Below are positions 1 through 64,000 of a DNA stretch of 64,000 nt, piece after piece (within the stretch, counting starts at the first letter, position 1; each line of letters starts with the position of its first letter). The position numbers and the translations under genes are program-made. The notes under the pieces were generated by a model, which saw nothing but the letters and a program-made list of their open reading frames with translations, was not told the origin of the DNA and made no database searches. The stretch lies in NCBI GenBank assembly GCA_038893355.1, contig JAWARQ010000004.1:96001-160000 (forward strand). The letters run 5' to 3'. The DNA comes from Sulfolobaceae archaeon (lineage in GTDB: Archaea > Thermoproteota > Thermoprotei_A > Sulfolobales > Sulfolobaceae).

Positions 1-1255
1 TGAATGTAAACCAAAGTATAAATGGAGTTGTGTAATTAAGTATTGAATACAATTTAAGACTATTAACTAATTTCCTCTTAATCCCATTTATTGTAATTAA
101 TATATTATTAAGTTCATTAATTATATTTCCAGATTCTGAACTTTTATTTTCAATTATATTAAGCAATTCTAAAACATAGTTTATTATCCAATTTGTTCTA
201 GAAGTATTTCTTAAAAGTTTATAAATTTTTTCATCCAACTTTTGCATTGAAAGTTTTATAGAATGTCCGATCTGATAGAAATCTGATAAATTCTTTAAGA
301 TATTTGGTAATAGATTTATAGCTTTTTCGTTATTTCTTAGAATTAGATAATATTTTATTGAAAATATTGTATATGCAAGTATGATACAATAAATCTTATA
401 CTTAATCTCTAATGTAGGAATAAGAAAAATTAAGATTGATACTGTGAATAGAATTATAATATCTAATAGCTTTACTTTAATCTTATGGCCAGTGTCGGGT
501 TGATTTAATGAGATTAATAAAAATATTGGTGGGACTAATGCTAATGGTATTAGTAATTGGAATAATGATATACTAAACACTGATTGAAACGCTATTAGTA
601 GTATTGGAATTAATATGAATATTGAGAAGATCCCTTCTGTTATACTCATAACAAAGTTTAAGTAATTTTCGTAATTTTCCTTTATCCAATTAAACGTATC
701 TTGAAGTAGTTCTCTCATTCTTTGAGGTATAGATATACCAACATCTTCTGCAGCAAGGTAGTTCATGTAAATTTTTCCAAATATGTCATCTTTTCTAATG
801 ATAGCTCTATTATTTAATGCCTTTCTCGTTGAAATATTTCTTAATATTATGTCCTTCTTTAATTGTTGCAATTCCTTATTTACGACTTTGAATATTCCTA
901 ATTTTGAACCCTCCTCTAGAGATGTTAAGATCCCCTTATCTAGTAGTGAATTTAAGTATAGTAGTATTAGGAAAAACGGTCCCTCAAGATCACTCGCTCT
1001 TCTATACTCAACTTTTTTAATCCACGAATATATTAGTGGATATAATATAATGAAAAAAATTAATATAGATAAAAATGGTATAAAAATAAATTTTTTAAAT
1101 ATTATAATTATTAATAATAGTAGTATTATCGAAGGTAATATAATTCTTAAAAGTAATTTATATGTACTTTCGATTTTATGTAAATCACCGCCATAGTAAG
1201 TGATATTTGATTTTATTTGTTTATCAAATAATTTTAATAACTTTCTCTCTATCAT
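1..1255 (-). CDS. upsF: TadC/type II secretion F-family membrane platform protein of the UV-inducible pilus operon (runs off the window; missing from ORF track)
   Basis: ATG at 1255 (MIERKLLKLFDKQIKSNITYYGGD...) overlaps the ATPase 3' end. The same frame at the window edge reads SLKLYSILNYTTPFILWFTF. Several hydrophobic segments; lies directly downstream of a secretion ATPase. Confidence 0.8.
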   Translation of the reverse strand, partial: MIERKLLKLFDKQIKSNITYYGGDLHKIESTYKLLLRIILPSIILLLLIIIIFKKFIFIPFLSILIFFIILYPLIYSWIKKVEYRRASDLEGPFFLILLYLNSLLDKGILTSLEEGSKLGIFKVVNKELQQLKKDIILRNISTRKALNNRAIIRKDDIFGKIYMNYLAAEDVGISIPQRMRELLQDTFNWIKENYENYLNFVMSITEGIFSIFILIPILLIAFQSVFSISLFQLLIPLALVPPIFLLISLNQPDTGHKIKVKLLDIIILFTVSILIFLIPTLEIKYKIYCIILAYTIFSIKYYLILRNNEKAINLLPNILKNLSDFYQIGHSIKLSMQKLDEKIYKLLRNTSRTNWIINYVLELLNIIENKSSESGNIINELNNILITINGIKRKLVNSLKLYSILNYTTPFILWFTF

Positions 1256-2642
1256 ACATATAAAACCTCATTAATTCTTCTTCTAATTTTAAATTATCAT
1301 TTTTAATAATTTTTTGCAGAAACTCAATTCTTCTCTTTAAATCAGAAACTACCTCATCCTTGCTGATATCATAATTTCTCATAATCCAGTTAATTCTATA
1401 AGATCTATCAATAATACTCTCAATAGTTAATGGTACGAATCTATTATCTCTGTATGACCATTTTATTATTTTTCTAAATTTTACTTTTCCCTTTGCAGGT
1501 ATCACTTCATATATTGCAGAGACATACTTACTTTTCCCTTTTACTAACCTATTACTTAAGACTATGAAACCCCATATTCCTTGTAAGAAGAGTTGTGCTA
1601 ATTCGTCATTTAATAAGCTTAATATTCTTGTAACTGCATCAATAGGCTTTGCACCATGGAATGTTGTAATTGAACCATGCCCAGATGCAGCAGCATGTAC
1701 TAATGCTTCAATTTCTTTACCTCTTACTTCACCTATTATTAAATAATCTGGTCTATATCTAAGCGCTAGCTTAGATAATTCGAATAAGCTTACGTCATAT
1801 TTTCCTAGTGTAGTGCTTCTTGCTACAAATCTTATCCAATTCTTATGGTCTAGATTTATTTCTGGTGTATCTTCGATTGTGACTATCTTACACATAGGAT
1901 TTACCAAACTAAGTAATGAATTAAGTAGTGTAGTTTTACCGCTACCAGTAGGTCCTAATATAATTAGAAATGGTTTATAGTCGAGTAGAAACCATAAGTA
2001 AGACGCTATAATTTCATTTAATACTTCATTTCTGATAAGGTCAACTATGGTTAATGGATTAGTTGGAAATTTTCTAATATCGAATGTAGACCCTGGAATT
2101 GATATCTCCTTAGAGACTGTTGCAGCAACTCTATGACCTTCTGGTAGTGAGAATTCTAGATAAGGCTTTGCAAAATTTATACTCTTGTTAGCACTGCTTG
2201 CAAGTCTTTCAATAACCTTTATTACATCATCTTCTGTTTCAAGAACTATATTAGTAGTGAGTCTATAATATCTACTTGAATAATTTCTATGAACTACAGA
2301 TATTGGATATCCATAACCTCTACACTCTATTTCCTCTACTAGAGGATCTAGAATTAATGGAGTTAATTCTCCATATTTTATATTCTTTTTTATATAATAT
2401 ACTATTTTCTCTATATTTTCTTCTGATAAATTAATATTTTTTATTTTATTAAATATTTCTTCCTCTATATCTTTTATATCTGAATAATATAATTCTTGTA
2501 AAATTTCTTCCATTAATTTTTTCTCAAATGGTTCTAATTTGGGTTCTTCTATCTCATAATAACCTATTCCGTTGTTATCATAAATTCTAACTTTAACCCC
2601 TTCTATCTCATACTCTTCTAATAATACCTTACTTCCACTCAT
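1224..2642 (-). CDS. upsE: Type IV pilus/type II secretion assembly ATPase (VirB11/TadA family)
   Basis: Walker A GPTGSGKTT, Asp box TIEDTPEI, Walker B YLIIGEVRG, His box GHGSITTFH. Order X-E-F matches the Sulfolobales ups operon. Confidence 0.85.
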   Translation of the reverse strand: MSGSKVLLEEYEIEGVKVRIYDNNGIGYYEIEEPKLEPFEKKLMEEILQELYYSDIKDIEEEIFNKIKNINLSEENIEKIVYYIKKNIKYGELTPLILDPLVEEIECRGYGYPISVVHRNYSSRYYRLTTNIVLETEDDVIKVIERLASSANKSINFAKPYLEFSLPEGHRVAATVSKEISIPGSTFDIRKFPTNPLTIVDLIRNEVLNEIIASYLWFLLDYKPFLIILGPTGSGKTTLLNSLLSLVNPMCKIVTIEDTPEINLDHKNWIRFVARSTTLGKYDVSLFELSKLALRYRPDYLIIGEVRGKEIEALVHAAASGHGSITTFHGAKPIDAVTRILSLLNDELAQLFLQGIWGFIVLSNRLVKGKSKYVSAIYEVIPAKGKVKFRKIIKWSYRDNRFVPLTIESIIDRSYRINWIMRNYDISKDEVVSDLKRRIEFLQKIIKNDNLKLEEELMRFYMYDREKVIKII

Positions 2643-2668
2643 TATTAAAAAAGAAATATAAAGGAATC

Positions 2669-4687
2669 TCAGAGAACTCCGAAAGTTTGGAGAATATCTT
2701 TTAATCTTTCGTAATTAGTTTTCGCAATAATTAAGCCAATTTTAAAAGAGTCTAGAGCATATTCGTTTATCCATTTTAGGTTTCCTATATAACTTTTTAA
2801 TATAATTTTATTATAAAAGGGATCAAATTTAAATACGGTTGAATTTCCTATAGCTACATTGTTACCATAAATTATTTCTACTAATGCGTCTCTTTTTAGA
2901 TTTACATTTATTTCAAGTTGGTTATTATTTACTAATCTACAATTAACATCCTTAATAGGATTTGGGTATCTTATTATATAGAAGGTTTTATAACCTTTAT
3001 CATTCCTTATTATGAATTTAGTAATTTCCTCTTTGCTGCAAATTTTTTCATTATTTAACTTTATACATTCTCCATCTTTTACGATTAATATATCATCATA
3101 GTCCATTAACCTTTCTTCCTTCTCTTCCCATTCGAATAGTTCTTTAAAACATATTCTCCTTACTATTAGCTTTCTATCCTCAATACTCTCTTCTACTTTA
3201 CACTCACTAGGTTTTTCTATAAATAGAACCTTTACTGGTATTTCTATTTCAAATATATTCTTATTTAATCTATTTAAATATATTCTCACAATTTTATTAT
3301 TAATATTATATTCATAATTATTTAAATATATTCTCACAATTTTATTATTAGTTTCTAGCGGTAAAATTTCACTTTTATTACCTTCAAGTTCTATCTTCAA
3401 TTCATGGGGTAATCTTGATGGAATATCTACATTAATTTTTACTTCTAGCTCCGAATTATATTCTGTACCTTTTATTCTTCCATTCTTTGCAGTTCTTAAA
3501 AGAGCTTCAATTAAATTTATTCTTGGCTTTTCAGTTTCTACTTCAAATTTTGTGCTATATTTGAATAGATCATTTTCTAAAGTTACTTCTAGGGTATTGT
3601 CTTTGAACTCAATAGGTTCTATCTCCAAGATAGTTTTATCATTATTTTTAATTTTATTAATAATTATAAAATTATTTGATATTGAAATATTATATGGAAT
3701 TTTCTCCTCTATTTCAATAACGATAGGTCTATCTTTACTATTTTTTCTATTTATAATATTAATAAATTTACTATTTTTTCTATTTAAATTTAAAAAATAA
3801 ATATTGTTATTTTGTGATAATAAAATTAATAGTGAATTTAATAGGAATGAGGCTTTTACACTTTTTAATTCTAGTATTTTTTCTAAATTTTGATTATAAA
3901 TTATAGTTGAATAATTAGTAGATAATATAATATATCTATCATTTGCAATACTTCCATATTCTTTTGCATTAATATCGAATGAAATTAATGTGTTATCCTT
4001 ATATACCTTAAGCCTATGTTCACACTTTAACACAAAACCATTCCTTATCTCACCTAATAATACTGGATCTTTACATATTCCAATAAATTCACTCTTTAAG
4101 AGTATTCTTCCACTTTCAGATGCAAAGATTTCACCAAATCTAGTACTTCCTATAAATAAGAGATCGGATTTATATGATTTTATATTAATTAAATCTTTAT
4201 TAAAAATTTTTAAATTATTTTCATATAGAACAGAAATATGATTTTTGCCGATGTAGTAAGACTTTGGAGTTTCAATTTCTATAACTTTTTCTTTATTTCC
4301 TATTAATGAAAACTTTTTATTAATTAATATGAAAAAATTATATTTTTTATCAAATTTTGAAAATATAAAATTATTAAAATAATATCTATTTTTTCGCTTG
4401 TATATAAATTCTATATTACTATTATAGCTTATTGGATAACCTTCTTCATTTATACTTTTTATTACTCTCTCGTTCAAATTCTCATCTATACTTATGACTC
4501 TATTATCTCTAAATACAATCCATTCATTACCGTCAACCTTATACTCTGGATAGATAATTATTTTAGGTTGCTTTAGTGCATCTGACTCTAAAATTACGTT
4601 TTCATTATCAGTATTGAACCATACTTCCGTTCCAACAGGAATCGTAACTTTTTTAAAAAGTAATATTTCTGGAAATTCTACATTCAT
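2669..4687 (-). CDS. upsX: UpsX-like large cytoplasmic protein of unknown function
   Basis: 672 aa, beta-rich, immediately upstream of upsE/upsF. Size and position match UpsX. No catalytic motif recognised. Confidence 0.7.
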   Translation of the reverse strand: MNVEFPEILLFKKVTIPVGTEVWFNTDNENVILESDALKQPKIIIYPEYKVDGNEWIVFRDNRVISIDENLNERVIKSINEEGYPISYNSNIEFIYKRKNRYYFNNFIFSKFDKKYNFFILINKKFSLIGNKEKVIEIETPKSYYIGKNHISVLYENNLKIFNKDLINIKSYKSDLLFIGSTRFGEIFASESGRILLKSEFIGICKDPVLLGEIRNGFVLKCEHRLKVYKDNTLISFDINAKEYGSIANDRYIILSTNYSTIIYNQNLEKILELKSVKASFLLNSLLILLSQNNNIYFLNLNRKNSKFINIINRKNSKDRPIVIEIEEKIPYNISISNNFIIINKIKNNDKTILEIEPIEFKDNTLEVTLENDLFKYSTKFEVETEKPRINLIEALLRTAKNGRIKGTEYNSELEVKINVDIPSRLPHELKIELEGNKSEILPLETNNKIVRIYLNNYEYNINNKIVRIYLNRLNKNIFEIEIPVKVLFIEKPSECKVEESIEDRKLIVRRICFKELFEWEEKEERLMDYDDILIVKDGECIKLNNEKICSKEEITKFIIRNDKGYKTFYIIRYPNPIKDVNCRLVNNNQLEINVNLKRDALVEIIYGNNVAIGNSTVFKFDPFYNKIILKSYIGNLKWINEYALDSFKIGLIIAKTNYERLKDILQTFGVL
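2681..2686 (-). promoter_or_regulatory. ANTTTC DNA-damage/UV-responsive hexamer (ACTTTC) upstream of upsE
   Basis: gaaagt on + reads ACTTTC on -, at -44..-39 from the upsE ATG (2642). Nearly the same spacing as the copy upstream of upsX. Confidence 0.6.
3271..3350. repeat. Perfect 32-bp direct repeat (period 48) inside upsX
   Basis: tatttaaatatattctcacaattttattatta at 3271-3302 and 3319-3350; encodes NNKIVRIYLN twice. Confidence 0.9.
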
Positions 4688-4724
4688 CGTTTAATTTAAG
4701 AATATGAATCAGACACGGGCTAGA

Positions 4725-4730
4725 GAAATT
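4725..4730 (-). promoter_or_regulatory. ANTTTC DNA-damage/UV-responsive hexamer (AATTTC) upstream of upsX
   Basis: gaaatt on + reads AATTTC on -, at -43..-38 from the upsX ATG (4687). Confidence 0.6.
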
Positions 4731-5370
4731 ATAGTAATATCGGCCTATGCTTGCCACATAATCCTTTACTATTGCATAACCTCCAAAAACACTCTATTGC
4801 CATTCTGCCCTTAAGTCCTAATTCTTTAGAAATACTTGTAATCTTTCCTTCATTCTCTTGTAAAGATGCAGACTCTCTAACCAGAACTTTTATCTTTGTT
4901 AAATCTTCTTGTGATAGTATTTTGCTACCTAATAACTTCGATACTAGCGGTAATTGGGTACATTCTTTTGACCATAATTGAGTTAATGAAAGATCATAAT
5001 CCTTTTTTTGTAATATAGCATCACACTCATTTTGATTTGGCTTAATAATAAAATTATATTTAGTAAGTAATTTCAGCAGATAATATTCTGTGGTATTCGT
5101 ATTTTTTATACATATTTTGATATTTTCCTTTTGAGTTGATGTAAGTAATTTTATACCTAAATCATTAATTATATACGCACCATTTGAAATTACCTTTATA
5201 CCTTCTAGCATAGTTAATAAGGGTAATGGAAAATAAATGAGATGTAGCTCGTCTAATTTAAATTTTATTTCGTCCTCCCTTATCTTTACAAGTTCAAATT
5301 TATTATCATTAATAAGTGGTAATAGCGGTAATAATTCTTCTTCATCACTATACCCTAACTTTAATTTCAC
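4729..5370 (-). CDS. Hypothetical protein (possibly a degenerate substrate-binding/MqnD-like fold)
   Basis: 213-aa ORF filling the gap between hom and upsX. Only a weak resemblance is recognised. Confidence 0.55.
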   Translation of the reverse strand: MKLKLGYSDEEELLPLLPLINDNKFELVKIREDEIKFKLDELHLIYFPLPLLTMLEGIKVISNGAYIINDLGIKLLTSTQKENIKICIKNTNTTEYYLLKLLTKYNFIIKPNQNECDAILQKKDYDLSLTQLWSKECTQLPLVSKLLGSKILSQEDLTKIKVLVRESASLQENEGKITSISKELGLKGRMAIECFWRLCNSKGLCGKHRPILL

Positions 5371-5447
5371 ATAACTATGTAGATTTAAAGGAAAATAAAA
5401 TCATCGTTTAGATTAATTTAAAAATTTGTAAGAAATTCTTAAATTAA

Positions 5448-6398
5448 TTAATATATAAAATCAATTCCAGATAATAGAAGTAGTAAATCAGAGAGTAATC
5501 CAAATGCAGCATTTTTTGGCCCAGCACCAGGGCCTCTAATAATAACCTTTTGAATATCAGTTACTATTTCTAGAGCGTTTTCAACATAATCGACGTTATA
5601 CAACGGATCTGTAGTGTCTAATTCAATAGGCCTTACCCACGCCTCACTCTTATCTGCATAAGCTATTAGTTTAATTTTTTTATTATTTATATTTATTTTT
5701 TTAATAATATCTTCACTTAATCCCTCTCTTTTTACGTCATTCACAGTTATATTTGAGTTAAATGCAGTATTAGCAAGAATAGTAATTTTTGAAGCAGCAT
5801 CAAAACCATTTAGATCTAATGTCGGGTCAGGTTCTGCATAACCAAGTAATTTTGCATTTTCTACTGCATCATTAAATTGAACTCCTTGTGAAATAAGTGT
5901 TAATATATAGTTTGTTGTGCCATTTAATATTCCTCTTAAGCTTATTATTTTACTTCCTTTTAAGACTCTAAGAAGATTTATAGATGGAGTCCCACTCATA
6001 ACTGTAGCTTGATAGAGAATTTTAGTGTCGTGCTTCTTTGCAGTATCTATCAATTCTTTAAATTTTAACGCTAATGGAGCCTTGTTGGCTGTTATTACAT
6101 TAACTCCCCTCTTTAATGCAGATATATATAGAGAAAAAGATGGTTCGGCATTTATATAGTTAGGAGATGATGCGTCAATTACGATATCTGGATTTAGATC
6201 TTCTAATGATTGTAATGGATCTAACTGTTTGTTTGGAGTAAACTCTTCTTTATCCCCTAACATTAATCCTCTTCTTGTTACTACTCCAACAATCTTTACA
6301 TCTTCTAAGAATGGGAATTTTTCCCGCTTCTTTTCGTGCAATAATTCACGAAATGCCTTACCTACTCTCCCATAACCTACTAACATTATCGTTTTCAA
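5448..6398 (-). CDS. hom: Homoserine dehydrogenase
   Basis: Rossmann GYGRVG, VITANKAPLA, GILNGTTNYIL, GYAEPDPTLDLNGFDAASK, GPGAG. Confidence 0.95.
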   Translation of the reverse strand: MKTIMLVGYGRVGKAFRELLHEKKREKFPFLEDVKIVGVVTRRGLMLGDKEEFTPNKQLDPLQSLEDLNPDIVIDASSPNYINAEPSFSLYISALKRGVNVITANKAPLALKFKELIDTAKKHDTKILYQATVMSGTPSINLLRVLKGSKIISLRGILNGTTNYILTLISQGVQFNDAVENAKLLGYAEPDPTLDLNGFDAASKITILANTAFNSNITVNDVKREGLSEDIIKKININNKKIKLIAYADKSEAWVRPIELDTTDPLYNVDYVENALEIVTDIQKVIIRGPGAGPKNAAFGLLSDLLLLLSGIDFIY

Positions 6399-6599
6399 TT
6401 TCCAATACCTTAGCTATAAATAGTATAAGAATTAAAGATCTTTATGGTGCATTATATAGTATTTGAACTTCTTCGAATTTTCATAAAGTTACATAATCTC
6501 TTATGATATAATGAATTAAATTGCTAGGCGCAGTTTGATGGAAACTATCAAAGGCTTAGAGCTAAGTTTATAATTAAGTTAATAACGAGTTGAATTATA

Positions 6600-8003
6600 A
6601 TGTGTAGTATAACTGGTGTAATAATTCTTAACACTTCTAAATATAAAGATATTGAGAGAAAACTAATAGAGATATTAAAGAGAGCAGAAGATAGGGGTAG
6701 AGACTCTTTTGGAGTTATTGTTGTAAATAAATATGGTGAAACTAAGAGCATTAAGGCAGTTGGAAGGCCATCTGAAAAAGAAGAGCTCCTTAGTGGAATT
6801 TTAGACGAGAATAGCAAGATAGTAGTAGCAAATAACAGAGCAGAGCCAACTACAGAATATGTTAGTATTAAAACTTTTAATGACATTCAGCCATTTGAAG
6901 GGGTACGTTATATTGTAAGTCATAACGGAGTAATAGCTAATGATAGAGAATTAGAGATAAAATATAATGTTATAAAGAAATCTAAAATTGATTCTTCAAT
7001 AATTCCATCTATCTTAGATAAACATTGGAAGGGGAGTTTACAAGATTTAAGAAAAATTCTGCAGGATATTAAAGGTAGTTTTGCATTAATAATTGCAGAC
7101 AAATTAAATCCTAATAAATTATATTTGGCATTAAACTTTAAACCGTTATATATGGCGTATTATTACGATCTAGAAGCAATTTTCTTTACTTCATTAGATT
7201 CATATTTTGATGTAAAGCCCTTTGATCATGTAAATGTAACTAGATTAGAACCATATTCAATATTTGAAATTACTGACGAAAAGAAATTTAATAAAATTCC
7301 TTTGTTAGACGAGGATAAGAGGCCTAAAAGAGCATTAGTAATAGCTAGTGGTGGATTAGATTCTACAGTTGCTGCTACTAAATTAATTAGAGAAGGGTAT
7401 GCTGTAACGTTACTCCATTTTAATTATCATCATAAGGCTGAGGAAAAAGAAAGTCAGGCAATTAGAAAGATAGCAGAATATTTAAATGTAGATTTAATAG
7501 AATTAAATACAGACCTATTTAAAATTATAGGAAATAGTAACCTAATAAAAGGAGTAGGTAATATAGTAAAAGATAGAAAAGGAGAGGAAGGTGCGGAATT
7601 TGCTCATGAATGGGTTCCTGCAAGAAATTTAATATTTCTTGCTATTGCTATAGCAATAGCTGAAGCAAAAGGATATGATGTAGTAGCATCTGGAATTAAT
7701 CTAGAAGAATCCGGTGCATATCCAGATAATGAAATGGAATTAATTAGACTTCTAGACAATTTAACTCCTTATGCAGTTGGTCCTAATAAACGGGTTAAGA
7801 TACTAATGCCTGTAGGAAATTTAATGAAGCATGAAATAGTAAAATTAGGTATAGAAATTGGGGCACCTTTACATCTAACCTGGAGTTGTTATGAAGGAGG
7901 TGAAAAACATTGTGGTAGATGTGGGCCATGCTATATGCGTAAAAAAGCTTTTCTTATGAACGGTTTAAAGGATCCAGTTGAATATGAAGATCCTACGATT
8001 TAA
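6600..8003 (+). CDS. queC: GAT-QueC: class II glutamine amidotransferase fused to 7-cyano-7-deazaguanine synthase (archaeosine pathway)
   Basis: N-terminal Cys2 (MCSITG), RGRDSFG, HNGVIAN; QueC motifs [18 protein letters not shown] and TWSCY...HCGRCGPC. Confidence 0.93.
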
Positions 8004-8028
8004 CGTTTATAAAATGATTAAGGATTTT

Positions 8029-8060
8029 GGGCGGAAAGCTTTCGCTTGCGAAGATGGATA
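8029..8060 (+). mobile_element. Possible degenerate IS200/IS605-type subterminal hairpin (MITE-like scar)
   Basis: GGGCGGAAAG-CT-TTCGC-TT-GCGAA-GATGGATA is a GC-rich hairpin in an AT-rich spacer. It resembles recalled Sulfolobales IS605-family ends. Confidence 0.35.
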
Positions 8061-8093
8061 CACTGTGACAGATTTACATAACTTTTAACTACT

Positions 8094-8236
8094 TTTTAAT
8101 CACTTCTAATTAGTATCTTTATCATGGACATGTTTATATAGGTGCACATGGCGGAATTAGAAGTAATTAAAAGTAAGCATAAGTTACGCCATGGTAAACA
8201 CATAATCATACTAGGATGATATCTAGAAGTGATTAA
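8094..8236. repeat. Three copies of TAGAAGTGATTAA (one inverted) in a spacer between convergent genes
   Basis: ttttaatcacttctaatt (8094-8111) and aattagaagtaattaaaa (8155-8172) are a 17/18 inverted match. tagaagtgattaa (8224-8236) is a perfect 13-mer copy. Confidence 0.8.
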
Positions 8237-8302
8237 GAATATTTAAAAATTTAGTTAAAATAATATATTTAAGAAAATAACCTTTTATTAAAATTTAATT
8301 TT

Positions 8303-8743
8303 CTATTCAGAATTTTTTAAATTATTAAGATTTAAAGTATTTTTAAGATCTCTCCATTTTTTTATAGTATCATAAAGAAAGTATATTGAAGCAATAAGTA
8401 TTACTAAAATCATATATATCTGTTGTATCTTAGAGTTTTGATAAAGAAAAAATGTAGAAATTATAAGTGATGTTATGAAGAAGGATGCAAAAAATGCTGA
8501 TTTAGGTAAGATTAACGACTTTACTCTAACTAAATTCTTATCTACTATCTTTTTAACAATGTAACCATTTTCAGTTTCTTCAACTAAACCTTTTTCTAAA
8601 AGCTTTTTTAGATGATAATTAACTACCGAAATTGAACTTATATTTAAATCTCTTTGAATTTGTCTTGCAGTAACTGGTTTATTTTGTCTTAATAGGTAAT
8701 AGTATATTCTTTTAGACGTTCCTATTAATTCTTCAGTACTCAT
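8303..8743 (-). CDS. Winged-HTH transcriptional regulator with two C-terminal transmembrane helices
   Basis: TARQIQRDLNISSISVVNYHLKKLLEKGLV (wHTH), then AFFASFFITSLIISTFFLY and IYMILVILIASIYFLY. Confidence 0.8.
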   Translation of the reverse strand: MSTEELIGTSKRIYYYLLRQNKPVTARQIQRDLNISSISVVNYHLKKLLEKGLVEETENGYIVKKIVDKNLVRVKSLILPKSAFFASFFITSLIISTFFLYQNSKIQQIYMILVILIASIYFLYDTIKKWRDLKNTLNLNNLKNSE

Positions 8744-8907
8744 TCATATAAAACTTCCTTAGCAGAATATTAATCTTAACCAGCTATCAGTAAAAGCAAT
8801 TCATTTGAATTCATAATTAAAAGATAAATTTAATATAGTAAAGAAATAATAGACTTATTGAACATTTGGATTAATTATAAATACACGATTAATAAAAGTC
8901 TTATTGT

Positions 8908-9441
8908 GTGAGGAACCTATTACTAGCTATAATTGCTGGAATTGTAGTTTCAAGTATACTAGCAGTTATTTCGATATACATTGGTACCACTAATTATGTA
9001 TCAAGAATACCTACTATAAATTCCACTCCCAGCATAATAATAGTTCCTAAATATCCAGTAGCACAAACAGTAATGGATAATACTACGATTTCACCCTTTT
9101 ACTTTACTGTACAGCAAGTATCTTATTATTCTAGACCTATTATATTATCTAATCCAGTTATTGTAACTAATAATAGTAAAGCGTATACAGTAATAGGAAT
9201 CAAGAATAATTATAATTCTACATTATATATTTTAGAACAAGAAGGATATTATATAGTAAATATTAGTAAAATAAATGAAGAAGGTGGATATATTTATTAT
9301 AATGTTACCTTTAATTTTGAATTTAAGCCTAAAGAATTGACAATAATACTAGTTCCGATCTGGGATTCTACGTATCATATTTCAAGTTATATAATAATCA
9401 TACTTCAGCCGGGGACAATTAATTCATCTATTATTTCATAA
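8908..9441 (+). CDS. Hypothetical secreted/membrane-anchored protein
   Basis: N-terminal hydrophobic segment; N/Y/I/S-rich with several NxS/T sequons. Confidence 0.65.
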   Translation: MRNLLLAIIAGIVVSSILAVISIYIGTTNYVSRIPTINSTPSIIIVPKYPVAQTVMDNTTISPFYFTVQQVSYYSRPIILSNPVIVTNNSKAYTVIGIKNNYNSTLYILEQEGYYIVNISKINEEGGYIYYNVTFNFEFKPKELTIILVPIWDSTYHISSYIIIILQPGTINSSIIS

Positions 9442-9460
9442 TGTCGGCTCTCATCATAAC
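9402..9460 (-). ncRNA. C/D box 2'-O-methylation guide sRNA targeting the 23S rRNA peptidyl-transferase centre
   Basis: Minus strand: C box AUGAUGA (9457-9451), guide GAGCCGACAUU, D' AUGA, degenerate C' AUGAAUU, guide AAUUGUCCCCGG, D box CUGA (9408-9405). The guides complement the conserved 23S motifs AUGUCGGCUC and CCGGGGAUAA. Confidence 0.85.
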
Positions 9461-9501
9461 CAATATAATATAAAAATTCTACCTCATAAAAATTATTATA
9501 G

Positions 9502-9891
9502 ATGCGAATATCTAGCAGAGAACTAAGATACCTTAAGGTAATAAAACAGATATGTGAAACTGAAGGTACTGCAAGGTTAACTAGAATTGCTAAAGAATTA
9601 TCCTTAAATCCATCAAGCGTATTTGATGAGATAAATCATCTAGTAGAAAAGGGTTTTGTAAAACGAGAAAGTAGAGGTGTTAAGCTTACTGAAGAAGGAG
9701 AAAGATTATTAAACGAGATAAAGAGAAATCATAGAATAATAGAATGTTTTTTTGAAAGAATAGGGATACCGTTATCTCAAATATGCGAATATGCTGAACA
9801 AATTGATTACATACTACCTAGTGATGTAATAGATAAGATATATGTATATATAGGAAGGCCTGCCAAATGTCCACATGGGAAGGATATATGA
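9502..9891 (+). CDS. DtxR/MntR family metal-dependent transcriptional regulator
   Basis: YLKVI...IAKELSLNPSSV HTH, HRIIECFF, C-terminal CPHG motif. Confidence 0.9.
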   Translation: MRISSRELRYLKVIKQICETEGTARLTRIAKELSLNPSSVFDEINHLVEKGFVKRESRGVKLTEEGERLLNEIKRNHRIIECFFERIGIPLSQICEYAEQIDYILPSDVIDKIYVYIGRPAKCPHGKDI

Positions 9892-10493
9892 ATTTAGATT
9901 ATTATTTATATTATACGGGAAATTACATTACATTATTCATACTAATGCTCTTAGAAGGGATGTCTCTTCCAATCCCTAGTGAAGTAATACTTCCGCTTGT
10001 CGGATATTTGTCTTATAAGCAGCTAATGGATCTAAACCTAGGCATAGTTATTGCTACATTTGGAAGCTTGACAGGATCTATTATTGATTATTATATAGCG
10101 TTAAAACTAGGAAGACTATTTTTGTATAAGTATGGGAAATTTTTTAAATTAAATCAAAATTCTTTAATTAGACTAGAAGTTTGGTTTAATAAATATGGTG
10201 TGATTACCGTATTTCTATTCAGATTTATTCCGGCATTAAGAGCATTAATCTCATTTCCTGCAGGCCTTGTAAAGATGAACATAAAAGTTTTTGTTTTGCT
10301 AACATTCTTAGGTCACTTTATTTGGGATTTCCTTCTAGCATATTTGGGATTTCTTTTTGCTAATAATATCGACTATTTTATAACGTCATTAGAATCATAT
10401 CTTAATATCTTGCTAATAATATCGACTATTTTCATAATAATTTTTATAATTTATAATATCTTCTTAAAAAATAGGAGTATCTCGAAAAATTAA
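9888..10493 (+). CDS. DedA family membrane protein
   Basis: LEGMSLPIPSEVILP, GSLTGSIIDY, FRFIPALRALISFPAG. The likely start ATG at 9888 overlaps the regulator stop (ATGA). Confidence 0.9.
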   Translation: MNLDYYLYYTGNYITLFILMLLEGMSLPIPSEVILPLVGYLSYKQLMDLNLGIVIATFGSLTGSIIDYYIALKLGRLFLYKYGKFFKLNQNSLIRLEVWFNKYGVITVFLFRFIPALRALISFPAGLVKMNIKVFVLLTFLGHFIWDFLLAYLGFLFANNIDYFITSLESYLNILLIISTIFIIIFIIYNIFLKNRSISKN

Positions 10494-10552
10494 GCTTTAA
10501 TGCAACTTGGTCACAACAAAAGTATTTTTATACTTAGTTACTAATAAAACCT

Positions 10553-11047
10553 ATGAGAATTTCAGAGTATTATATTTATGTTGTACTTATTACTATGTTA
10601 CTGATAATACTATTTCTATCACTTGCACCATTTGTACCAATAAATGAACCACTATTCTTTAACGGAGTAAACTTATTCCTACCAGTAGGAGTTTCGTTTT
10701 CAGCAGCATTAGCACTCTTTAGTTTCATAATAATTTTCCTCTTGTTCAGTACTTCTAAGAATGTCTGGATTAATATTCTAATTGATAGTACTGCATTAAC
10801 ATTCTCAATCTTAAACTATATTAATATATTCTTAATTTGGAGTATTTGGCATCCTTCTTTAGTTATTATACCTTTTTTCCTCTTAATATTTTATAATGGT
10901 TCTAGTGCTTTGTGGTTAGATTTTGGGCAAATAATACTCCTGATATTCTTTTATAGGTTGTATAAAAATTATAGAAGTAGTAGAAGGCCCCGCCCCCTAT
11001 CTGGGTCTGACAGCACTGTTACTGGTGATTGGATGAAGACTCATTAG
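10553..11047 (+). CDS. Hypothetical multi-pass membrane protein (C-terminal tail overlaps an H/ACA RNA)
   Basis: 4-5 hydrophobic segments. The last ~20 codons are GC-rich and coincide with the RNA hairpin. Confidence 0.7.
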   Translation: MRISEYYIYVVLITMLLIILFLSLAPFVPINEPLFFNGVNLFLPVGVSFSAALALFSFIIIFLLFSTSKNVWINILIDSTALTFSILNYINIFLIWSIWHPSLVIIPFFLLIFYNGSSALWLDFGQIILLIFFYRLYKNYRSSRRPRPLSGSDSTVTGDWMKTH

Positions 11048-11063
11048 CCGGGCGGGGTACAAA
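10987..11063 (+). ncRNA. H/ACA pseudouridylation guide sRNA (single hairpin with K-turn)
   Basis: Basal stem GCCCCGCCC (10987-10995)/GGGCGGGGU (11050-11058); pocket strands CCUAUC and UUAGCC; upper stem UGGGUC/GACUCA; K-turn-like CUGA...GAUGAAG; ACA at 11059-11061, 15 nt from the top of the pocket. Confidence 0.75.
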
Positions 11064-11117
11064 GATGATGAGGTCGACATATTCTCGAGAAATGAAGAGG
11101 GGTCGATATGCTGATGA
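11063..11117 (+). ncRNA. C/D box guide sRNA targeting 23S rRNA helix 89 region
   Basis: C box AUGAUGA 11065-11071; degenerate D' (UCGA); C' AUGAAGA 11092-11098; D guide GGGGUCGAUAUG complementary to 23S CAUAUCGACCCC; D box CUGA 11111-11114. Confidence 0.85.
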
Positions 11118-11755
11118 ATGAAATTGAAGCTTTAAGGAATGAAGTAATTTCTTGTAAAAAATGTAATCTATGGAGAACTAGAAAAAATGCAGTACCAGGC
11201 TATGGTGACCCTAATGCTACGATAATGTTTATTGGAGAAGCACCAGGTGCAACAGAAGATGAAGAAGGAAAACCATTTGTTGGTAATGCTGGAAAGCTAC
11301 TTACTAAAATGATTCAAGAAGTTTTAGGTCTAACTAGAGATCAAGTATACATTACTAATTTAGTAAAATGTAGACCTCCAGGAAATAGAGATCCAACAGA
11401 TGAGGAAATAATTGCATGTAAAGATTATCTCGAAAGAGAAATTTCTTTAGTTAGGCCAAAATTAATAGTAACATTGGGAAATCATTCTACTTCTTATATT
11501 TTTAAGAAGGCTAATTTACCATATAGCAGTATTACGAGAGTTAGGGGAAAGAGTTATAGTGTCGAAATTTTGGGGATTAAGATAACAGTTTTTCCTACTT
11601 ATCATCCTGCAGCTGCACTGTATAATCCTAAATTACAATTAGAATTATATAATGATTTTAAAAGGATAAGAGAATTACTAGGCATAGAAAATAAAAGGGT
11701 AACATTAGATGTATTTTTTAAGGCGGATAAAGATGGATCTGGGGATAAAAAATAA
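11114..11755 (+). CDS. udg: Family 4 uracil-DNA glycosylase (Fe-S)
   Basis: CxxC (SCKKC), GEAPG, NLVKCRPPGNRDP, TYHPAA, and a C-terminal PIP-box-like VTLDVFF. The ORF track starts at 11108; ATG 11114 is more likely given the sRNA. Confidence 0.95.
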   Translation: MNEIEALRNEVISCKKCNLWRTRKNAVPGYGDPNATIMFIGEAPGATEDEEGKPFVGNAGKLLTKMIQEVLGLTRDQVYITNLVKCRPPGNRDPTDEEIIACKDYLEREISLVRPKLIVTLGNHSTSYIFKKANLPYSSITRVRGKSYSVEILGIKITVFPTYHPAAALYNPKLQLELYNDFKRIRELLGIENKRVTLDVFFKADKDGSGDKK

Positions 11756-12512
11756 GAGAGTTATTGTTACTGCTTCTAGCAAAGGAATAGGATTCGCTAC
11801 GGCAAAAAGGTTTTTAGAAGAAGGTGCAGTAGTTGTTATTTCATCGCATGATAATGAAAATTTGAAAAAAGCTTATGAAAAGCTTCATATGATTGGTAAA
11901 GTTTATATGATTAAAGCTGATTTAACTAATCCAGAAGACGTAAAGAATTTAATAAGAGAAGGTTCACGATTACTTGGAGGATTAGATGTTTTAGTTTATA
12001 TAACTGGAAGTCCAAAACCGGGTAGTTTCTTAGAACTTTCAGAGGAAGATTGGGATTATGGTTATAGGTTGCTATTAAAGAGTGCAGTTATAGCTGTTAG
12101 AGAAGCATCAAAAATAATGGAAAAGGGTGGGAGGATAATAATTTCAACTTCATTTACCTTAAAGGAACCATTAGAAAATTTAGACCTTTCAAATGTGATA
12201 AGAGTATCTATGGCAGGTCTAATTAGATCTGCAGCTAGGGTATTAGGTAAGAAAGGTATATTAGTTAATGGGATAATGCCAGGTTGGATACTCACGGAAA
12301 GGGTCTCTCAGATTATTAGAGATAGAGCAAGAAGGGAAGGTAAAAGTGAGGATGAAATAGAGAAAGAATTAACGTCTAATATTCCATTAGGTAGGATAGG
12401 AAAACCCGAGGAAGTCGCTAACGTTATACTGTTCCTTGCTTCTGAACTTTCAACTTATGTAAATGGTGCCTTAATTCCAGTAGATGGTGGGTATTTAAGG
12501 TCAACATTTTAA
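11733..12512 (+). CDS. SDR family oxidoreductase (3-oxoacyl reductase-like)
   Basis: MDLGI...VTASSKGIGFA, LSNVIR, NGIMPG, IPLGRIGKPEEVA, VDGG. Confidence 0.9.
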   Translation: MDLGIKNKRVIVTASSKGIGFATAKRFLEEGAVVVISSHDNENLKKAYEKLHMIGKVYMIKADLTNPEDVKNLIREGSRLLGGLDVLVYITGSPKPGSFLELSEEDWDYGYRLLLKSAVIAVREASKIMEKGGRIIISTSFTLKEPLENLDLSNVIRVSMAGLIRSAARVLGKKGILVNGIMPGWILTERVSQIIRDRARREGKSEDEIEKELTSNIPLGRIGKPEEVANVILFLASELSTYVNGALIPVDGGYLRSTF

Positions 12513-12624
12513 ACTTTTTGGGCTGATAATACTCATATCTTTTCTTATTATATATCATGATCGTAATAATGTCGTATAAGGAATATATGAATTAAGTAGT
12601 AAGTAACATGATAAGGGATATAGA

Positions 12625-14112
12625 GTGAAGATTGTAGAGTTTTATGTCGCTAACTTTCGCAGTTTACAAGAAGTTAAATTAAAAGAGTTAGGAGGGATAA
12701 ATTTACTTTTAGGTCATAATGGATACGGTAAGACTAATTTACTTACTTCGATCTATATCTTTATTAGAAATATTACTGCTGGACTTGAGAAGAGGGAAAT
12801 TGAAGATAGGAATCAAGAATACATTCTATTATGGAGAGAATATGATACATCTAAACCAATATTATTGGGCGGAAAGATTTTCTTTGATGAGAAAGAAGTA
12901 GAGAAAGTTATAGGAAAAAGAAGGTCATATAATGTTGAGGTTATAAATAGGTTATATTATTCAAATAATATACTAAGATGGGAATTAGATACATTAACGG
13001 TAAATGGATATCCTCCTACTAAAGAAGACCTAGAAGATTTAAGAAATTTACTAAATTATGCTTCACAAAAAATAGAATATATTCCGATATTCGATCAGAA
13101 TTATTTTGATGAAATATTAAGGAGGATGATAGAATTTAATAAATCACCGATAAATTTAAGAAAGCATTGGTACGATTTTGTAAATTTAGTTAGCAATATA
13201 ATACCAGAGATTAAGGGAATAGAAGTTTGGGATTCGAAGAAACTAGTGATAAATATTTATAACCTTCCAATTTACATAGACCTTGCTGCAAGCGGATTTC
13301 AAAGAATTATACTTACTTTATTTATTTTATGGTTAAGTGGTAATAAGATTTTATTAATTGAGGAACCGGAAGTAAATATCTATCCAACGTTACAATATAA
13401 GATTATAAGGTTGATGAAAAGTTGGGCTGATAAAGGTATGCTACAAGCATTTATAACTACTCATTCTCCATTTATAGCATCAGGAGATGTTGATAATTAT
13501 ATTATTTTAAAAAGAAGTGGTAGTTCTTCTACAGCAATTGTAATTAAGCCTAAGGAAGATATTAATATTTTATTAAATCTTCTAAATTTGAAGATAGAAG
13601 ATATTATATTTAATAGAATTATAATTTTATTAAATGAATTAGTAGAACCTGCAATAATTAAAAATTGGTTAAAAAAATTGGGCATTTTAATTGATGAAAA
13701 TGGAATATCGATTAAAAAAATAGGTAATGAAATAGAAATTCAATATTGGTTAAGATTGAAAAAATATTTTGATTTTGAATTAGTAGTAATAGGTAATTGT
13801 GATAAAATTGAAGGTTCTTTAAAAGAGAATTGCATTCCTATTTCTAGGGAAATCGAATTTTACTATAATAAAAACGCAATACTTGAGGCATTAAAGAAAA
13901 TTGGAGTATATCCTGATGAAAAGGAGTTAAGAGACTTTATGAAAGAGGATAACTATAGATGGCTACAATCACTAATGAAGAGAAGAGGTATTGATTACGA
14001 AAAAGTTAGAAATTCCATAAGCGATATAATATCTAGTGTAGATTCCACAGAGATCCCGCGAGAAATTCAAGTGTTAGCCAATAAATTAAAATCCTTTCAA
14101 ATAATACTATAA
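12625..14112 (+). CDS. ABC/SMC-type ATPase of OLD (AAA_15/AAA_21) architecture with a degenerate TOPRIM-like C-terminus
   Basis: NFRSL, Walker A GHNGYGKTN, signature AASGFQR, Walker B LLIEEPE, H-loop TTHSP. Confidence 0.8.
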   Translation: MKIVEFYVANFRSLQEVKLKELGGINLLLGHNGYGKTNLLTSIYIFIRNITAGLEKREIEDRNQEYILLWREYDTSKPILLGGKIFFDEKEVEKVIGKRRSYNVEVINRLYYSNNILRWELDTLTVNGYPPTKEDLEDLRNLLNYASQKIEYIPIFDQNYFDEILRRMIEFNKSPINLRKHWYDFVNLVSNIIPEIKGIEVWDSKKLVINIYNLPIYIDLAASGFQRIILTLFILWLSGNKILLIEEPEVNIYPTLQYKIIRLMKSWADKGMLQAFITTHSPFIASGDVDNYIILKRSGSSSTAIVIKPKEDINILLNLLNLKIEDIIFNRIIILLNELVEPAIIKNWLKKLGILIDENGISIKKIGNEIEIQYWLRLKKYFDFELVVIGNCDKIEGSLKENCIPISREIEFYYNKNAILEALKKIGVYPDEKELRDFMKEDNYRWLQSLMKRRGIDYEKVRNSISDIISSVDSTEIPREIQVLANKLKSFQIIL

Positions 14113-14113
14113 A

Positions 14114-14371
14114 ATGATGGCAGACCTATCAATCTTATTGCCTTTAGGATTCGTATTAATATTTATAGGAATTATTTTAACAATAATTGGGATTATTAAA
14201 GAATACTCAACAAAAGGTGAAAGTGAGAGGAGAACTGAAACAAAAGCAGGCGGAATTATCTTTATAGGGCCTATACCTATTATATTCGGTTCTGATAAAG
14301 AAATTGCTAAATGGATGTTAATTATTGCATTAGTAATCTTAATAATATTAGCTATATTAGTTTTGATATAA
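14114..14371 (+). CDS. DUF131/TIGR00304 small membrane protein
   Basis: GGIIFIGPIPIIFGSD motif flanked by TM helices. Confidence 0.85.
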   Translation: MMADLSILLPLGFVLIFIGIILTIIGIIKEYSTKGESERRTETKAGGIIFIGPIPIIFGSDKEIAKWMLIIALVILIILAILVLI

Positions 14372-14379
14372 ATAATTAA

Positions 14380-15642
14380 TTAGATATGTCCTCTAACTTT
14401 CATCGCGTTAATAACCCTCTTTACCGCCATAGTCATTGCAGCAATTCTCATATTCTGATCACCTAACTTGTTATATTCATTGTAAACTGCTTCGAATGCG
14501 TTCTCCATCTTCCTTATTATTAACTTTTTAGCTTCCTCTTCTTCCATTATCTGCCCCATCTTATTATTAGCCCATTCAATATGACTACCAACAACTCCAC
14601 CACCATTAGCTAAAATATCAGGAACTACTATAATTCCTCTCTGCCTAAGAATCTCATCCGCATCAGAGGTTGTCGGGCCATTTGCTCCTTCAACAATTAG
14701 CTTTGCTTTTATTTTTGTTGCATTAAACTTGGTTATAACATTCTCTATTGCAGCAGGTATTAGTATATCACATTCACTTGTTAAAAGTTCCTCATTTGTA
14801 ACCTTCTTGCCATCTCTATATTCAACTACAGTTCCATACTTATTCTTAATCTCTATTGCCTTATCGACGTTGATTCCATTAGGATTTATTATACCACCAT
14901 TAGAATCACTTATCCCTACTATCTTGGCACCCATTTCACTCAAGAATTTTGCAGCCCAACTACCTACATTTCCAAATCCTTGTATTATTACCCTATTACC
15001 TTCTATTCCTCCTAAAAACTTTTCTGCTGCCTTTTTTGCTATAATTGCAACACCTAGGCCAGTACTATAGACTCTAGCACTTAATCCTCCTATATCAGCT
15101 GGCTTCCCGGTAAATGTTGCAAAGTCCACGTTTCCACTTACTTTAATATATTCATCAAGATACCATGCCATAATTTGTGAATCTGTATTAACATCAGGTG
15201 CGGGAATATCTATCTCACTTCCTAAATACTTATAGATTGCTTCTATATAATTTCTTGAAAGTATTTCTAATTCTTCCCTAGTAAGCGACTTAGGATCTAC
15301 TCTTACTCCACCCTTAGCCCCTCCATAAGGTAGTTGCAATAAAGAATTCTTCCATGTCATAATCATTGATAATGCGATTACTTCGTCTTGAGTTACATTA
15401 GGGTGATATCTTACACCTCCTTTATATGGACCTAATGCACTATTGTGTTGAGATCTCCAGCCTATAAAAGTTTTTACTGCACCATTAGAAGATCTAACTG
15501 TTATTTTAACCTGTATTACACGCTCTGGGACTATTAACGCATCGATTACGTAATTCGGTAATCCTAATAATTCTCCAATTTTTTTAATTAATTTAACTTG
15601 CTGTATATATAAATTTGATGTAAAAACCTCCTCTACTGCCAT
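14380..15642 (-). CDS. gdhA: Glutamate dehydrogenase (Glu/Leu/Phe/Val family)
   Basis: [47 protein letters not shown]. Confidence 0.95.
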
Positions 15643-15717
15643 ACGTACTCTAAATAAATATTAATTTGAAAAAGGTTATAAGGACTCATACGGATTGATA
15701 AGAAACATTTTAAAATT

Positions 15718-17043
15718 TCAATAAGTCTTCCTACGCAAAATTACTGCAATTATAACTATTATTAATGTTACAATTATTGTTATTACCAATGAGATATTTG
15801 GTGAAATTACATTAAATGGCAAATTGGTATTTGAATATGATGCAACGTTTGGAAATATTAATGTTGGATTTAAATAATAATCATTATACTTACTCCCAAT
15901 AAAGTCGAGCTCTAATGCTGTAGCTGTTATATTAGTACTAAATGCAACAATTCTAAACTTAAGTAATGTTCCATTTGAATTAAAATATGCATAAACAAGT
16001 CTTTTTCCAAATATTGTAGAATTTCCGCTAGTTATTGTAAAATTTGTTGAATTTAAGTATAAATACGCATTATAAGTATTGGCTAATACGTTAACTTGAG
16101 TCTGATTAATTTTCTTTAAAAGGTAACCATACCATGAAATTGTATTATTTAAATTTAATATTATTGGTATAAATATTTCATTAGGTTTTCCAATGCTTAT
16201 TATGAAATTTACTTGAGTACCTTGAATTGATATTGGTGTTAGTAATCTATTACCTGCAATATACTGTAATCTAAATTGTGCACTTACTATATAATTCCCT
16301 GGAAGTATGTATGGGTAAACAAATTCAATATAACCTTGAGGCAATATATTACTAGCTATGCTGGAATAATTATATACTGTATAAAGATATGAATATTGTA
16401 AAAGATTTGAATTAAATGTTATGGGCAATCCTATAGTTTTAGGATTACTTAAATTTAATAGTTTTATATCTATATTATATGTGTAATTTGATATATCCTT
16501 TTTAAAGTTAATTTCTGAAATTATTCCATTTTCAAGAACAGATACATTGTAACTTGAACCATTCTGCGTTATTATTCTTAGAATGTAGATAGTATTATTT
16601 AAATACTTAGTATAGTTTTGAAATGATACTATAATATACGAATTTTTATAATAAATTGCATAAGTATTATTAAATATTAGATACGGTAATATATAAGGAT
16701 ATTTGAAAGTAAATAAATTAGTTATTATATTTAATGAATAAGTTCCATTATTAATAATAGTTATATTTTTAAATTCGGTATAATTTCCAGAGATATTTAC
16801 TGTTAAATTGAGATCAATAGAGTTTATAACTTTATATTCAATATAATAAGAATTCTTGGTTGAGTGGTTTTTATAAGTTTTAATTATATCTATCTTATAT
16901 TTTAAATAATCATAATAAATTATTGAAGGTATTTTTTCTGCAGTAGGTTTTGGTAGTTCTACAAGAAATATGCTAGATATCGGAGATGATGCTAATAGTA
17001 ATATAAGCAATGTTAGAATTAATACTTTGTGCATAACAATCAC
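15718..17043 (-). CDS. Hypothetical surface glycoprotein (signal peptide, C-terminal TM anchor)
   Basis: N-terminal signal-like stretch, many NxS/T sequons, C-terminal hydrophobic helix followed by RRK. Confidence 0.75.
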   Translation of the reverse strand: MIVMHKVLILTLLILLLASSPISSIFLVELPKPTAEKIPSIIYYDYLKYKIDIIKTYKNHSTKNSYYIEYKVINSIDLNLTVNISGNYTEFKNITIINNGTYSLNIITNLFTFKYPYILPYLIFNNTYAIYYKNSYIIVSFQNYTKYLNNTIYILRIITQNGSSYNVSVLENGIISEINFKKDISNYTYNIDIKLLNLSNPKTIGLPITFNSNLLQYSYLYTVYNYSSIASNILPQGYIEFVYPYILPGNYIVSAQFRLQYIAGNRLLTPISIQGTQVNFIISIGKPNEIFIPIILNLNNTISWYGYLLKKINQTQVNVLANTYNAYLYLNSTNFTITSGNSTIFGKRLVYAYFNSNGTLLKFRIVAFSTNITATALELDFIGSKYNDYYLNPTLIFPNVASYSNTNLPFNVISPNISLVITIIVTLIIVIIAVILRRKTY

Positions 17044-17077
17044 AAACTTTATTCCCTATTAACTTTAATGGTAAGTA

Positions 17078-17509
17078 ATGAGCGAGAAAAGACCTCTAGT
17101 TGCTGTAGGAGTTTTAATAGAACATGAAGGCAAATATTTGTTAATAAAGAGACTTAAACCTCCATCAGCTGGACATTGGGCAGTGCCAGGTGGGAAAGTA
17201 GAGTACGGAGAGAGGTTAGAAGATGCTGCAAAAAGAGAAATTAAAGAAGAGACTGGATTAGATATAGAGGTTGGTGAGATAATTGCAATTGTTGAAGTAT
17301 TTAGAGAAGGTTTTCATTATGTAATAATCGATTTTAAGGGTAAAATAATAGGGGGTAATTTAAAACCTAATAGCGATGCAATAGAGGCTAGGTTCTTTTC
17401 ACCATCTGAGATTCAAGGATTAAAAATGACTCCTAGTACTGAAGAAATGTTAAGAAGATTGTTAAGTGGAGAAAAGCCTCCTTTCTTCATAACTAAAATT
17501 GAAAGATAA
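17078..17509 (+). CDS. NUDIX hydrolase (ADP-ribose pyrophosphatase-like)
   Basis: Nudix box GGKVEYGERLEDAAKREIKEETGL. Confidence 0.93.
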   Translation: MSEKRPLVAVGVLIEHEGKYLLIKRLKPPSAGHWAVPGGKVEYGERLEDAAKREIKEETGLDIEVGEIIAIVEVFREGFHYVIIDFKGKIIGGNLKPNSDAIEARFFSPSEIQGLKMTPSTEEMLRRLLSGEKPPFFITKIER

Positions 17510-17510
17510 T

Positions 17511-18917
17511 TTATTCAAATCTCCAGTAAGATTTATCTCCAGCATCAAGTACCTTTATTCCTGCACTTAGGAGTATGCTCCTAATTTGGTCACTAAGGTC
17601 ATACATTTTCCTATTTCTTAATATGTTTCTAATCTCAATCACCGCATCAATTACTTTTATGATCTTATCCATGGTGGAGTATATCTCTTGTTCCAGTATA
17701 CCAGCAACTGAACTAAATGTTCTAAATAATTCAAATGCTAACATAGCACCCATAAAATCTCTTGAATATTGTAATTTTGTAAATACTAATGAGGATAGCT
17801 CATGTATTTTAGCTAATGCTGTTGGGGTATCAAAATCATTGCTCATTGCCTCATGAAATTCCTTAGATAATTTAATTATCTGTTGCTGAAGCTTTATATC
17901 TTCATCATTGGAGTAGTATTTAGGTTCTTCATTGATTATTGATCTTAGTATTGCAATAGAATCTTTTAATCTCTCAAGAGAGTTTTTAAACTGAGATAAA
18001 CTCTCTTCTGAATATTCTAATGGAGACCTATAATGTGCACTGAAATACCATAGTCTTAACGTCTCTACTCCCCATTTATTTATTGCGTCCTTTAGTGGTA
18101 TTATATTCTTTAATGATTTACTCATCTTATCTTTCCCTATTGTCACAAATGCTGAATGAACCCAATATCTTACCCATTTTTTACCTAATAGTGCTTCACT
18201 TTGTGCTCTTTCGTTTTCATGATGTGGAAATATTAAGTCTTGCCCTCCTCCATGAATATCAAATTCTTCACCTAAATATCTCATTGACATAGTAGAACAT
18301 TCTATATGCCATCCTGGTCTTCCTTTTCCCCAAGGACTTTCCCAATAGGGTTCCCCTGGTTTCCAGGCTTTCCATAATGCAAAATCATATGGATTTTTTT
18401 TCTCCTTAACTAATCCTTCTTGCTGATCCCAAAGATCTTTTGATTTTAAATTAGATAGTTCACCATAACTTGGGAAAGCATCAACGTTAAAATAAACACT
18501 TCCGCTAGGTGCTACATACGCATAACCTTTATTTATTAAATTATCAATAAATTGAATAATTTCTCTAATATGGGTAGTGACTCTTGGGTGTTGATCTATT
18601 TTTATATTTAGCTTATCTATTATTTCTAAATATTCTTTAGTATAAAAATCAGCAATTTCTTTCCAGTCTTTTCCAGTCTCTTGTGCCCTCCTTATTATTT
18701 TATCATCAATATCTGTAATATTTTGTACTCTAATTACATTATAGCCAAGTAATTTAAAGTACCTACTCATGAAGTCGAAGACTGTAAAAGTTCTACCATG
18801 TCCAATATGGACTGAATCATAAACGGTAGGTCCACATACATACATCTTAACAATTCTAGGCTCTACACTTTCAAAATTTTGTAACGTTCTACCAAGTGTA
18901 TTGTAAATTCTTATCAT
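17511..18917 (-). CDS. cysS: Cysteine--tRNA ligase
   Basis: [26 protein letters not shown]. Confidence 0.98.
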
Positions 18918-19846
18918 GAGTAATAATACTTTAGCTCCTCTTTAAATATACTTTTAGTCCTTTCTCTAGCTACTTTCATTTTCTCTAAAACTAAAGGATC
19001 TCTACCTAATTTTTCAGCTAGACTTATAGAGAGTACACCAGCTAAATAGGCTAATGAAGATATATTTTTTAATATACTATCATAAAATGGTTTAATTAAT
19101 ATTCCATTAGATAATTCGAAAAATATTAAATCTATTTCCTCACTTCCAATTATAATCGGTTTTAAAGGGTTCTCTTTAGAGTATACTTCCAATTCGTTAT
19201 GAATAACCTCTGGTATTTCACCAAAAAACGCTGGATATTTTGCATTCTCATTAATTTCTTGTTTAAATCTTTCAGCTATTGGAAGGAACTTTGAGGAATA
19301 AAATACTGGAATTTTTCCTATAATCTCTTTTAATAATTTATTACTCAATGCATTTAATTCTTCTTTTCTCTCAACTATACCTTCAACTAATTCTTCAAGT
19401 CGTAAATTTATGTTTAATGATATTTTTAATGTCTTTAATATTGTAGATAAAATAAATGGAAATACAAATCTTGTCTGATAACCTTTAGGTAGTTCAATAA
19501 TTTTTATATTATACCTTTTTGCGAACTCGAGAAGTATACCGTTAGATGTAACAACGATTATATCGTTATACAACTCTTTTTCAATAATACTTTTTAGTGT
19601 AATTAATGTTTCAGTAGTTTCTCCAGAATAGGAAACTACAATTATACTTGAATTCTTACTACTTTTAACTTTGAAGCCCCTATAAACTTCTAGTTCTATT
19701 GGTAATTCTATGATTTGTAAGACTCTTCCTACTATTCCACTCCCACCTATGCCCAAAAATACTATTTTTTCCCCAACCTTTAGCTGTGGTACGTCGTATT
19801 GAATTGCGTCTTTAAACATCTTTTCCCAATTTTGATATGGATTCAT
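18914..19846 (-). CDS. Bifunctional phosphoglucose/phosphomannose isomerase
   Basis: [35 protein letters not shown]. Confidence 0.9.
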
Positions 19847-19860
19847 CTCTCTTACCTAAC

Positions 19861-20292
19861 CTATTTCATAGTTATTGATAATGTTATTGAAGGTGGTGTT
19901 GCTGAAATATTTATTGTAATACTATCTATACCTATTTCTTTTATATTTAATTTTATTTTCATTATAATTTCACTAACTGAATATGACAGTATGTTTACAA
20001 TTTCATCGATAATACCAGCTATCTTACTACCCACTAAAGTACTAGAAACTTCCGGTCTCAAGAGAAACCAGTAAATTGCATTAGTTCTTTGTAATATTTG
20101 AAATAAATTAGATAATAGTCCCTCCCATTTTTTCTCTTCAAAGTTTTTTTCCGTTTGAATAAACAACTCTAGTTCTTTTTCTAACTCTCTTTTTAAAAAT
20201 TTCATAATATTCTGCTCTTGTAGAGATAGCGAAGTTTCAGGGATTTCATCAACTTTTCTTTTTAACTCCTCAAGATACTTAATAGAGTTCAT
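19861..20292 (-). CDS. Hypothetical protein (helical N-terminus, short beta C-terminus)
   Basis: 143-aa ORF divergent from the nurA-like gene. No motif recognised. Confidence 0.65.
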   Translation of the reverse strand: MNSIKYLEELKRKVDEIPETSLSLQEQNIMKFLKRELEKELELFIQTEKNFEEKKWEGLLSNLFQILQRTNAIYWFLLRPEVSSTLVGSKIAGIIDEIVNILSYSVSEIIMKIKLNIKEIGIDSITINISATPPSITLSITMK

Positions 20293-20417
20293 AAATATAG
20301 TTAACGATCATTTAATAAAAGCTCTATTATAGTTATACTTTGTTATTTAGGGTATTACGCTTTTGGTATTACATCATATTTAAATATTTCTATAAAGAAT
20401 TTCGATATGAAAAACAG

Positions 20418-21548
20418 ATGAATTACAGTGATATCTATGAATTACTTGGTAATATTGTATCAAATTACATTACTAATTATCTAATAGGAAAGCCTATAGT
20501 TCAACATGAAAGTATCGTTGAGCTAGAAGACGTAGATGAGAGTAATGATAGTATTTTTCTTCTAACATCGCCTAAAGAGATCTTAAAAGAAATCGTTGAA
20601 GATAGGCAAGAAGTAGGAGAAGAGATTATTGCAATTGATGGTAGTAGTAGAAGCTTAGTATTAATGAGTGGAATAATAAGTATTAGTGCAGTTGCTGCAT
20701 ACTCATCTAAATTAGGCAGTATAGAAGTTTATCCACCGTTATATGGAATGAGGAGTCTTAAGATAAATGCACCGTTTATTGCAATATCACCTTTTTATAA
20801 ATATTCTTCTAATAGTCTTGATCCATACATCTATTCCTCAAAGTTCATAATGACAACTTCATTAGACGGTTCTTTATTAATAGGCAATGATCCTATTAAA
20901 GTTGAAGCACAGTTAAGATTTATTTTAGAAACTGAGGCATTAAATTATCTTAAAGATAAAAAGTATATAATTATTGACGGACCACTTTTACCTTCGTTTC
21001 CAAATTTCAAGAATAGTTTAAGGAATAAATTCTTTGAGATTAGATCTAAGAGTCTTAGCGCCGGAACTTTAGGAATAGTTAAAAGATTAGAGAAATCAAA
21101 GCTTCTAATTAGCGTATTGTCTCGATATAGGGATGAGGTAATTAGTAAGTATAAAATTGACCCATTAAGATATCTCTCGGACGAATCATTACTATTCAAT
21201 ATAATAAGGTTTAACGAAGTTCCACCGTATAAAAAGTTTTTGGTGGGACCTATATTAAAATTAATAGACAATACTAAAATTTATATTAACTATTTAATTA
21301 TTCCTATTCATCCATTTCTATCAAAATTTTTTATATTAAGAATTGAAAGTTTAATTAATAGTGATAAATTATTAAGTTTAATTTCTAATTTAAAATTTAC
21401 TGCTGATGGTGTTCCTAACGTTATAGCAATAGCTGATAAGACATCTAAAATAGTTACAAGCGGTTTACTTAGATTTGTAAAATCATTATTAGAGAATTCG
21501 GGTGTGAATATTAGTTTTACATCACGAATAGAGGCTGTAGATTTATGA
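20418..21548 (+). CDS. NurA-family nuclease (paralogue, not in the mre11-rad50 operon)
   Basis: AIDGSS, ILETEAL, IIDGPL, GIVKR, LSDE, G(V)PNVIAIADKTSKI. The likely start is ATG 20418 (ORF track 20340). Confidence 0.88.
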   Translation: MNYSDIYELLGNIVSNYITNYLIGKPIVQHESIVELEDVDESNDSIFLLTSPKEILKEIVEDRQEVGEEIIAIDGSSRSLVLMSGIISISAVAAYSSKLGSIEVYPPLYGMRSLKINAPFIAISPFYKYSSNSLDPYIYSSKFIMTTSLDGSLLIGNDPIKVEAQLRFILETEALNYLKDKKYIIIDGPLLPSFPNFKNSLRNKFFEIRSKSLSAGTLGIVKRLEKSKLLISVLSRYRDEVISKYKIDPLRYLSDESLLFNIIRFNEVPPYKKFLVGPILKLIDNTKIYINYLIIPIHPFLSKFFILRIESLINSDKLLSLISNLKFTADGVPNVIAIADKTSKIVTSGLLRFVKSLLENSGVNISFTSRIEAVDL

Positions 21549-23344
21549 TAGATCTTCATAATATGGTAAGAGATAGAGTTCAAAAAGCTAAAGCACTAGC
21601 AATAACTTTAGGTACTATAATAGGCTATGTTGCACGACATATACCTAGTAGGCTTGATAACGAAGAATCTTATGTGAAGGTCGTAGTGAGTCCCGATGTC
21701 TATTATAATTTTAATTTTATAGGCAAATTAGGTATAATTCTGGGTGCAATTGACATAAAAACGTTATACTTTGTTTTACTAAGAGTTGTAGGATATGAGA
21801 GATTCGATGCAACATCATTTTTGTACTCAGATAGTTCTTTAGCTACAATTTCAAATGTCGATGAGGAACCTGGTTCCTTGCTGACAAATACTATATTAAA
21901 ATGTGAAATGTTAACTAAAATTGACCCTTTAAATTCAAAGGAGCCGGAGGTTGCAGATATAGTTCTTGAACCTCAATCACCTGTAATAATACCTAAGCCA
22001 GATTTAGTTGAAAGGGCATTAAATTTAAGTAATGGCGATATAAAAATAGGATTTTTAGATATTCCAGGTATAAATGCAAAAGTTTCTATAAATTCATACG
22101 ATCTAAACTACCATATGATAGTCATCGGAACTACTGGTGCTGGAAAGACGTCTTTTATAAAAAACTTAATTATGGCAATGGTAAATAGCCGTAGTAGAAG
22201 TAAGGTATTTATATTTGATGCTACTGGTGATTATTACAACATATTTCTTCCTCCTGAGGTATATAATAATGAACATGAGGAGCTGTTAGGTTCTAGAATA
22301 TTTAATCTCGAAGTAAATATTCTATTCCCTATATCATCAAAATGGGCTAAAAAGTATTTAAAAAATAACAAGAGAGACGTATACAGTATTGCGTCTGTAT
22401 ATTATTTATTATATATAAAACCAATAATAGATTATTTACAAAATAAAGGCTTAAAATTATATTCAACTATAAATAAAAACAGTATAATAATTTCAAATAG
22501 CGAATGGAATGGCAAGGCTAATATACTTCCTTTTTACTTTAGATTTAAGGATGTTAAAAGGATCCTACATAAACTTAACCCATACTTCACAGAGCAAGCT
22601 TCACATTTTCTTAGGATTTTAATTAATAAGAACTGGAGTGAATTTAAGAAGATTGATGATTTAATTAATTTTGTATTAGATGAAGATAAATTTGAAAATA
22701 TTCGTATTCATAGAAGTACTAGGGAAAATATAGTTAGAGGGTTGTATCTTCTAAAAGAAACTGGATTATTTAACATCGGTGTAGATAGATATCCGTTTTC
22801 CTCACTTTTAGAGAATAATAACATTCAAATAAATATTATAGATTTATATAATAGTGAAATTGACGACTTTGCACAAAAGATATTAAGCTACTACTTCTTA
22901 GATAAGATTTTTAATTATAGAGAAAAAGAAATGAAGAGTGGTGGGGTAAAAGATAGGATAGTAATTGTAATAGATGAGGCCCATAGATTCTTTCCTTCAA
23001 GTAAGGGTAGTGAAGAGGATAATACTTATGTTAGAAGAGTTGCTAATAAAATCTCGACATTAATGAGACTAGGGAGGCGTAGAAAAGTCGGCTTTATTTT
23101 CTCCACTCACAATCCTAATGATTTAAATGATATAGTAATACAACTATCGAATACTAAAGTAGTATTTAGGACAAAGCCTGAGATAGCCGAATCTTTAGGC
23201 CTCTCGAAAGTAGAGGCAAGAAATTTAAGCTGGGAAAGGAATGGTGTAGCTTATCTAATTTCTCCATGGTTAAGAGAGGGAAAAATTAAGATTAGAATTC
23301 CATTACCACCAGCTATAGGTCATTATGATTTATCAAGAACATAA
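21545..23344 (+). CDS. HerA-like ATPase/helicase (HAS-barrel + FtsK/HerA domain)
   Basis: HMIVIGTTGAGKT, FDATGDY, IVIDEAHRF, RLGRRRKVG, STHNP. ATGA-coupled to the nurA-like gene. Confidence 0.9.
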   Translation: MIDLHNMVRDRVQKAKALAITLGTIIGYVARHIPSRLDNEESYVKVVVSPDVYYNFNFIGKLGIILGAIDIKTLYFVLLRVVGYERFDATSFLYSDSSLATISNVDEEPGSLLTNTILKCEMLTKIDPLNSKEPEVADIVLEPQSPVIIPKPDLVERALNLSNGDIKIGFLDIPGINAKVSINSYDLNYHMIVIGTTGAGKTSFIKNLIMAMVNSRSRSKVFIFDATGDYYNIFLPPEVYNNEHEELLGSRIFNLEVNILFPISSKWAKKYLKNNKRDVYSIASVYYLLYIKPIIDYLQNKGLKLYSTINKNSIIISNSEWNGKANILPFYFRFKDVKRILHKLNPYFTEQASHFLRILINKNWSEFKKIDDLINFVLDEDKFENIRIHRSTRENIVRGLYLLKETGLFNIGVDRYPFSSLLENNNIQINIIDLYNSEIDDFAQKILSYYFLDKIFNYREKEMKSGGVKDRIVIVIDEAHRFFPSSKGSEEDNTYVRRVANKISTLMRLGRRRKVGFIFSTHNPNDLNDIVIQLSNTKVVFRTKPEIAESLGLSKVEARNLSWERNGVAYLISPWLREGKIKIRIPLPPAIGHYDLSRT

Positions 23345-23756
23345 AAGTTTCTATATTTCTACTTATATTATGCTTAGCGAAATTATAGCCCAGATAAAAA
23401 GAAAATGGTCACGAGAAGCTGTACTCAAGTTTTTAAACGAGGTAAGAAGCCTATTGCCACCTTCAGAGGATTTTGGAATATCCTTAATTAAGAAAGGAGT
23501 TCATGAATACGTTTTAGATAAACAAGGCATTGTAATAATTAGCTTAAATCAAGATGAGTATTTACCTTTCTTTGCAGCAAGGGGAAAAAGGATAGATTTA
23601 GAAAAACTTTCTGATGATATATTACTTGAAATTAGTAAAAATTGGAGGAATATAATTTCCCAATTAAGGGACATTTTATTGGAATATGGAAGGAGAGATG
23701 ATAAATATCTGAAAGTTGCAGAAGAAATCACAGGGATAATATTTGAAAATATCTGA
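23325..23756 (+). CDS. Hypothetical protein
   Basis: Lies between the HerA-like gene and the thioesterase and overlaps the thioesterase. The real start may be the internal ATG (MLSEIIAQ). Confidence 0.65.
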   Translation: MIYQEHKSFYISTYIMLSEIIAQIKRKWSREAVLKFLNEVRSLLPPSEDFGISLIKKGVHEYVLDKQGIVIISLNQDEYLPFFAARGKRIDLEKLSDDILLEISKNWRNIISQLRDILLEYGRRDDKYLKVAEEITGIIFENI

Positions 23757-24681
23757 AACTATAGTAACTACTTATAAAATTGTACATTACAGTGATATTA
23801 ACTTCTTAGGAAGGATGCATGGCGGAGTAATGTTAATGGGATTAGTAGATGCAGGTATGTTATCTGCAATGAAAGTTGCAAAATCTTTAGCAGTATTAGC
23901 TTCTCTAGATGAAGTAGAGTTTAAAAAACCGGTAAATTTGGGAGACGTTATAGAATATAAGGCCCAGGTTGAATATATAGGAAATTCCTCTATGGAAGTT
24001 AGGATTAAAGCGTACAAGTATAATGAAGAAATTGTTACCGCGACTTCATCGTTTGTTAAAGTTAATGAACTTCTTAAACCAATTCCGATTAATGAAAAAA
24101 TAGAAGTTGAGAATGATGAAGATAAGAATATTTTAATTGAGGCTCTAGAAAGAAGGAGAAGAAGAGAGAAATTAATAGCTGATAGGCATAGAAAGAAGTT
24201 AGATACTTCCGATCCTACAGAAGGATTAAGGTATAGAATTTCTACGATAGTTCAAGTCACTCCAGAGCTGACATATAATGGCAAACTGATGTCTGCAGGG
24301 AAGTTACTTAAAATTATGGATGATATAGGCGGAATTATTGCTCATAGATATATAGGTTATCCTTTCTTAACTAAAGATAATACAGTTACTGTTGCAATTT
24401 CCGATACACAGTTCTTTACACCAGCTAGATTAGGAGATATATTAAATATTAGAGCTGGGATCATTTATGTTGGGAATACATCCCTAGATGTTTTAATAAA
24501 TGTAATAAGGCAGAATTCTAGTAGCAATGAAATAACACATGTAACTACTTCGTATTTCACTTATGTAAGAATTAATGAAAATGGCAAACCTACGAGATTA
24601 CCAGAATATAAGCCTCAAACTGATAAAGAAAAATTCTTTTACGATCTGTCATTAGAGAGAAGAAAAAAGAATTATACCTAA
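23743..24681 (+). CDS. Double hotdog acyl-CoA thioesterase
   Basis: [29 protein letters not shown], repeated in a second hotdog domain. Confidence 0.9.
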
Positions 24682-25232
24682 TCCTTCTCCTCCTTAAATT
24701 CGAGTATTCCCATATTTTCTAATAAGCCAGCATCAGTTACGTCAAATAAAATTACAGGAGAGTCACTAGTATTTACATGGTAATGAACTAAATTTGCAGG
24801 TACTACAAAAACATCACCTTCCTCCCATTCTAGCTTTTTATGACCTACTACCGAATAACCCTTTCCTTTTACTACTAAGTATATTGAAGACATATTATGG
24901 GAATGCGGCTTAGTGAATTTACCTGGCTCGATGTACTGAAAGCCTGCCATCATGGTTGGTGTGAGACCTTTTGATCTCCCAGTGCTTGGTGAATAAAACA
25001 TAATTTTTGCTATTCCTTTTTCTATAGGATTATTTTTTGCCAAAAGTTTTAATAATTCTATTATTTTACTATACTTTATTACCTTAGGTACAATTTGTTG
25101 GGGTGGTGAAGTATATTCCATGAATGCTACAATTTTTAAATCTTCTGTGTTATTTTCAATCTCTTTTATAATTTCTTCTATATCTTTTATAATTTCATTT
25201 TGTTTATCACTTCTTTCTACCTGATATATCAT
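24678..25232 (-). CDS. Cupin-domain protein (gentisate 1,2-dioxygenase-like)
   Basis: [34 protein letters not shown]. Confidence 0.85.
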
Positions 25233-25250
25233 TCTAATTATTAAATTACT

Positions 25251-25802
25251 TTAATGGTTTAAAAATATTGCTACAAGAATTGCAAACACTCCTGCAGCCA
25301 TCATAACTCCTACTGACTTTAATTTCTCAATAGTATTTCCTTCGTAAAATAAACCTAAAATTCCTAAAGATATAAGAGAAATCATTATAGTGAGGCTAAG
25401 ATGTTTTGTATAAGTATATATTAATATAGGAATTGCACCAATAAGTGGTGAAACTCCGTGCGAAATTACTGAGAATATTATAGAGAATTTTATAGCATAA
25501 TCGTATATGGTACCCTTTAAGCTTCTAAGAACCTGTTGTTCTAATCTCTTTAACTCTAGGCCTTTCTCCTTCGCTTCAACTACCAAAGAATTCCATGCGG
25601 ATGATATCGCTATTGCAAATAAACCAGTATATATCGCTAAAACTGATCTTTCAAAATCTATTCCAGTTATCGCTATTGCAGTTATCGTACTTACTGCGTA
25701 AGTTATTCCATCGAAAGCACCAATTATAATGTACCTTCTGATCATCGGTAATGAATCGTGCTTTAAACTATATTTAATAGCGGATAGAATCTTTCTTAGC
25801 AC
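25251..25802 (-). CDS. VIT1/CCC1-like (TIGR00267-type) membrane protein
   Basis: RRYIIIGAFDG, helical LKRLEQQVLRSLKGT, several TM helices. Confidence 0.75.
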   Translation of the reverse strand: MLRKILSAIKYSLKHDSLPMIRRYIIIGAFDGITYAVSTITAIAITGIDFERSVLAIYTGLFAIAISSAWNSLVVEAKEKGLELKRLEQQVLRSLKGTIYDYAIKFSIIFSVISHGVSPLIGAIPILIYTYTKHLSLTIMISLISLGILGLFYEGNTIEKLKSVGVMMAAGVFAILVAIFLNH

Positions 25803-25850
25803 TAATTAATATGGGAGAAACTTAAATATTAGTATTTCGCACGCCTTACT

Positions 25851-26243
25851 GTGCACCGAAATACTTTATTATCTATCGTTTCAGTAGTTATAATTCTAAC
25901 AGCAATAGGAGTCTATACATTATCGAGCTATAGAACGAGTTATGTAATAGAAAGCTTCAATGCACAACCTATTAATGGTAAGTATCCCCTTGAGGCTAAG
26001 ATAATTATAAATTATGGCCCATTTGGTGGTTCTGAACCATTAAATGGAAGTATAGTATGGATTTTAAAAAATGGAAAATTTTATGCAATGAATTTTACTG
26101 ATGCTAATGGAGTTGCAAAGTTTTATGTTCCTCCAGGTAATTATACAGTATATTTTGTACAATTTAAATATTATGTAAAAAATGTCGTCATTTCCAATAC
26201 TGGGGTAAGAATTATATTAAACTATGCATATTTATATAAATAA
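25851..26243 (+). CDS. Hypothetical secreted protein with a carboxypeptidase-regulatory/transthyretin-like beta-sandwich
   Basis: Signal-like N-terminus; TDANGVAKFYVPPGNYTV motif. Confidence 0.7.
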   Translation: MHRNTLLSIVSVVIILTAIGVYTLSSYRTSYVIESFNAQPINGKYPLEAKIIINYGPFGGSEPLNGSIVWILKNGKFYAMNFTDANGVAKFYVPPGNYTVYFVQFKYYVKNVVISNTGVRIILNYAYLYK

Positions 26244-26298
26244 GATGATGTAAGGAGGAGTACCTCTGATATTATGAGGACGTGGTCCTCAACTGAAG
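26243..26298 (+). ncRNA. C/D box guide sRNA, probably targeting the 16S rRNA helix 22/23 region
   Basis: C box variant AUGAUGU 26245-26251; guide AAGGAGGAGUACCU; D' CUGA 26266-26269; C' AUGAGGA 26274-26280; guide CGUGGUCCUCAA; D CUGA 26293-26296. Confidence 0.85.
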
Positions 26299-26330
26299 AA
26301 ATTTTTTAGGAGAACTATAATTTAATACAT

Positions 26331-26819
26331 ATGAGTATTAAGATCGAGGTAATTCAAGTTCCGATTCCAGAAGGTACAAATGTTATAATAGGCCATTCTC
26401 ATTTTATAAAAACAGTAGAGGATATATATGAAGCTATTATTACAACCAATCCGAATATTAGATTTGGTCTAGCGTTTAATGAGGCAAGCGGGAAAAGGTT
26501 AGTAAGAAAGGACGGGAATGATAGTGAGTTAATAAAGCTAGCTGCAGAGGTTGCGCTAAAGATAGGCGCAGGTCATACTTTTGTAATATATATTAAGGGT
26601 GGATGGCCAATAAATATTCTAAATGTTTTGAAGAATGTGCAAGAGGTAGTTAAGATACATGCTGCTACTGCGAATCCATTACAAGTTATTGTAGCACAAA
26701 CTGATCAGGGTAGAGGAGTAATTGGAGTAGTTGATGGTTATACCCCATTAGGGATTGAGAGCGAGATTGATGAAAAGGAGAGGAAGGAGTTCCTCAGGAA
26801 GATCGGATATAAGAGATAG
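26331..26819 (+). CDS. Adenosine-specific kinase family protein (DUF355)
   Basis: [46 protein letters not shown]. Confidence 0.9.
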
Positions 26820-27206
26820 GCTTTTTTCTAATAACATATCTGATACTTCTATTTGATTTTTAAGATATTTAATCAAAGAAGCAAAAAGTAATATTAAAGC
26901 TTGTATGTATTTTCTCTCAATTTCACTTTTTGCTTTCTTCCACTTCTCTTCAAGAATTTCATGACATTCCCAAAACCTCATTTCATTTATTAGCTTCCTC
27001 AAATCTTCCCTAATTTCGCCTACTTTAACGATAAAAAGTGGATTTCCCAGATAGTTAATAACATCTACTGGATTTCCCATTATATCAATTTCAATATATT
27101 TGCCTTTTCTTATATCAATTACATTTATGCCTTTTTTTCTTAATACAGACTTTAATTCAAAAATATTTTGAGATAGATTTAATGAGTAAAAGAGAAGATA
27201 CCTCAT
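26748..27206 (-). CDS. DUF309 domain protein
   Basis: [14 protein letters not shown]...YIQALI motif. Confidence 0.8.
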
Positions 27207-27238
27207 ATTTAATAGTCCAGAATTCGAGTTAAAATATA

Positions 27239-28285
<1,047 letters not shown>

Positions 28286-28291
<6 letters not shown>

Positions 28292-29053
28292 TCCCTTAAA
28301 TTTAGGTTTTCTCTTTTCGAAAAACGAATTGACACCTTCATTTTTATCTTGGGTCGAGAATACTAGACCCCAACTTATACTTTCTGATCTTAATGCGGAT
28401 TCCCTATTTAAATTATCCCCCATATTTACTAAATACTTAATTAGGTACAATGCTATAGGAGGCTTCTCTGCTAACATTAACGCAACCTTTCTTACCTCAT
28501 CCTCTAAAGAATTTTTAGGTAGAGCCTTATTCACTAGTCCTATTCTTTCAGCCTCTTTTCCACTAATTCTAGCACCAGTCATCATTAACTCTAACGCCTT
28601 ACCCTTTCCTATCAACTTTACTAATCTTTGAGTACCACCAAAACCTGGATAAATCCCTAAATCTATTTCTGGCAATCCTAATATAGCATCTTCCGTAGAA
28701 TATCTTAAATCACATGCCATTGCTAACTCTAGTCCTCCTCCTAATGCATAGCCCTCAATCATAGCAATTGTTGGTTTAGGATAGTTTTCTATATAGTCCA
28801 TGAGTTCTCTTCCTCTTTTTGCAAACTTCCATGCAGTGATTGGATTTAATTCTTTAAATAGATTAATATCGGCTCCTGCAGAAAATGTATTATTCCCCCT
28901 TAATATCACTACCCTAATATCATTATCTTCCTCAATTGACTTTAAGGCCTCATAAATTTCCTCGATCATTTCAAGATTAATTGCATTAACTTTTGGTCTG
29001 TTTAAAATTATCCAGATAAGCGGTTGCTCTTTATTAATAATTATTGTTTTCAT
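28286..29053 (-). CDS. Enoyl-CoA hydratase, probably 3-hydroxypropionyl-CoA dehydratase of the 3HP/4HB cycle
   Basis: [53 protein letters not shown]. Closely resembles the recalled Metallosphaera enzyme. Confidence 0.85.
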
Positions 29054-29103
29054 ATGAACTTTTTAATATACTAACATTTTAATATTGCGGTAAGATTGTT
29101 AGA

Positions 29104-29664
29104 ATGATGGATGAGCAGAAAAAACTTCTACTAATTTCAGCGATTCCCGTTATTGGTGGTGTAGTAAGTAATTATTATCTATCTCTTAAAATCTCGAAGA
29201 TAAATAAATTAATAAAACTTCTACTAATTTCAATTTCAGTGTCTGTCATCTCTACTCTAATTCTAGCATTATATTTCTTTAGGGAGATCATACTAGAGAT
29301 TTTTGGTGCTATAATTATTGCAAATTTTGTAAGTATATTTCTAGGCAGAAAGAGAAAATTAAGTAATGATATAAAATTAAAAATAAATGAATATTATATT
29401 GAAATATTAACTAATATAGATTTTGATGAAGGAGATATTATTAAAGATCCAAATGAAATTTATACTAAAGTTATTAATCAAGCTCTATCTAAAATAAAAT
29501 CTCCTTACTACAAACAAAAACTTTTAGAAACGTTAAAATGTAATAATTTAAAACTTTTTTTATCAGAGGATAAAATTGTTTTAAGAAGAAAATGTGGAGA
29601 TACAATCGTCGAAATAACGTTAAGGGGAATTAAGGGAGAGCTAAAAGTCAGTATATTATACTAA
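29104..29664 (+). CDS. Hypothetical membrane protein
   Basis: Three N-terminal hydrophobic segments and a soluble C-terminus. Confidence 0.65.
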
Positions 29665-30517
29665 AAATTATCAATCCTATTAAGATCACTGCTAGATAAG
29701 GAGAACTAACCTTAAATGACAGCCAAGCCTCTTCCTTACTGGGATTTTTAAGGAGACGTAAATTAAAGTAAACGAGAATTACAGAAAATATTAGAGTATA
29801 AATTACGAAGTAAATATTTACGAATAATGAAAGTAGAATAGCAAAAGGTACCATGAGTATATTAGATACTAGAATATATAGGGCCGACTTTCTTTCATTA
29901 TTAATAACTACAGGTAACATAGGTATTCCTGCTCTTTCATAGTCTTCCTTATATCTTAACGCTAAAGCCCAGAAATGGCCAGGAGTCCACATGAATATCA
30001 AAAGTCCTAATAATATTGCCGAAAGGGATAACGTTTCATGTTGCGAAGCATATCCTGCCCATGCCGCTGCGCTTCCAGCTAAACCACCTATAACAATGTT
30101 CCATACACTCCTTGGCTTTAACCATATAGTATAAATTATTATATAAATGAAAGCACCAAGGATGACGAAAAGAAACGTCAAGAAATTAGCTAACATTAAA
30201 GATATTAGGCCCCCTGCAGCCAAAAGTAGTATTCCAAAAATTATCGCAGATCTCGGTGAGATTATTCCTCTTACAGTAGGTCTTTTTGAGGTCCTTAACA
30301 TTACGGCATCTCTTGAAACCTCCAGTCCACTATTTATACTCATAGAACCTCCAGATGCAAGAGCACCACCTATTAAAACTCCGATGAGTTTAATTATATC
30401 AATTCCGCCTTTATAATCTAAAAATGCCCCTCCTAGCGCTGCTAAATCAAGTAGCCAAATAATGTTAGGTTTTGTAAGCTTTATGTAATAGTAAATTTTT
30501 GAAGTAAGAATTGACAT
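29648..30517 (-). CDS. cyoE: Protoheme IX farnesyltransferase (UbiA family)
   Basis: [52 protein letters not shown]. Confidence 0.92.
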
Positions 30518-30679
30518 AACAGATATTTCTATCTTGTAAAAATAAATCTTATCATTAAAGCTTTAGGGCAAGGTATTAAAATTAAAGATAACGAGAATAA
30601 CAAAATATTTAGAAATTCAAACTCTTCGTTTCACTTAATTTATTATTAATCTTAAATAGGAAGTAGTTAATTTTCTATT

Positions 30680-31012
30680 ATGAGTTGGAAGTTTAAGCAA
30701 GGTAGTATAATTGGTAGTAATGCACCGAAATCTTGTACAATTGATGTAATAGCAGAACGTCTATCTAAAGAACTAAATATAGATTATAGTAAGGCTCATT
30801 TAATATCACAAGAAATTTTAATAAAAGTATTTAAAGAGAGAAAATATAGATTAAAAGATATTTTATCAAGCTTGAATATTTCAGATAATGTTTTAATAAA
30901 ATTATTCAGTATTTCATCAGAAGTAGATAGTGAAATAAGGGAGTTTATTATTAAAAATAAAATTAACTTACAAGATGAAAAGTCGTTAAAGGTTCTTAAA
31001 GATTTATTATGA
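30680..31012 (+). CDS. Hypothetical protein
   Basis: 110-aa ORF after a TATA-like ttaaata. No motif recognised. Confidence 0.55.
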   Translation: MSWKFKQGSIIGSNAPKSCTIDVIAERLSKELNIDYSKAHLISQEILIKVFKERKYRLKDILSSLNISDNVLIKLFSISSEVDSEIREFIIKNKINLQDEKSLKVLKDLL

Positions 31013-31031
31013 GAGTTTCCAAAGACTAATT

Positions 31032-31310
31032 ATGAAACTTCAAGAAAACGAAATTCTAGATAGATTAAAGAGTTTAAAAGGATGGAAATACGAAAATGGA
31101 AGAATAAGAAAAGAGCTGAGATTTAAAGATTTTAAAGAAGCCATAAATTTCTTAGTTAAATTACAGCCAGTTGCCGACTCTCTAGATCATCACCCTGATA
31201 TTTGTGTACAGTATAACAAAGTTATAATTGAAATCTTTACTCATGATGTAAATGGTATAACTGAAAAGGATTTCGAATTGGCTAGAGAGATAGATAAGTT
31301 ACTGCCTTAG
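31032..31310 (+). CDS. Pterin-4-alpha-carbinolamine dehydratase
   Basis: FKDFKEA, DHHPDI, THDVNGITEKDFELA. Confidence 0.92.
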   Translation: MKLQENEILDRLKSLKGWKYENGRIRKELRFKDFKEAINFLVKLQPVADSLDHHPDICVQYNKVIIEIFTHDVNGITEKDFELAREIDKLLP

Positions 31311-33146
31311 CTTATATTTATTCCACACTTCTTTTATTTCATCTAATGACTGTGGATTCTCCAAAGCAGAAGTATCGCCAACTGGTTTGTTTAAGATTAT
31401 AGCTCTAATTAATCTTCTCATAATTTTTGCGTTTCTAGTTTTTGGTAGTTCCCTCACAAAAATTATATCTTCTGGCATGTATGCTTTACCTAGTTTCCTC
31501 TCTAAATATGTTATTAAGTCCTCTTTCTTAACTTCTCCCTTAGATACTGCAAAACAGTAAATTACCTCACCCTTTATCTCATGCGGAATTCCTACGCATG
31601 CTGATTCTACTATTAGTGGATAGGAGTTAATACTATCCTCGATCTCAGCAGGACCAATTCTCTTACCTGCCACTTTTATGACGTCATCACTTCTTCCCAC
31701 TATGTAAATATAACCTTCATTATCATAATATGCTAAATCTCCATGAACCCATACACCCTCCCATCTGGACCAATAAGTCCTTAAGTATCTTTCCTCATCC
31801 CTCCAAAATCCTCTTGTAATACCTGGCCATACACTTAGTACTACTAATTCACCTTCAGTAAATGGTTTTGCTAGCTTTCCGTCTTCATCAAAGATACTAA
31901 CTTCCATACCTGGAGAAGCGCCATTAAATGATGAAGGTTTGATTTCTTTAATTACATAGTTTCCTACTATTCCACCAGAAATCTCAGTGCCTCCAGAATA
32001 GTTAATTATCGGATTCTTGCCTATTGCATTATATAGCCAATTCCAACTATCTACATCGATTGGCTCCCCAGTATTTCCACCTATCCTTACGTGAAGCTTT
32101 GGTATCTGATTAGATTCCCTTTTATAGTTTCTAACTAAAGTTGCCGATAAGCCCAATATGTCAACTTTCATATCCTCAACGAACTTAGTTAACGTGGATA
32201 AACTAACGTAACCCTCAATCATACCTATTGATGAGTTTAATAATAATCCTCCCATAACCATCCATGGCCCCATCATCCAACCCATATCAGTTACCCACAT
32301 AAGTGTCTCTTTAGGTTTTAAATCAAAATGAAAGTAGATATCTGCAATGGCCTTTATTGGAAATCCTCCGTGAACATGAACACAACCTTTTGGCTTTCCT
32401 GTAGTACCTGAAGTATAAATTATCATTAATGGATCTTCTGTAGAGGTCTCCTCTATATAATCACCACCAGTTTTGAGCACATCCTCTTTATAGTCATAAT
32501 CACCCCTATATCCACTTCTACTTAGCACAACTTTACTTATTTTAATCTCAGAAAGATTATCTAACATTCTTATCTCTTTACCCTTTCTTAATGTAGTATC
32601 TACAGTAAAGATTAATTTAGCCTCACTATCCTCAATTCGTGTTCTTATGGGTTCTGATCCAAATCCAGAAAAAAGTGGTACAAAGATCAAACCAGCCCTT
32701 ATTATCCCTAACATTACTGCAATTAATTCTGGAATCATTGGCATATATACTGCAACTCTATCTCCCTTCTTTAATCCTATCTTTTTCAAGAAACTAGCTA
32801 TGGATTTAGCTTGTGCTGCTATTTCGTAATAAGAAACTTTTTTAGCGTTTCCAGTTTCATCCATCCATTTTATAAATATTTCAGAAGTTTCGGGAATATT
32901 TGCAGCTATATTTAATCTTCCATCTATAAACCATTTTGGCCAAGGTTTTCCTCTCGATAAATCTAAAACTTTCGAATATGGTTTTTGAAATTTTAGGTTT
33001 ATCGTATCTAGGAATTCTCTCCAAAAAGATTCTGGCCTTGAATAACTATACTTGATAAATTCTTCTAAATTAGTTAAATTTCTTTCTATCATGAATTTGT
33101 AAACATTACTATTTTCAATCCATTCTTTGTCAGGTTTCCAGTTCAC
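31299..33146 (-). CDS. AMP-forming acyl-CoA synthetase (acetate--CoA ligase-like)
   Basis: YTSGTTGKPKG, TDMGWMMG, SGGTE, HGD, GRSDD, LPKTRNAKIMRR. Confidence 0.92.
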   Translation of the reverse strand: MNWKPDKEWIENSNVYKFMIERNLTNLEEFIKYSYSRPESFWREFLDTINLKFQKPYSKVLDLSRGKPWPKWFIDGRLNIAANIPETSEIFIKWMDETGNAKKVSYYEIAAQAKSIASFLKKIGLKKGDRVAVYMPMIPELIAVMLGIIRAGLIFVPLFSGFGSEPIRTRIEDSEAKLIFTVDTTLRKGKEIRMLDNLSEIKISKVVLSRSGYRGDYDYKEDVLKTGGDYIEETSTEDPLMIIYTSGTTGKPKGCVHVHGGFPIKAIADIYFHFDLKPKETLMWVTDMGWMMGPWMVMGGLLLNSSIGMIEGYVSLSTLTKFVEDMKVDILGLSATLVRNYKRESNQIPKLHVRIGGNTGEPIDVDSWNWLYNAIGKNPIINYSGGTEISGGIVGNYVIKEIKPSSFNGASPGMEVSIFDEDGKLAKPFTEGELVVLSVWPGITRGFWRDEERYLRTYWSRWEGVWVHGDLAYYDNEGYIYIVGRSDDVIKVAGKRIGPAEIEDSINSYPLIVESACVGIPHEIKGEVIYCFAVSKGEVKKEDLITYLERKLGKAYMPEDIIFVRELPKTRNAKIMRRLIRAIILNKPVGDTSALENPQSLDEIKEVWNKYKLRQ

Positions 33147-33583
33147 TTCTTTCTCACTCTCAGAGGAATTTCATAAGAGATAATCTCTACCCTCTCACCA
33201 ATATCAGCTTCATCTTCTACAATAGCTAATAATCCTCCTTTATATCCTTTAAATCTTAATAAAGCTAGTTTTATTGGATTTTCTAACTTATTACCATATT
33301 TATCCTTATATATTATAGTAATGGAGTCTATAAATGCTTCAACTTGATCTAATTCTATAAAGTTCGTTTTTACGTAGCACCTCTCACAATATAATCTTGG
33401 TGGAACATAGATATCTCCACATTTTTCACATTTTGCCCCAGTAATTTTCTTTTCTTTTAATTTCTTTAGAAATATATCACCCGCAACTCCTGCAGTGTAT
33501 ACATATTTTTCTAACTCTATAGCATCTTTCCATGTTAATAATTCATGATCCATTCCAGTCTTTTCTAGTGACATTTCACTCAA
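33143..33583 (-). CDS. DUF35 Zn-ribbon/OB-fold protein
   Basis: CEKCG...PPRLYCERC followed by an OB fold. Confidence 0.88.
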   Translation of the reverse strand: MSEMSLEKTGMDHELLTWKDAIELEKYVYTAGVAGDIFLKKLKEKKITGAKCEKCGDIYVPPRLYCERCYVKTNFIELDQVEAFIDSITIIYKDKYGNKLENPIKLALLRFKGYKGGLLAIVEDEADIGERVEIISYEIPLRVRKK

Positions 33584-34079
33584 TCACCTTAAAGCATTCT
33601 ATATCATTTATACTTCCTATTCTTTCATTTTTATTTTTCCATACTGCCTTAACTTTTTTACCAAATAAGCTCATATTTCTTACTTCATCATAACTTGCAC
33701 AAATTCTATGGAAAATTCCAGGAAATATCCAATCATTTGGCCTAGATGGTTCAAGTTTTATTATACCTATTATTTCGGGTTTCTCTAATCTCTCTCTAGT
33801 CCAAGAAATAAAGCTAGCAACTACTGTTATTACTTCACCTTCATCCTTAACTTCTACCCACTCATCAGTAGGTCTGAAGCAGTCTTCACAATACATTCTC
33901 GGTGGAACATAAACTCTATTACATTTCTTACATTTCCTACCTATTATCTTTCCTTCTTTTAAAGCTAGTAAGTATTTACTGTAAGCCTGGCCTGCAGTAA
34001 AAGAGTATTTTAAATTAGGTATGTATTCAACTAATTCAAATTTAGATAACTCATCTTCTCTCAATGGAGTTCCTTTCAT
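33576..34079 (-). CDS. DUF35 Zn-ribbon/OB-fold protein
   Basis: CKKCNRVYVPPRMYCEDC followed by an OB fold. Confidence 0.88.
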   Translation of the reverse strand: MKGTPLREDELSKFELVEYIPNLKYSFTAGQAYSKYLLALKEGKIIGRKCKKCNRVYVPPRMYCEDCFRPTDEWVEVKDEGEVITVVASFISWTRERLEKPEIIGIIKLEPSRPNDWIFPGIFHRICASYDEVRNMSLFGKKVKAVWKNKNERIGSINDIECFKVIE

Positions 34080-34093
34080 CCTTAGTCACCTTT

Positions 34094-35272
34094 TTAATTT
34101 TTCATAATAATTACTGTTGAGGCTTGCATTAAATCACCCCAGGCCTGTGCTAATCCAGTAGTTACTGGTTTCTTTACCTGCATTCTACCTGCAGTACCCT
34201 TAAGCTGCCAGTAGATGCTTATAACCTTCATTAATCCTGCAGCAGCTATTGGATTTCCTACTCCTAATAATCCTCCACTAGGACTGCTAGGTATTTCGCC
34301 ATCTCTATCAAAATAACCGTCTCGCAATAGTTTTACTGCCTCCCCCCTTTTAGCAATTAATAAACCTTCTATATGATGTAATTCTTTATAATCAAACGGA
34401 TCGTATGGCTCAATTACATCGATTTCTTTATTTGGTCTTTCAATTCCAGCAATTCTATACGCCATTCTCGCTGCATATTCTAAATACCTTGGATAAGCTA
34501 ATTCTCTCCCAGTCCATTCTGTATTATCTAAAGCCCAACCAACTCCTTCTACCCATACTGGTATATCAGTATATCGTCTTGCAATATCTTCTGCTACAAA
34601 AACCATTGCAGCAGCTCCATCACTAACTGGGCTAATATCTAATAATTGTACAGGCCAAACTAGAATCTCACTCTTTAAAACATCCTCTACGGTAATATTT
34701 CCAGCAGCTTGAGCATAAGGATTATCAAGAGCATTTCTTTTATTTTTAACAGAAACCAGTGCAATATCCTCTTTCTTAATTCCATATACCTTCATATATC
34801 TATGCATTTCAAGTGCAAATATCCATATTAAATTTGGATTTAATGGTTTTTCAGTTATAGGATCCCAAATATATCTAAATACTGCCTGTGGATGAGGTCT
34901 AGCAGCACTCATCTTTTCCTCTGCTACTGCTAATACTTTATCACATAATCCACTTGCTACATGATAAAATGCTGTAATTGCTGTCATAACACCCGTAGCA
35001 CCTCCTACGAAGACTCTACTAACCATCTTCCTAATACCGCCTGCACCATGTGAAAGATATTCTCCCTTCATGTGTATTCCATCAAATGCGTCCGGTGCAC
35101 TACCAATTACTACACAATCTATATCCTTTAATTCTAGTCCCGCTTCATCTAATGCAGCTCTAGATGCCTCCCATGCAAGTTCTTGCGGAGTTTCTAACAT
35201 CCTTCGTCTAAATAATGTCAAACCTGCGCCTATTGCAGCTACTCTTCTCTTAAAATGAATATTTGGCCTCAT
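34094..35272 (-). CDS. SCP2/thiolase-superfamily protein lacking the canonical catalytic Cys
   Basis: VSVKNKRNALDNPYAQ, SPVSDGAAA, SGGLLGVGNPIAAAG; GGATG at the position of CASG. Confidence 0.88.
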   Translation of the reverse strand: MRPNIHFKRRVAAIGAGLTLFRRRMLETPQELAWEASRAALDEAGLELKDIDCVVIGSAPDAFDGIHMKGEYLSHGAGGIRKMVSRVFVGGATGVMTAITAFYHVASGLCDKVLAVAEEKMSAARPHPQAVFRYIWDPITEKPLNPNLIWIFALEMHRYMKVYGIKKEDIALVSVKNKRNALDNPYAQAAGNITVEDVLKSEILVWPVQLLDISPVSDGAAAMVFVAEDIARRYTDIPVWVEGVGWALDNTEWTGRELAYPRYLEYAARMAYRIAGIERPNKEIDVIEPYDPFDYKELHHIEGLLIAKRGEAVKLLRDGYFDRDGEIPSSPSGGLLGVGNPIAAAGLMKVISIYWQLKGTAGRMQVKKPVTTGLAQAWGDLMQASTVIIMKN

Positions 35273-36408
35273 TTTCTACTCACCACTGCAACACTGCCAG
35301 TAAATGTTGGGACTCCTCTCCATGAAGCTACTACTGCTTTAGACTTTCCTGATCTTAAATATTCTACTGCATCTAGAAGTAGAGAAATTCCAGACGCTTC
35401 TAAAGGTACACCTTTAGCAAGATGTCCACCATAAGGATTTACTGGAATTTTACTATCTCTTTCAAATTCACCTTCTCTAAGTGCTAGTACTGAATTATCA
35501 AATATCTTTAATGCATCGACATGTTGAAGTTCTTTATAGCTATACCTATCATCTACAAATACTCCTTCTACTTCATTTTTAGGTGTTTTAATCTTAGCCA
35601 TCGAATATGCCCTTTCTGCAGAAATTCTAATGTACATTGCTTCTCCCAAATTTGATGTCTCTAAATTAGAGGAGTCTGTGGAAAAGAAAATTCCATCAAT
35701 CCAGATTGGAGTATCATTAAATTTTCTTGCTACAGTTTCAGAGGCCACTACGACAACTATCGCGGCATCAACGAAACTTGCAATATCTAAATCAGTTAAT
35801 GGAAATACTACAAAGTCTCTGGATATTACATCTTCTGGAAGAATTTTTGATGCAAATGGAGCCCTATTTGAGTATAGACCATTTCTTTTATTTTTACTAA
35901 CTATTAATGCTAAATCTTCTCTAGTAACTCCTTTTTTCCTCATGAATATATTCGCATCAAGTCCAGCAATGAAGTGATAAGGAATCTTCAATTTACTAGC
36001 TATTGGTCTTAAATAAATTGGATCCATTCCAAATTCTATGACATCTTGTATAGTTATGATATCACTAGGTTTTGCGTGGGATTCTACTACTACAACATCA
36101 GCTAGACCAGCATTTATCTGCATGAATGCATGGGCTATACATTGTAAACCGTCTCCAGTAACTGTCATAGTTGGCCTCATAGCACCACCTATTGGGTCTG
36201 GTGCAAATTCATCAGCTATTGCTATTCCTTCCCAGAAATCCTCTTGGCAAGATATAAATGAATCTACGTCAGTCCTTGGATTTAAAGAGTTTGCATCTTC
36301 ATAAGCCCTAATTGCTGCCTCAAACATCATCTCTCTGAATGATAAATGCTTAATATTTGGTTCAAAACCATACCAACCTATTCCCACTATTCCGACCCTT
36401 TCTCTCAA
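35269..36408 (-). CDS. Thiolase-superfamily protein (second, degenerate subunit)
   Basis: VSKNKRNG, VDAAIVVVV, PVNPYGGHLAKGVPLEASG. Confidence 0.85.
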   Translation of the reverse strand: MRERVGIVGIGWYGFEPNIKHLSFREMMFEAAIRAYEDANSLNPRTDVDSFISCQEDFWEGIAIADEFAPDPIGGAMRPTMTVTGDGLQCIAHAFMQINAGLADVVVVESHAKPSDIITIQDVIEFGMDPIYLRPIASKLKIPYHFIAGLDANIFMRKKGVTREDLALIVSKNKRNGLYSNRAPFASKILPEDVISRDFVVFPLTDLDIASFVDAAIVVVVASETVARKFNDTPIWIDGIFFSTDSSNLETSNLGEAMYIRISAERAYSMAKIKTPKNEVEGVFVDDRYSYKELQHVDALKIFDNSVLALREGEFERDSKIPVNPYGGHLAKGVPLEASGISLLLDAVEYLRSGKSKAVVASWRGVPTFTGSVAVVSRK

Positions 36409-36448
36409 AAACTCACCGCCATAATCTTTTCACTACAAATATAAATTT

Positions 36449-37579
36449 TTAAAGTAATATTGATATGTTAGCCGTATCAATATATTTGGAGATTATATGT
36501 AATTGAATCTCGTCAGTACCTTCTCCTATTCTCACTAGCCTAATATCCCTATAAGCCCTTTCAGTTTTAGAACCCTTTGCGAATCCAATCCCTCCAAGGA
36601 TCTGTAAAGAAGTATCTATCACTTCTTGGGCAGTTTGCGCTAAGAATAATTTAAGCATTGAAATTTTATGCGTAATACTATCACCATATTTGTCATATAA
36701 AATTGAAATTTCCTTAAGGTATGTATTCATAATATCTAGGTTAGTATATAATCTTGCCAAATACCATCTAATTCCTTGAAATTCAATCAATTTATTACCG
36801 AAAGATTCTCTACTTTTTGCCCACTCTAATGCTTCCGCAAATGAGCTCACTGCTAAACCATACGCAATTGCAGATATCGCAATCCTCCCGACATTTAATA
36901 CATGCTTTATAATTTTCCATCCCTTATTTACTTCTCCTAACAGATGATCTTTAGGTATTTCACAATCATTGAATCCAACTTCAGCAGTCCCAGTGCCTCT
37001 GCAGCCCATTACCTCAATTTTTCTTACCTCTACGCACTTATCTCTAGGAACTATAAATAGTGAGATGCCCTTTTCTCGATCTTCTAACTTTCCAGTTCTT
37101 GCTGCTACAACATAAAAGTCAGCAACTGTGCCTTGTGTTGTCCACATTTTCTTTCCCTTTATTATCCAGCTATCTCCCTTTTGAGTTGCCATAGTTCTTA
37201 TTGCTGCTGCATCACTTCCGCAACAAGGTTCACTTAGTCCAAAACCGCCTATCCTTTTACCTTCTGCAAGAGGGAATAAGTAATTGTCATTCAATGCTTT
37301 ATTTCCTACATATCTTAATGCCTCACCTACTAATTCGCCCTGTGCATCCTGGATTAATGCTACAGAACCACTATACTTAGCAATTTCTGCTATTATCTTA
37401 ACCATCTGATAATGATTTAAACCATTTAATAGCGGTACCAAATATCCAAGTTCTCCCATCTTCCTTACTAGCTCTCTTGGATACCAATCTTCTCTATCAA
37501 TTTTTTCACTTATTGGTTCTATTTCTCTTTTTGAGAATTCCTTAACACTTTCTAAAATTATATCCTCCTCGTAATTCAA
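36449..37579 (-). CDS. Acyl-CoA dehydrogenase
   Basis: FGLSEPCCGSD, GKKMWTT, GRIAI, RESFG, RIGEGTDEIQ. Confidence 0.92.
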   Translation of the reverse strand: MNYEEDIILESVKEFSKREIEPISEKIDREDWYPRELVRKMGELGYLVPLLNGLNHYQMVKIIAEIAKYSGSVALIQDAQGELVGEALRYVGNKALNDNYLFPLAEGKRIGGFGLSEPCCGSDAAAIRTMATQKGDSWIIKGKKMWTTQGTVADFYVVAARTGKLEDREKGISLFIVPRDKCVEVRKIEVMGCRGTGTAEVGFNDCEIPKDHLLGEVNKGWKIIKHVLNVGRIAISAIAYGLAVSSFAEALEWAKSRESFGNKLIEFQGIRWYLARLYTNLDIMNTYLKEISILYDKYGDSITHKISMLKLFLAQTAQEVIDTSLQILGGIGFAKGSKTERAYRDIRLVRIGEGTDEIQLHIISKYIDTANISILL

Positions 37580-37629
37580 GTTTTCACCTATGCTAAAAAT
37601 AAATATCTCAATTTAAAATAATATCATAT

Positions 37630-39510
37630 ATGAACGTATATAACTATTCGTTAAATAAAATAAAAACATTGGCAGATGAGGCAGTTAAAAATCCTGAAAA
37701 ATTTTGGTCAGATAAAGTTAGTTATATAGATTGGTTTATAAAACCTAAGAAAATTATTGAAGGTGAATTTCCTAATTTTAAGTGGTTTGTAGGTGGTTTT
37801 TCTAATTTATCTTATAATGCAGTAGATAGACATTTAGAAAGAAAGAGGAATAAAGTCGCATATTATTGGGTTAATGAGAGATTTGAGACAAAAACGATTT
37901 CTTATAATGATCTATTTTTCGAGGTTAATAGGGCTGCATACGTTTTAAGAGAACTTGGAGTTAAGAAGGGAGATACTGTTTCCCTTCTTATGCCAAATAT
38001 TCCAGAAAGTGTATATTTCGGTCTCGCAGTTCATAGGTTAGGTGCTATATTAGTAATACATTATATAGGTTTAAGTGAGGAGACTTTAGCTTATAGATTG
38101 CAAGATTGTGGATCAAAGGTAATAGTAGTCGTATCAAAGACTTATAGAGGTGGTAACGAGGTAAGGGTCAAGGATATAATAGATAATGTAATCTCCAAAT
38201 ATAAAACTCCGATCCAAAAAGTATTAGTCGTAAAGAGAGGATTTGAAGACTTTAATATTAATGGAGAGAGAGATCTGGTATATGAGGATATTGCACCTAA
38301 AGGTAAAGTTTACATTGAGCCAGAGCCCGTTGAATCAAATGATGTAGGAACTATATACTATACTTCTGGAACTACCGGAAAACCAAAAGGGCTATATCAT
38401 ACTCAACTTGGATATGTAATTGGATTAAATTGGGCATTTAGAGGCCTTTTTGATCCTAAACCAGATGAAGTTTGGTGGACTCTCTCAGAGTTAGGATGGC
38501 CAGTATGGCCAATGGCTAACCTTTATACAATTCCAGTAATGGGACTTACTGGAGTTCTATTTGAGGGGTATATAGGATATAGGCGAGAATTATTTTCTAA
38601 AATAATTGAGAGATTTTCAGTAAATATACTTTGGAGTTCAACAACTACACTTTATACCCTCAGACAACTTGGAGAAGAATCAGTAAGAGGTGGTGATACA
38701 AGCTCATTAAGAATAATACTGAATACTGGAGAACCACTTAATATAGGCGCATGGAAATGGTTAAGGGAAAATCTTCCTAGCACAATAATAGCTGATGCGT
38801 ATTGGAGTACTGAACATTTAATTCCAATTGCTGCCACTCCTTTTGGGATAGGCGAGATTCCATTTAAGCCAGGTTCTGCTGGAATTGTATTCCCTGGTTC
38901 TCAGTTCTTTATTGTAGATGATGATGGAAACCTATTAAGGCCAGGGCAAAAGGGTTACATTGTATTAAAGCCTATTCATCCCGCATTTGGAAAAATGTGG
39001 AATGATCCTGATGGGAAGAGATATTATGAGTCGTATTTCTCTAGATTTCCTGGATATTTCTATACTGGTGACTTCGGTTACGTAGATGAAGACGGATATA
39101 TCTTCGTATTAGGTAGGGCAGATGATGTGATAAGAGAGAAGGGCGAAAGAATAGGAACATTAGAAGTAGAAAATGTTATTGCAACACACCCGTTAGTTGC
39201 AGAAGTTGCAGTTATAGGGGTTTCTAAAGAAGGCGTGGGAAAAGTAATTGCGTTTGTAGTACCTAAGGCCGGGATTACTGGAGGTGAAATGCTAGAGACC
39301 GATATTAAAAACTATGCTAGAAATTCTGGATTTATCGTTGATGAAGTAATTTCTGTGCAAAAATTACCTAAGACTAAGAGTGGTAAAATTATGAGAAGAT
39401 TACTTAGAGCTATATTACGTGGCGAACCAATAGGTGATGTTTCCACTCTAGATGATTTAAAGAGTATAGACCTTATAAAGGATGCTCTTTCTAGGAAGAA
39501 GGTAATATAA
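37630..39510 (+). CDS. AMP-forming acyl-CoA synthetase
   Basis: YTSGTTGKPKG, TGEPL, YWSTE, YTGD, GRADD, LPKTKSGKIMRR. Confidence 0.92.
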   Translation: MNVYNYSLNKIKTLADEAVKNPEKFWSDKVSYIDWFIKPKKIIEGEFPNFKWFVGGFSNLSYNAVDRHLERKRNKVAYYWVNERFETKTISYNDLFFEVNRAAYVLRELGVKKGDTVSLLMPNIPESVYFGLAVHRLGAILVIHYIGLSEETLAYRLQDCGSKVIVVVSKTYRGGNEVRVKDIIDNVISKYKTPIQKVLVVKRGFEDFNINGERDLVYEDIAPKGKVYIEPEPVESNDVGTIYYTSGTTGKPKGLYHTQLGYVIGLNWAFRGLFDPKPDEVWWTLSELGWPVWPMANLYTIPVMGLTGVLFEGYIGYRRELFSKIIERFSVNILWSSTTTLYTLRQLGEESVRGGDTSSLRIILNTGEPLNIGAWKWLRENLPSTIIADAYWSTEHLIPIAATPFGIGEIPFKPGSAGIVFPGSQFFIVDDDGNLLRPGQKGYIVLKPIHPAFGKMWNDPDGKRYYESYFSRFPGYFYTGDFGYVDEDGYIFVLGRADDVIREKGERIGTLEVENVIATHPLVAEVAVIGVSKEGVGKVIAFVVPKAGITGGEMLETDIKNYARNSGFIVDEVISVQKLPKTKSGKIMRRLLRAILRGEPIGDVSTLDDLKSIDLIKDALSRKKVI

Positions 39511-39551
39511 TAACTTTTTTTACTCTAAGTATTTCATGTTTTAGATATACT

Positions 39552-40826
39552 GTGTCAAAGGAGGAATTACTGGAAATTTTAAAGACAGGTAGGGCGGATT
39601 ATGTAAGAGTAGAATTTATAGACATTCTTGGAAATGTAAGGGGAAGATCATTAAGAAGGTTAGAATTTGAAAGGATTCTAGAGGAGAGAGGAGTTGTTTT
39701 TTCAGAATCTTTGTTAATATTAGATTATAAAGAAAGACCAATAGAAAAGGAGTATTATGATATAATAGCACAACCAGATCCTTCTACTTTTACTTTTATT
39801 CCATATCTTGAAAGAACCGGAAGAGTGTACTCATATTTACTATCTTATGATGGCAATCCTCACCCTTTATGCAGTAGGACTATTTTAAGGAATGCTATTA
39901 GTAAATTAGAGGAATTAGGATTATCGTTGCAAGTAGCGTTTGAACCAACATTTTATCTCTTAGACTCGAAGACCTTAGAACCAGCGGATGAAGCTAGGGC
40001 TTTCTCACCTGAGGGTTTATTAGAGCAACAGAATTTGTTAAAGGATATAATAAAGAACATGGAAGGAATGGGAATACAAGTTGAGATGATAAATAAGCAC
40101 TATGGTTATGCACAGTATGAACTAACCTTATCACCCACGCATGCTATAAATGCATCAGATTTTCTAATAGCTTCAAGAGAGATAATTAGGGATGTTGCCA
40201 GGCTTTATGGTAAAATAGCAACATTTATGCCACGTCCATTTAGTGACAAGCCAAGCAGTAGTATGGATATTTACATTAAACTATTAGACTTGTCTAAAGG
40301 TAAAAATTTAATGATTGACTATAACGAGCAATTAGGCATAAGTAAGATTGCACTTAGATTCATTTCTGGTATAATCCATCATATTGATTCTCTCATGGCT
40401 TTTGCTTCTCCTACAATTAACTCATATAAGAGGCAAAATGATCTATTTTATCCAAACATTGTAGGAGTTGGTAATGAAAGGCACTTCATTTTTAGGGTTC
40501 CCAGTAATTTTAGAGAAAAGGGTCTAATTGAACTAAGAGTAGCTGATCCATTAGCTAACCCTTACTTATTATTAGCAGGTATAATTTACGCTGGAATTAG
40601 AGGAATAAATGAAGGGTTAGAAATCGATGTAAATCAGAAAATAAAGTATCTTCCAACAACACTTAAGGATGCTATAGATAGTTTAGAAGAAGATGATTAT
40701 CTAAAGAGAAATCTGGGAAAGGAAATTATTGAAAAGTATATTAAGATTAAGAAGAGAGAAATAGAGGACTATAATAATGAAGTTACAGATTGGGAAAGAA
40801 AGGCTTATTTAAAATTAGGTTGGTAA
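39552..40826 (+). CDS. Glutamine synthetase-family (GSI-like) protein with non-canonical active-site motifs
   Basis: [52 protein letters not shown]; SSSMDIY in place of GSGMHxH. Confidence 0.85.
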
Positions 40827-40827
40827 G

Positions 40828-41841
40828 ATGCTTGCAGCGCTATTAGAAAATTTTAATTCGGATTTGGTTATAAAAGATGTAGATTTTCCAATTAGGAAAA
40901 ATTCTATGGAAAGTATAATAAGGGTTGAAGCAACTGGGTTATGTCATGGTGACTTACATATTATAAAAGGTGATTGGAATTATTTTATTAAAATAAATTT
41001 ACCTAAAATACTTGGACATGAGGTGATAGGAAGAATAGTAGAGTCTGATTTTTTTAGTAAGGGTGATCTAGTTGCAGTATATAATATTTTAGGATGTAAC
41101 GAATGCAGATACTGTAAAGTTGGAAAACCACAGTATTGTAATACTCCAAAATTTTTAGGTATAGATTTTGATGGCGGTTTCGCTGAATACATGCTAGTAC
41201 CAGATAATTCAATGTTATTTAAGGTGGAAGGCGATCCTATAGCCCTAGCTCCATTAGTAGATTCTGGAATTACTGCATATAATGCTGTAAAGGATATAGA
41301 AGAAAATGCAAGTATATTAATAATAGGAACATCAGCAGTAGCACAAATTGCATTACAAATATTAAAGTATAAGAACGTTGGCGAAATTATCGTAGTGGGA
41401 AGGAATATGAAAAGATTAGAAATATTTGAGAGATTTGGTGCAGATACTATTATTCCTTTAGAGAATTATGAAAGACTTAGTGAAAATCTTTTAAAAGTGT
41501 TAGGGAACAAGAAGAAATTCGATTATATACTAGATTTTATAGGTTCTGATAATACTTTGCGCGATATTATTTGGTTTTTAGCCAAGAATGGAGAATTAAG
41601 AATAATAGGCGAATTTGGAGGTAATTTGCAAGTAAACGAGAATTTGTTAGTGTTAAGGGGTTTAAGAATTAAGGGAATACTTTATGGAGATAAATCTGAC
41701 TTTATAAAAGTTTATAAATTATATAAAAATAATATAATAAAAATAATAACTACTAAATATTCATTATATGAAATAAATAAGGCAATTAAAGACCTCTATA
41801 ATGGTAATATAATAACTCGTGCAGTAATAACTCCTCAATAA
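40828..41841 (+). CDS. Zn-dependent alcohol dehydrogenase (MDR family)
   Basis: GLCHGD, GHE, CNECRYC...YC, DGGFAEY. Confidence 0.9.
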   Translation: MLAALLENFNSDLVIKDVDFPIRKNSMESIIRVEATGLCHGDLHIIKGDWNYFIKINLPKILGHEVIGRIVESDFFSKGDLVAVYNILGCNECRYCKVGKPQYCNTPKFLGIDFDGGFAEYMLVPDNSMLFKVEGDPIALAPLVDSGITAYNAVKDIEENASILIIGTSAVAQIALQILKYKNVGEIIVVGRNMKRLEIFERFGADTIIPLENYERLSENLLKVLGNKKKFDYILDFIGSDNTLRDIIWFLAKNGELRIIGEFGGNLQVNENLLVLRGLRIKGILYGDKSDFIKVYKLYKNNIIKIITTKYSLYEINKAIKDLYNGNIITRAVITPQ

Positions 41842-41864
41842 TAAATATCTGTTTAAGTAAGAAT

Positions 41865-43028
41865 ATGAAAATGAAATCATTAATAAAAGCTGGATTGGCA
41901 CTTAGTAGTTCCTCAATTTTGCATAATGTATATGTGGGAATTGAAGATGGACGAATTAACGTTCTTACCAATGAATTACCACAAGATTTTGAGGATGCAG
42001 AGTTAATAATAGGAAATTGGGATAGAGTAATTTGTCCAAGTTTTGTAATAATTCATAGTAGTATATTCTTCTTTCCTTTTAGATTTAGAATATTTAGTGG
42101 AAAATTAAATCCTTATGATATACTTTCGATAGCAACTCCTAATGATGCATACTATTTTGCAATTTTAGCTGCATATCACCTTTTAAAAACTGGAGTTACG
42201 ACAGTAGTATTTTCCGATCCTTTCCCTGAAAGCATTGCAAGGGGTATTATGGCCGTAGGAATTAGACCCGTAATTGCTGTAGGAGTCGGTTGTCCTTTCT
42301 CATCAGAAGATTGGGAGAAAGAGTTTTTGAGTTTATATAATAGATGGTCCTCTACATCTCAACCAAGTGTAATATTAAAACTATGTGATATAACACGCGC
42401 AAAAGAAGTATTTGAGTTTTCAAGAAATTATAACATTCCAGTCTTAGTTGATAGTATAGTAGATTTATCAAAGGTACCTAGAAATCTGCTAAGTAAAAAT
42501 ATCATAGCACTTGGAGGATGTTCTAGAAGAGATTTAGATATAATAAGACAATTTAACATAAAGTTATCTACAAATCCTTCAATTGAAATTTGTAATTTTA
42601 CATTAGGTGCGGAAAGACCATCAATATCATTAGATTTAGTACCATCATATGATGTTAGGAATTTATTAAACATAGCTACTTCGAGACTACTTTTAACACC
42701 AGAAGAGGCATTTAAGTCAGTTACGTTATGGGGCTATGAACAATTAGGGATGAAAGATTTTGGTGAAATTAAAATAGGGAATGTTGCTGACTTACTTGTA
42801 TTTTCATATAATGAACCATTATCATTACCAATTGATAGAGATGCACCTTATGAAACCTTAGTTTTCTCTGCGTATAATTTAGAGTCTGTATTGGTAAACG
42901 GAGAAGCAATACTTGATGGCGGTGTTCCGTTAAATGTGGGTATGAAGGATATAGAGAAAGCAATGGAGAGAGTGAGTGAAGTTGATAGAAAATATAAAAA
43001 TTTGGAAAAAAATAGAAATATTAGGTGA
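41865..43028 (+). CDS. Amidohydrolase-fold protein (MtaD/SsnA-like) with an eroded metal site
   Basis: [43 protein letters not shown]. Confidence 0.75.
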
Positions 43029-43749
43029 TATTGCAGTAATACCCATACCTTTTGAGTATGATGAAAGGATTCTTAAAAGTTATGCGGACGAGATTCTTAA
43101 AAAATACACTTACGTTAAATCTGTTTGGGGTAAGCTTAGAGATACTTCTGGAAAATATAGGCTTTCTACTCTAATTCATCTTGCAGGTGAGAAAAAGAGT
43201 GATACAATATATAAAGAACATGGCTGTAGATATTATCTTGATATAACTAAAGTCTTCTTTTCTACTAAATTATCTTATGAGCATTTAAGAGTCGCATCCT
43301 TAGTTAGAGAAAATGAAAAAATAATTAATATGTTCGCTGGATTTGGACCTTTTTCAATACTTAGTTGTGTTAAGAAAAAACCACAAATAGTTTATTCTAT
43401 AGATATAAATCCTTATGCATATTATTTTCAAAAGGTAAATGTTGAATTAAACAAGGCATACTGCGTTCTTCCAATTTATGGCGACGCTTTTAAGAGAATT
43501 TATGATTTGGAGGATGCTGATAGAATAATTTCCCCATTACCAGAGCTTGCAGATGAAGCATTAGAAGTAGCACTTCAAAAAGTTAAGAAGGGAGGCATTA
43601 TACATTTATACGCAGAGATTGAAGTAAAAAAAGGTGAAAATCCTGTAAAAAAGGCTATGGAGAAATATCCTAATGGTACTTTCTATAGAATTGTTAGAAG
43701 TATAAATCCTTCTACTTATCATGTCGTTATAGATATTTTAGTTAAGTAG
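42976..43749 (+). CDS. Trm5/TYW2(Taw2)-family SAM-dependent tRNA modification enzyme
   Basis: [36 protein letters not shown]. Confidence 0.85.
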
Positions 43750-44560
43750 CTTCTCTATATATTTTCCTTGCAAGTAGCACGACCAATGGTATTATTCCTA
43801 TAGCAAATGCGATAGCTAATCCCCATGCAATTGTATTTATAATACTGGTTACATTACTTAATGGCTGTATTATTATTGCAATTCCTATTAATAGAAATAT
43901 TGTATATAATAGGAATCTTGCATAGCCTATTAAAAATCCGAGATCTGGGTGATTTTTCTGAAGTACAGACATAACTGTTTCAATAATGGAGAAGGTTGCG
44001 AAGAGTACTACGGAGCCAAGAATTATTCCAAAGAAGATATATGGATCAATTACCTTTATCCAGTAGAATATTGCTAAATTTGCAGCGACAGTGATTATAA
44101 CGGCATATAGTCCAAATCTTAATATACTAATTATTGTATTATAAAATTCAGAGCTAATTTGTGGTACTGCTTTCTGCATAAAATCTACTAGAACATTAAC
44201 TAATGTAATGCCCAATGTTAGTAACAATATTGCACCAGCAAGACTAGGTAAATATGTTGCAATTGCCTGAACATAAGTAGTAGCTGGACCTAATTGTAAT
44301 ACGGAAAGTGCAATTGCTAATGCTATTAATATTATAAAAGCCTTAACTGTTCCAGCTACAAGATCAATACTTACTTGCTCATGAACTCTTTGAAAAAATC
44401 TACCTAGAAATGATCTTATCGAATATGACACAACGCTTGCTATTGCATATCCTATTAATAATATTATTAAGAACAGTATTATAGAAGGTATTGCCGCAAT
44501 TATTTGACTTAGAATATTTTGTAACTCTTGTATTGGACTTACTTGTAGTAAAGTTAACAT
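43742..44560 (-). CDS. Membrane protein with MscS-like conserved TM-helix repeats
   Basis: [15 protein letters not shown] and [15 protein letters not shown] repeats; about 7 TM helices. Confidence 0.7.
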
Positions 44561-44664
44561 ACTTTCTATATTTCAATATTCCTTATAAAATTATCTATAT
44601 AGGATTAAGATAACATTAACTACTTTTATAATAGATTTTTTACTGCTCATAAAAAATATATCTC

Positions 44665-45336
44665 ATGCTAGCACTTGCAACATCTGATATACATTCACCG
44701 ATATATCTAGATTTATTTATAAAATCGTATATGACGATTCCGAAGAATGATATTAACTTAGTTCTCCTAGCTGGTGATCTTACTGATAAGGGGAAATACT
44801 GGAATTTCGATCCTATATATGGTCTATTGAAGAAATATAAAGTTGTAGCAGTTTTTGGCAACGAGGATTTTCATGATGTAAGGAATAAATATATTCAACG
44901 CTATAAGGAGATAATTTGGTTGCAAGATGAGCTTTATGAGGATGTTATTAATGGTGTAAAAATTAGTATTGTAGGTAGTGATGGTGTTCTAGAGAGACCT
45001 ACAAAATGGCAGATAGTAAATGGCTTTGATGAAAATTACTATCGTGAAAAATTAAGGAAGATTGAAGAGTTGTTATGTAAGTCAAAAGGTGATATAAAAA
45101 TACTCTTAACTCATTATTCAACAACCTTTGAAACATTAGTTGGAGAGAATAAGAGAATTTATCCAGAGTTAGGTTATAAGCTAATAGAAAGTGTTAGTTG
45201 TAAGCCAGACATCTCTATTCATGGTCATGCTCATTACTCGAAAAGAACATATTATAAAATAGGTAAGACTAGAGTTTACAATGTAGCATTACCTGCAAAT
45301 CAGAGGATTGTAATGGTAAATCTCATGCATTCTTAA
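44665..45336 (+). CDS. Calcineurin-like metallophosphoesterase
   Basis: SDIH, AGDLTD, FGNED, LTHY, HGHAH. Confidence 0.9.
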   Translation: MLALATSDIHSPIYLDLFIKSYMTIPKNDINLVLLAGDLTDKGKYWNFDPIYGLLKKYKVVAVFGNEDFHDVRNKYIQRYKEIIWLQDELYEDVINGVKISIVGSDGVLERPTKWQIVNGFDENYYREKLRKIEELLCKSKGDIKILLTHYSTTFETLVGENKRIYPELGYKLIESVSCKPDISIHGHAHYSKRTYYKIGKTRVYNVALPANQRIVMVNLMHS

Positions 45337-46273
45337 TTCCTACCTCTTTTATGACTTCTAATATTCTATCACTCACATAATTGAGGAAAGGCCTTTTAAT
45401 GTTAAGTTTATAAAGCAGTCTGTAAATTAGCGGAACTTTTAGTGGGGCACCAGCAGCCTTCATATGACCACCTCCGCCTAACTTTACAGCATAACTTCTA
45501 ATATCATAATTATTACTCCTAAAGGAGACATACTTTCCATTTGCTGAAACAAATATATCAGCTCCGAATTTGCTCATTAAGTACTGAGAAGCATAACTAA
45601 TGTCCGGTCTTCCTTTCCATCTAGCAGCTACTACTATTCTAATATTCTCATATTGTAATATCTTAACGAATTTAGCTAATTTATTATAGTTTTCTAATTC
45701 TTCATCCATTATCTTCTCTAGCTTTACTTCTAGCTCTTTATCCCATAAGATTCCATTGTAAAATTTATTCAAAAGATAATTTTTCCACCTTATATCTTTA
45801 TCTAATTCAATTATTCTTCTTAATTTCTCTCCTAAAGGATCATTATGTAACCACAAATCTACAGAACAATCTGCAGAAACTAATTTTTTACTTACCATAT
45901 CCTCCACATTAAATGACTTATATATAACACCAGCTCCACATGTTGTAATATCGTGATGTACTTCAACGCCATTTTCTTCTAAAACTCTTTTCCACTCTTC
46001 TTTCCATATGTGATGGTCATACCATTCAATCTTGAATTTCTTAGATAGTTTTCTTGAAGTTTTTACAATTTTCTCAAAATTACTTTCATTTATTCCTAGA
46101 TCTGCAATTACAATTTTCTCAAAATTACTTTCATTTATATTCATTAAAATATTAGGCAAAAAATTCGGTTCTGTATATATTACTTTCTTAGGTAATTGGT
46201 TAACAAGCCTAGAGTATACTGCAGCAGACGCAGTTCCGTCAAGGTCATTGTGCACTATCATTAAATAATTCAT
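45323..46273 (-). CDS. DHH/DHHA1 phosphoesterase
   Basis: HNDLDG, IADLG, YDHH, GGGGHMKAAG. Confidence 0.9.
   Translation of the reverse strand: MNYLMIVHNDLDGTASAAVYSRLVNQLPKKVIYTEPNFLPNILMNINESNFEKIVIADLGINESNFEKIVKTSRKLSKKFKIEWYDHHIWKEEWKRVLEENGVEVHHDITTCGAGVIYKSFNVEDMVSKKLVSADCSVDLWLHNDPLGEKLRRIIELDKDIRWKNYLLNKFYNGILWDKELEVKLEKIMDEELENYNKLAKFVKILQYENIRIVVAARWKGRPDISYASQYLMSKFGADIFVSANGKYVSFRSNNYDIRSYAVKLGGGGHMKAAGAPLKVPLIYRLLYKLNIKRPFLNYVSDRILEVIKEVGIKNA
46063..46138. repeat. Perfect 31-bp direct repeat (period 45) inside the DHH gene
   Basis: ttacaattttctcaaaattactttcatttat at 46063-46093 and 46108-46138; encodes INESNFEKIV twice. Confidence 0.9.
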
Positions 46274-46297
46274 AGAATTATTTTTACTTCGAAATTA

Positions 46298-46900
46298 CTA
46301 TTTAAATTTTATTCCATCTGATGTAGTTATTTTACCTCTATATAAGAAAGATACCTGTCTAAGTGTTGCATAATAATCAAATTCAGTAATTGCAGAGATT
46401 GTATCTTTTGGTAAAACGATATCATACCACCTAATTGCAGCGCTGCCTGCAGTATGTAATACACATATATTAGCTACCGTGCCAGTTACGACTACTTTTT
46501 GAATATTCTTTACTCTCAATAGATAATCTAAGTTAGATTCAAAGAAGGCATCATATCTATTTTTCCTAACGATATAATAATAATCACGTTCTGGCTTTAA
46601 TTCATCAATTATCTCTGCACCCCAAGTTCCCGCTAGAGCATGCTCTCCCCAAATTTTAAATTCTGGATCATCTTTCATATGCCAATCTTGCGTATATATT
46701 ACTAATGCACCTGCGTCTTTAGCCTTTTGAATTAAATTTTTAATAGGTTGTATTGTATTCTCAGCTCCTGGTACATATAACTTTCCTTCTTTTCTAACGA
46801 AGTCATTCTGCATGTCAACTATGATTAATGCAGTCTTATTTGGTTCTAATATAACTTCCTTTTCTTCTGGAATATTTGGGATTTTAATTAAATCTTTCAT
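46298..46900 (-). CDS. Isochorismatase/nicotinamidase-family cysteine hydrolase
   Basis: IVDMQNDF, QDWH, KNRYDAF, GTVANICV. Confidence 0.92.
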   Translation of the reverse strand: MKDLIKIPNIPEEKEVILEPNKTALIIVDMQNDFVRKEGKLYVPGAENTIQPIKNLIQKAKDAGALVIYTQDWHMKDDPEFKIWGEHALAGTWGAEIIDELKPERDYYYIVRKNRYDAFFESNLDYLLRVKNIQKVVVTGTVANICVLHTAGSAAIRWYDIVLPKDTISAITEFDYYATLRQVSFLYRGKITTSDGIKFK

Positions 46901-47061
46901 CGAATATGAATTCGTAAAATGAATATATAAATTAAATCCAATATTCTGTTCTTCAGAAGGCGATTCAGGGGTCCTTTGCGAATTGTAATATTCTTATAGA
47001 ATTATAGTAATTCTATGAAGAAATAACTCAATATGTGTTAAGATTATGAGAGAAATTAGGT

Positions 47062-47497
47062 TCATAGTAATATTATTACAATGATGAGACAATAGTTTAA
47101 TAGATTATACACAACAGCAATAGCCAACGCGATTTGCAATATCCTATAGCCCGAGTGAAACTTACCAAAACGCCTCCTCTCAATAAGAGAATTAAAAGAC
47201 TCCACGAGATTATTACTCCTCAACCACTTCCAAACCTCCTTAGGAGCACTAAGATAACCAAGAATACCAAACTTGTCATCAACTTGAATCCCGTGCTCAG
47301 CTGAGAAAATAATCTCACCAATCACTTTCCTCTCCTCCCTACTCATCCCACGCTTCAAATGAACAATACACATTTGCCTTATAACACGCATACCGGAAGA
47401 GAAATTGCAGAATCCAAAGCCCTAATATCATCAGTAACAACAAGCTTAACATGATATCTCCTCCACAAACGAACAAGGAACTCCAAATAACTCTAGA
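47062..47497 (-). pseudogene. Truncated, frameshifted IS256 (Mutator)-family transposase relic
   Basis: QMCIVHLKR (CxxH) and LRSNNLVESFNSLIERR. An upstream frame gives KLVVTDDIRALDSAI. The N-terminal part is absent and GC is locally higher. Confidence 0.7.
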
Positions 47498-47576
47498 TAA
47501 AGTAGGGTAAACTCTTCAAGGCTATTACTACTTAGTACATGACTGGATGGTTAATTTTTTATATGTGGGAATATAA

Positions 47577-47840
47577 GTGGAACTTATGAAAAAAGAATAT
47601 TTACTTAACGTTGACGAGAAAGGGAGGATAGTAATCCCTAAGGAAGTAAGGGAAGAGTTTAATATTACTGGGAAAGTAAAACTCGTAGTTGAAGACGATA
47701 AAGTAGAACTCTTACCTTATGTAAAAAAGAGTTATAGGGGGTTATTTAAAGCCAGCCTTAAGTCAAAGGACATAGACGAAATATTGAAGGAGGCTTTGGA
47801 AGAGAGGAGTAAGAAGTGGTTAAGAGATATCTTGACGTAA
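47577..47840 (+). CDS. vapB: AbrB/MazE-fold antitoxin
   Basis: VDEKGRIVIPKEVRE motif; overlaps the downstream PIN gene. Confidence 0.88.
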   Translation: MELMKKEYLLNVDEKGRIVIPKEVREEFNITGKVKLVVEDDKVELLPYVKKSYRGLFKASLKSKDIDEILKEALEERSKKWLRDILT

Positions 47841-48199
47841 ACGTGTTAGTATACTATTTACTTGACGACCCAGAATTCGGTAATAGGGCAGAATATTGGA
47901 TAAACAGTACTGACGAGATCTACACTTCAGAAATTACGTTCTTTCAACTTATCGTACTCCTCAAAAATTTAACGAAAGAAGATGAAAAGGAGATCTTGGG
48001 AAAAATATCAGAAGTATTTGAAGGACTAAACGTCAAGTTCGTACACTTGGAACCTTATGAACTAAAAGAGGTATATGAGATAGCCAGTAAGAATAATCTA
48101 GATTTTGAAGATGCAATACACTATTATTGTTCACGAAAGATTAACGCTGAAATGATAAGTAATGATTCAGATTTAAAAAAGTTTGGAGCTAAATTTTAA
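47816..48199 (+). CDS. vapC: PIN-domain toxin
   Basis: YLDVNVLVY, LDFEDAIH, ISNDSDL. Confidence 0.9.
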   Translation: MVKRYLDVNVLVYYLLDDPEFGNRAEYWINSTDEIYTSEITFFQLIVLLKNLTKEDEKEILGKISEVFEGLNVKFVHLEPYELKEVYEIASKNNLDFEDAIHYYCSRKINAEMISNDSDLKKFGAKF

Positions 48200-48524
48200 C
48201 CCTAAACGCCAGACTCATTTTTAAAGAGTAAAGCTTTAATGAGACTGCAAATTATAGAATACTATTCGAGAAAAGAGGGAGGACAAAATTAAAGATTGTG
48301 ATACAATAATTCCCATAATTTTAGAATTATGGCTTAATAATAGCAGTAAGGATAGGAGCACAGTTAAAATTAAGGTTAAGAAAAAGAACTATTCTGAATT
48401 ACTCACTTTTGCGGAAATGTTTAAGGATAGGGGAATTAGAATTTTAGATGTTAAAAATGATGAGGAAGATCGTGAAGTATTAGTAATAACTTTACAGTTT
48501 TTATAGAATAATGAGAGGGAGGAA

Positions 48525-49253
48525 ATGGCTGGAAAGGTTTATATTATAGGGGCCGGTCCAGGAGATCCAGAGTTACTTACTATAAAGGCTTATAAAATAC
48601 TAAATAATGCTGATATCATAATTTATGACCGTTTAGTTAATAAGGAAATAATTAAAATGTTTGATAATGGTAAAAAGGAATTAGTTTATGTAGGTAAAGA
48701 ATTAGGAGAATCCTTTCTTCAAGATAAAATTAATGAATTATTATATATAAAGGCGAAAGAAAATAAAATTGTCGCTAGACTAAAGGGCGGGGATCCCTAT
48801 GTCTTAGGAAGAGGTGAGGAAGAATGTATGTATCTAATTGAGAGAGGTATTGAATGTGAGGTTGTGCCAGGAGTAAGTAGTGCGATAGCGGTTCCAGCTT
48901 ATGCTGGTATTCCAGTCACAAGTAGATATTATTCTTCAGGGTTTACTGTTATTACTGGAACTACTATTGATGATAACGTAATTTCTCACGATTACATTCC
49001 AGAGAAGGGTACTATTATAATTCTAATGGGCTTACATAAAATTACTGAAGTTAAGGAGGTATTACTTAAAAAGAGAAAACCTGATGAAGATATAGCAGTA
49101 ATAGAGAACGGAACTTTACCTAATCAGAGAGTTATTTTAGGGAAATTGTATGAGCTTGATAAAATTATAAAGGAAAATAGAGTAAATCCCCCGTCAATTA
49201 TAGTTATTGGATCTGTAGTTAAACTAAGGGAAAAATTATGGAAGTATAAATAA
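48525..49253 (+). CDS. cobA: Uroporphyrinogen-III C-methyltransferase
   Basis: GAGPGDPELLT, YDRLV, RLKGGDP, VPGVSS, AGIPVT. Confidence 0.95.
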   Translation: MAGKVYIIGAGPGDPELLTIKAYKILNNADIIIYDRLVNKEIIKMFDNGKKELVYVGKELGESFLQDKINELLYIKAKENKIVARLKGGDPYVLGRGEEECMYLIERGIECEVVPGVSSAIAVPAYAGIPVTSRYYSSGFTVITGTTIDDNVISHDYIPEKGTIIILMGLHKITEVKEVLLKKRKPDEDIAVIENGTLPNQRVILGKLYELDKIIKENRVNPPSIIVIGSVVKLREKLWKYK

Positions 49254-49319
49254 TATAAAAATAATAATAGAAAATTAGAGTAGGAGATATAAAAGCGAAT
49301 AACGTATATAGCTACTGAG

Positions 49320-50156
49320 ATGTATCCACCAAAGTTTGGATATGTAATTCCAGACAATTTAAATGAAGCTCTGGAGTTCTTAGAATCTCATCAAGATGCT
49401 AGACCATTAGCTGGCGGGCATTCCTTAATTCCTATGCTAAAGTTAAGACTTATTAGACCATCTTATTTAGTAGAAATTAGAAGGCTAAAAGAATTAAAAT
49501 ACATTAAATTAGAAGGTAATGAGTATAGGATTGGTGCATTATCTACGCATTATGAAATAAGTAAGGCGAATATACCGTTACTTAGTGAGACTGCGCTTCA
49601 CATTGCTGATCCTCAAGTGAGAAATATGGGGACAATAGGGGGTAGTATTTCTCATGCAGATCCTGCAGCAGATTATCCTGCGTCATTGATAGCTTTAAAT
49701 GCTAAAGTCGTAGTAAAATCTACTAAAGGTTCGCGAGTTGTAGAATTTAAAGATTTCATAAAGGATATGTATACTCCAGATCTAAATCCAGGGGAATTAG
49801 TTACGGAAATAATAGTGCCTATTCCTAGAGATTATAAATTTAGCTATAAAAAGTTAGAGAGAAGGGCTGGAGATTTTGCTATTGTTGGTGTTGGTGTACT
49901 AGTAAAAATGAAGGGTGATGTAATTGATGATATTAAAGTAGGACTTACTGCAGTGAATAGAACACCTATTAGGGCGTATAAGACTGAAGAAGAGTTAAGA
50001 GGGAAGAGAGCTACTGTTGATGCTATAGAGAAAGCTGCGCAACTTGCTATAGAGTACGCAGATCCTAAATCTGATATAAGAGGTTCCGCTGAATATAAAA
50101 AGGCTATGGTTAAAGTTATGACTAAGAGAGCAATTTTAGATGCAATATCTAGGTGA
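49320..50156 (+). CDS. cutB: Molybdenum hydroxylase FAD subunit (glyceraldehyde dehydrogenase medium chain/CoxM-like)
   Basis: [37 protein letters not shown]. Confidence 0.9.
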
Positions 50157-50674
50157 GGGTTATGAAAGTATATGAAAAAGATCAAAAGGTTAAGGTAAAA
50201 TTTAAGGTTAATAATGAAGAGCATGAAGTGGAAGTAGAGCCCAGAAGACTACTAGTACATGTCTTAAGAGATTTAGGATATACTAGTGTTCATATTGGCT
50301 GTGATACTACTAATTGCGGTGCTTGTACTATTATAATGAATGGGATGTCTGTTAAGTCTTGTACTGTACTAGCAGTTGAGGCTGATGGCTCTGAGATACT
50401 GACTTTAGAGGGTTTATCTAAGGACGGTAAGTTACATCCTATTCAAGAGGCTTTTTGGGAGAAGCATGCGTTACAATGCGGTTATTGTACTCCAGGGATG
50501 ATAATGCAAGCCTATTGGCTTCTTAAAGAAAAGCCGAATCCAACTGAAGATGAGATTAGATACTATTTATCTGGAAACTTATGTAGGTGTACTGGTTATT
50601 TAAATATTATAGAGGCCGTGAAGTTAGCTTCTGAGAAACTAAGATTAAATCCTCTGGTGTATCAACGTCAATAA
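50153..50674 (+). CDS. cutC: Molybdenum hydroxylase 2Fe-2S subunit (CoxS-like)
   Basis: [28 protein letters not shown]. Confidence 0.92.
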
Positions 50675-51194
50675 CTACTTCCTCACCACATTCAACTTTG
50701 CAAATTTCCTCTTTTTTTAAATTCTTAATTATATATCTAGCACCTATATCCCCAACTATTTTTTCAATTTCTTTATATAATTCCTTACCTATTAATACTG
50801 GATTACCAAAATTATCACCATATACTGGCACTACAGCTTTGCAATTATCGTAAGCATTAATTATCTTTTGAACTATTTCTCTTGTTATTAATGGCATATC
50901 CCCTAAGGCAATTATCACACCATCATAGTTGTTAAAAAATCTTAAACCAAGCTTTAATGATGTACTCATTCCTTCCTTCCAAAAGGGATTATATATTATT
51001 ATTTCAGAGGGAAAATTTTCTATTAAATCGCGGATATATTTTCCTCCAACTATTACTCTATCTAAACCTTCTAAAGCCTCTAAAACGTATTGAATTAACA
51101 TCTTTCCTCCAACTTTTACAATTAGTTTGTTTCCTCCAAATCTTTTTCCCTCGCCGCCTGCAAGAACTATTGCACCAATGCGCATAAATATCAC
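50607..51194 (-). CDS. MocA-like molybdenum cofactor nucleotidyltransferase
   Basis: [43 protein letters not shown]. Confidence 0.88.
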
Positions 51195-51212
51195 TAATTA
51201 TTACTAAGTATT

Positions 51213-51650
51213 ATGAAGGTCGAGGGAGAATTAAAAATAAACTCAACACTTGAAGAAGTATGGAATTTTCTATCTAAACCAGAAGATGTTGCACAATGCT
51301 TCCCTGGAATAAAGAAGGTAGAGAAAATTCAAGAGAATGAATATAAAATAGAAGGCTCAACTGGAATTGGTTTTATAAAGGGTGACTACAAAGCTAATGT
51401 TAAGTTCTTAAATATTACACCATTTAAGGGCTATACTATTCAGGCTAGAGGGACTGGATTAAACAGTAATGTAGATATCACTGCAAATATAGAATTACAG
51501 AATCAGACACCAATAATTTTAAAATATAATGGCGAGGTAAAAGTTGGTGGTATTTTAGCTTCAATAGGGGCTAGATTAATGGATTCTGCTGTCCAGAAGA
51601 TATTACAAGATTTATTCGATTGTATAAGAAATAGAATAGAAAGGAAGTAA
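51213..51650 (+). CDS. CoxG/SRPBCC family protein
   Basis: VWNFLSKPEDVAQCFPG, GGILASIGARLM; adjacent to cutBC. Confidence 0.85.
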   Translation: MKVEGELKINSTLEEVWNFLSKPEDVAQCFPGIKKVEKIQENEYKIEGSTGIGFIKGDYKANVKFLNITPFKGYTIQARGTGLNSNVDITANIELQNQTPIILKYNGEVKVGGILASIGARLMDSAVQKILQDLFDCIRNRIERK

Positions 51651-51658
51651 ATAGTATT

Positions 51659-53227
51659 TTATTGAATAATTTCTGTCACAACTCCAATTCCTCTAGTTCT
51701 TCCCTCTCTAAATAAAAATACTTGCCCTATCTCAATATATTCTGGACTATAAAGGAACTTTAGCTCAACCTCGCTAGAGTCTCCTGTCCTCAAAACTCCT
51801 CTAGATATCTTTTCAAACCTAGCAGCCTGCCTAATTGTGTATAAATGTAATGTAGCCACATAACCTTCTCTGATAGTAGTAGGGTGATGAAGTACCAGAA
51901 CTTTTGCTTTAAATCTCGAAACTGAAGTAGGCTTTCCCTTAATTATTACCATGCCTTTCCTCAGAGAGTCTTTTTGTAAGCCTTGTATTGCAAATGTAGC
52001 TATTGTTCCCTTATCAGTTTTATCCACAAATACCCTATTAACTTGAATACTCTTTATCCTAGCATTCATAAATTCTCCTGTTCTTGTAGGTCCCACAAAT
52101 ACATTATCGTTTACTGCTATAGTACCTCTTGTAACTATTCCTAATACAACTGTTCCTACACCAGATACATTATATATCTCGTCTATGTAAACTAATGGTT
52201 CATTTCTTTTTTCTATTTTCTTTTTAGGCTTTAATAAATTTAAAAAATTTATTAATAAATTTAATCCTTCTCCAGTCGTATTTGATACTCTAAATATAGG
52301 AACTACGCGCTTTGTATTTATTATCATAGAAGCTGTGGATATATCATCCTCAGAATTTATTATCATTGGTATTCTATTTATCCCGGGTATTCTTAGTACA
52401 TTACGTATTGATTCTATAATTTCATTTATTCTTTCATTAGGGTATTTATCTATTTTAGTAATGACTATTATAATGGGAAATTTAAGAATAGAAGCTACTG
52501 CAAGATGTTCTTTACCCATTGTGCTTAGCCCGTCATCTGCACCTACTACTAGCATTACATAGTCAATTTCGTATCCTAATAAGCCCTTTAATGTCGTCCT
52601 CAAATACCTCTCATGGCCTCCTAAATCAATTAACCTTATTATCTTACTGCTCCTTAGCATAACTTCCGCTTCATCTAACGGATCCTTAATAGACCAGTTT
52701 ACAATACTCCCCTTATCATCAAATCCTATAACTCTTACAGTTACTGACGAAGTTCTACCTGATATTACTTCATGGAGATGTCTCGCAACTTGACTTCTTA
52801 AACTCCCATTTCCGTCATCTAATTTTCCAAAAAGTAATACACCAGTTAATGTACTCTTACCAGCGTTTACATGTCCCATTACCGCAATATTAGCTTGTAG
52901 CGGTATTTTATCCCTGTGTAGTCTAATCAATACTTCTGCTATAAACCTATCTTTTTTAATTTCGCTTATCCTCTTGTATACTATCTTTGCGTCAACTAAT
53001 GAGCATATTTTTTCTAAATTTGAAAGGCTCAATTCTAATTCCTCCTTACTTATACCAACTGCTTCTCCGTCATTACTAACACCAATAATATAGAATGCTT
53101 CTCCACCGCCCTCTTCTATCCTATACTTTAATTGAGTAGCTAATTCTTGCAGTCTATCTTCTGAGGATCCAGATATTAATAGCTTATACTCAATATTCCC
53201 TTGATCTTCCTCTTTGGGATATTTCAT
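51659..53227 (-). CDS. GTPBP1-family translational GTPase
   Basis: GNIEYKL, GHVNAGKST, HEVISGRTSS, DLGGHERY, TKID, LFREGRTRGIG. Confidence 0.92.
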   Translation of the reverse strand: MKYPKEEDQGNIEYKLLISGSSEDRLQELATQLKYRIEEGGGEAFYIIGVSNDGEAVGISKEELELSLSNLEKICSLVDAKIVYKRISEIKKDRFIAEVLIRLHRDKIPLQANIAVMGHVNAGKSTLTGVLLFGKLDDGNGSLRSQVARHLHEVISGRTSSVTVRVIGFDDKGSIVNWSIKDPLDEAEVMLRSSKIIRLIDLGGHERYLRTTLKGLLGYEIDYVMLVVGADDGLSTMGKEHLAVASILKFPIIIVITKIDKYPNERINEIIESIRNVLRIPGINRIPMIINSEDDISTASMIINTKRVVPIFRVSNTTGEGLNLLINFLNLLKPKKKIEKRNEPLVYIDEIYNVSGVGTVVLGIVTRGTIAVNDNVFVGPTRTGEFMNARIKSIQVNRVFVDKTDKGTIATFAIQGLQKDSLRKGMVIIKGKPTSVSRFKAKVLVLHHPTTIREGYVATLHLYTIRQAARFEKISRGVLRTGDSSEVELKFLYSPEYIEIGQVFLFREGRTRGIGVVTEIIQ

Positions 53228-53274
53228 TCCATTTGTGTAAAACTCTAAAGTTTAGGCATATAAAATATTCTTTT

Positions 53275-53739
53275 GTGGAACCAATATTACTATCTGAGGA
53301 AATTTTAAGATGTCCTTTATGTAATAGTGAACTTTCCCATAAATCATATGTATATGATTCTGGAATAACTGGATTATTACTAATAGAGATTTTTGAATGT
53401 AAGGTTTGCGGTTTCAGAATTAGGGATGTAAAACCATTCGAGGTAAAAGGTAAAGTGAGGATTGAATATAAAGTTAAGAGCCCTGAAGATATTAACTTAA
53501 TAGTTTATAGATCAGCTTATGCTAAAATTTCTATTCCAGAACTTGGTATTGAGATTGAGTCAATAGATTCTAAGGGAGTAATAACTACTATAGAGGGAAT
53601 TTTTGAAGAGATATTGGAGAGGATAGGTAATGAAATTGGTGAAAAGAAGGTTGAAATTGAAAAGGCTATGAAGGGTGAAATAGAGTATACTATAATTATA
53701 GAAGACCCAATGGGTCAAAGTTTTATTAGAAAAATTTAG
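53275..53739 (+). CDS. ZPR1 zinc-finger protein
   Basis: CPLC...CKVCGFR, ISIPELGIEI, ITTIEG, IIEDPMGQS. The likely start is GTG 53275 (ORF track 53233). Confidence 0.88.
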   Translation: MEPILLSEEILRCPLCNSELSHKSYVYDSGITGLLLIEIFECKVCGFRIRDVKPFEVKGKVRIEYKVKSPEDINLIVYRSAYAKISIPELGIEIESIDSKGVITTIEGIFEEILERIGNEIGEKKVEIEKAMKGEIEYTIIIEDPMGQSFIRKI

Positions 53740-53761
53740 CATATAAAATAATATTTAAAAA

Positions 53762-54274
53762 TTATTCAATTTTTATTTCAGTACCCTTCTCAGAAACACT
53801 CTTCTTCTTTAGTACAACATCTAAAACTCCATTTTTATACGTAGCTTTTGCTAACTTCTCATCAACTTCAGCAGGTAATTCAATCTCCTTATAATACTTT
53901 CTTTCCTCAGATTGTGCTTGTATTATGAGCTTATTACCGTTAACAACTCTTAGCTTAATATTATTCTTATCAACTCCAGGAAGTTCGGCTACAACTCTTA
54001 TCTCATCTTCACGTTCTATAACGTCAACTAGAGGTTCTCTTTCTTCAGAAATTATTGGCCTTCCTCTACTTCTCTTTACATTTCCAAATTCCTCCACTAC
54101 TGGCTTTCCATCTGGACCTACTGTTATCCTAAAACCATATACGTATGGCCCAAATTGTTTTCCTTCTTTAAACATCTTTTCAAATTCCTTCTCCATTTCT
54201 CTAAACTCTTCCTCAAATTGTCTCATCATATCTTCCATAAAGTCAAATATGTCTCTAAATCTTCTAGTTGGCAT
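53762..54274 (-). CDS. hsp20: Small heat-shock protein Hsp20
   Basis: GPYVYGFRITVGPDGKP, REPLVDV, AELPGV, YKNGVL. Confidence 0.95.
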   Translation of the reverse strand: MPTRRFRDIFDFMEDMMRQFEEEFREMEKEFEKMFKEGKQFGPYVYGFRITVGPDGKPVVEEFGNVKRSRGRPIISEEREPLVDVIEREDEIRVVAELPGVDKNNIKLRVVNGNKLIIQAQSEERKYYKEIELPAEVDEKLAKATYKNGVLDVVLKKKSVSEKGTEIKIE

Positions 54275-54309
54275 AGTATATTTTTTAAAAATCAGAATTA
54301 AAAAGCTAT

Positions 54310-54726
54310 CTAACTAGCTTCTACTAACTCTATCAATACTCCGAAGAAACTTTTAGGATGAATGAAAGAAACTAAATACCCTCTAGCACCTTTTCTAGGC
54401 TCTTTATCAATCACCTCAAATCCGTGCTTTACTAATTCGTCTATAATCTTTTTTATGTTGGATACCCTTACTGCAACATGATGAAGACCTTGACCTCTAT
54501 TCTTAAGGAACCTTACTACGGGGTTAGTTAAATCATTCTTATCTATTGGCTCAATTAATTCAATTAGTGTAGAATTTCCTCTATTTATGGATAGAAAGGC
54601 TACTTTAATTCCTCTCTCACTTAGAATTTCTTCGTGAATTATATTAAATCCAAGTTTAGTATAGACTTTAATTGCCTCTTTAATGTCTTCTACTACTATC
54701 CCTATATGATCTATTTCTTGTAGCAT
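54310..54726 (-). CDS. mce: Methylmalonyl-CoA epimerase
   Basis: DHIGIVV, IELIEP, GLHHVA, FIHPKS, GVLIELVE; divergent from the mutase. Confidence 0.92.
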   Translation of the reverse strand: MLQEIDHIGIVVEDIKEAIKVYTKLGFNIIHEEILSERGIKVAFLSINRGNSTLIELIEPIDKNDLTNPVVRFLKNRGQGLHHVAVRVSNIKKIIDELVKHGFEVIDKEPRKGARGYLVSFIHPKSFFGVLIELVEAS

Positions 54727-54815
54727 ATAGGAAACTAAAAGTTCATAAATAAATAGTTTAGATAAAATCTATTGTTCTGAAAGTATTTATTATACGACTT
54801 AAACTATTTATATCA

Positions 54816-56489
54816 ATGGAAAGAGAAGAAAAGATAAAGGAAAAGCTTAAAGAATGGGAAGAAAGTACATTAAAGGAATATCTATCGAGGAGAAAGGAGA
54901 GAAAAGAGAGATTTCTCACCTATTCTGGAATTGAGGTAAAGAGAATATATACACCATTAGACTGGAATAAAGATTATATTGAAAAGTTAGGCTTCCCTGG
55001 AGAATATCCATTTACAAGGGGTATATATCCGACGATGTATAGGGGGAGATTATGGACAATTAGGCAATATGCTGGTTACGGTTCTGCAGAAGATACTAAT
55101 ACTAGGTTTAAGAAATTACTAATGGCAGGACAAACTGGTTTAAGCATGGCATTTGATCTCCCTACACAATTAGGCTTAGATCCTGACAACGAGATCGCAT
55201 ATCCAGAAGTTGGAGCGGTAGGTGTTTCAATGTTTCATTGGAAAGAAATGGATTTAGTAATGGATGGTATACCTATAGATAAAGTTACAACATCTATGAC
55301 GATTAATGCTACTGCAATTGAAGTTCTCTCTATGTATATTGCTACTGCAGAGAATAGAGGCATAGATATTAAACAATTAGACGGAACGGTGCAAAATGAT
55401 ATTTTGAAGGAGTACATAGCTAGGAAGAATTATATATATCCACCGGAACCCGCATTACGGTATGCAATTGATCTGATAGCATTCTCTTCAAAGAATATAC
55501 CTAAGTGGCATCCTATTAGCATAAGTGGCTATCATATAAGGGAAGCTGGTGGTGATGCTATATTAGAAGTTGCACTAACCCTTGCTGATGGTATTGAATA
55601 TGTAAGGAAAACGATAGAGAGGGGCATTAGTGTCGATGAGTTCGCGCCTAAATTATCTTTCTTCTTTGCAGCGTATACTAATTTATTTGAAGAAGTAGCA
55701 AAATTTAGGGCTGCTAGGAGAATGTGGGCAAAGATAATGAAGGATTGGTTTAATGCAAAGTCTAAAGAATCTATGATGTTAAGATTTCATACCCAAACTG
55801 GTGGTGCGGAGCTAACTGCGCAACAACCAGAAATTAATATCATAAGAACTACTTTACAAGCCCTTGCTGCAGTATTAGGTGGTACTCAAAGTCTCCACGT
55901 TAATTCATTTGACGAAGCATTAGCTTTGCCTACTGAAAAATCAGCTAAAATTGCTATAAGGGTTCAGCAAATTCTTGCTTATGAAAGTGGAGTTGCAGAT
56001 GTAATAGACCCCCTTGCAGGTTCTTATTATGTTGAATGGTTAACGGATGAAATCGAGGAAAGGGCATGGAGGATAATATATGATATTGAAAAACTTGGTG
56101 GAATGTTAAAGGCGATAGAGAAGGGTTATCCTCAGTCGTTAATAGCTGAAAGCGCATATAAGATCCAGAAGAGGATTGAAGAGGGTGATATAGTAAAGGT
56201 TGGTGTAAATATGTTCTATGAGCCAGATTGGGTAGGCAATGTTGAAATTTTTAGATTAGATCCTAAATCTAAGGAGAGAATACTGGAAAGGCTTAAGAAA
56301 TATAAGAGTGAGAGGGATGAAATTAAAGTAAGAGATTCTCTAAATGAATTAAGAAAAGTTGCGGAAAAGGAAGATGTAAATATATTTCCCTACATACTTG
56401 AAAGTATAAAAAGAGGGTGCACAATTGGTGAAATTAGTGGTGTATTAAGAGAAGTATGGGGTGTATATAATGAACCTATTGTTTTTTAA
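54816..56489 (+). CDS. Methylmalonyl-CoA mutase, large (substrate-binding) subunit
   Basis: PFTRGIYPTMY, WTIRQYAG, GTVQNDILKEY, ISGYHIREAG, GGTQSLH. No B12-binding domain. Confidence 0.93.
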   Translation: MEREEKIKEKLKEWEESTLKEYLSRRKERKERFLTYSGIEVKRIYTPLDWNKDYIEKLGFPGEYPFTRGIYPTMYRGRLWTIRQYAGYGSAEDTNTRFKKLLMAGQTGLSMAFDLPTQLGLDPDNEIAYPEVGAVGVSMFHWKEMDLVMDGIPIDKVTTSMTINATAIEVLSMYIATAENRGIDIKQLDGTVQNDILKEYIARKNYIYPPEPALRYAIDLIAFSSKNIPKWHPISISGYHIREAGGDAILEVALTLADGIEYVRKTIERGISVDEFAPKLSFFFAAYTNLFEEVAKFRAARRMWAKIMKDWFNAKSKESMMLRFHTQTGGAELTAQQPEINIIRTTLQALAAVLGGTQSLHVNSFDEALALPTEKSAKIAIRVQQILAYESGVADVIDPLAGSYYVEWLTDEIEERAWRIIYDIEKLGGMLKAIEKGYPQSLIAESAYKIQKRIEEGDIVKVGVNMFYEPDWVGNVEIFRLDPKSKERILERLKKYKSERDEIKVRDSLNELRKVAEKEDVNIFPYILESIKRGCTIGEISGVLREVWGVYNEPIVF

Positions 56490-57012
56490 TTTTCTTCATT
56501 AGTTCAAAGAATTTCTCTTTCTTCTCTACTGGAGCTTCCGGTCTTTCCCTTACTACCTCCCACTTATCCCAAGGAAATATTATCCATTTATCGATTATAA
56601 TATTATAATAATTTGGATATTTTTTAGACCATGGTTTTACATACAGTGTTGCAGTCCTCACGTCAGAAGGGTTAAAGAATCTTACTAATTGTTCCACTAC
56701 CTCAAGTGTCGTACCAGTATCTGCAACGTCATCTACTATTAATACCTTCTTCTTTTCTAAGTTATCTATATATATACCCTTAAGTAATGGTTTTGTGTCA
56801 GTACTTCTAATGCCCTTATAAAATTTAATTTCAATGTATCTAATATTCTTTACGTCTAGAAGATCAGACAATAGTTTAGCTGGTATTAACCCCCCAGTTA
56901 ATATTGCGACTATAGTATCTGGTAAATAATCTTCTTCTATCATTTTACTAGCTATTTCGAATATACTCTCTTCAATTTCCTCCCATGTTGCAATATGGAA
57001 CTCAACCATCAA
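56476..57012 (-). CDS. Purine (hypoxanthine/guanine/xanthine) phosphoribosyltransferase
   Basis: PRPP motif VLIVDDVADTGTT, WIIFPW. Confidence 0.88.
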   Translation of the reverse strand: MMVEFHIATWEEIEESIFEIASKMIEEDYLPDTIVAILTGGLIPAKLLSDLLDVKNIRYIEIKFYKGIRSTDTKPLLKGIYIDNLEKKKVLIVDDVADTGTTLEVVEQLVRFFNPSDVRTATLYVKPWSKKYPNYYNIIIDKWIIFPWDKWEVVRERPEAPVEKKEKFFELMKKIKKQ

Positions 57013-58114
57013 TTACCACCAATGGTATTTCTATTTCGTCTTTAGTTAGACCACTATGATGCCCTTTAAGTTTAACTACTTCTTCTTTCTCTTTATAAAT
57101 ATAAATATAGATTTGATTATCAATAGGAGTAGCAATAAAGTCTGGAAGACTATCAATAATTTTTTCGTTAATTTTCCCTAATAATCCATTATTTATATAT
57201 TCGATCTTAGATAAAATATAAAGATTATCATATTTTCTTTGAATATAGGTCTTTATATCATATCTTGTTCTAAAAAATATTGCTCTAGAGTCACCATAAG
57301 GTGGAATTTCTAATAAGGACAATAGTTCAGTATCATCATTGAACAAATTCAACTTACTAGACTCAATATGACCGTGGTCTGCTGTGATTATGAATGTATA
57401 CTTATCCTTATATTTATTTGATTTAGTATATACTATATTAAAAATATCCCTAATTGCCTCAATTACTGGTTCAGAACTTGGCCCATATATATGGGCTAAT
57501 GTATCAACGTCTGGTATATAGAGATATAATAAATCAAAATTACCTGATGCTAATAGTTGGATAAATTGATACATGCAGTCCCACAAATTTACATAAACTT
57601 TCGTTTCATGAGTCTTATGAACCATGTTAGTGAATTCAGTATTTTCTATACCCTTAGGCAAAATCGATACTAGCTTCTTATCCTTTACTTCGAGAAAATA
57701 ACTCTTAACTTCAGTGAATACTTTAGTTAATGGTAAGCCATCTTTTAACGTATCTCTACCATGTTCTGCTGGATGTGTATATCTTAAAGTATTAACTATA
57801 CTACCTAACCTTTTAGAGTATGTTACATAACCTAATAATCCATGCTCCCCTGGGGTCATTGCAGTAAATAATGTCGTAAGTGCGGTAGATGTAGTAGATG
57901 GAAAGACCGAATTTATTTTAATTGCATTATTTAGTAATACCCCTGCATTTTCCATCATTTTCCATCCTAATCCATCAATGAGAATCAATACAAGTTTATT
58001 TTTAGATATTTGAACGAGATCGTTATATAAGCACTTCCTATCTACCCCAAGAAATTTTGCTATAGCACAGCCTAAAGTATATAGAGAATTTTGATAATTT
58101 GGCACATTATCCAT
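57002..58114 (-). CDS. Alkaline phosphatase/nucleotide pyrophosphatase family protein
   Basis: LIDGLG, FPSTTS, DTLAHIYG, TADHGH, GHHSG. Confidence 0.88.
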   Translation of the reverse strand: MDNVPNYQNSLYTLGCAIAKFLGVDRKCLYNDLVQISKNKLVLILIDGLGWKMMENAGVLLNNAIKINSVFPSTTSTALTTLFTAMTPGEHGLLGYVTYSKRLGSIVNTLRYTHPAEHGRDTLKDGLPLTKVFTEVKSYFLEVKDKKLVSILPKGIENTEFTNMVHKTHETKVYVNLWDCMYQFIQLLASGNFDLLYLYIPDVDTLAHIYGPSSEPVIEAIRDIFNIVYTKSNKYKDKYTFIITADHGHIESSKLNLFNDDTELLSLLEIPPYGDSRAIFFRTRYDIKTYIQRKYDNLYILSKIEYINNGLLGKINEKIIDSLPDFIATPIDNQIYIYIYKEKEEVVKLKGHHSGLTKDEIEIPLVVIDG

Positions 58115-58153
58115 TTCGATAATTCTTATTTACTAGACATTAAATTTAACTCT

Positions 58154-58270
58154 ATGAGCTCTCAAGAACTACTTATACTATTCTCTTATATTGCAATGGG
58201 CTTAGCGGGGATAGGATTAGTTATTTCGATAATTATTTATTTATTATCCTCAAGGCGAAAGAAGAAATAA
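58154..58270 (+). CDS. 38-aa single-pass membrane microprotein (not in ORF track)
   Basis: MSSQELLILFSYIAMGLAGIGLVISIIIYLLSSRRKKK; the TAA stop overlaps the next ATG (TAATG). Confidence 0.7.
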   Translation: MSSQELLILFSYIAMGLAGIGLVISIIIYLLSSRRKKK

Positions 58271-59820
58271 TGTATGATGTAGTCATAATAGGCGCTGGTC
58301 ATAACGGTTTGGTAGCTGCATCTTATTTGGCGATGAATGGATTAAAGGTAGGAGTATTTGAACGACGAGAAATTGTTGGAGGAGCTTGTGTAACAGAAGA
58401 GCTATGGCCAGGGATAAAAGTTTCCACTGGAGCTTATGTACTAAGTTTACTTAGACCAAAAATAATAAAGGATCTACAGTTGGAAAAATATGGATTAAAA
58501 GTTTATATAAAAGATCCTGCATTATTTGTGCCTTTTAATAATAATAAAAAGTTATATATATGGATTAGTACAGAAAAGACGAAGAAAGAAATAGAGAAAT
58601 TTTCAAAAAAGGATGCAGTAGCTTATGATAAGTGGGTTAAATTTTGGGATAAATTTTCCGAGATAATAGATTTTTTAATCTTAAGTAAACCAATAAATGT
58701 ATCAGAAGCTGAGGATTTACTGAAGTTCTTCAAGGGTTTTAACGTTGATGAAGAATTAGCATTAAGGATGATAAGAGTTTTCTTTCAAGATGGTAAATCG
58801 TTACTAGATGAGTATTTTGAGAGTGATGAAGTAAAATCAGCATTAATAGAGGATGCCGTAGTAGGTACATTTGCATCTCCATCGACACCAGGGACTGCCT
58901 ATGTATTAGCTCACCACGTTATAGGAGAGGTCAATGGTATAAAAGGTGCATGGGGTTATGTTGAGGGTGGTATGGGTGGAGTTACACAAGCTATGTTAAG
59001 GGCTGCTATGAATTTAGGAGTAAAAATTTTTACAAACTCTGAAGTTTTAGAGATAGTAACTGAAGGGAACAAAGTAGCGGGTATTAAACTTAGTAATGGT
59101 AAATTTATAAAAAGTAAAATTGTTATATCTAATGCAGATCCTAAAACAACTTTTCTTAAATTGCTAAAGAATGCAGAAATTGACGAAGAATTTTTAAGGA
59201 GAATAAGGGCTTTAAAGACTAAGGGAGTTTCTTTTAAGATAGTAGGTTATTTAGAAGAGTTACCAGATTTTGGAAATGGGAAGTATCTCTCTCCAGAACA
59301 TATTGCTTCTGAACTTATAATGCCTTCAGTTGAATATATTGAGAAAGCTTATCTGGATGCAAAAGTTTACGGATATTCAAAAGAGCCATGGTTATCTATA
59401 AATATACAATCTACTGTTGATCCTACTGTAGCCCCTGAAGGAAAGTTCGTATTCTCGATCTTCGGTCAATATTTACCTTATAGTAATAAACTTGACGATT
59501 TAAAGGAAAAAATTGCAGAAATAACTTTTGAGAAAATTAGGGAATATGCACCTAATTTTAAGCCTATAAAGTATGAAGTATTAACGCCTTTAGATATAGA
59601 AAGAAGGTTCGGAATATGGGAGGGAAATATCTTTCACCTAGATATGACCCCAGACCAACTCTACTTCTTTAGGCCATTAGTAGGTTATAGTGATTATAGA
59701 ACTCCTATTAAGGGATTATATCTCTGTGGTTCTGGTACTCATCCAGGCGGAGGGGTTACTGGAGCCCCTGGCTATAATGCTGCAATGCAAGTAATTAGAG
59801 ACCTTAAAAAACAAGCTTAA
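58270..59820 (+). CDS. Phytoene desaturase-family (PYROXD2-like) FAD oxidoreductase
   Basis: GAGHNGL, ERREIVGGACVTEE, GGMG, GNIFH, YLCGSGTHPGGGVTGAPG. Confidence 0.88.
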   Translation: MYDVVIIGAGHNGLVAASYLAMNGLKVGVFERREIVGGACVTEELWPGIKVSTGAYVLSLLRPKIIKDLQLEKYGLKVYIKDPALFVPFNNNKKLYIWISTEKTKKEIEKFSKKDAVAYDKWVKFWDKFSEIIDFLILSKPINVSEAEDLLKFFKGFNVDEELALRMIRVFFQDGKSLLDEYFESDEVKSALIEDAVVGTFASPSTPGTAYVLAHHVIGEVNGIKGAWGYVEGGMGGVTQAMLRAAMNLGVKIFTNSEVLEIVTEGNKVAGIKLSNGKFIKSKIVISNADPKTTFLKLLKNAEIDEEFLRRIRALKTKGVSFKIVGYLEELPDFGNGKYLSPEHIASELIMPSVEYIEKAYLDAKVYGYSKEPWLSINIQSTVDPTVAPEGKFVFSIFGQYLPYSNKLDDLKEKIAEITFEKIREYAPNFKPIKYEVLTPLDIERRFGIWEGNIFHLDMTPDQLYFFRPLVGYSDYRTPIKGLYLCGSGTHPGGGVTGAPGYNAAMQVIRDLKKQA

Positions 59821-59846
59821 ATATATTGAAATTGAGATAAAAATTA

Positions 59847-61640
59847 ATGGATTATGTGAATTTAGCACTTCTTATATTTGCATTGACAGCTTTAGTATTT
59901 GTACTAATGTATTTATTTCGAAGATATACTTCAAAATACTTATCTACTGATAAGACTACTACCGTAGCGCCAGCAGTTTCGTCTAAGAAGAAGGATAGTG
60001 AAAATAAAATAACATGGGATTCCATAGGAGGCTATGAGGATATAAAAAGGGAGATCAGAGAATATATAGAATTTCCATTAAAGCATAGGGATTTAGCTAG
60101 GAAGTACGGTATAAGGTTACCCAAGGGTATTCTACTATTCGGACCACCAGGCTGTGGTAAAACCTTAATGATGAAGGCACTAGCTAATGAGGCGAAGATA
60201 AATTTCATTTATGTTAACATTAGTGATATAATGAGTAAGTGGTATGGTGAAAGCGAAGCTAGATTAAGAGAATTATTTAATAATGCAAGAAAGAATGCAC
60301 CATGTATACTATTCTTTGATGAAATTGATACTATAGGTGTAAAGAGGGAGAGTCATACTGGAGATTCGGTAACTCCTAGATTACTTTCCTTAATGTTATC
60401 CGAAATGGATGGTTTAACTTCTGAGGATGGTGTAATAATTGTAGGCTCAACCAATGTACCTCACTTATTAGATAAGGCACTATTAAGGGCTGGAAGACTA
60501 GATAAACTGATTTACGTACCACCTCCAGATAAAAAGGCTCGTTTTGAAATTCTGAAAGTTCATTGTAAGGATAAACCGTTAGGCGAAGATGTAGATTTAG
60601 AAAAGATTGCAGAAATGACTGAAAGATACAGCGGTGCTGATTTAGCAAATATTTGCCAAGAAGTTGCCAGAAAAGTTGCAATAGAAGCATTGGAGAGTAA
60701 GAAAGAAAGAAAAATTACGATGAATGATTTTATGGAGGTAATAAAGAAGTATAAACCAAGTATTAGCCTGCAAATGCTAGAGGAATTTGAAAAATTTAGA
60801 CTGGATTATGAAAGAAGATTGAAGGGTAAAGAAGAGGTAAGTGAATTTGAAGATAATATAACTATTTCAGATGTTGGTGGTTACGACGAAATTAAAAAGG
60901 AGTTATTAGAATTACTTGAGGTTCAATTAAAATATTATAAACTAATGGAGAAATTAAAGATCCCACCAATAAAGGGAATCTTATTATATGGTCCTCCAGG
61001 AGTAGGAAAGACTATGCTAGCTAAGGCATTAGCGAGGACGCTAAATGTTAAATTAATTCCGCTAAGTGGTGCTGAGATAATGTATAAGGGTTATGAAGGT
61101 GCAATAGCTGCGATAAAGGAGGTATTTAATAGGGCAAGAGAAAATAAACCATCAATTATCCTACTGGATGAAATTGATGCAATAGCTTCAAAGAGGTCAA
61201 ATAGGACTGATGCTTCTAAGATCGTAAATCAGTTATTGACAGAAATGGATGGTATTAGAACTTTGAAGGAAGTAGTTGTTATAGCAACTACTAATAGATT
61301 GGAAGCAGTAGATAGGGCATTATTAAGGCCTGGAAGGTTTGATAGAATTATTTACATGCCATTACCAAATAAGGAGGAAAGAAGGGATATATTTGAAAAG
61401 TATCTTGGGAAAGATGTTTGTGAAAGGGTAAATTGCGATAAACTTGCAGAATTAACTGAAGGTTATTCTGGAGCTGATATTGCAGCAATTTGCAGGGAAG
61501 CAAAAATGATTGTATTAAAGGATATGATAAAGGGTAATAAGGATAGAGAACTAACTGAAGAAGATCTCATGACTGCATATAATAAAGTTAGACCATCTGT
61601 TAATAAGAAGAAATTAGGGAAAGATCTCTACTTACAATGA
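59847..61640 (+). CDS. Membrane-bound tandem AAA ATPase (Cdc48-like D1-D2 with an N-terminal TM; MBA type)
   Basis: N-terminal TM; two modules, [22 protein letters not shown] and [22 protein letters not shown]. Confidence 0.88.
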
Positions 61641-62388
61641 TTTCTTTTATGTTCTCTACATTGTTAATACTTGATTTAATCAAGTTCCCTTTAAGATCTA
61701 ATGCATTTATACCTAACCTTTTGCAGAAATTAACTGCAGCTGCAACGTCTAGGTTTCTTATTCTATTCCTAATATCTATATAAGCTATAGCGTTTCCTAG
61801 ACATACATTTATTATATCAAGTGACGCACATCCTAAACTTCTAATCTTTATCCCTCTCCTTCCTTTCAGAATCTTACTAATTAATTCTATTTGATCTATA
61901 TCATAATATACTAAATATAATTTTATATCTTTATCTTTGATTATTCTTTTAGTTAAAATTTTTCCATTTACAAATATCTGATCCCGTTCATAAGAATATA
62001 TAATATCTCTATGAACTTCAGCGACTATTCCAACTTTGCTATTTAAAAAATCTTCAGTTGGATCATATATTGCAATTGAAATTGAAGACCATGGTATATT
62101 CATAAGAAAATTATTACTTCCATCTAATGGGTCTATAAGGGCTATATAATCATAATTTTCAGTATACTTAACCACTCCAGATTCTTCTGAGACAAATAAA
62201 AATGAATATCCGAGCTCCTTAAGAGAATTTATTATATAATTTTCTGACAATTTATCAATTACTCTTGAAACATCACTTCCATGCTTGCCTATAACTTTAT
62301 ATAGCCCCTCTTCTTCAATCCTTTCACTTAATTCCCTTAAATACTTTACAGAATCCCTTGCAACCCTTTCTAACTCTTTAACCTCCAA
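61600..62388 (-). CDS. Inositol monophosphatase/FBPase family protein
   Basis: [27 protein letters not shown]. Confidence 0.9.
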
Positions 62389-62391
62389 TCC

Positions 62392-63360
62392 TTACACCTT
62401 GTGTTCAGTAACGAACTTATATGCACTATAAGCTGCAATCGCACCTTGCGCCGCTGCTGTAATTATTTGCCTAAATCCTTTATTCATATTTGTACAATCC
62501 CCAGCAGCAAATAGTCCAGGGATGTTCGTTCTCATCCATTCATCGACTTTAATGTATCCTTGTTCATCCACTTCAACTCCAATCTTTTTTGCAAATTCTA
62601 CATTAGGTTCGAAACCGATTTCTATAAATATTCCATCCACATCTAATTCCTTAATTTCATTAGTTTTAAGATTCTTTATGACAACTTTCTCCACTTTTTT
62701 ACTCCCCTTAATCTCAGTGACTACAGAATTTAGTATAATCTCTACATTTGGTTTCTCTTTAACAATTTTCACATATATTGGCTGGGCTCTAAATTGATCT
62801 CTTCTATGGATTAAATAAACTTTATTAACATATCTTGATAAGAGCTCTGTACCTTCTAATGCTGAATCTCCTCCACCTACAACTGCTACAGCCCTTTTAC
62901 CCTTAAATAGTGGAGCATCACATATCGAACAATAAGAAACACCCCTTCCTGCAAACTCTGTCTCCCCTGGAACTCCTAATTTTCTTCTCTTTACACCAAT
63001 AGTTAGAATTACACTATCAGCATAAAATTCTCCTTTCCTCTTTGTAATAACTTTGAATAAGTTTCCGTCCTTAATTATATCAGTTACTGTATCAATAATA
63101 ATTGGGACATTGTATTTTTCTATATGCTTATTAAATATCCTTATCATATCAACTGCCTGAATTCCAATTAAACCTAGGTAATCATCGACTTCTCCTGCCT
63201 CAGTTAATTGACCTCCTGGAGTTTCTCCGATTACTAAGGTTTTCATCAAGTATCTAGCACTATATAATGCTGCACTATACCCTGCTGGACCCAATCCTAC
63301 GATAATTACATTAAATTTCTCACCCTTCTGTATCTGAGCAGACTTTGGCAGCAGGCTCAT
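62392..63360 (-). CDS. trxB: Thioredoxin-disulfide reductase
   Basis: [31 protein letters not shown]. Confidence 0.95.
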
Positions 63361-63438
63361 AAGTAATAATAATTTGTCTAAAACTTAAATAATCTTTTCA
63401 GTATCAAGTTTAATTTCTATCATAACATTAATACCCAT

Positions 63439-64000
63439 GTGAAAGTATTATTAGTAACTGGTAAGCTCGCAGCTCCAATACTTCATAGAGTAGTTAAGGA
63501 ACTACCACCGACTGTAAAGAGTGATATACTAGTATTAGATTATCCAATTGCAGCGTTAATGAGTGTTAGATATATTTTAGAGAAATTGAAAAATAAAGAA
63601 AATATTAAGGAATATGATTACATCATATTACCTGGCCTAGTTTATGGTGATGCTACTGAAATAGAAGAGAAGTTAAAAGTTAAGGTAGTGAAAGGGACTG
63701 AAGAGGCATATGATTTACCCTTAGTAATAGATGCATTAATTAAGGGAGTTGAATTATCAAAGACAGATCCTGCAGATAAGATACTAGGTAAATTAAAGAG
63801 TATGAAGATTTCGGAAAAGTTATTAAGGATAGAAAGGAGTGCAAAATATGCATTTGAAGTAAATGGCTTAAAGATTCCCTTAGTTCCTCCTCCTTTTAGA
63901 ATCTTTCTAGAGCTTGATTATAAATGGGATCAAGATAGAATTATTGAAGAGGCTAAAAGAGTTAAGAAATATGTCGATGTAATAGTGGCAAGCTTTCCTG
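63439..64000 (+). CDS. Dihydropteroate synthase-like protein (partial, runs off the window; missing from ORF track)
   Basis: GTG start, MKVLLVTGKLAAP...LDYPIAALM...ILPGL...KGTEEAYDLP. Confidence 0.8.
   Translation, partial: MKVLLVTGKLAAPILHRVVKELPPTVKSDILVLDYPIAALMSVRYILEKLKNKENIKEYDYIILPGLVYGDATEIEEKLKVKVVKGTEEAYDLPLVIDALIKGVELSKTDPADKILGKLKSMKISEKLLRIERSAKYAFEVNGLKIPLVPPPFRIFLELDYKWDQDRIIEEAKRVKKYVDVIVASFP

Follow-up and report, generated by a model that had tools for sequence, protein, structure and literature searches.

The stretch of 64,000 nucleotides that was analysed (hereafter the window) carries two adjacent guide RNA genes on its forward strand, a single-hairpin box H/ACA sRNA and a box C/D sRNA, which are overlapped at one end by an ORF for a hydrophobic protein and at the other by a gene of the uracil-DNA glycosylase superfamily (udg) (Table 1). 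An initial annotation made from the sequence alone had described the anatomy of both RNAs, and all of its parts are present where it had placed them. It had also stated that the H/ACA RNA directly abuts the C/D RNA, which we confirmed: both lie on the same strand and the linker between them leaves no space for a second promoter.

Table 1 Features of the composite guide-RNA locus and its neighbours (positions in the window)
Feature	Position	Strand	Sequence, properties or basis of assignment
Hydrophobic 164-aa ORF	10553..11047	+	No Pfam family; homologue upstream in 21/35 loci
Candidate archaeal promoter, two TATA-like elements	10950..10968	+	TTTATAGG (10950-57) and TATAAAAA (10961-68)
Single-hairpin box H/ACA guide sRNA, Sso1/sR115 homologue	10987..11061	+	Fold, R2 model, covariation, pocket complementarity
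H/ACA lower stem	10987-10995 with 11050-11058		9 bp, 8 G-C and a closing G-U; G+C-rich
H/ACA 5′ pocket	10996-11001		CCUAUC
H/ACA upper stem	11002-11008 with 11037-11043		7 bp
H/ACA K-turn	11009-10 and 11032-36		GA (11009-10) facing the bulge GAU (11032-34), then GA (11035-36)
H/ACA 3′ pocket	11044-11049		UUAGCC
ACA box	11059-11061		15 nt below the top of the 3′ pocket strand
Linker from ACA to C box	11062..11064	+	AAG, 3 nt
Box C/D sRNA, Sso-159/sR4/sR39 homologue	11065..11114	+	Generic Rfam C/D matches below threshold, conserved guides, 23S duplexes
C box	11065-71		AUGAUGA
D′ guide	11072-83		12-13 nt
D′ box	11084-88		CUCGA, irregular, one nt more than in relatives
C′ box	11092-98		AUGAAGA
D guide	11099-11110		12 nt, GGGGUCGAUAUG
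D box	11111-14		CUGA
Uracil-DNA glycosylase superfamily gene (udg)	11108..11755	+	Pfam PF03167, E 1.2e-40; tblastn synteny

The segment 10987-11061 is a textbook archaeal box H/ACA hairpin. The lower stem, the pocket and the upper stem of the classic archaeal single-hairpin type are all present, the pocket being an internal loop of 6+6 nt. The minimum free energy of the fold is -35.8 kcal/mol (z = -3.57), and none of 200 shuffled sequences folded as well. The hairpin scored 61.5 bits (E 9e-15) with R2, an H/ACA-only covariance model which was built from 32 hairpins of the family and one from family f7 and from which the window sequence had been left out. Its conservation and covariation, on which the initial annotation had made its reading depend, are borne out: the hairpin was found in 46 of the 47 family genomes, and compensatory changes occurred in 12 of the 17 base pairs. 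In the underlying alignment of 35 family sequences, 94.6% of the cells were paired, a value to be read with the bias towards the structure that comes from fitting the alignment to the covariance model, whereas this value did not exceed 58.9% in a control in which the 3′ partners had been displaced by 1-3 columns. Alignments A1 and A3 show no variation in the GA and UGA columns of the K-turn, and the box at the 3′ end reads ACA in 33 and GCA in 2 of the 35 sequences of the family alignment. The genome also encodes Nop10, a TruB_N (Cbf5-type) protein, fibrillarin, L7Ae and a TruD/aPus7 homologue.

The segment 11065-11114, which begins 3 nt past the ACA box, is a complete box C/D sRNA. The irregularity of its D′ box is apparent from the comparison with relatives, in which this box reads CUGA, CGGA or CAGA with a 3-nt gap. 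Rfam, a search of which the initial annotation had proposed, gave no match at gathering thresholds anywhere in the window; its C/D matches were generic and below threshold (e.g. snoPyro_CD, which reached 21.5 bits where 45 are required).

Both guides of the C/D sRNA, which are conserved in the family and across the order, are complementary to the genome's own 23S rRNA, the target regions of which read CCCAUCGACCCCGCGG and CGAUGUCGGCUC. The D guide forms nine Watson-Crick base pairs with positions 2617-2625, the fifth position from the D box being opposite U2618. The D′ guide forms nine base pairs, two of them G-U, with positions 2642-2650; its fifth position is U2643 if the box is taken as it occurs in the relatives and A2642 if the extra nucleotide shifts the box (UCGA), the irregular CUCGA leaving two adjacent nucleotides as candidates for the D′ site. 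Alignment of the genome's own 23S rRNA with E. coli rrlH showed that U2618, A2642 and U2643 correspond to U2479, A2503 and U2504, respectively. The earlier assignment of the D guide to about U2479 was confirmed by this alignment, and the pairing that had been suggested for the D′ guide, with AUGUCGGCU through wobbles, was also found, the wobbles being the two G-U pairs. The predicted methylation sites would be located in helices 89-90, in the peptidyl-transferase centre. No methylation data for the predicted 23S positions were found in a literature search.

The target of the H/ACA pocket had not been placed in the initial annotation. We now assign it to the anticodon loop and intron of pre-tRNA-Tyr(GUA), not to rRNA. 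The gene for this tRNA, located on a separate contig of the same genome, reads ...CCCGGCU-GUA-GAUAGGGGG... and has a 17-nt intron after position 37. The 5′ pocket CCUAUC is the exact complement of GAUAGG, i.e. G37 and the first five bases of the intron, and positions 30-34 (GGCUG) are complementary to the 3′ pocket strand UAGCC, G34 being in a U-G pair. Between the two arms of this bipartite duplex, U35 and A36 are left unpaired (GGCUG / U35 A36 / GAUAGG). The target pattern predicted earlier had 6 nt on its 5′ side, where the actual target (GGCUG-U-A-GAUAGG) has five, and it had no match in the genome. With a wobble-tolerant target pattern, two matches were obtained in the 1.4-Mb genome (0.76 expected), one of which is tRNA-Tyr; such a match in a single genome is statistically weak on its own. 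A relaxed target consensus with up to three substitutions produced scattered matches only, two poor ones with three mismatches each falling in the rRNA operon. The anticodon loop of tRNA-Ile(GAU) (GGCUGAUAACCGGG), which also matched the relaxed consensus, was discarded as a target on account of three mismatches in the 3′ arm.

It is the covariation of guide and target among relatives that provides decisive and independent support, at the level of sequence comparison, for the predicted assignment to tRNA-Tyr. In the 21 family genomes for which both the hairpin and tRNA-Tyr were available, the 5′ pocket hexamer was checked for pairing with the six bases that follow GUA. The hexamer was complementary to the genome's own tRNA-Tyr at all six positions in 16 of the 21 genomes, at five positions in one and at three or four positions in four. 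The comparison comprised 13 distinct guide/target combinations, the start of the intron varying widely (GAUAGG, GAUGGG, GAUAAG, GAUAGA, GAUUGG, GGUAGG, GGCGAA, GGUGGA and others). In the mismatched control, in which guides were set against the differing targets of other genomes, the average was 4.4 of 6 and 16% of the combinations reached 6/6. In two further genomes, G003 and G015, a match at 7/7 was seen by eye. The four exceptions belong to genera g7 and g10 and carry the guide UCCUCC, which is complementary at 6/6 to GGAGGG located five bases deeper in the intron. This offset of 5 nt, as against the canonical register in the window, departs from the classic geometry with two unpaired nucleotides.

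The distribution of the locus was analysed by BLAST and with covariance models. BLAST of the region detected it in 17 of 41 relatives. R1, a covariance model of the whole composite, matched at full length in 46 of the 47 genomes of the family to which the window belongs (f1), 45 of them scoring 87.9-124.7 bits, and 37 of the 46 composites were inspected as sequence. The lowest score, 65.3 bits, was that of G020, which has a 16-nt insertion after the ACA box and a changed D′ guide; G008 has the C/D sRNA alone (47.9 bits). The linker between the ACA and C boxes is 0-8 nt long in 34 of 35 aligned family loci and 18 nt long in G020. Named records came from a scan with a degenerate C/D pattern that had 111 matching stretches, many of them chance matches in bacteria; among the 80 matches listed, the full composite was found at 110-115 bits in Acidianus hospitalis, Metallosphaera yellowstonensis MK1, Ca. 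Aramenus sulfurataquae and Sulfolobaceae archaeon RB850M. A longer pattern drawn from a g7 locus had no match in the record scan, and a UDG-based locus search of the records returned no Sulfolobaceae.

Outside the family, R1 found no composite above 49.2 bits in any of the 107 genomes within a 121-genome sample of the order. Eight R1 alignments from these genomes were displayed, seven showing the same C/D sRNA alone and one a different composite. The H/ACA hairpin itself is more widespread, since R2 detected one per genome in 47 of the 107 non-family genomes. The pockets of the 16 non-family hairpins that were read fit tRNA-Tyr (..CUCAC against GUA-GUGAGG). In contrast to the window, no C/D pattern was found within 110 nt downstream of the hairpin in any of 11 loci from families f2, f3, f8 and f11. 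Rfam at gathering thresholds gave nothing in five loci of other families.

A fusion of another kind was observed in genus g20 of family f7, in which the tRNA-Tyr H/ACA RNA is followed after 3-21 nt by a different C/D sRNA. This sRNA was found downstream of the H/ACA RNA in 5 of 5 loci by eye and in 4 of 5 by the pattern, which recovers 30 of 35 known composites. Its D guide, CCUAGACCAG, is complementary at 12 of 12 positions to the D-loop of tRNA-Gly(CCC/UCC) in those genomes; two of the nine fetched loci matching the complement of this guide were tRNA-Gly and the other seven look like chance matches.

The arrangement, for which the initial annotation had allowed for an existing description, is not novel: the composite and its function in tRNA-Tyr modification are already known. 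Both the pseudouridylation of a tRNA by an H/ACA RNP and the co-transcription of an H/ACA with a C/D guide were reported in 2009, with genetic confirmation following in 2024. According to Muller et al. (2009; PMC2651775), each of the H/ACA RNAs Sso1, Sto1 and Sac1 has a C/D RNA by which it is "directly flanked", namely Sso-159 in S. solfataricus, sR4 in S. tokodaii and sR39 in S. acidocaldarius, and H/ACA motifs for Ψ35 of pre-tRNA-Tyr were also predicted in M. sedula (Mse2) and A. pernix (Ape7). Northern blotting of S. solfataricus RNA detected a long form containing both H/ACA and C/D parts and a short form consistent with free H/ACA RNA, Sso-159 was reported as a 120-nt RNA, and the reconstituted Sso1 RNP produced Ψ35 in vitro (PMC2651775). 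The suggestion that the two modules form a composite or co-transcribed RNA is in agreement with this northern blot of the homologue. According to the same paper, Sso-159 was proposed to guide modification of 23S U2621, with 2645 and 2648 predicted as well; a constant offset of 3 nt would match the published U2621 and 2645 to U2618 and A2642 here. No literature on Sso-159 and U2621 other than Muller et al. (2009) was found. In S. islandicus, the homologue sR115 is a classic H/ACA RNA associated with Cbf5, and its deletion abolishes Ψ35 of tRNA-Tyr and slows growth (Li, Wu and Ye 2024; PMC11077068).

The locus in the window resembles Sso1/Sso-159 in its whole layout, i.e. a hairpin with K-turn and ACA box directed to Ψ35 of pre-tRNA-Tyr and followed by a C/D RNA for 23S domain V, as far as the published description goes (PMC2651775). 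The homology rests on matching descriptions of the organism group, the target, the arrangement and the 23S positions. The host is a different, uncultured genus, the apical stem above the K-turn comprises 21 nt as against 8-17 in aligned relatives, the 3′ pocket reads UUAGCC instead of CAGCC and the D′ box has one extra nucleotide. Like sR115, the H/ACA module would guide modification of U35 of tRNA-Tyr(GUA) across the intron; the accessible part of the sR115 report does not mention an attached C/D RNA (PMC11077068). The pockets of Ape7 from Aeropyrum pernix and of the H/ACA RNAs of other families also fit pre-tRNA-Tyr, the 3′ strand CGGUC lying opposite GGCUG, and Ape7 may in addition guide a 23S site (Muller et al. 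2009; PMC2651775).

The architecture also has parallels among other archaeal RNAs. As in the archaeal dicistronic tRNA-C/D precursors (Randau 2012, PMC3491384; PMC7994747), a promoterless C/D RNA lies directly downstream of a structured RNA, and, as in C/D genes at the ends of ORFs described in the same papers, box motifs overlap start and stop codons. Unlike in the tRNA-C/D precursors, the upstream partner here is an H/ACA guide and not a tRNA, and RNase Z therefore cannot make the 5′ end of the C/D RNA.

We conclude that positions 10987-11114 almost certainly represent the composite guide-RNA gene of the Sulfolobaceae of which Sso1/Sso-159 of S. solfataricus was the first to be described, with two modules in one predicted transcript of ~130 nt. 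The transcript would start from the TATA-like elements listed in Table 1, which are probably the promoter of the composite. They lie 19-38 nt upstream of the hairpin, within the 3′ end of the upstream ORF, and A/T-rich TATA-like elements were seen by eye at a similar upstream distance in family loci both with and without the membrane ORF. The proposal that the sRNAs are cut from the mRNA of the membrane-protein gene is thus not needed, a TATA-like element being present ~20-38 nt upstream with or without that gene.

The neighbouring genes are associated with the composite to different degrees. The hydrophobic ORF shares its last 61 nt with the H/ACA gene, the UAG of the 3′ pocket serving as its stop codon (TAG). 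In 21 of the 35 family loci, a homologue of this ORF lies directly upstream and its alignment reaches into the hairpin; the homologue was not found upstream in 14 loci, one of which is too short to assess, and the hairpin is still present there. The udg gene has ATG codons at 11108, within the D guide, and at 11114, where it begins on the final A of the D box CUGA, an overlap that the initial annotation had observed; the latter ATG is the one conserved in relatives, as CUGAUG. In 9 of 35 family loci, i.e. the window and eight others, with genera g1, g2, g7 and g14 represented, the start of the gene overlaps the D box or lies right next to it; in the other loci udg was found 13-200 nt downstream (7/35) or divergently upstream (3/35), or not within the fetched flank (16/35). 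Although common, the overlap is no fixed attribute of the composite and, being present in only 9 of 35 loci, cannot be the reason for it. No publication dealing with the overlap of udg turned up in the literature search. The arrangement membrane ORF - composite - udg, which was also observed in genera g2, g3 and g8, seems to be ancestral.

Other readings of the locus differ widely in their probability. The composite might be nothing but a dicistronic precursor, always cleaved between the ACA and C boxes to give two separate sRNPs, in which case the fusion would merely serve to share a promoter; we regard this as a serious possibility with somewhat less than an even chance. The short form on the northern blot is consistent with free H/ACA RNA (PMC2651775), archaeal C/D sRNAs are commonly trimmed from longer transcripts, with the sRNP shielding the body of the RNA (PMC7994747), and in G020 both modules were kept although the linker has grown to 18 nt. 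On the other hand, the long form is stable enough to be detected by northern blotting and Sso-159 was reported at 120 nt (PMC2651775), and the adjacency preserved in 46 of 47 genomes, with a linker of 0-8 nt in 34 of 35 loci, is tighter than promoter sharing needs. Far less probable is the view that the element acts mainly in cis as a leader of udg, where L7Ae or the C/D RNP bound to the D-box K-turn would hide the start codon and so couple the level of a DNA-repair enzyme to sRNP assembly. The overlap of the D box with the udg ATG in the window and eight other family loci would suit such a role, and by eye a T-rich stretch past the D box is missing from the overlap loci, unlike several udg-less loci, in which it is present. 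Moreover, according to the summary of Tripp 2017 in PMC7994747, 7% of C/D genes overlap the starts of downstream ORFs, and a reporter lying downstream of such a 5′ overlap was transcribed at a lower level. Against this view, udg was not found within the fetched flank in 16 of the 35 loci and lies upstream on the other strand in 3 and 13-200 nt downstream in 7, and both guides are conserved whatever its position.

Most archaeal H/ACA guides target rRNA, and the hairpin overlaps the end of the ORF 10553-11047; it could accordingly be thought of as an rRNA guide, or as a GC-rich terminator or stabiliser of the membrane-protein gene. We consider this pair of explanations scarcely tenable in view of the K-turn, the properly spaced ACA box and the covariation of the pocket with the intron of tRNA-Tyr. 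Loci in which no membrane gene was found upstream have the hairpin just the same. As for an rRNA target, the rRNA-type pattern is unmatched in the genome, the relaxed matches in the rRNA operon carry three mismatches each, and Muller et al. (2009) likewise found no rRNA target for the H/ACA RNA (PMC2651775).

Assuming that the composite acts as a double guide, the following course of events can be proposed. A single promoter would give rise to a ~130-nt transcript with two guide modules. The H/ACA module would assemble with L7Ae at the K-turn, with Cbf5 at the lower stem and ACA box, and with Nop10 and Gar1; this RNP would bind the intron-containing pre-tRNA-Tyr(GUA) through both pocket strands, and Cbf5 would convert U35 to pseudouridine before splicing. 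L7Ae, Nop5 and fibrillarin would be the protein partners of the C/D module, in which the D guide would direct modification of U2618 (E. coli U2479) and the D′ guide that of U2643 (U2504) or A2642 (A2503). The transcript would partly be processed to free H/ACA RNA. In this genome, the scheme is based on the anatomy, conservation, covariation and complementarities of the locus and on the presence of the protein genes, and from the sequence we infer use of the promoter. The expressed long and short forms and the formation of Ψ35 in vitro (PMC2651775), as well as the loss of Ψ35 on deletion (PMC11077068), come from relatives only. For the organism of the window, the public sequencing runs listed included no RNA run, which speaks neither for nor against expression.

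The window thus adds a new member to a published type of composite, from an uncultured Sulfolobaceae genome in which the two guide RNAs had previously been unannotated and for neither of which Rfam has a model. Three predicted modification sites can be named, Ψ35 of tRNA-Tyr and Um2479 and Um2504/Am2503 of 23S rRNA (E. coli numbering), and an observation published for three species now covers nearly the entire family.

Of all this, only the fusion with a non-homologous C/D RNA in genus g20 of family f7 may be new. With the H/ACA RNA joined to different C/D partners in two families, one can ask if the fusion itself is under selection beyond the sharing of a promoter, an idea that we hold to be rather unlikely. 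Composite scaRNAs of eukaryotes, such as U85, combine C/D and H/ACA domains in one RNA, the H/ACA domain being either nested in the C/D domain or linked to it, and the two domains act on snRNAs in Cajal bodies. The modules described here are arranged in tandem, would target a tRNA and rRNA and, judging from the homologue, also occur as a cleaved short form; the likeness to scaRNAs is an analogy, not homology. If selection for the fusion were true, the C/D RNP might serve as a 3′-end cap or assembly platform for the single-hairpin H/ACA RNA, or the long form might be a truly bifunctional RNP, and the composite would be an archaeal counterpart of the eukaryotic composite scaRNAs.

The H/ACA part of the composite RNA shares 61 nt with the upstream gene, which encodes a hydrophobic protein of 164 aa, and the UAG of the H/ACA 3′ pocket is at the same time the stop codon of this ORF. 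Homologues of the ORF read into the hairpin at 21 of the 35 family loci; in the genus g5, the homologue ends with a UAA within the apical loop. Because the coding frame enters the hairpin, the C-terminus of the protein and the H/ACA RNA constrain each other. At the other end of the composite, the D box overlaps the udg start codon (CUGAUG) at 9/35 family loci belonging to four genera. The T-rich stretch 3′ of the D box, which is present at several loci without udg, is absent from the overlapping loci, and this suggests read-through into udg there.

The family contains two exceptions to the composite. The C/D sRNA is present without an adjoining hairpin in the genome G008 (genus g9, locus L091). 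Both modules are retained in G020 (genus g11, L092), where 16 nt are inserted downstream of the (G)CA and the D′ guide has been replaced. The pairing register of the H/ACA pocket differs in the genera g7 and g10. Their 5′ guide UCCUCC pairs at just 3–4 of 6 positions with the canonical target, the bases immediately following A36 of pre-tRNA-Tyr. Since complete pairing (6/6) is achieved with GGAGGG, five bases deeper in the intron, the comparison of these sequences implies that the substrate would have either 7 unpaired bases or an interrupted duplex.

Outside the family, a conserved G+C-rich element (GAUGAGCGUGCCCCCUCGCGCCCCC-like) was observed 20–50 nt downstream of the H/ACA hairpin in families f2 and f8; Rfam searches at gathering thresholds gave no match to it. 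In the genus g20 of family f7, a different C/D sRNA lies 3–21 nt 3′ of the tRNA-Tyr-type H/ACA hairpin. Its guides are ..AACCGGU and CCUAGACCAG, and the D guide is complementary at 12/12 positions to the D-loop of tRNA-Gly(CCC/UCC) from the same genomes, with its fifth position at G18/G19. This arrangement looks like a second H/ACA-C/D fusion, non-homologous to that of the window. The C/D sRNA carrying both window-type guides (GCCGACAU and GGGUCGAU) is kept as a conserved stand-alone gene in other families of the order (f5, f7 and f11), which makes it seem that this combination of two 23S targets predates the fusion.

Features and loci of the composite RNA, its neighbours and related arrangements
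Feature	Window position	Loci	Genomes or taxa	Remark
ORF upstream of the hydrophobic ORF	9867-10493			VTT (DedA-type) membrane domain, PF09335, E 7.9e-22
Hydrophobic ORF	10553-11047			
H/ACA overlap with hydrophobic ORF	10987-11047			
D box overlap with udg	11108-11116	L051-L054, L058, L061, L062, L072		
Pairing register comparison		L051-L054, L059, L070	g7, g10	tRNA-Tyr loci L029, L031-L033
G+C-rich element		L114, L117, L119, L122	f2, f8	
Second H/ACA-C/D arrangement		L111-L113, L115, L116	G040, G030, G082, G125, G072	
Stand-alone C/D sRNA		L087, L088, L094, L083-L085, L090	f5, f7, f11
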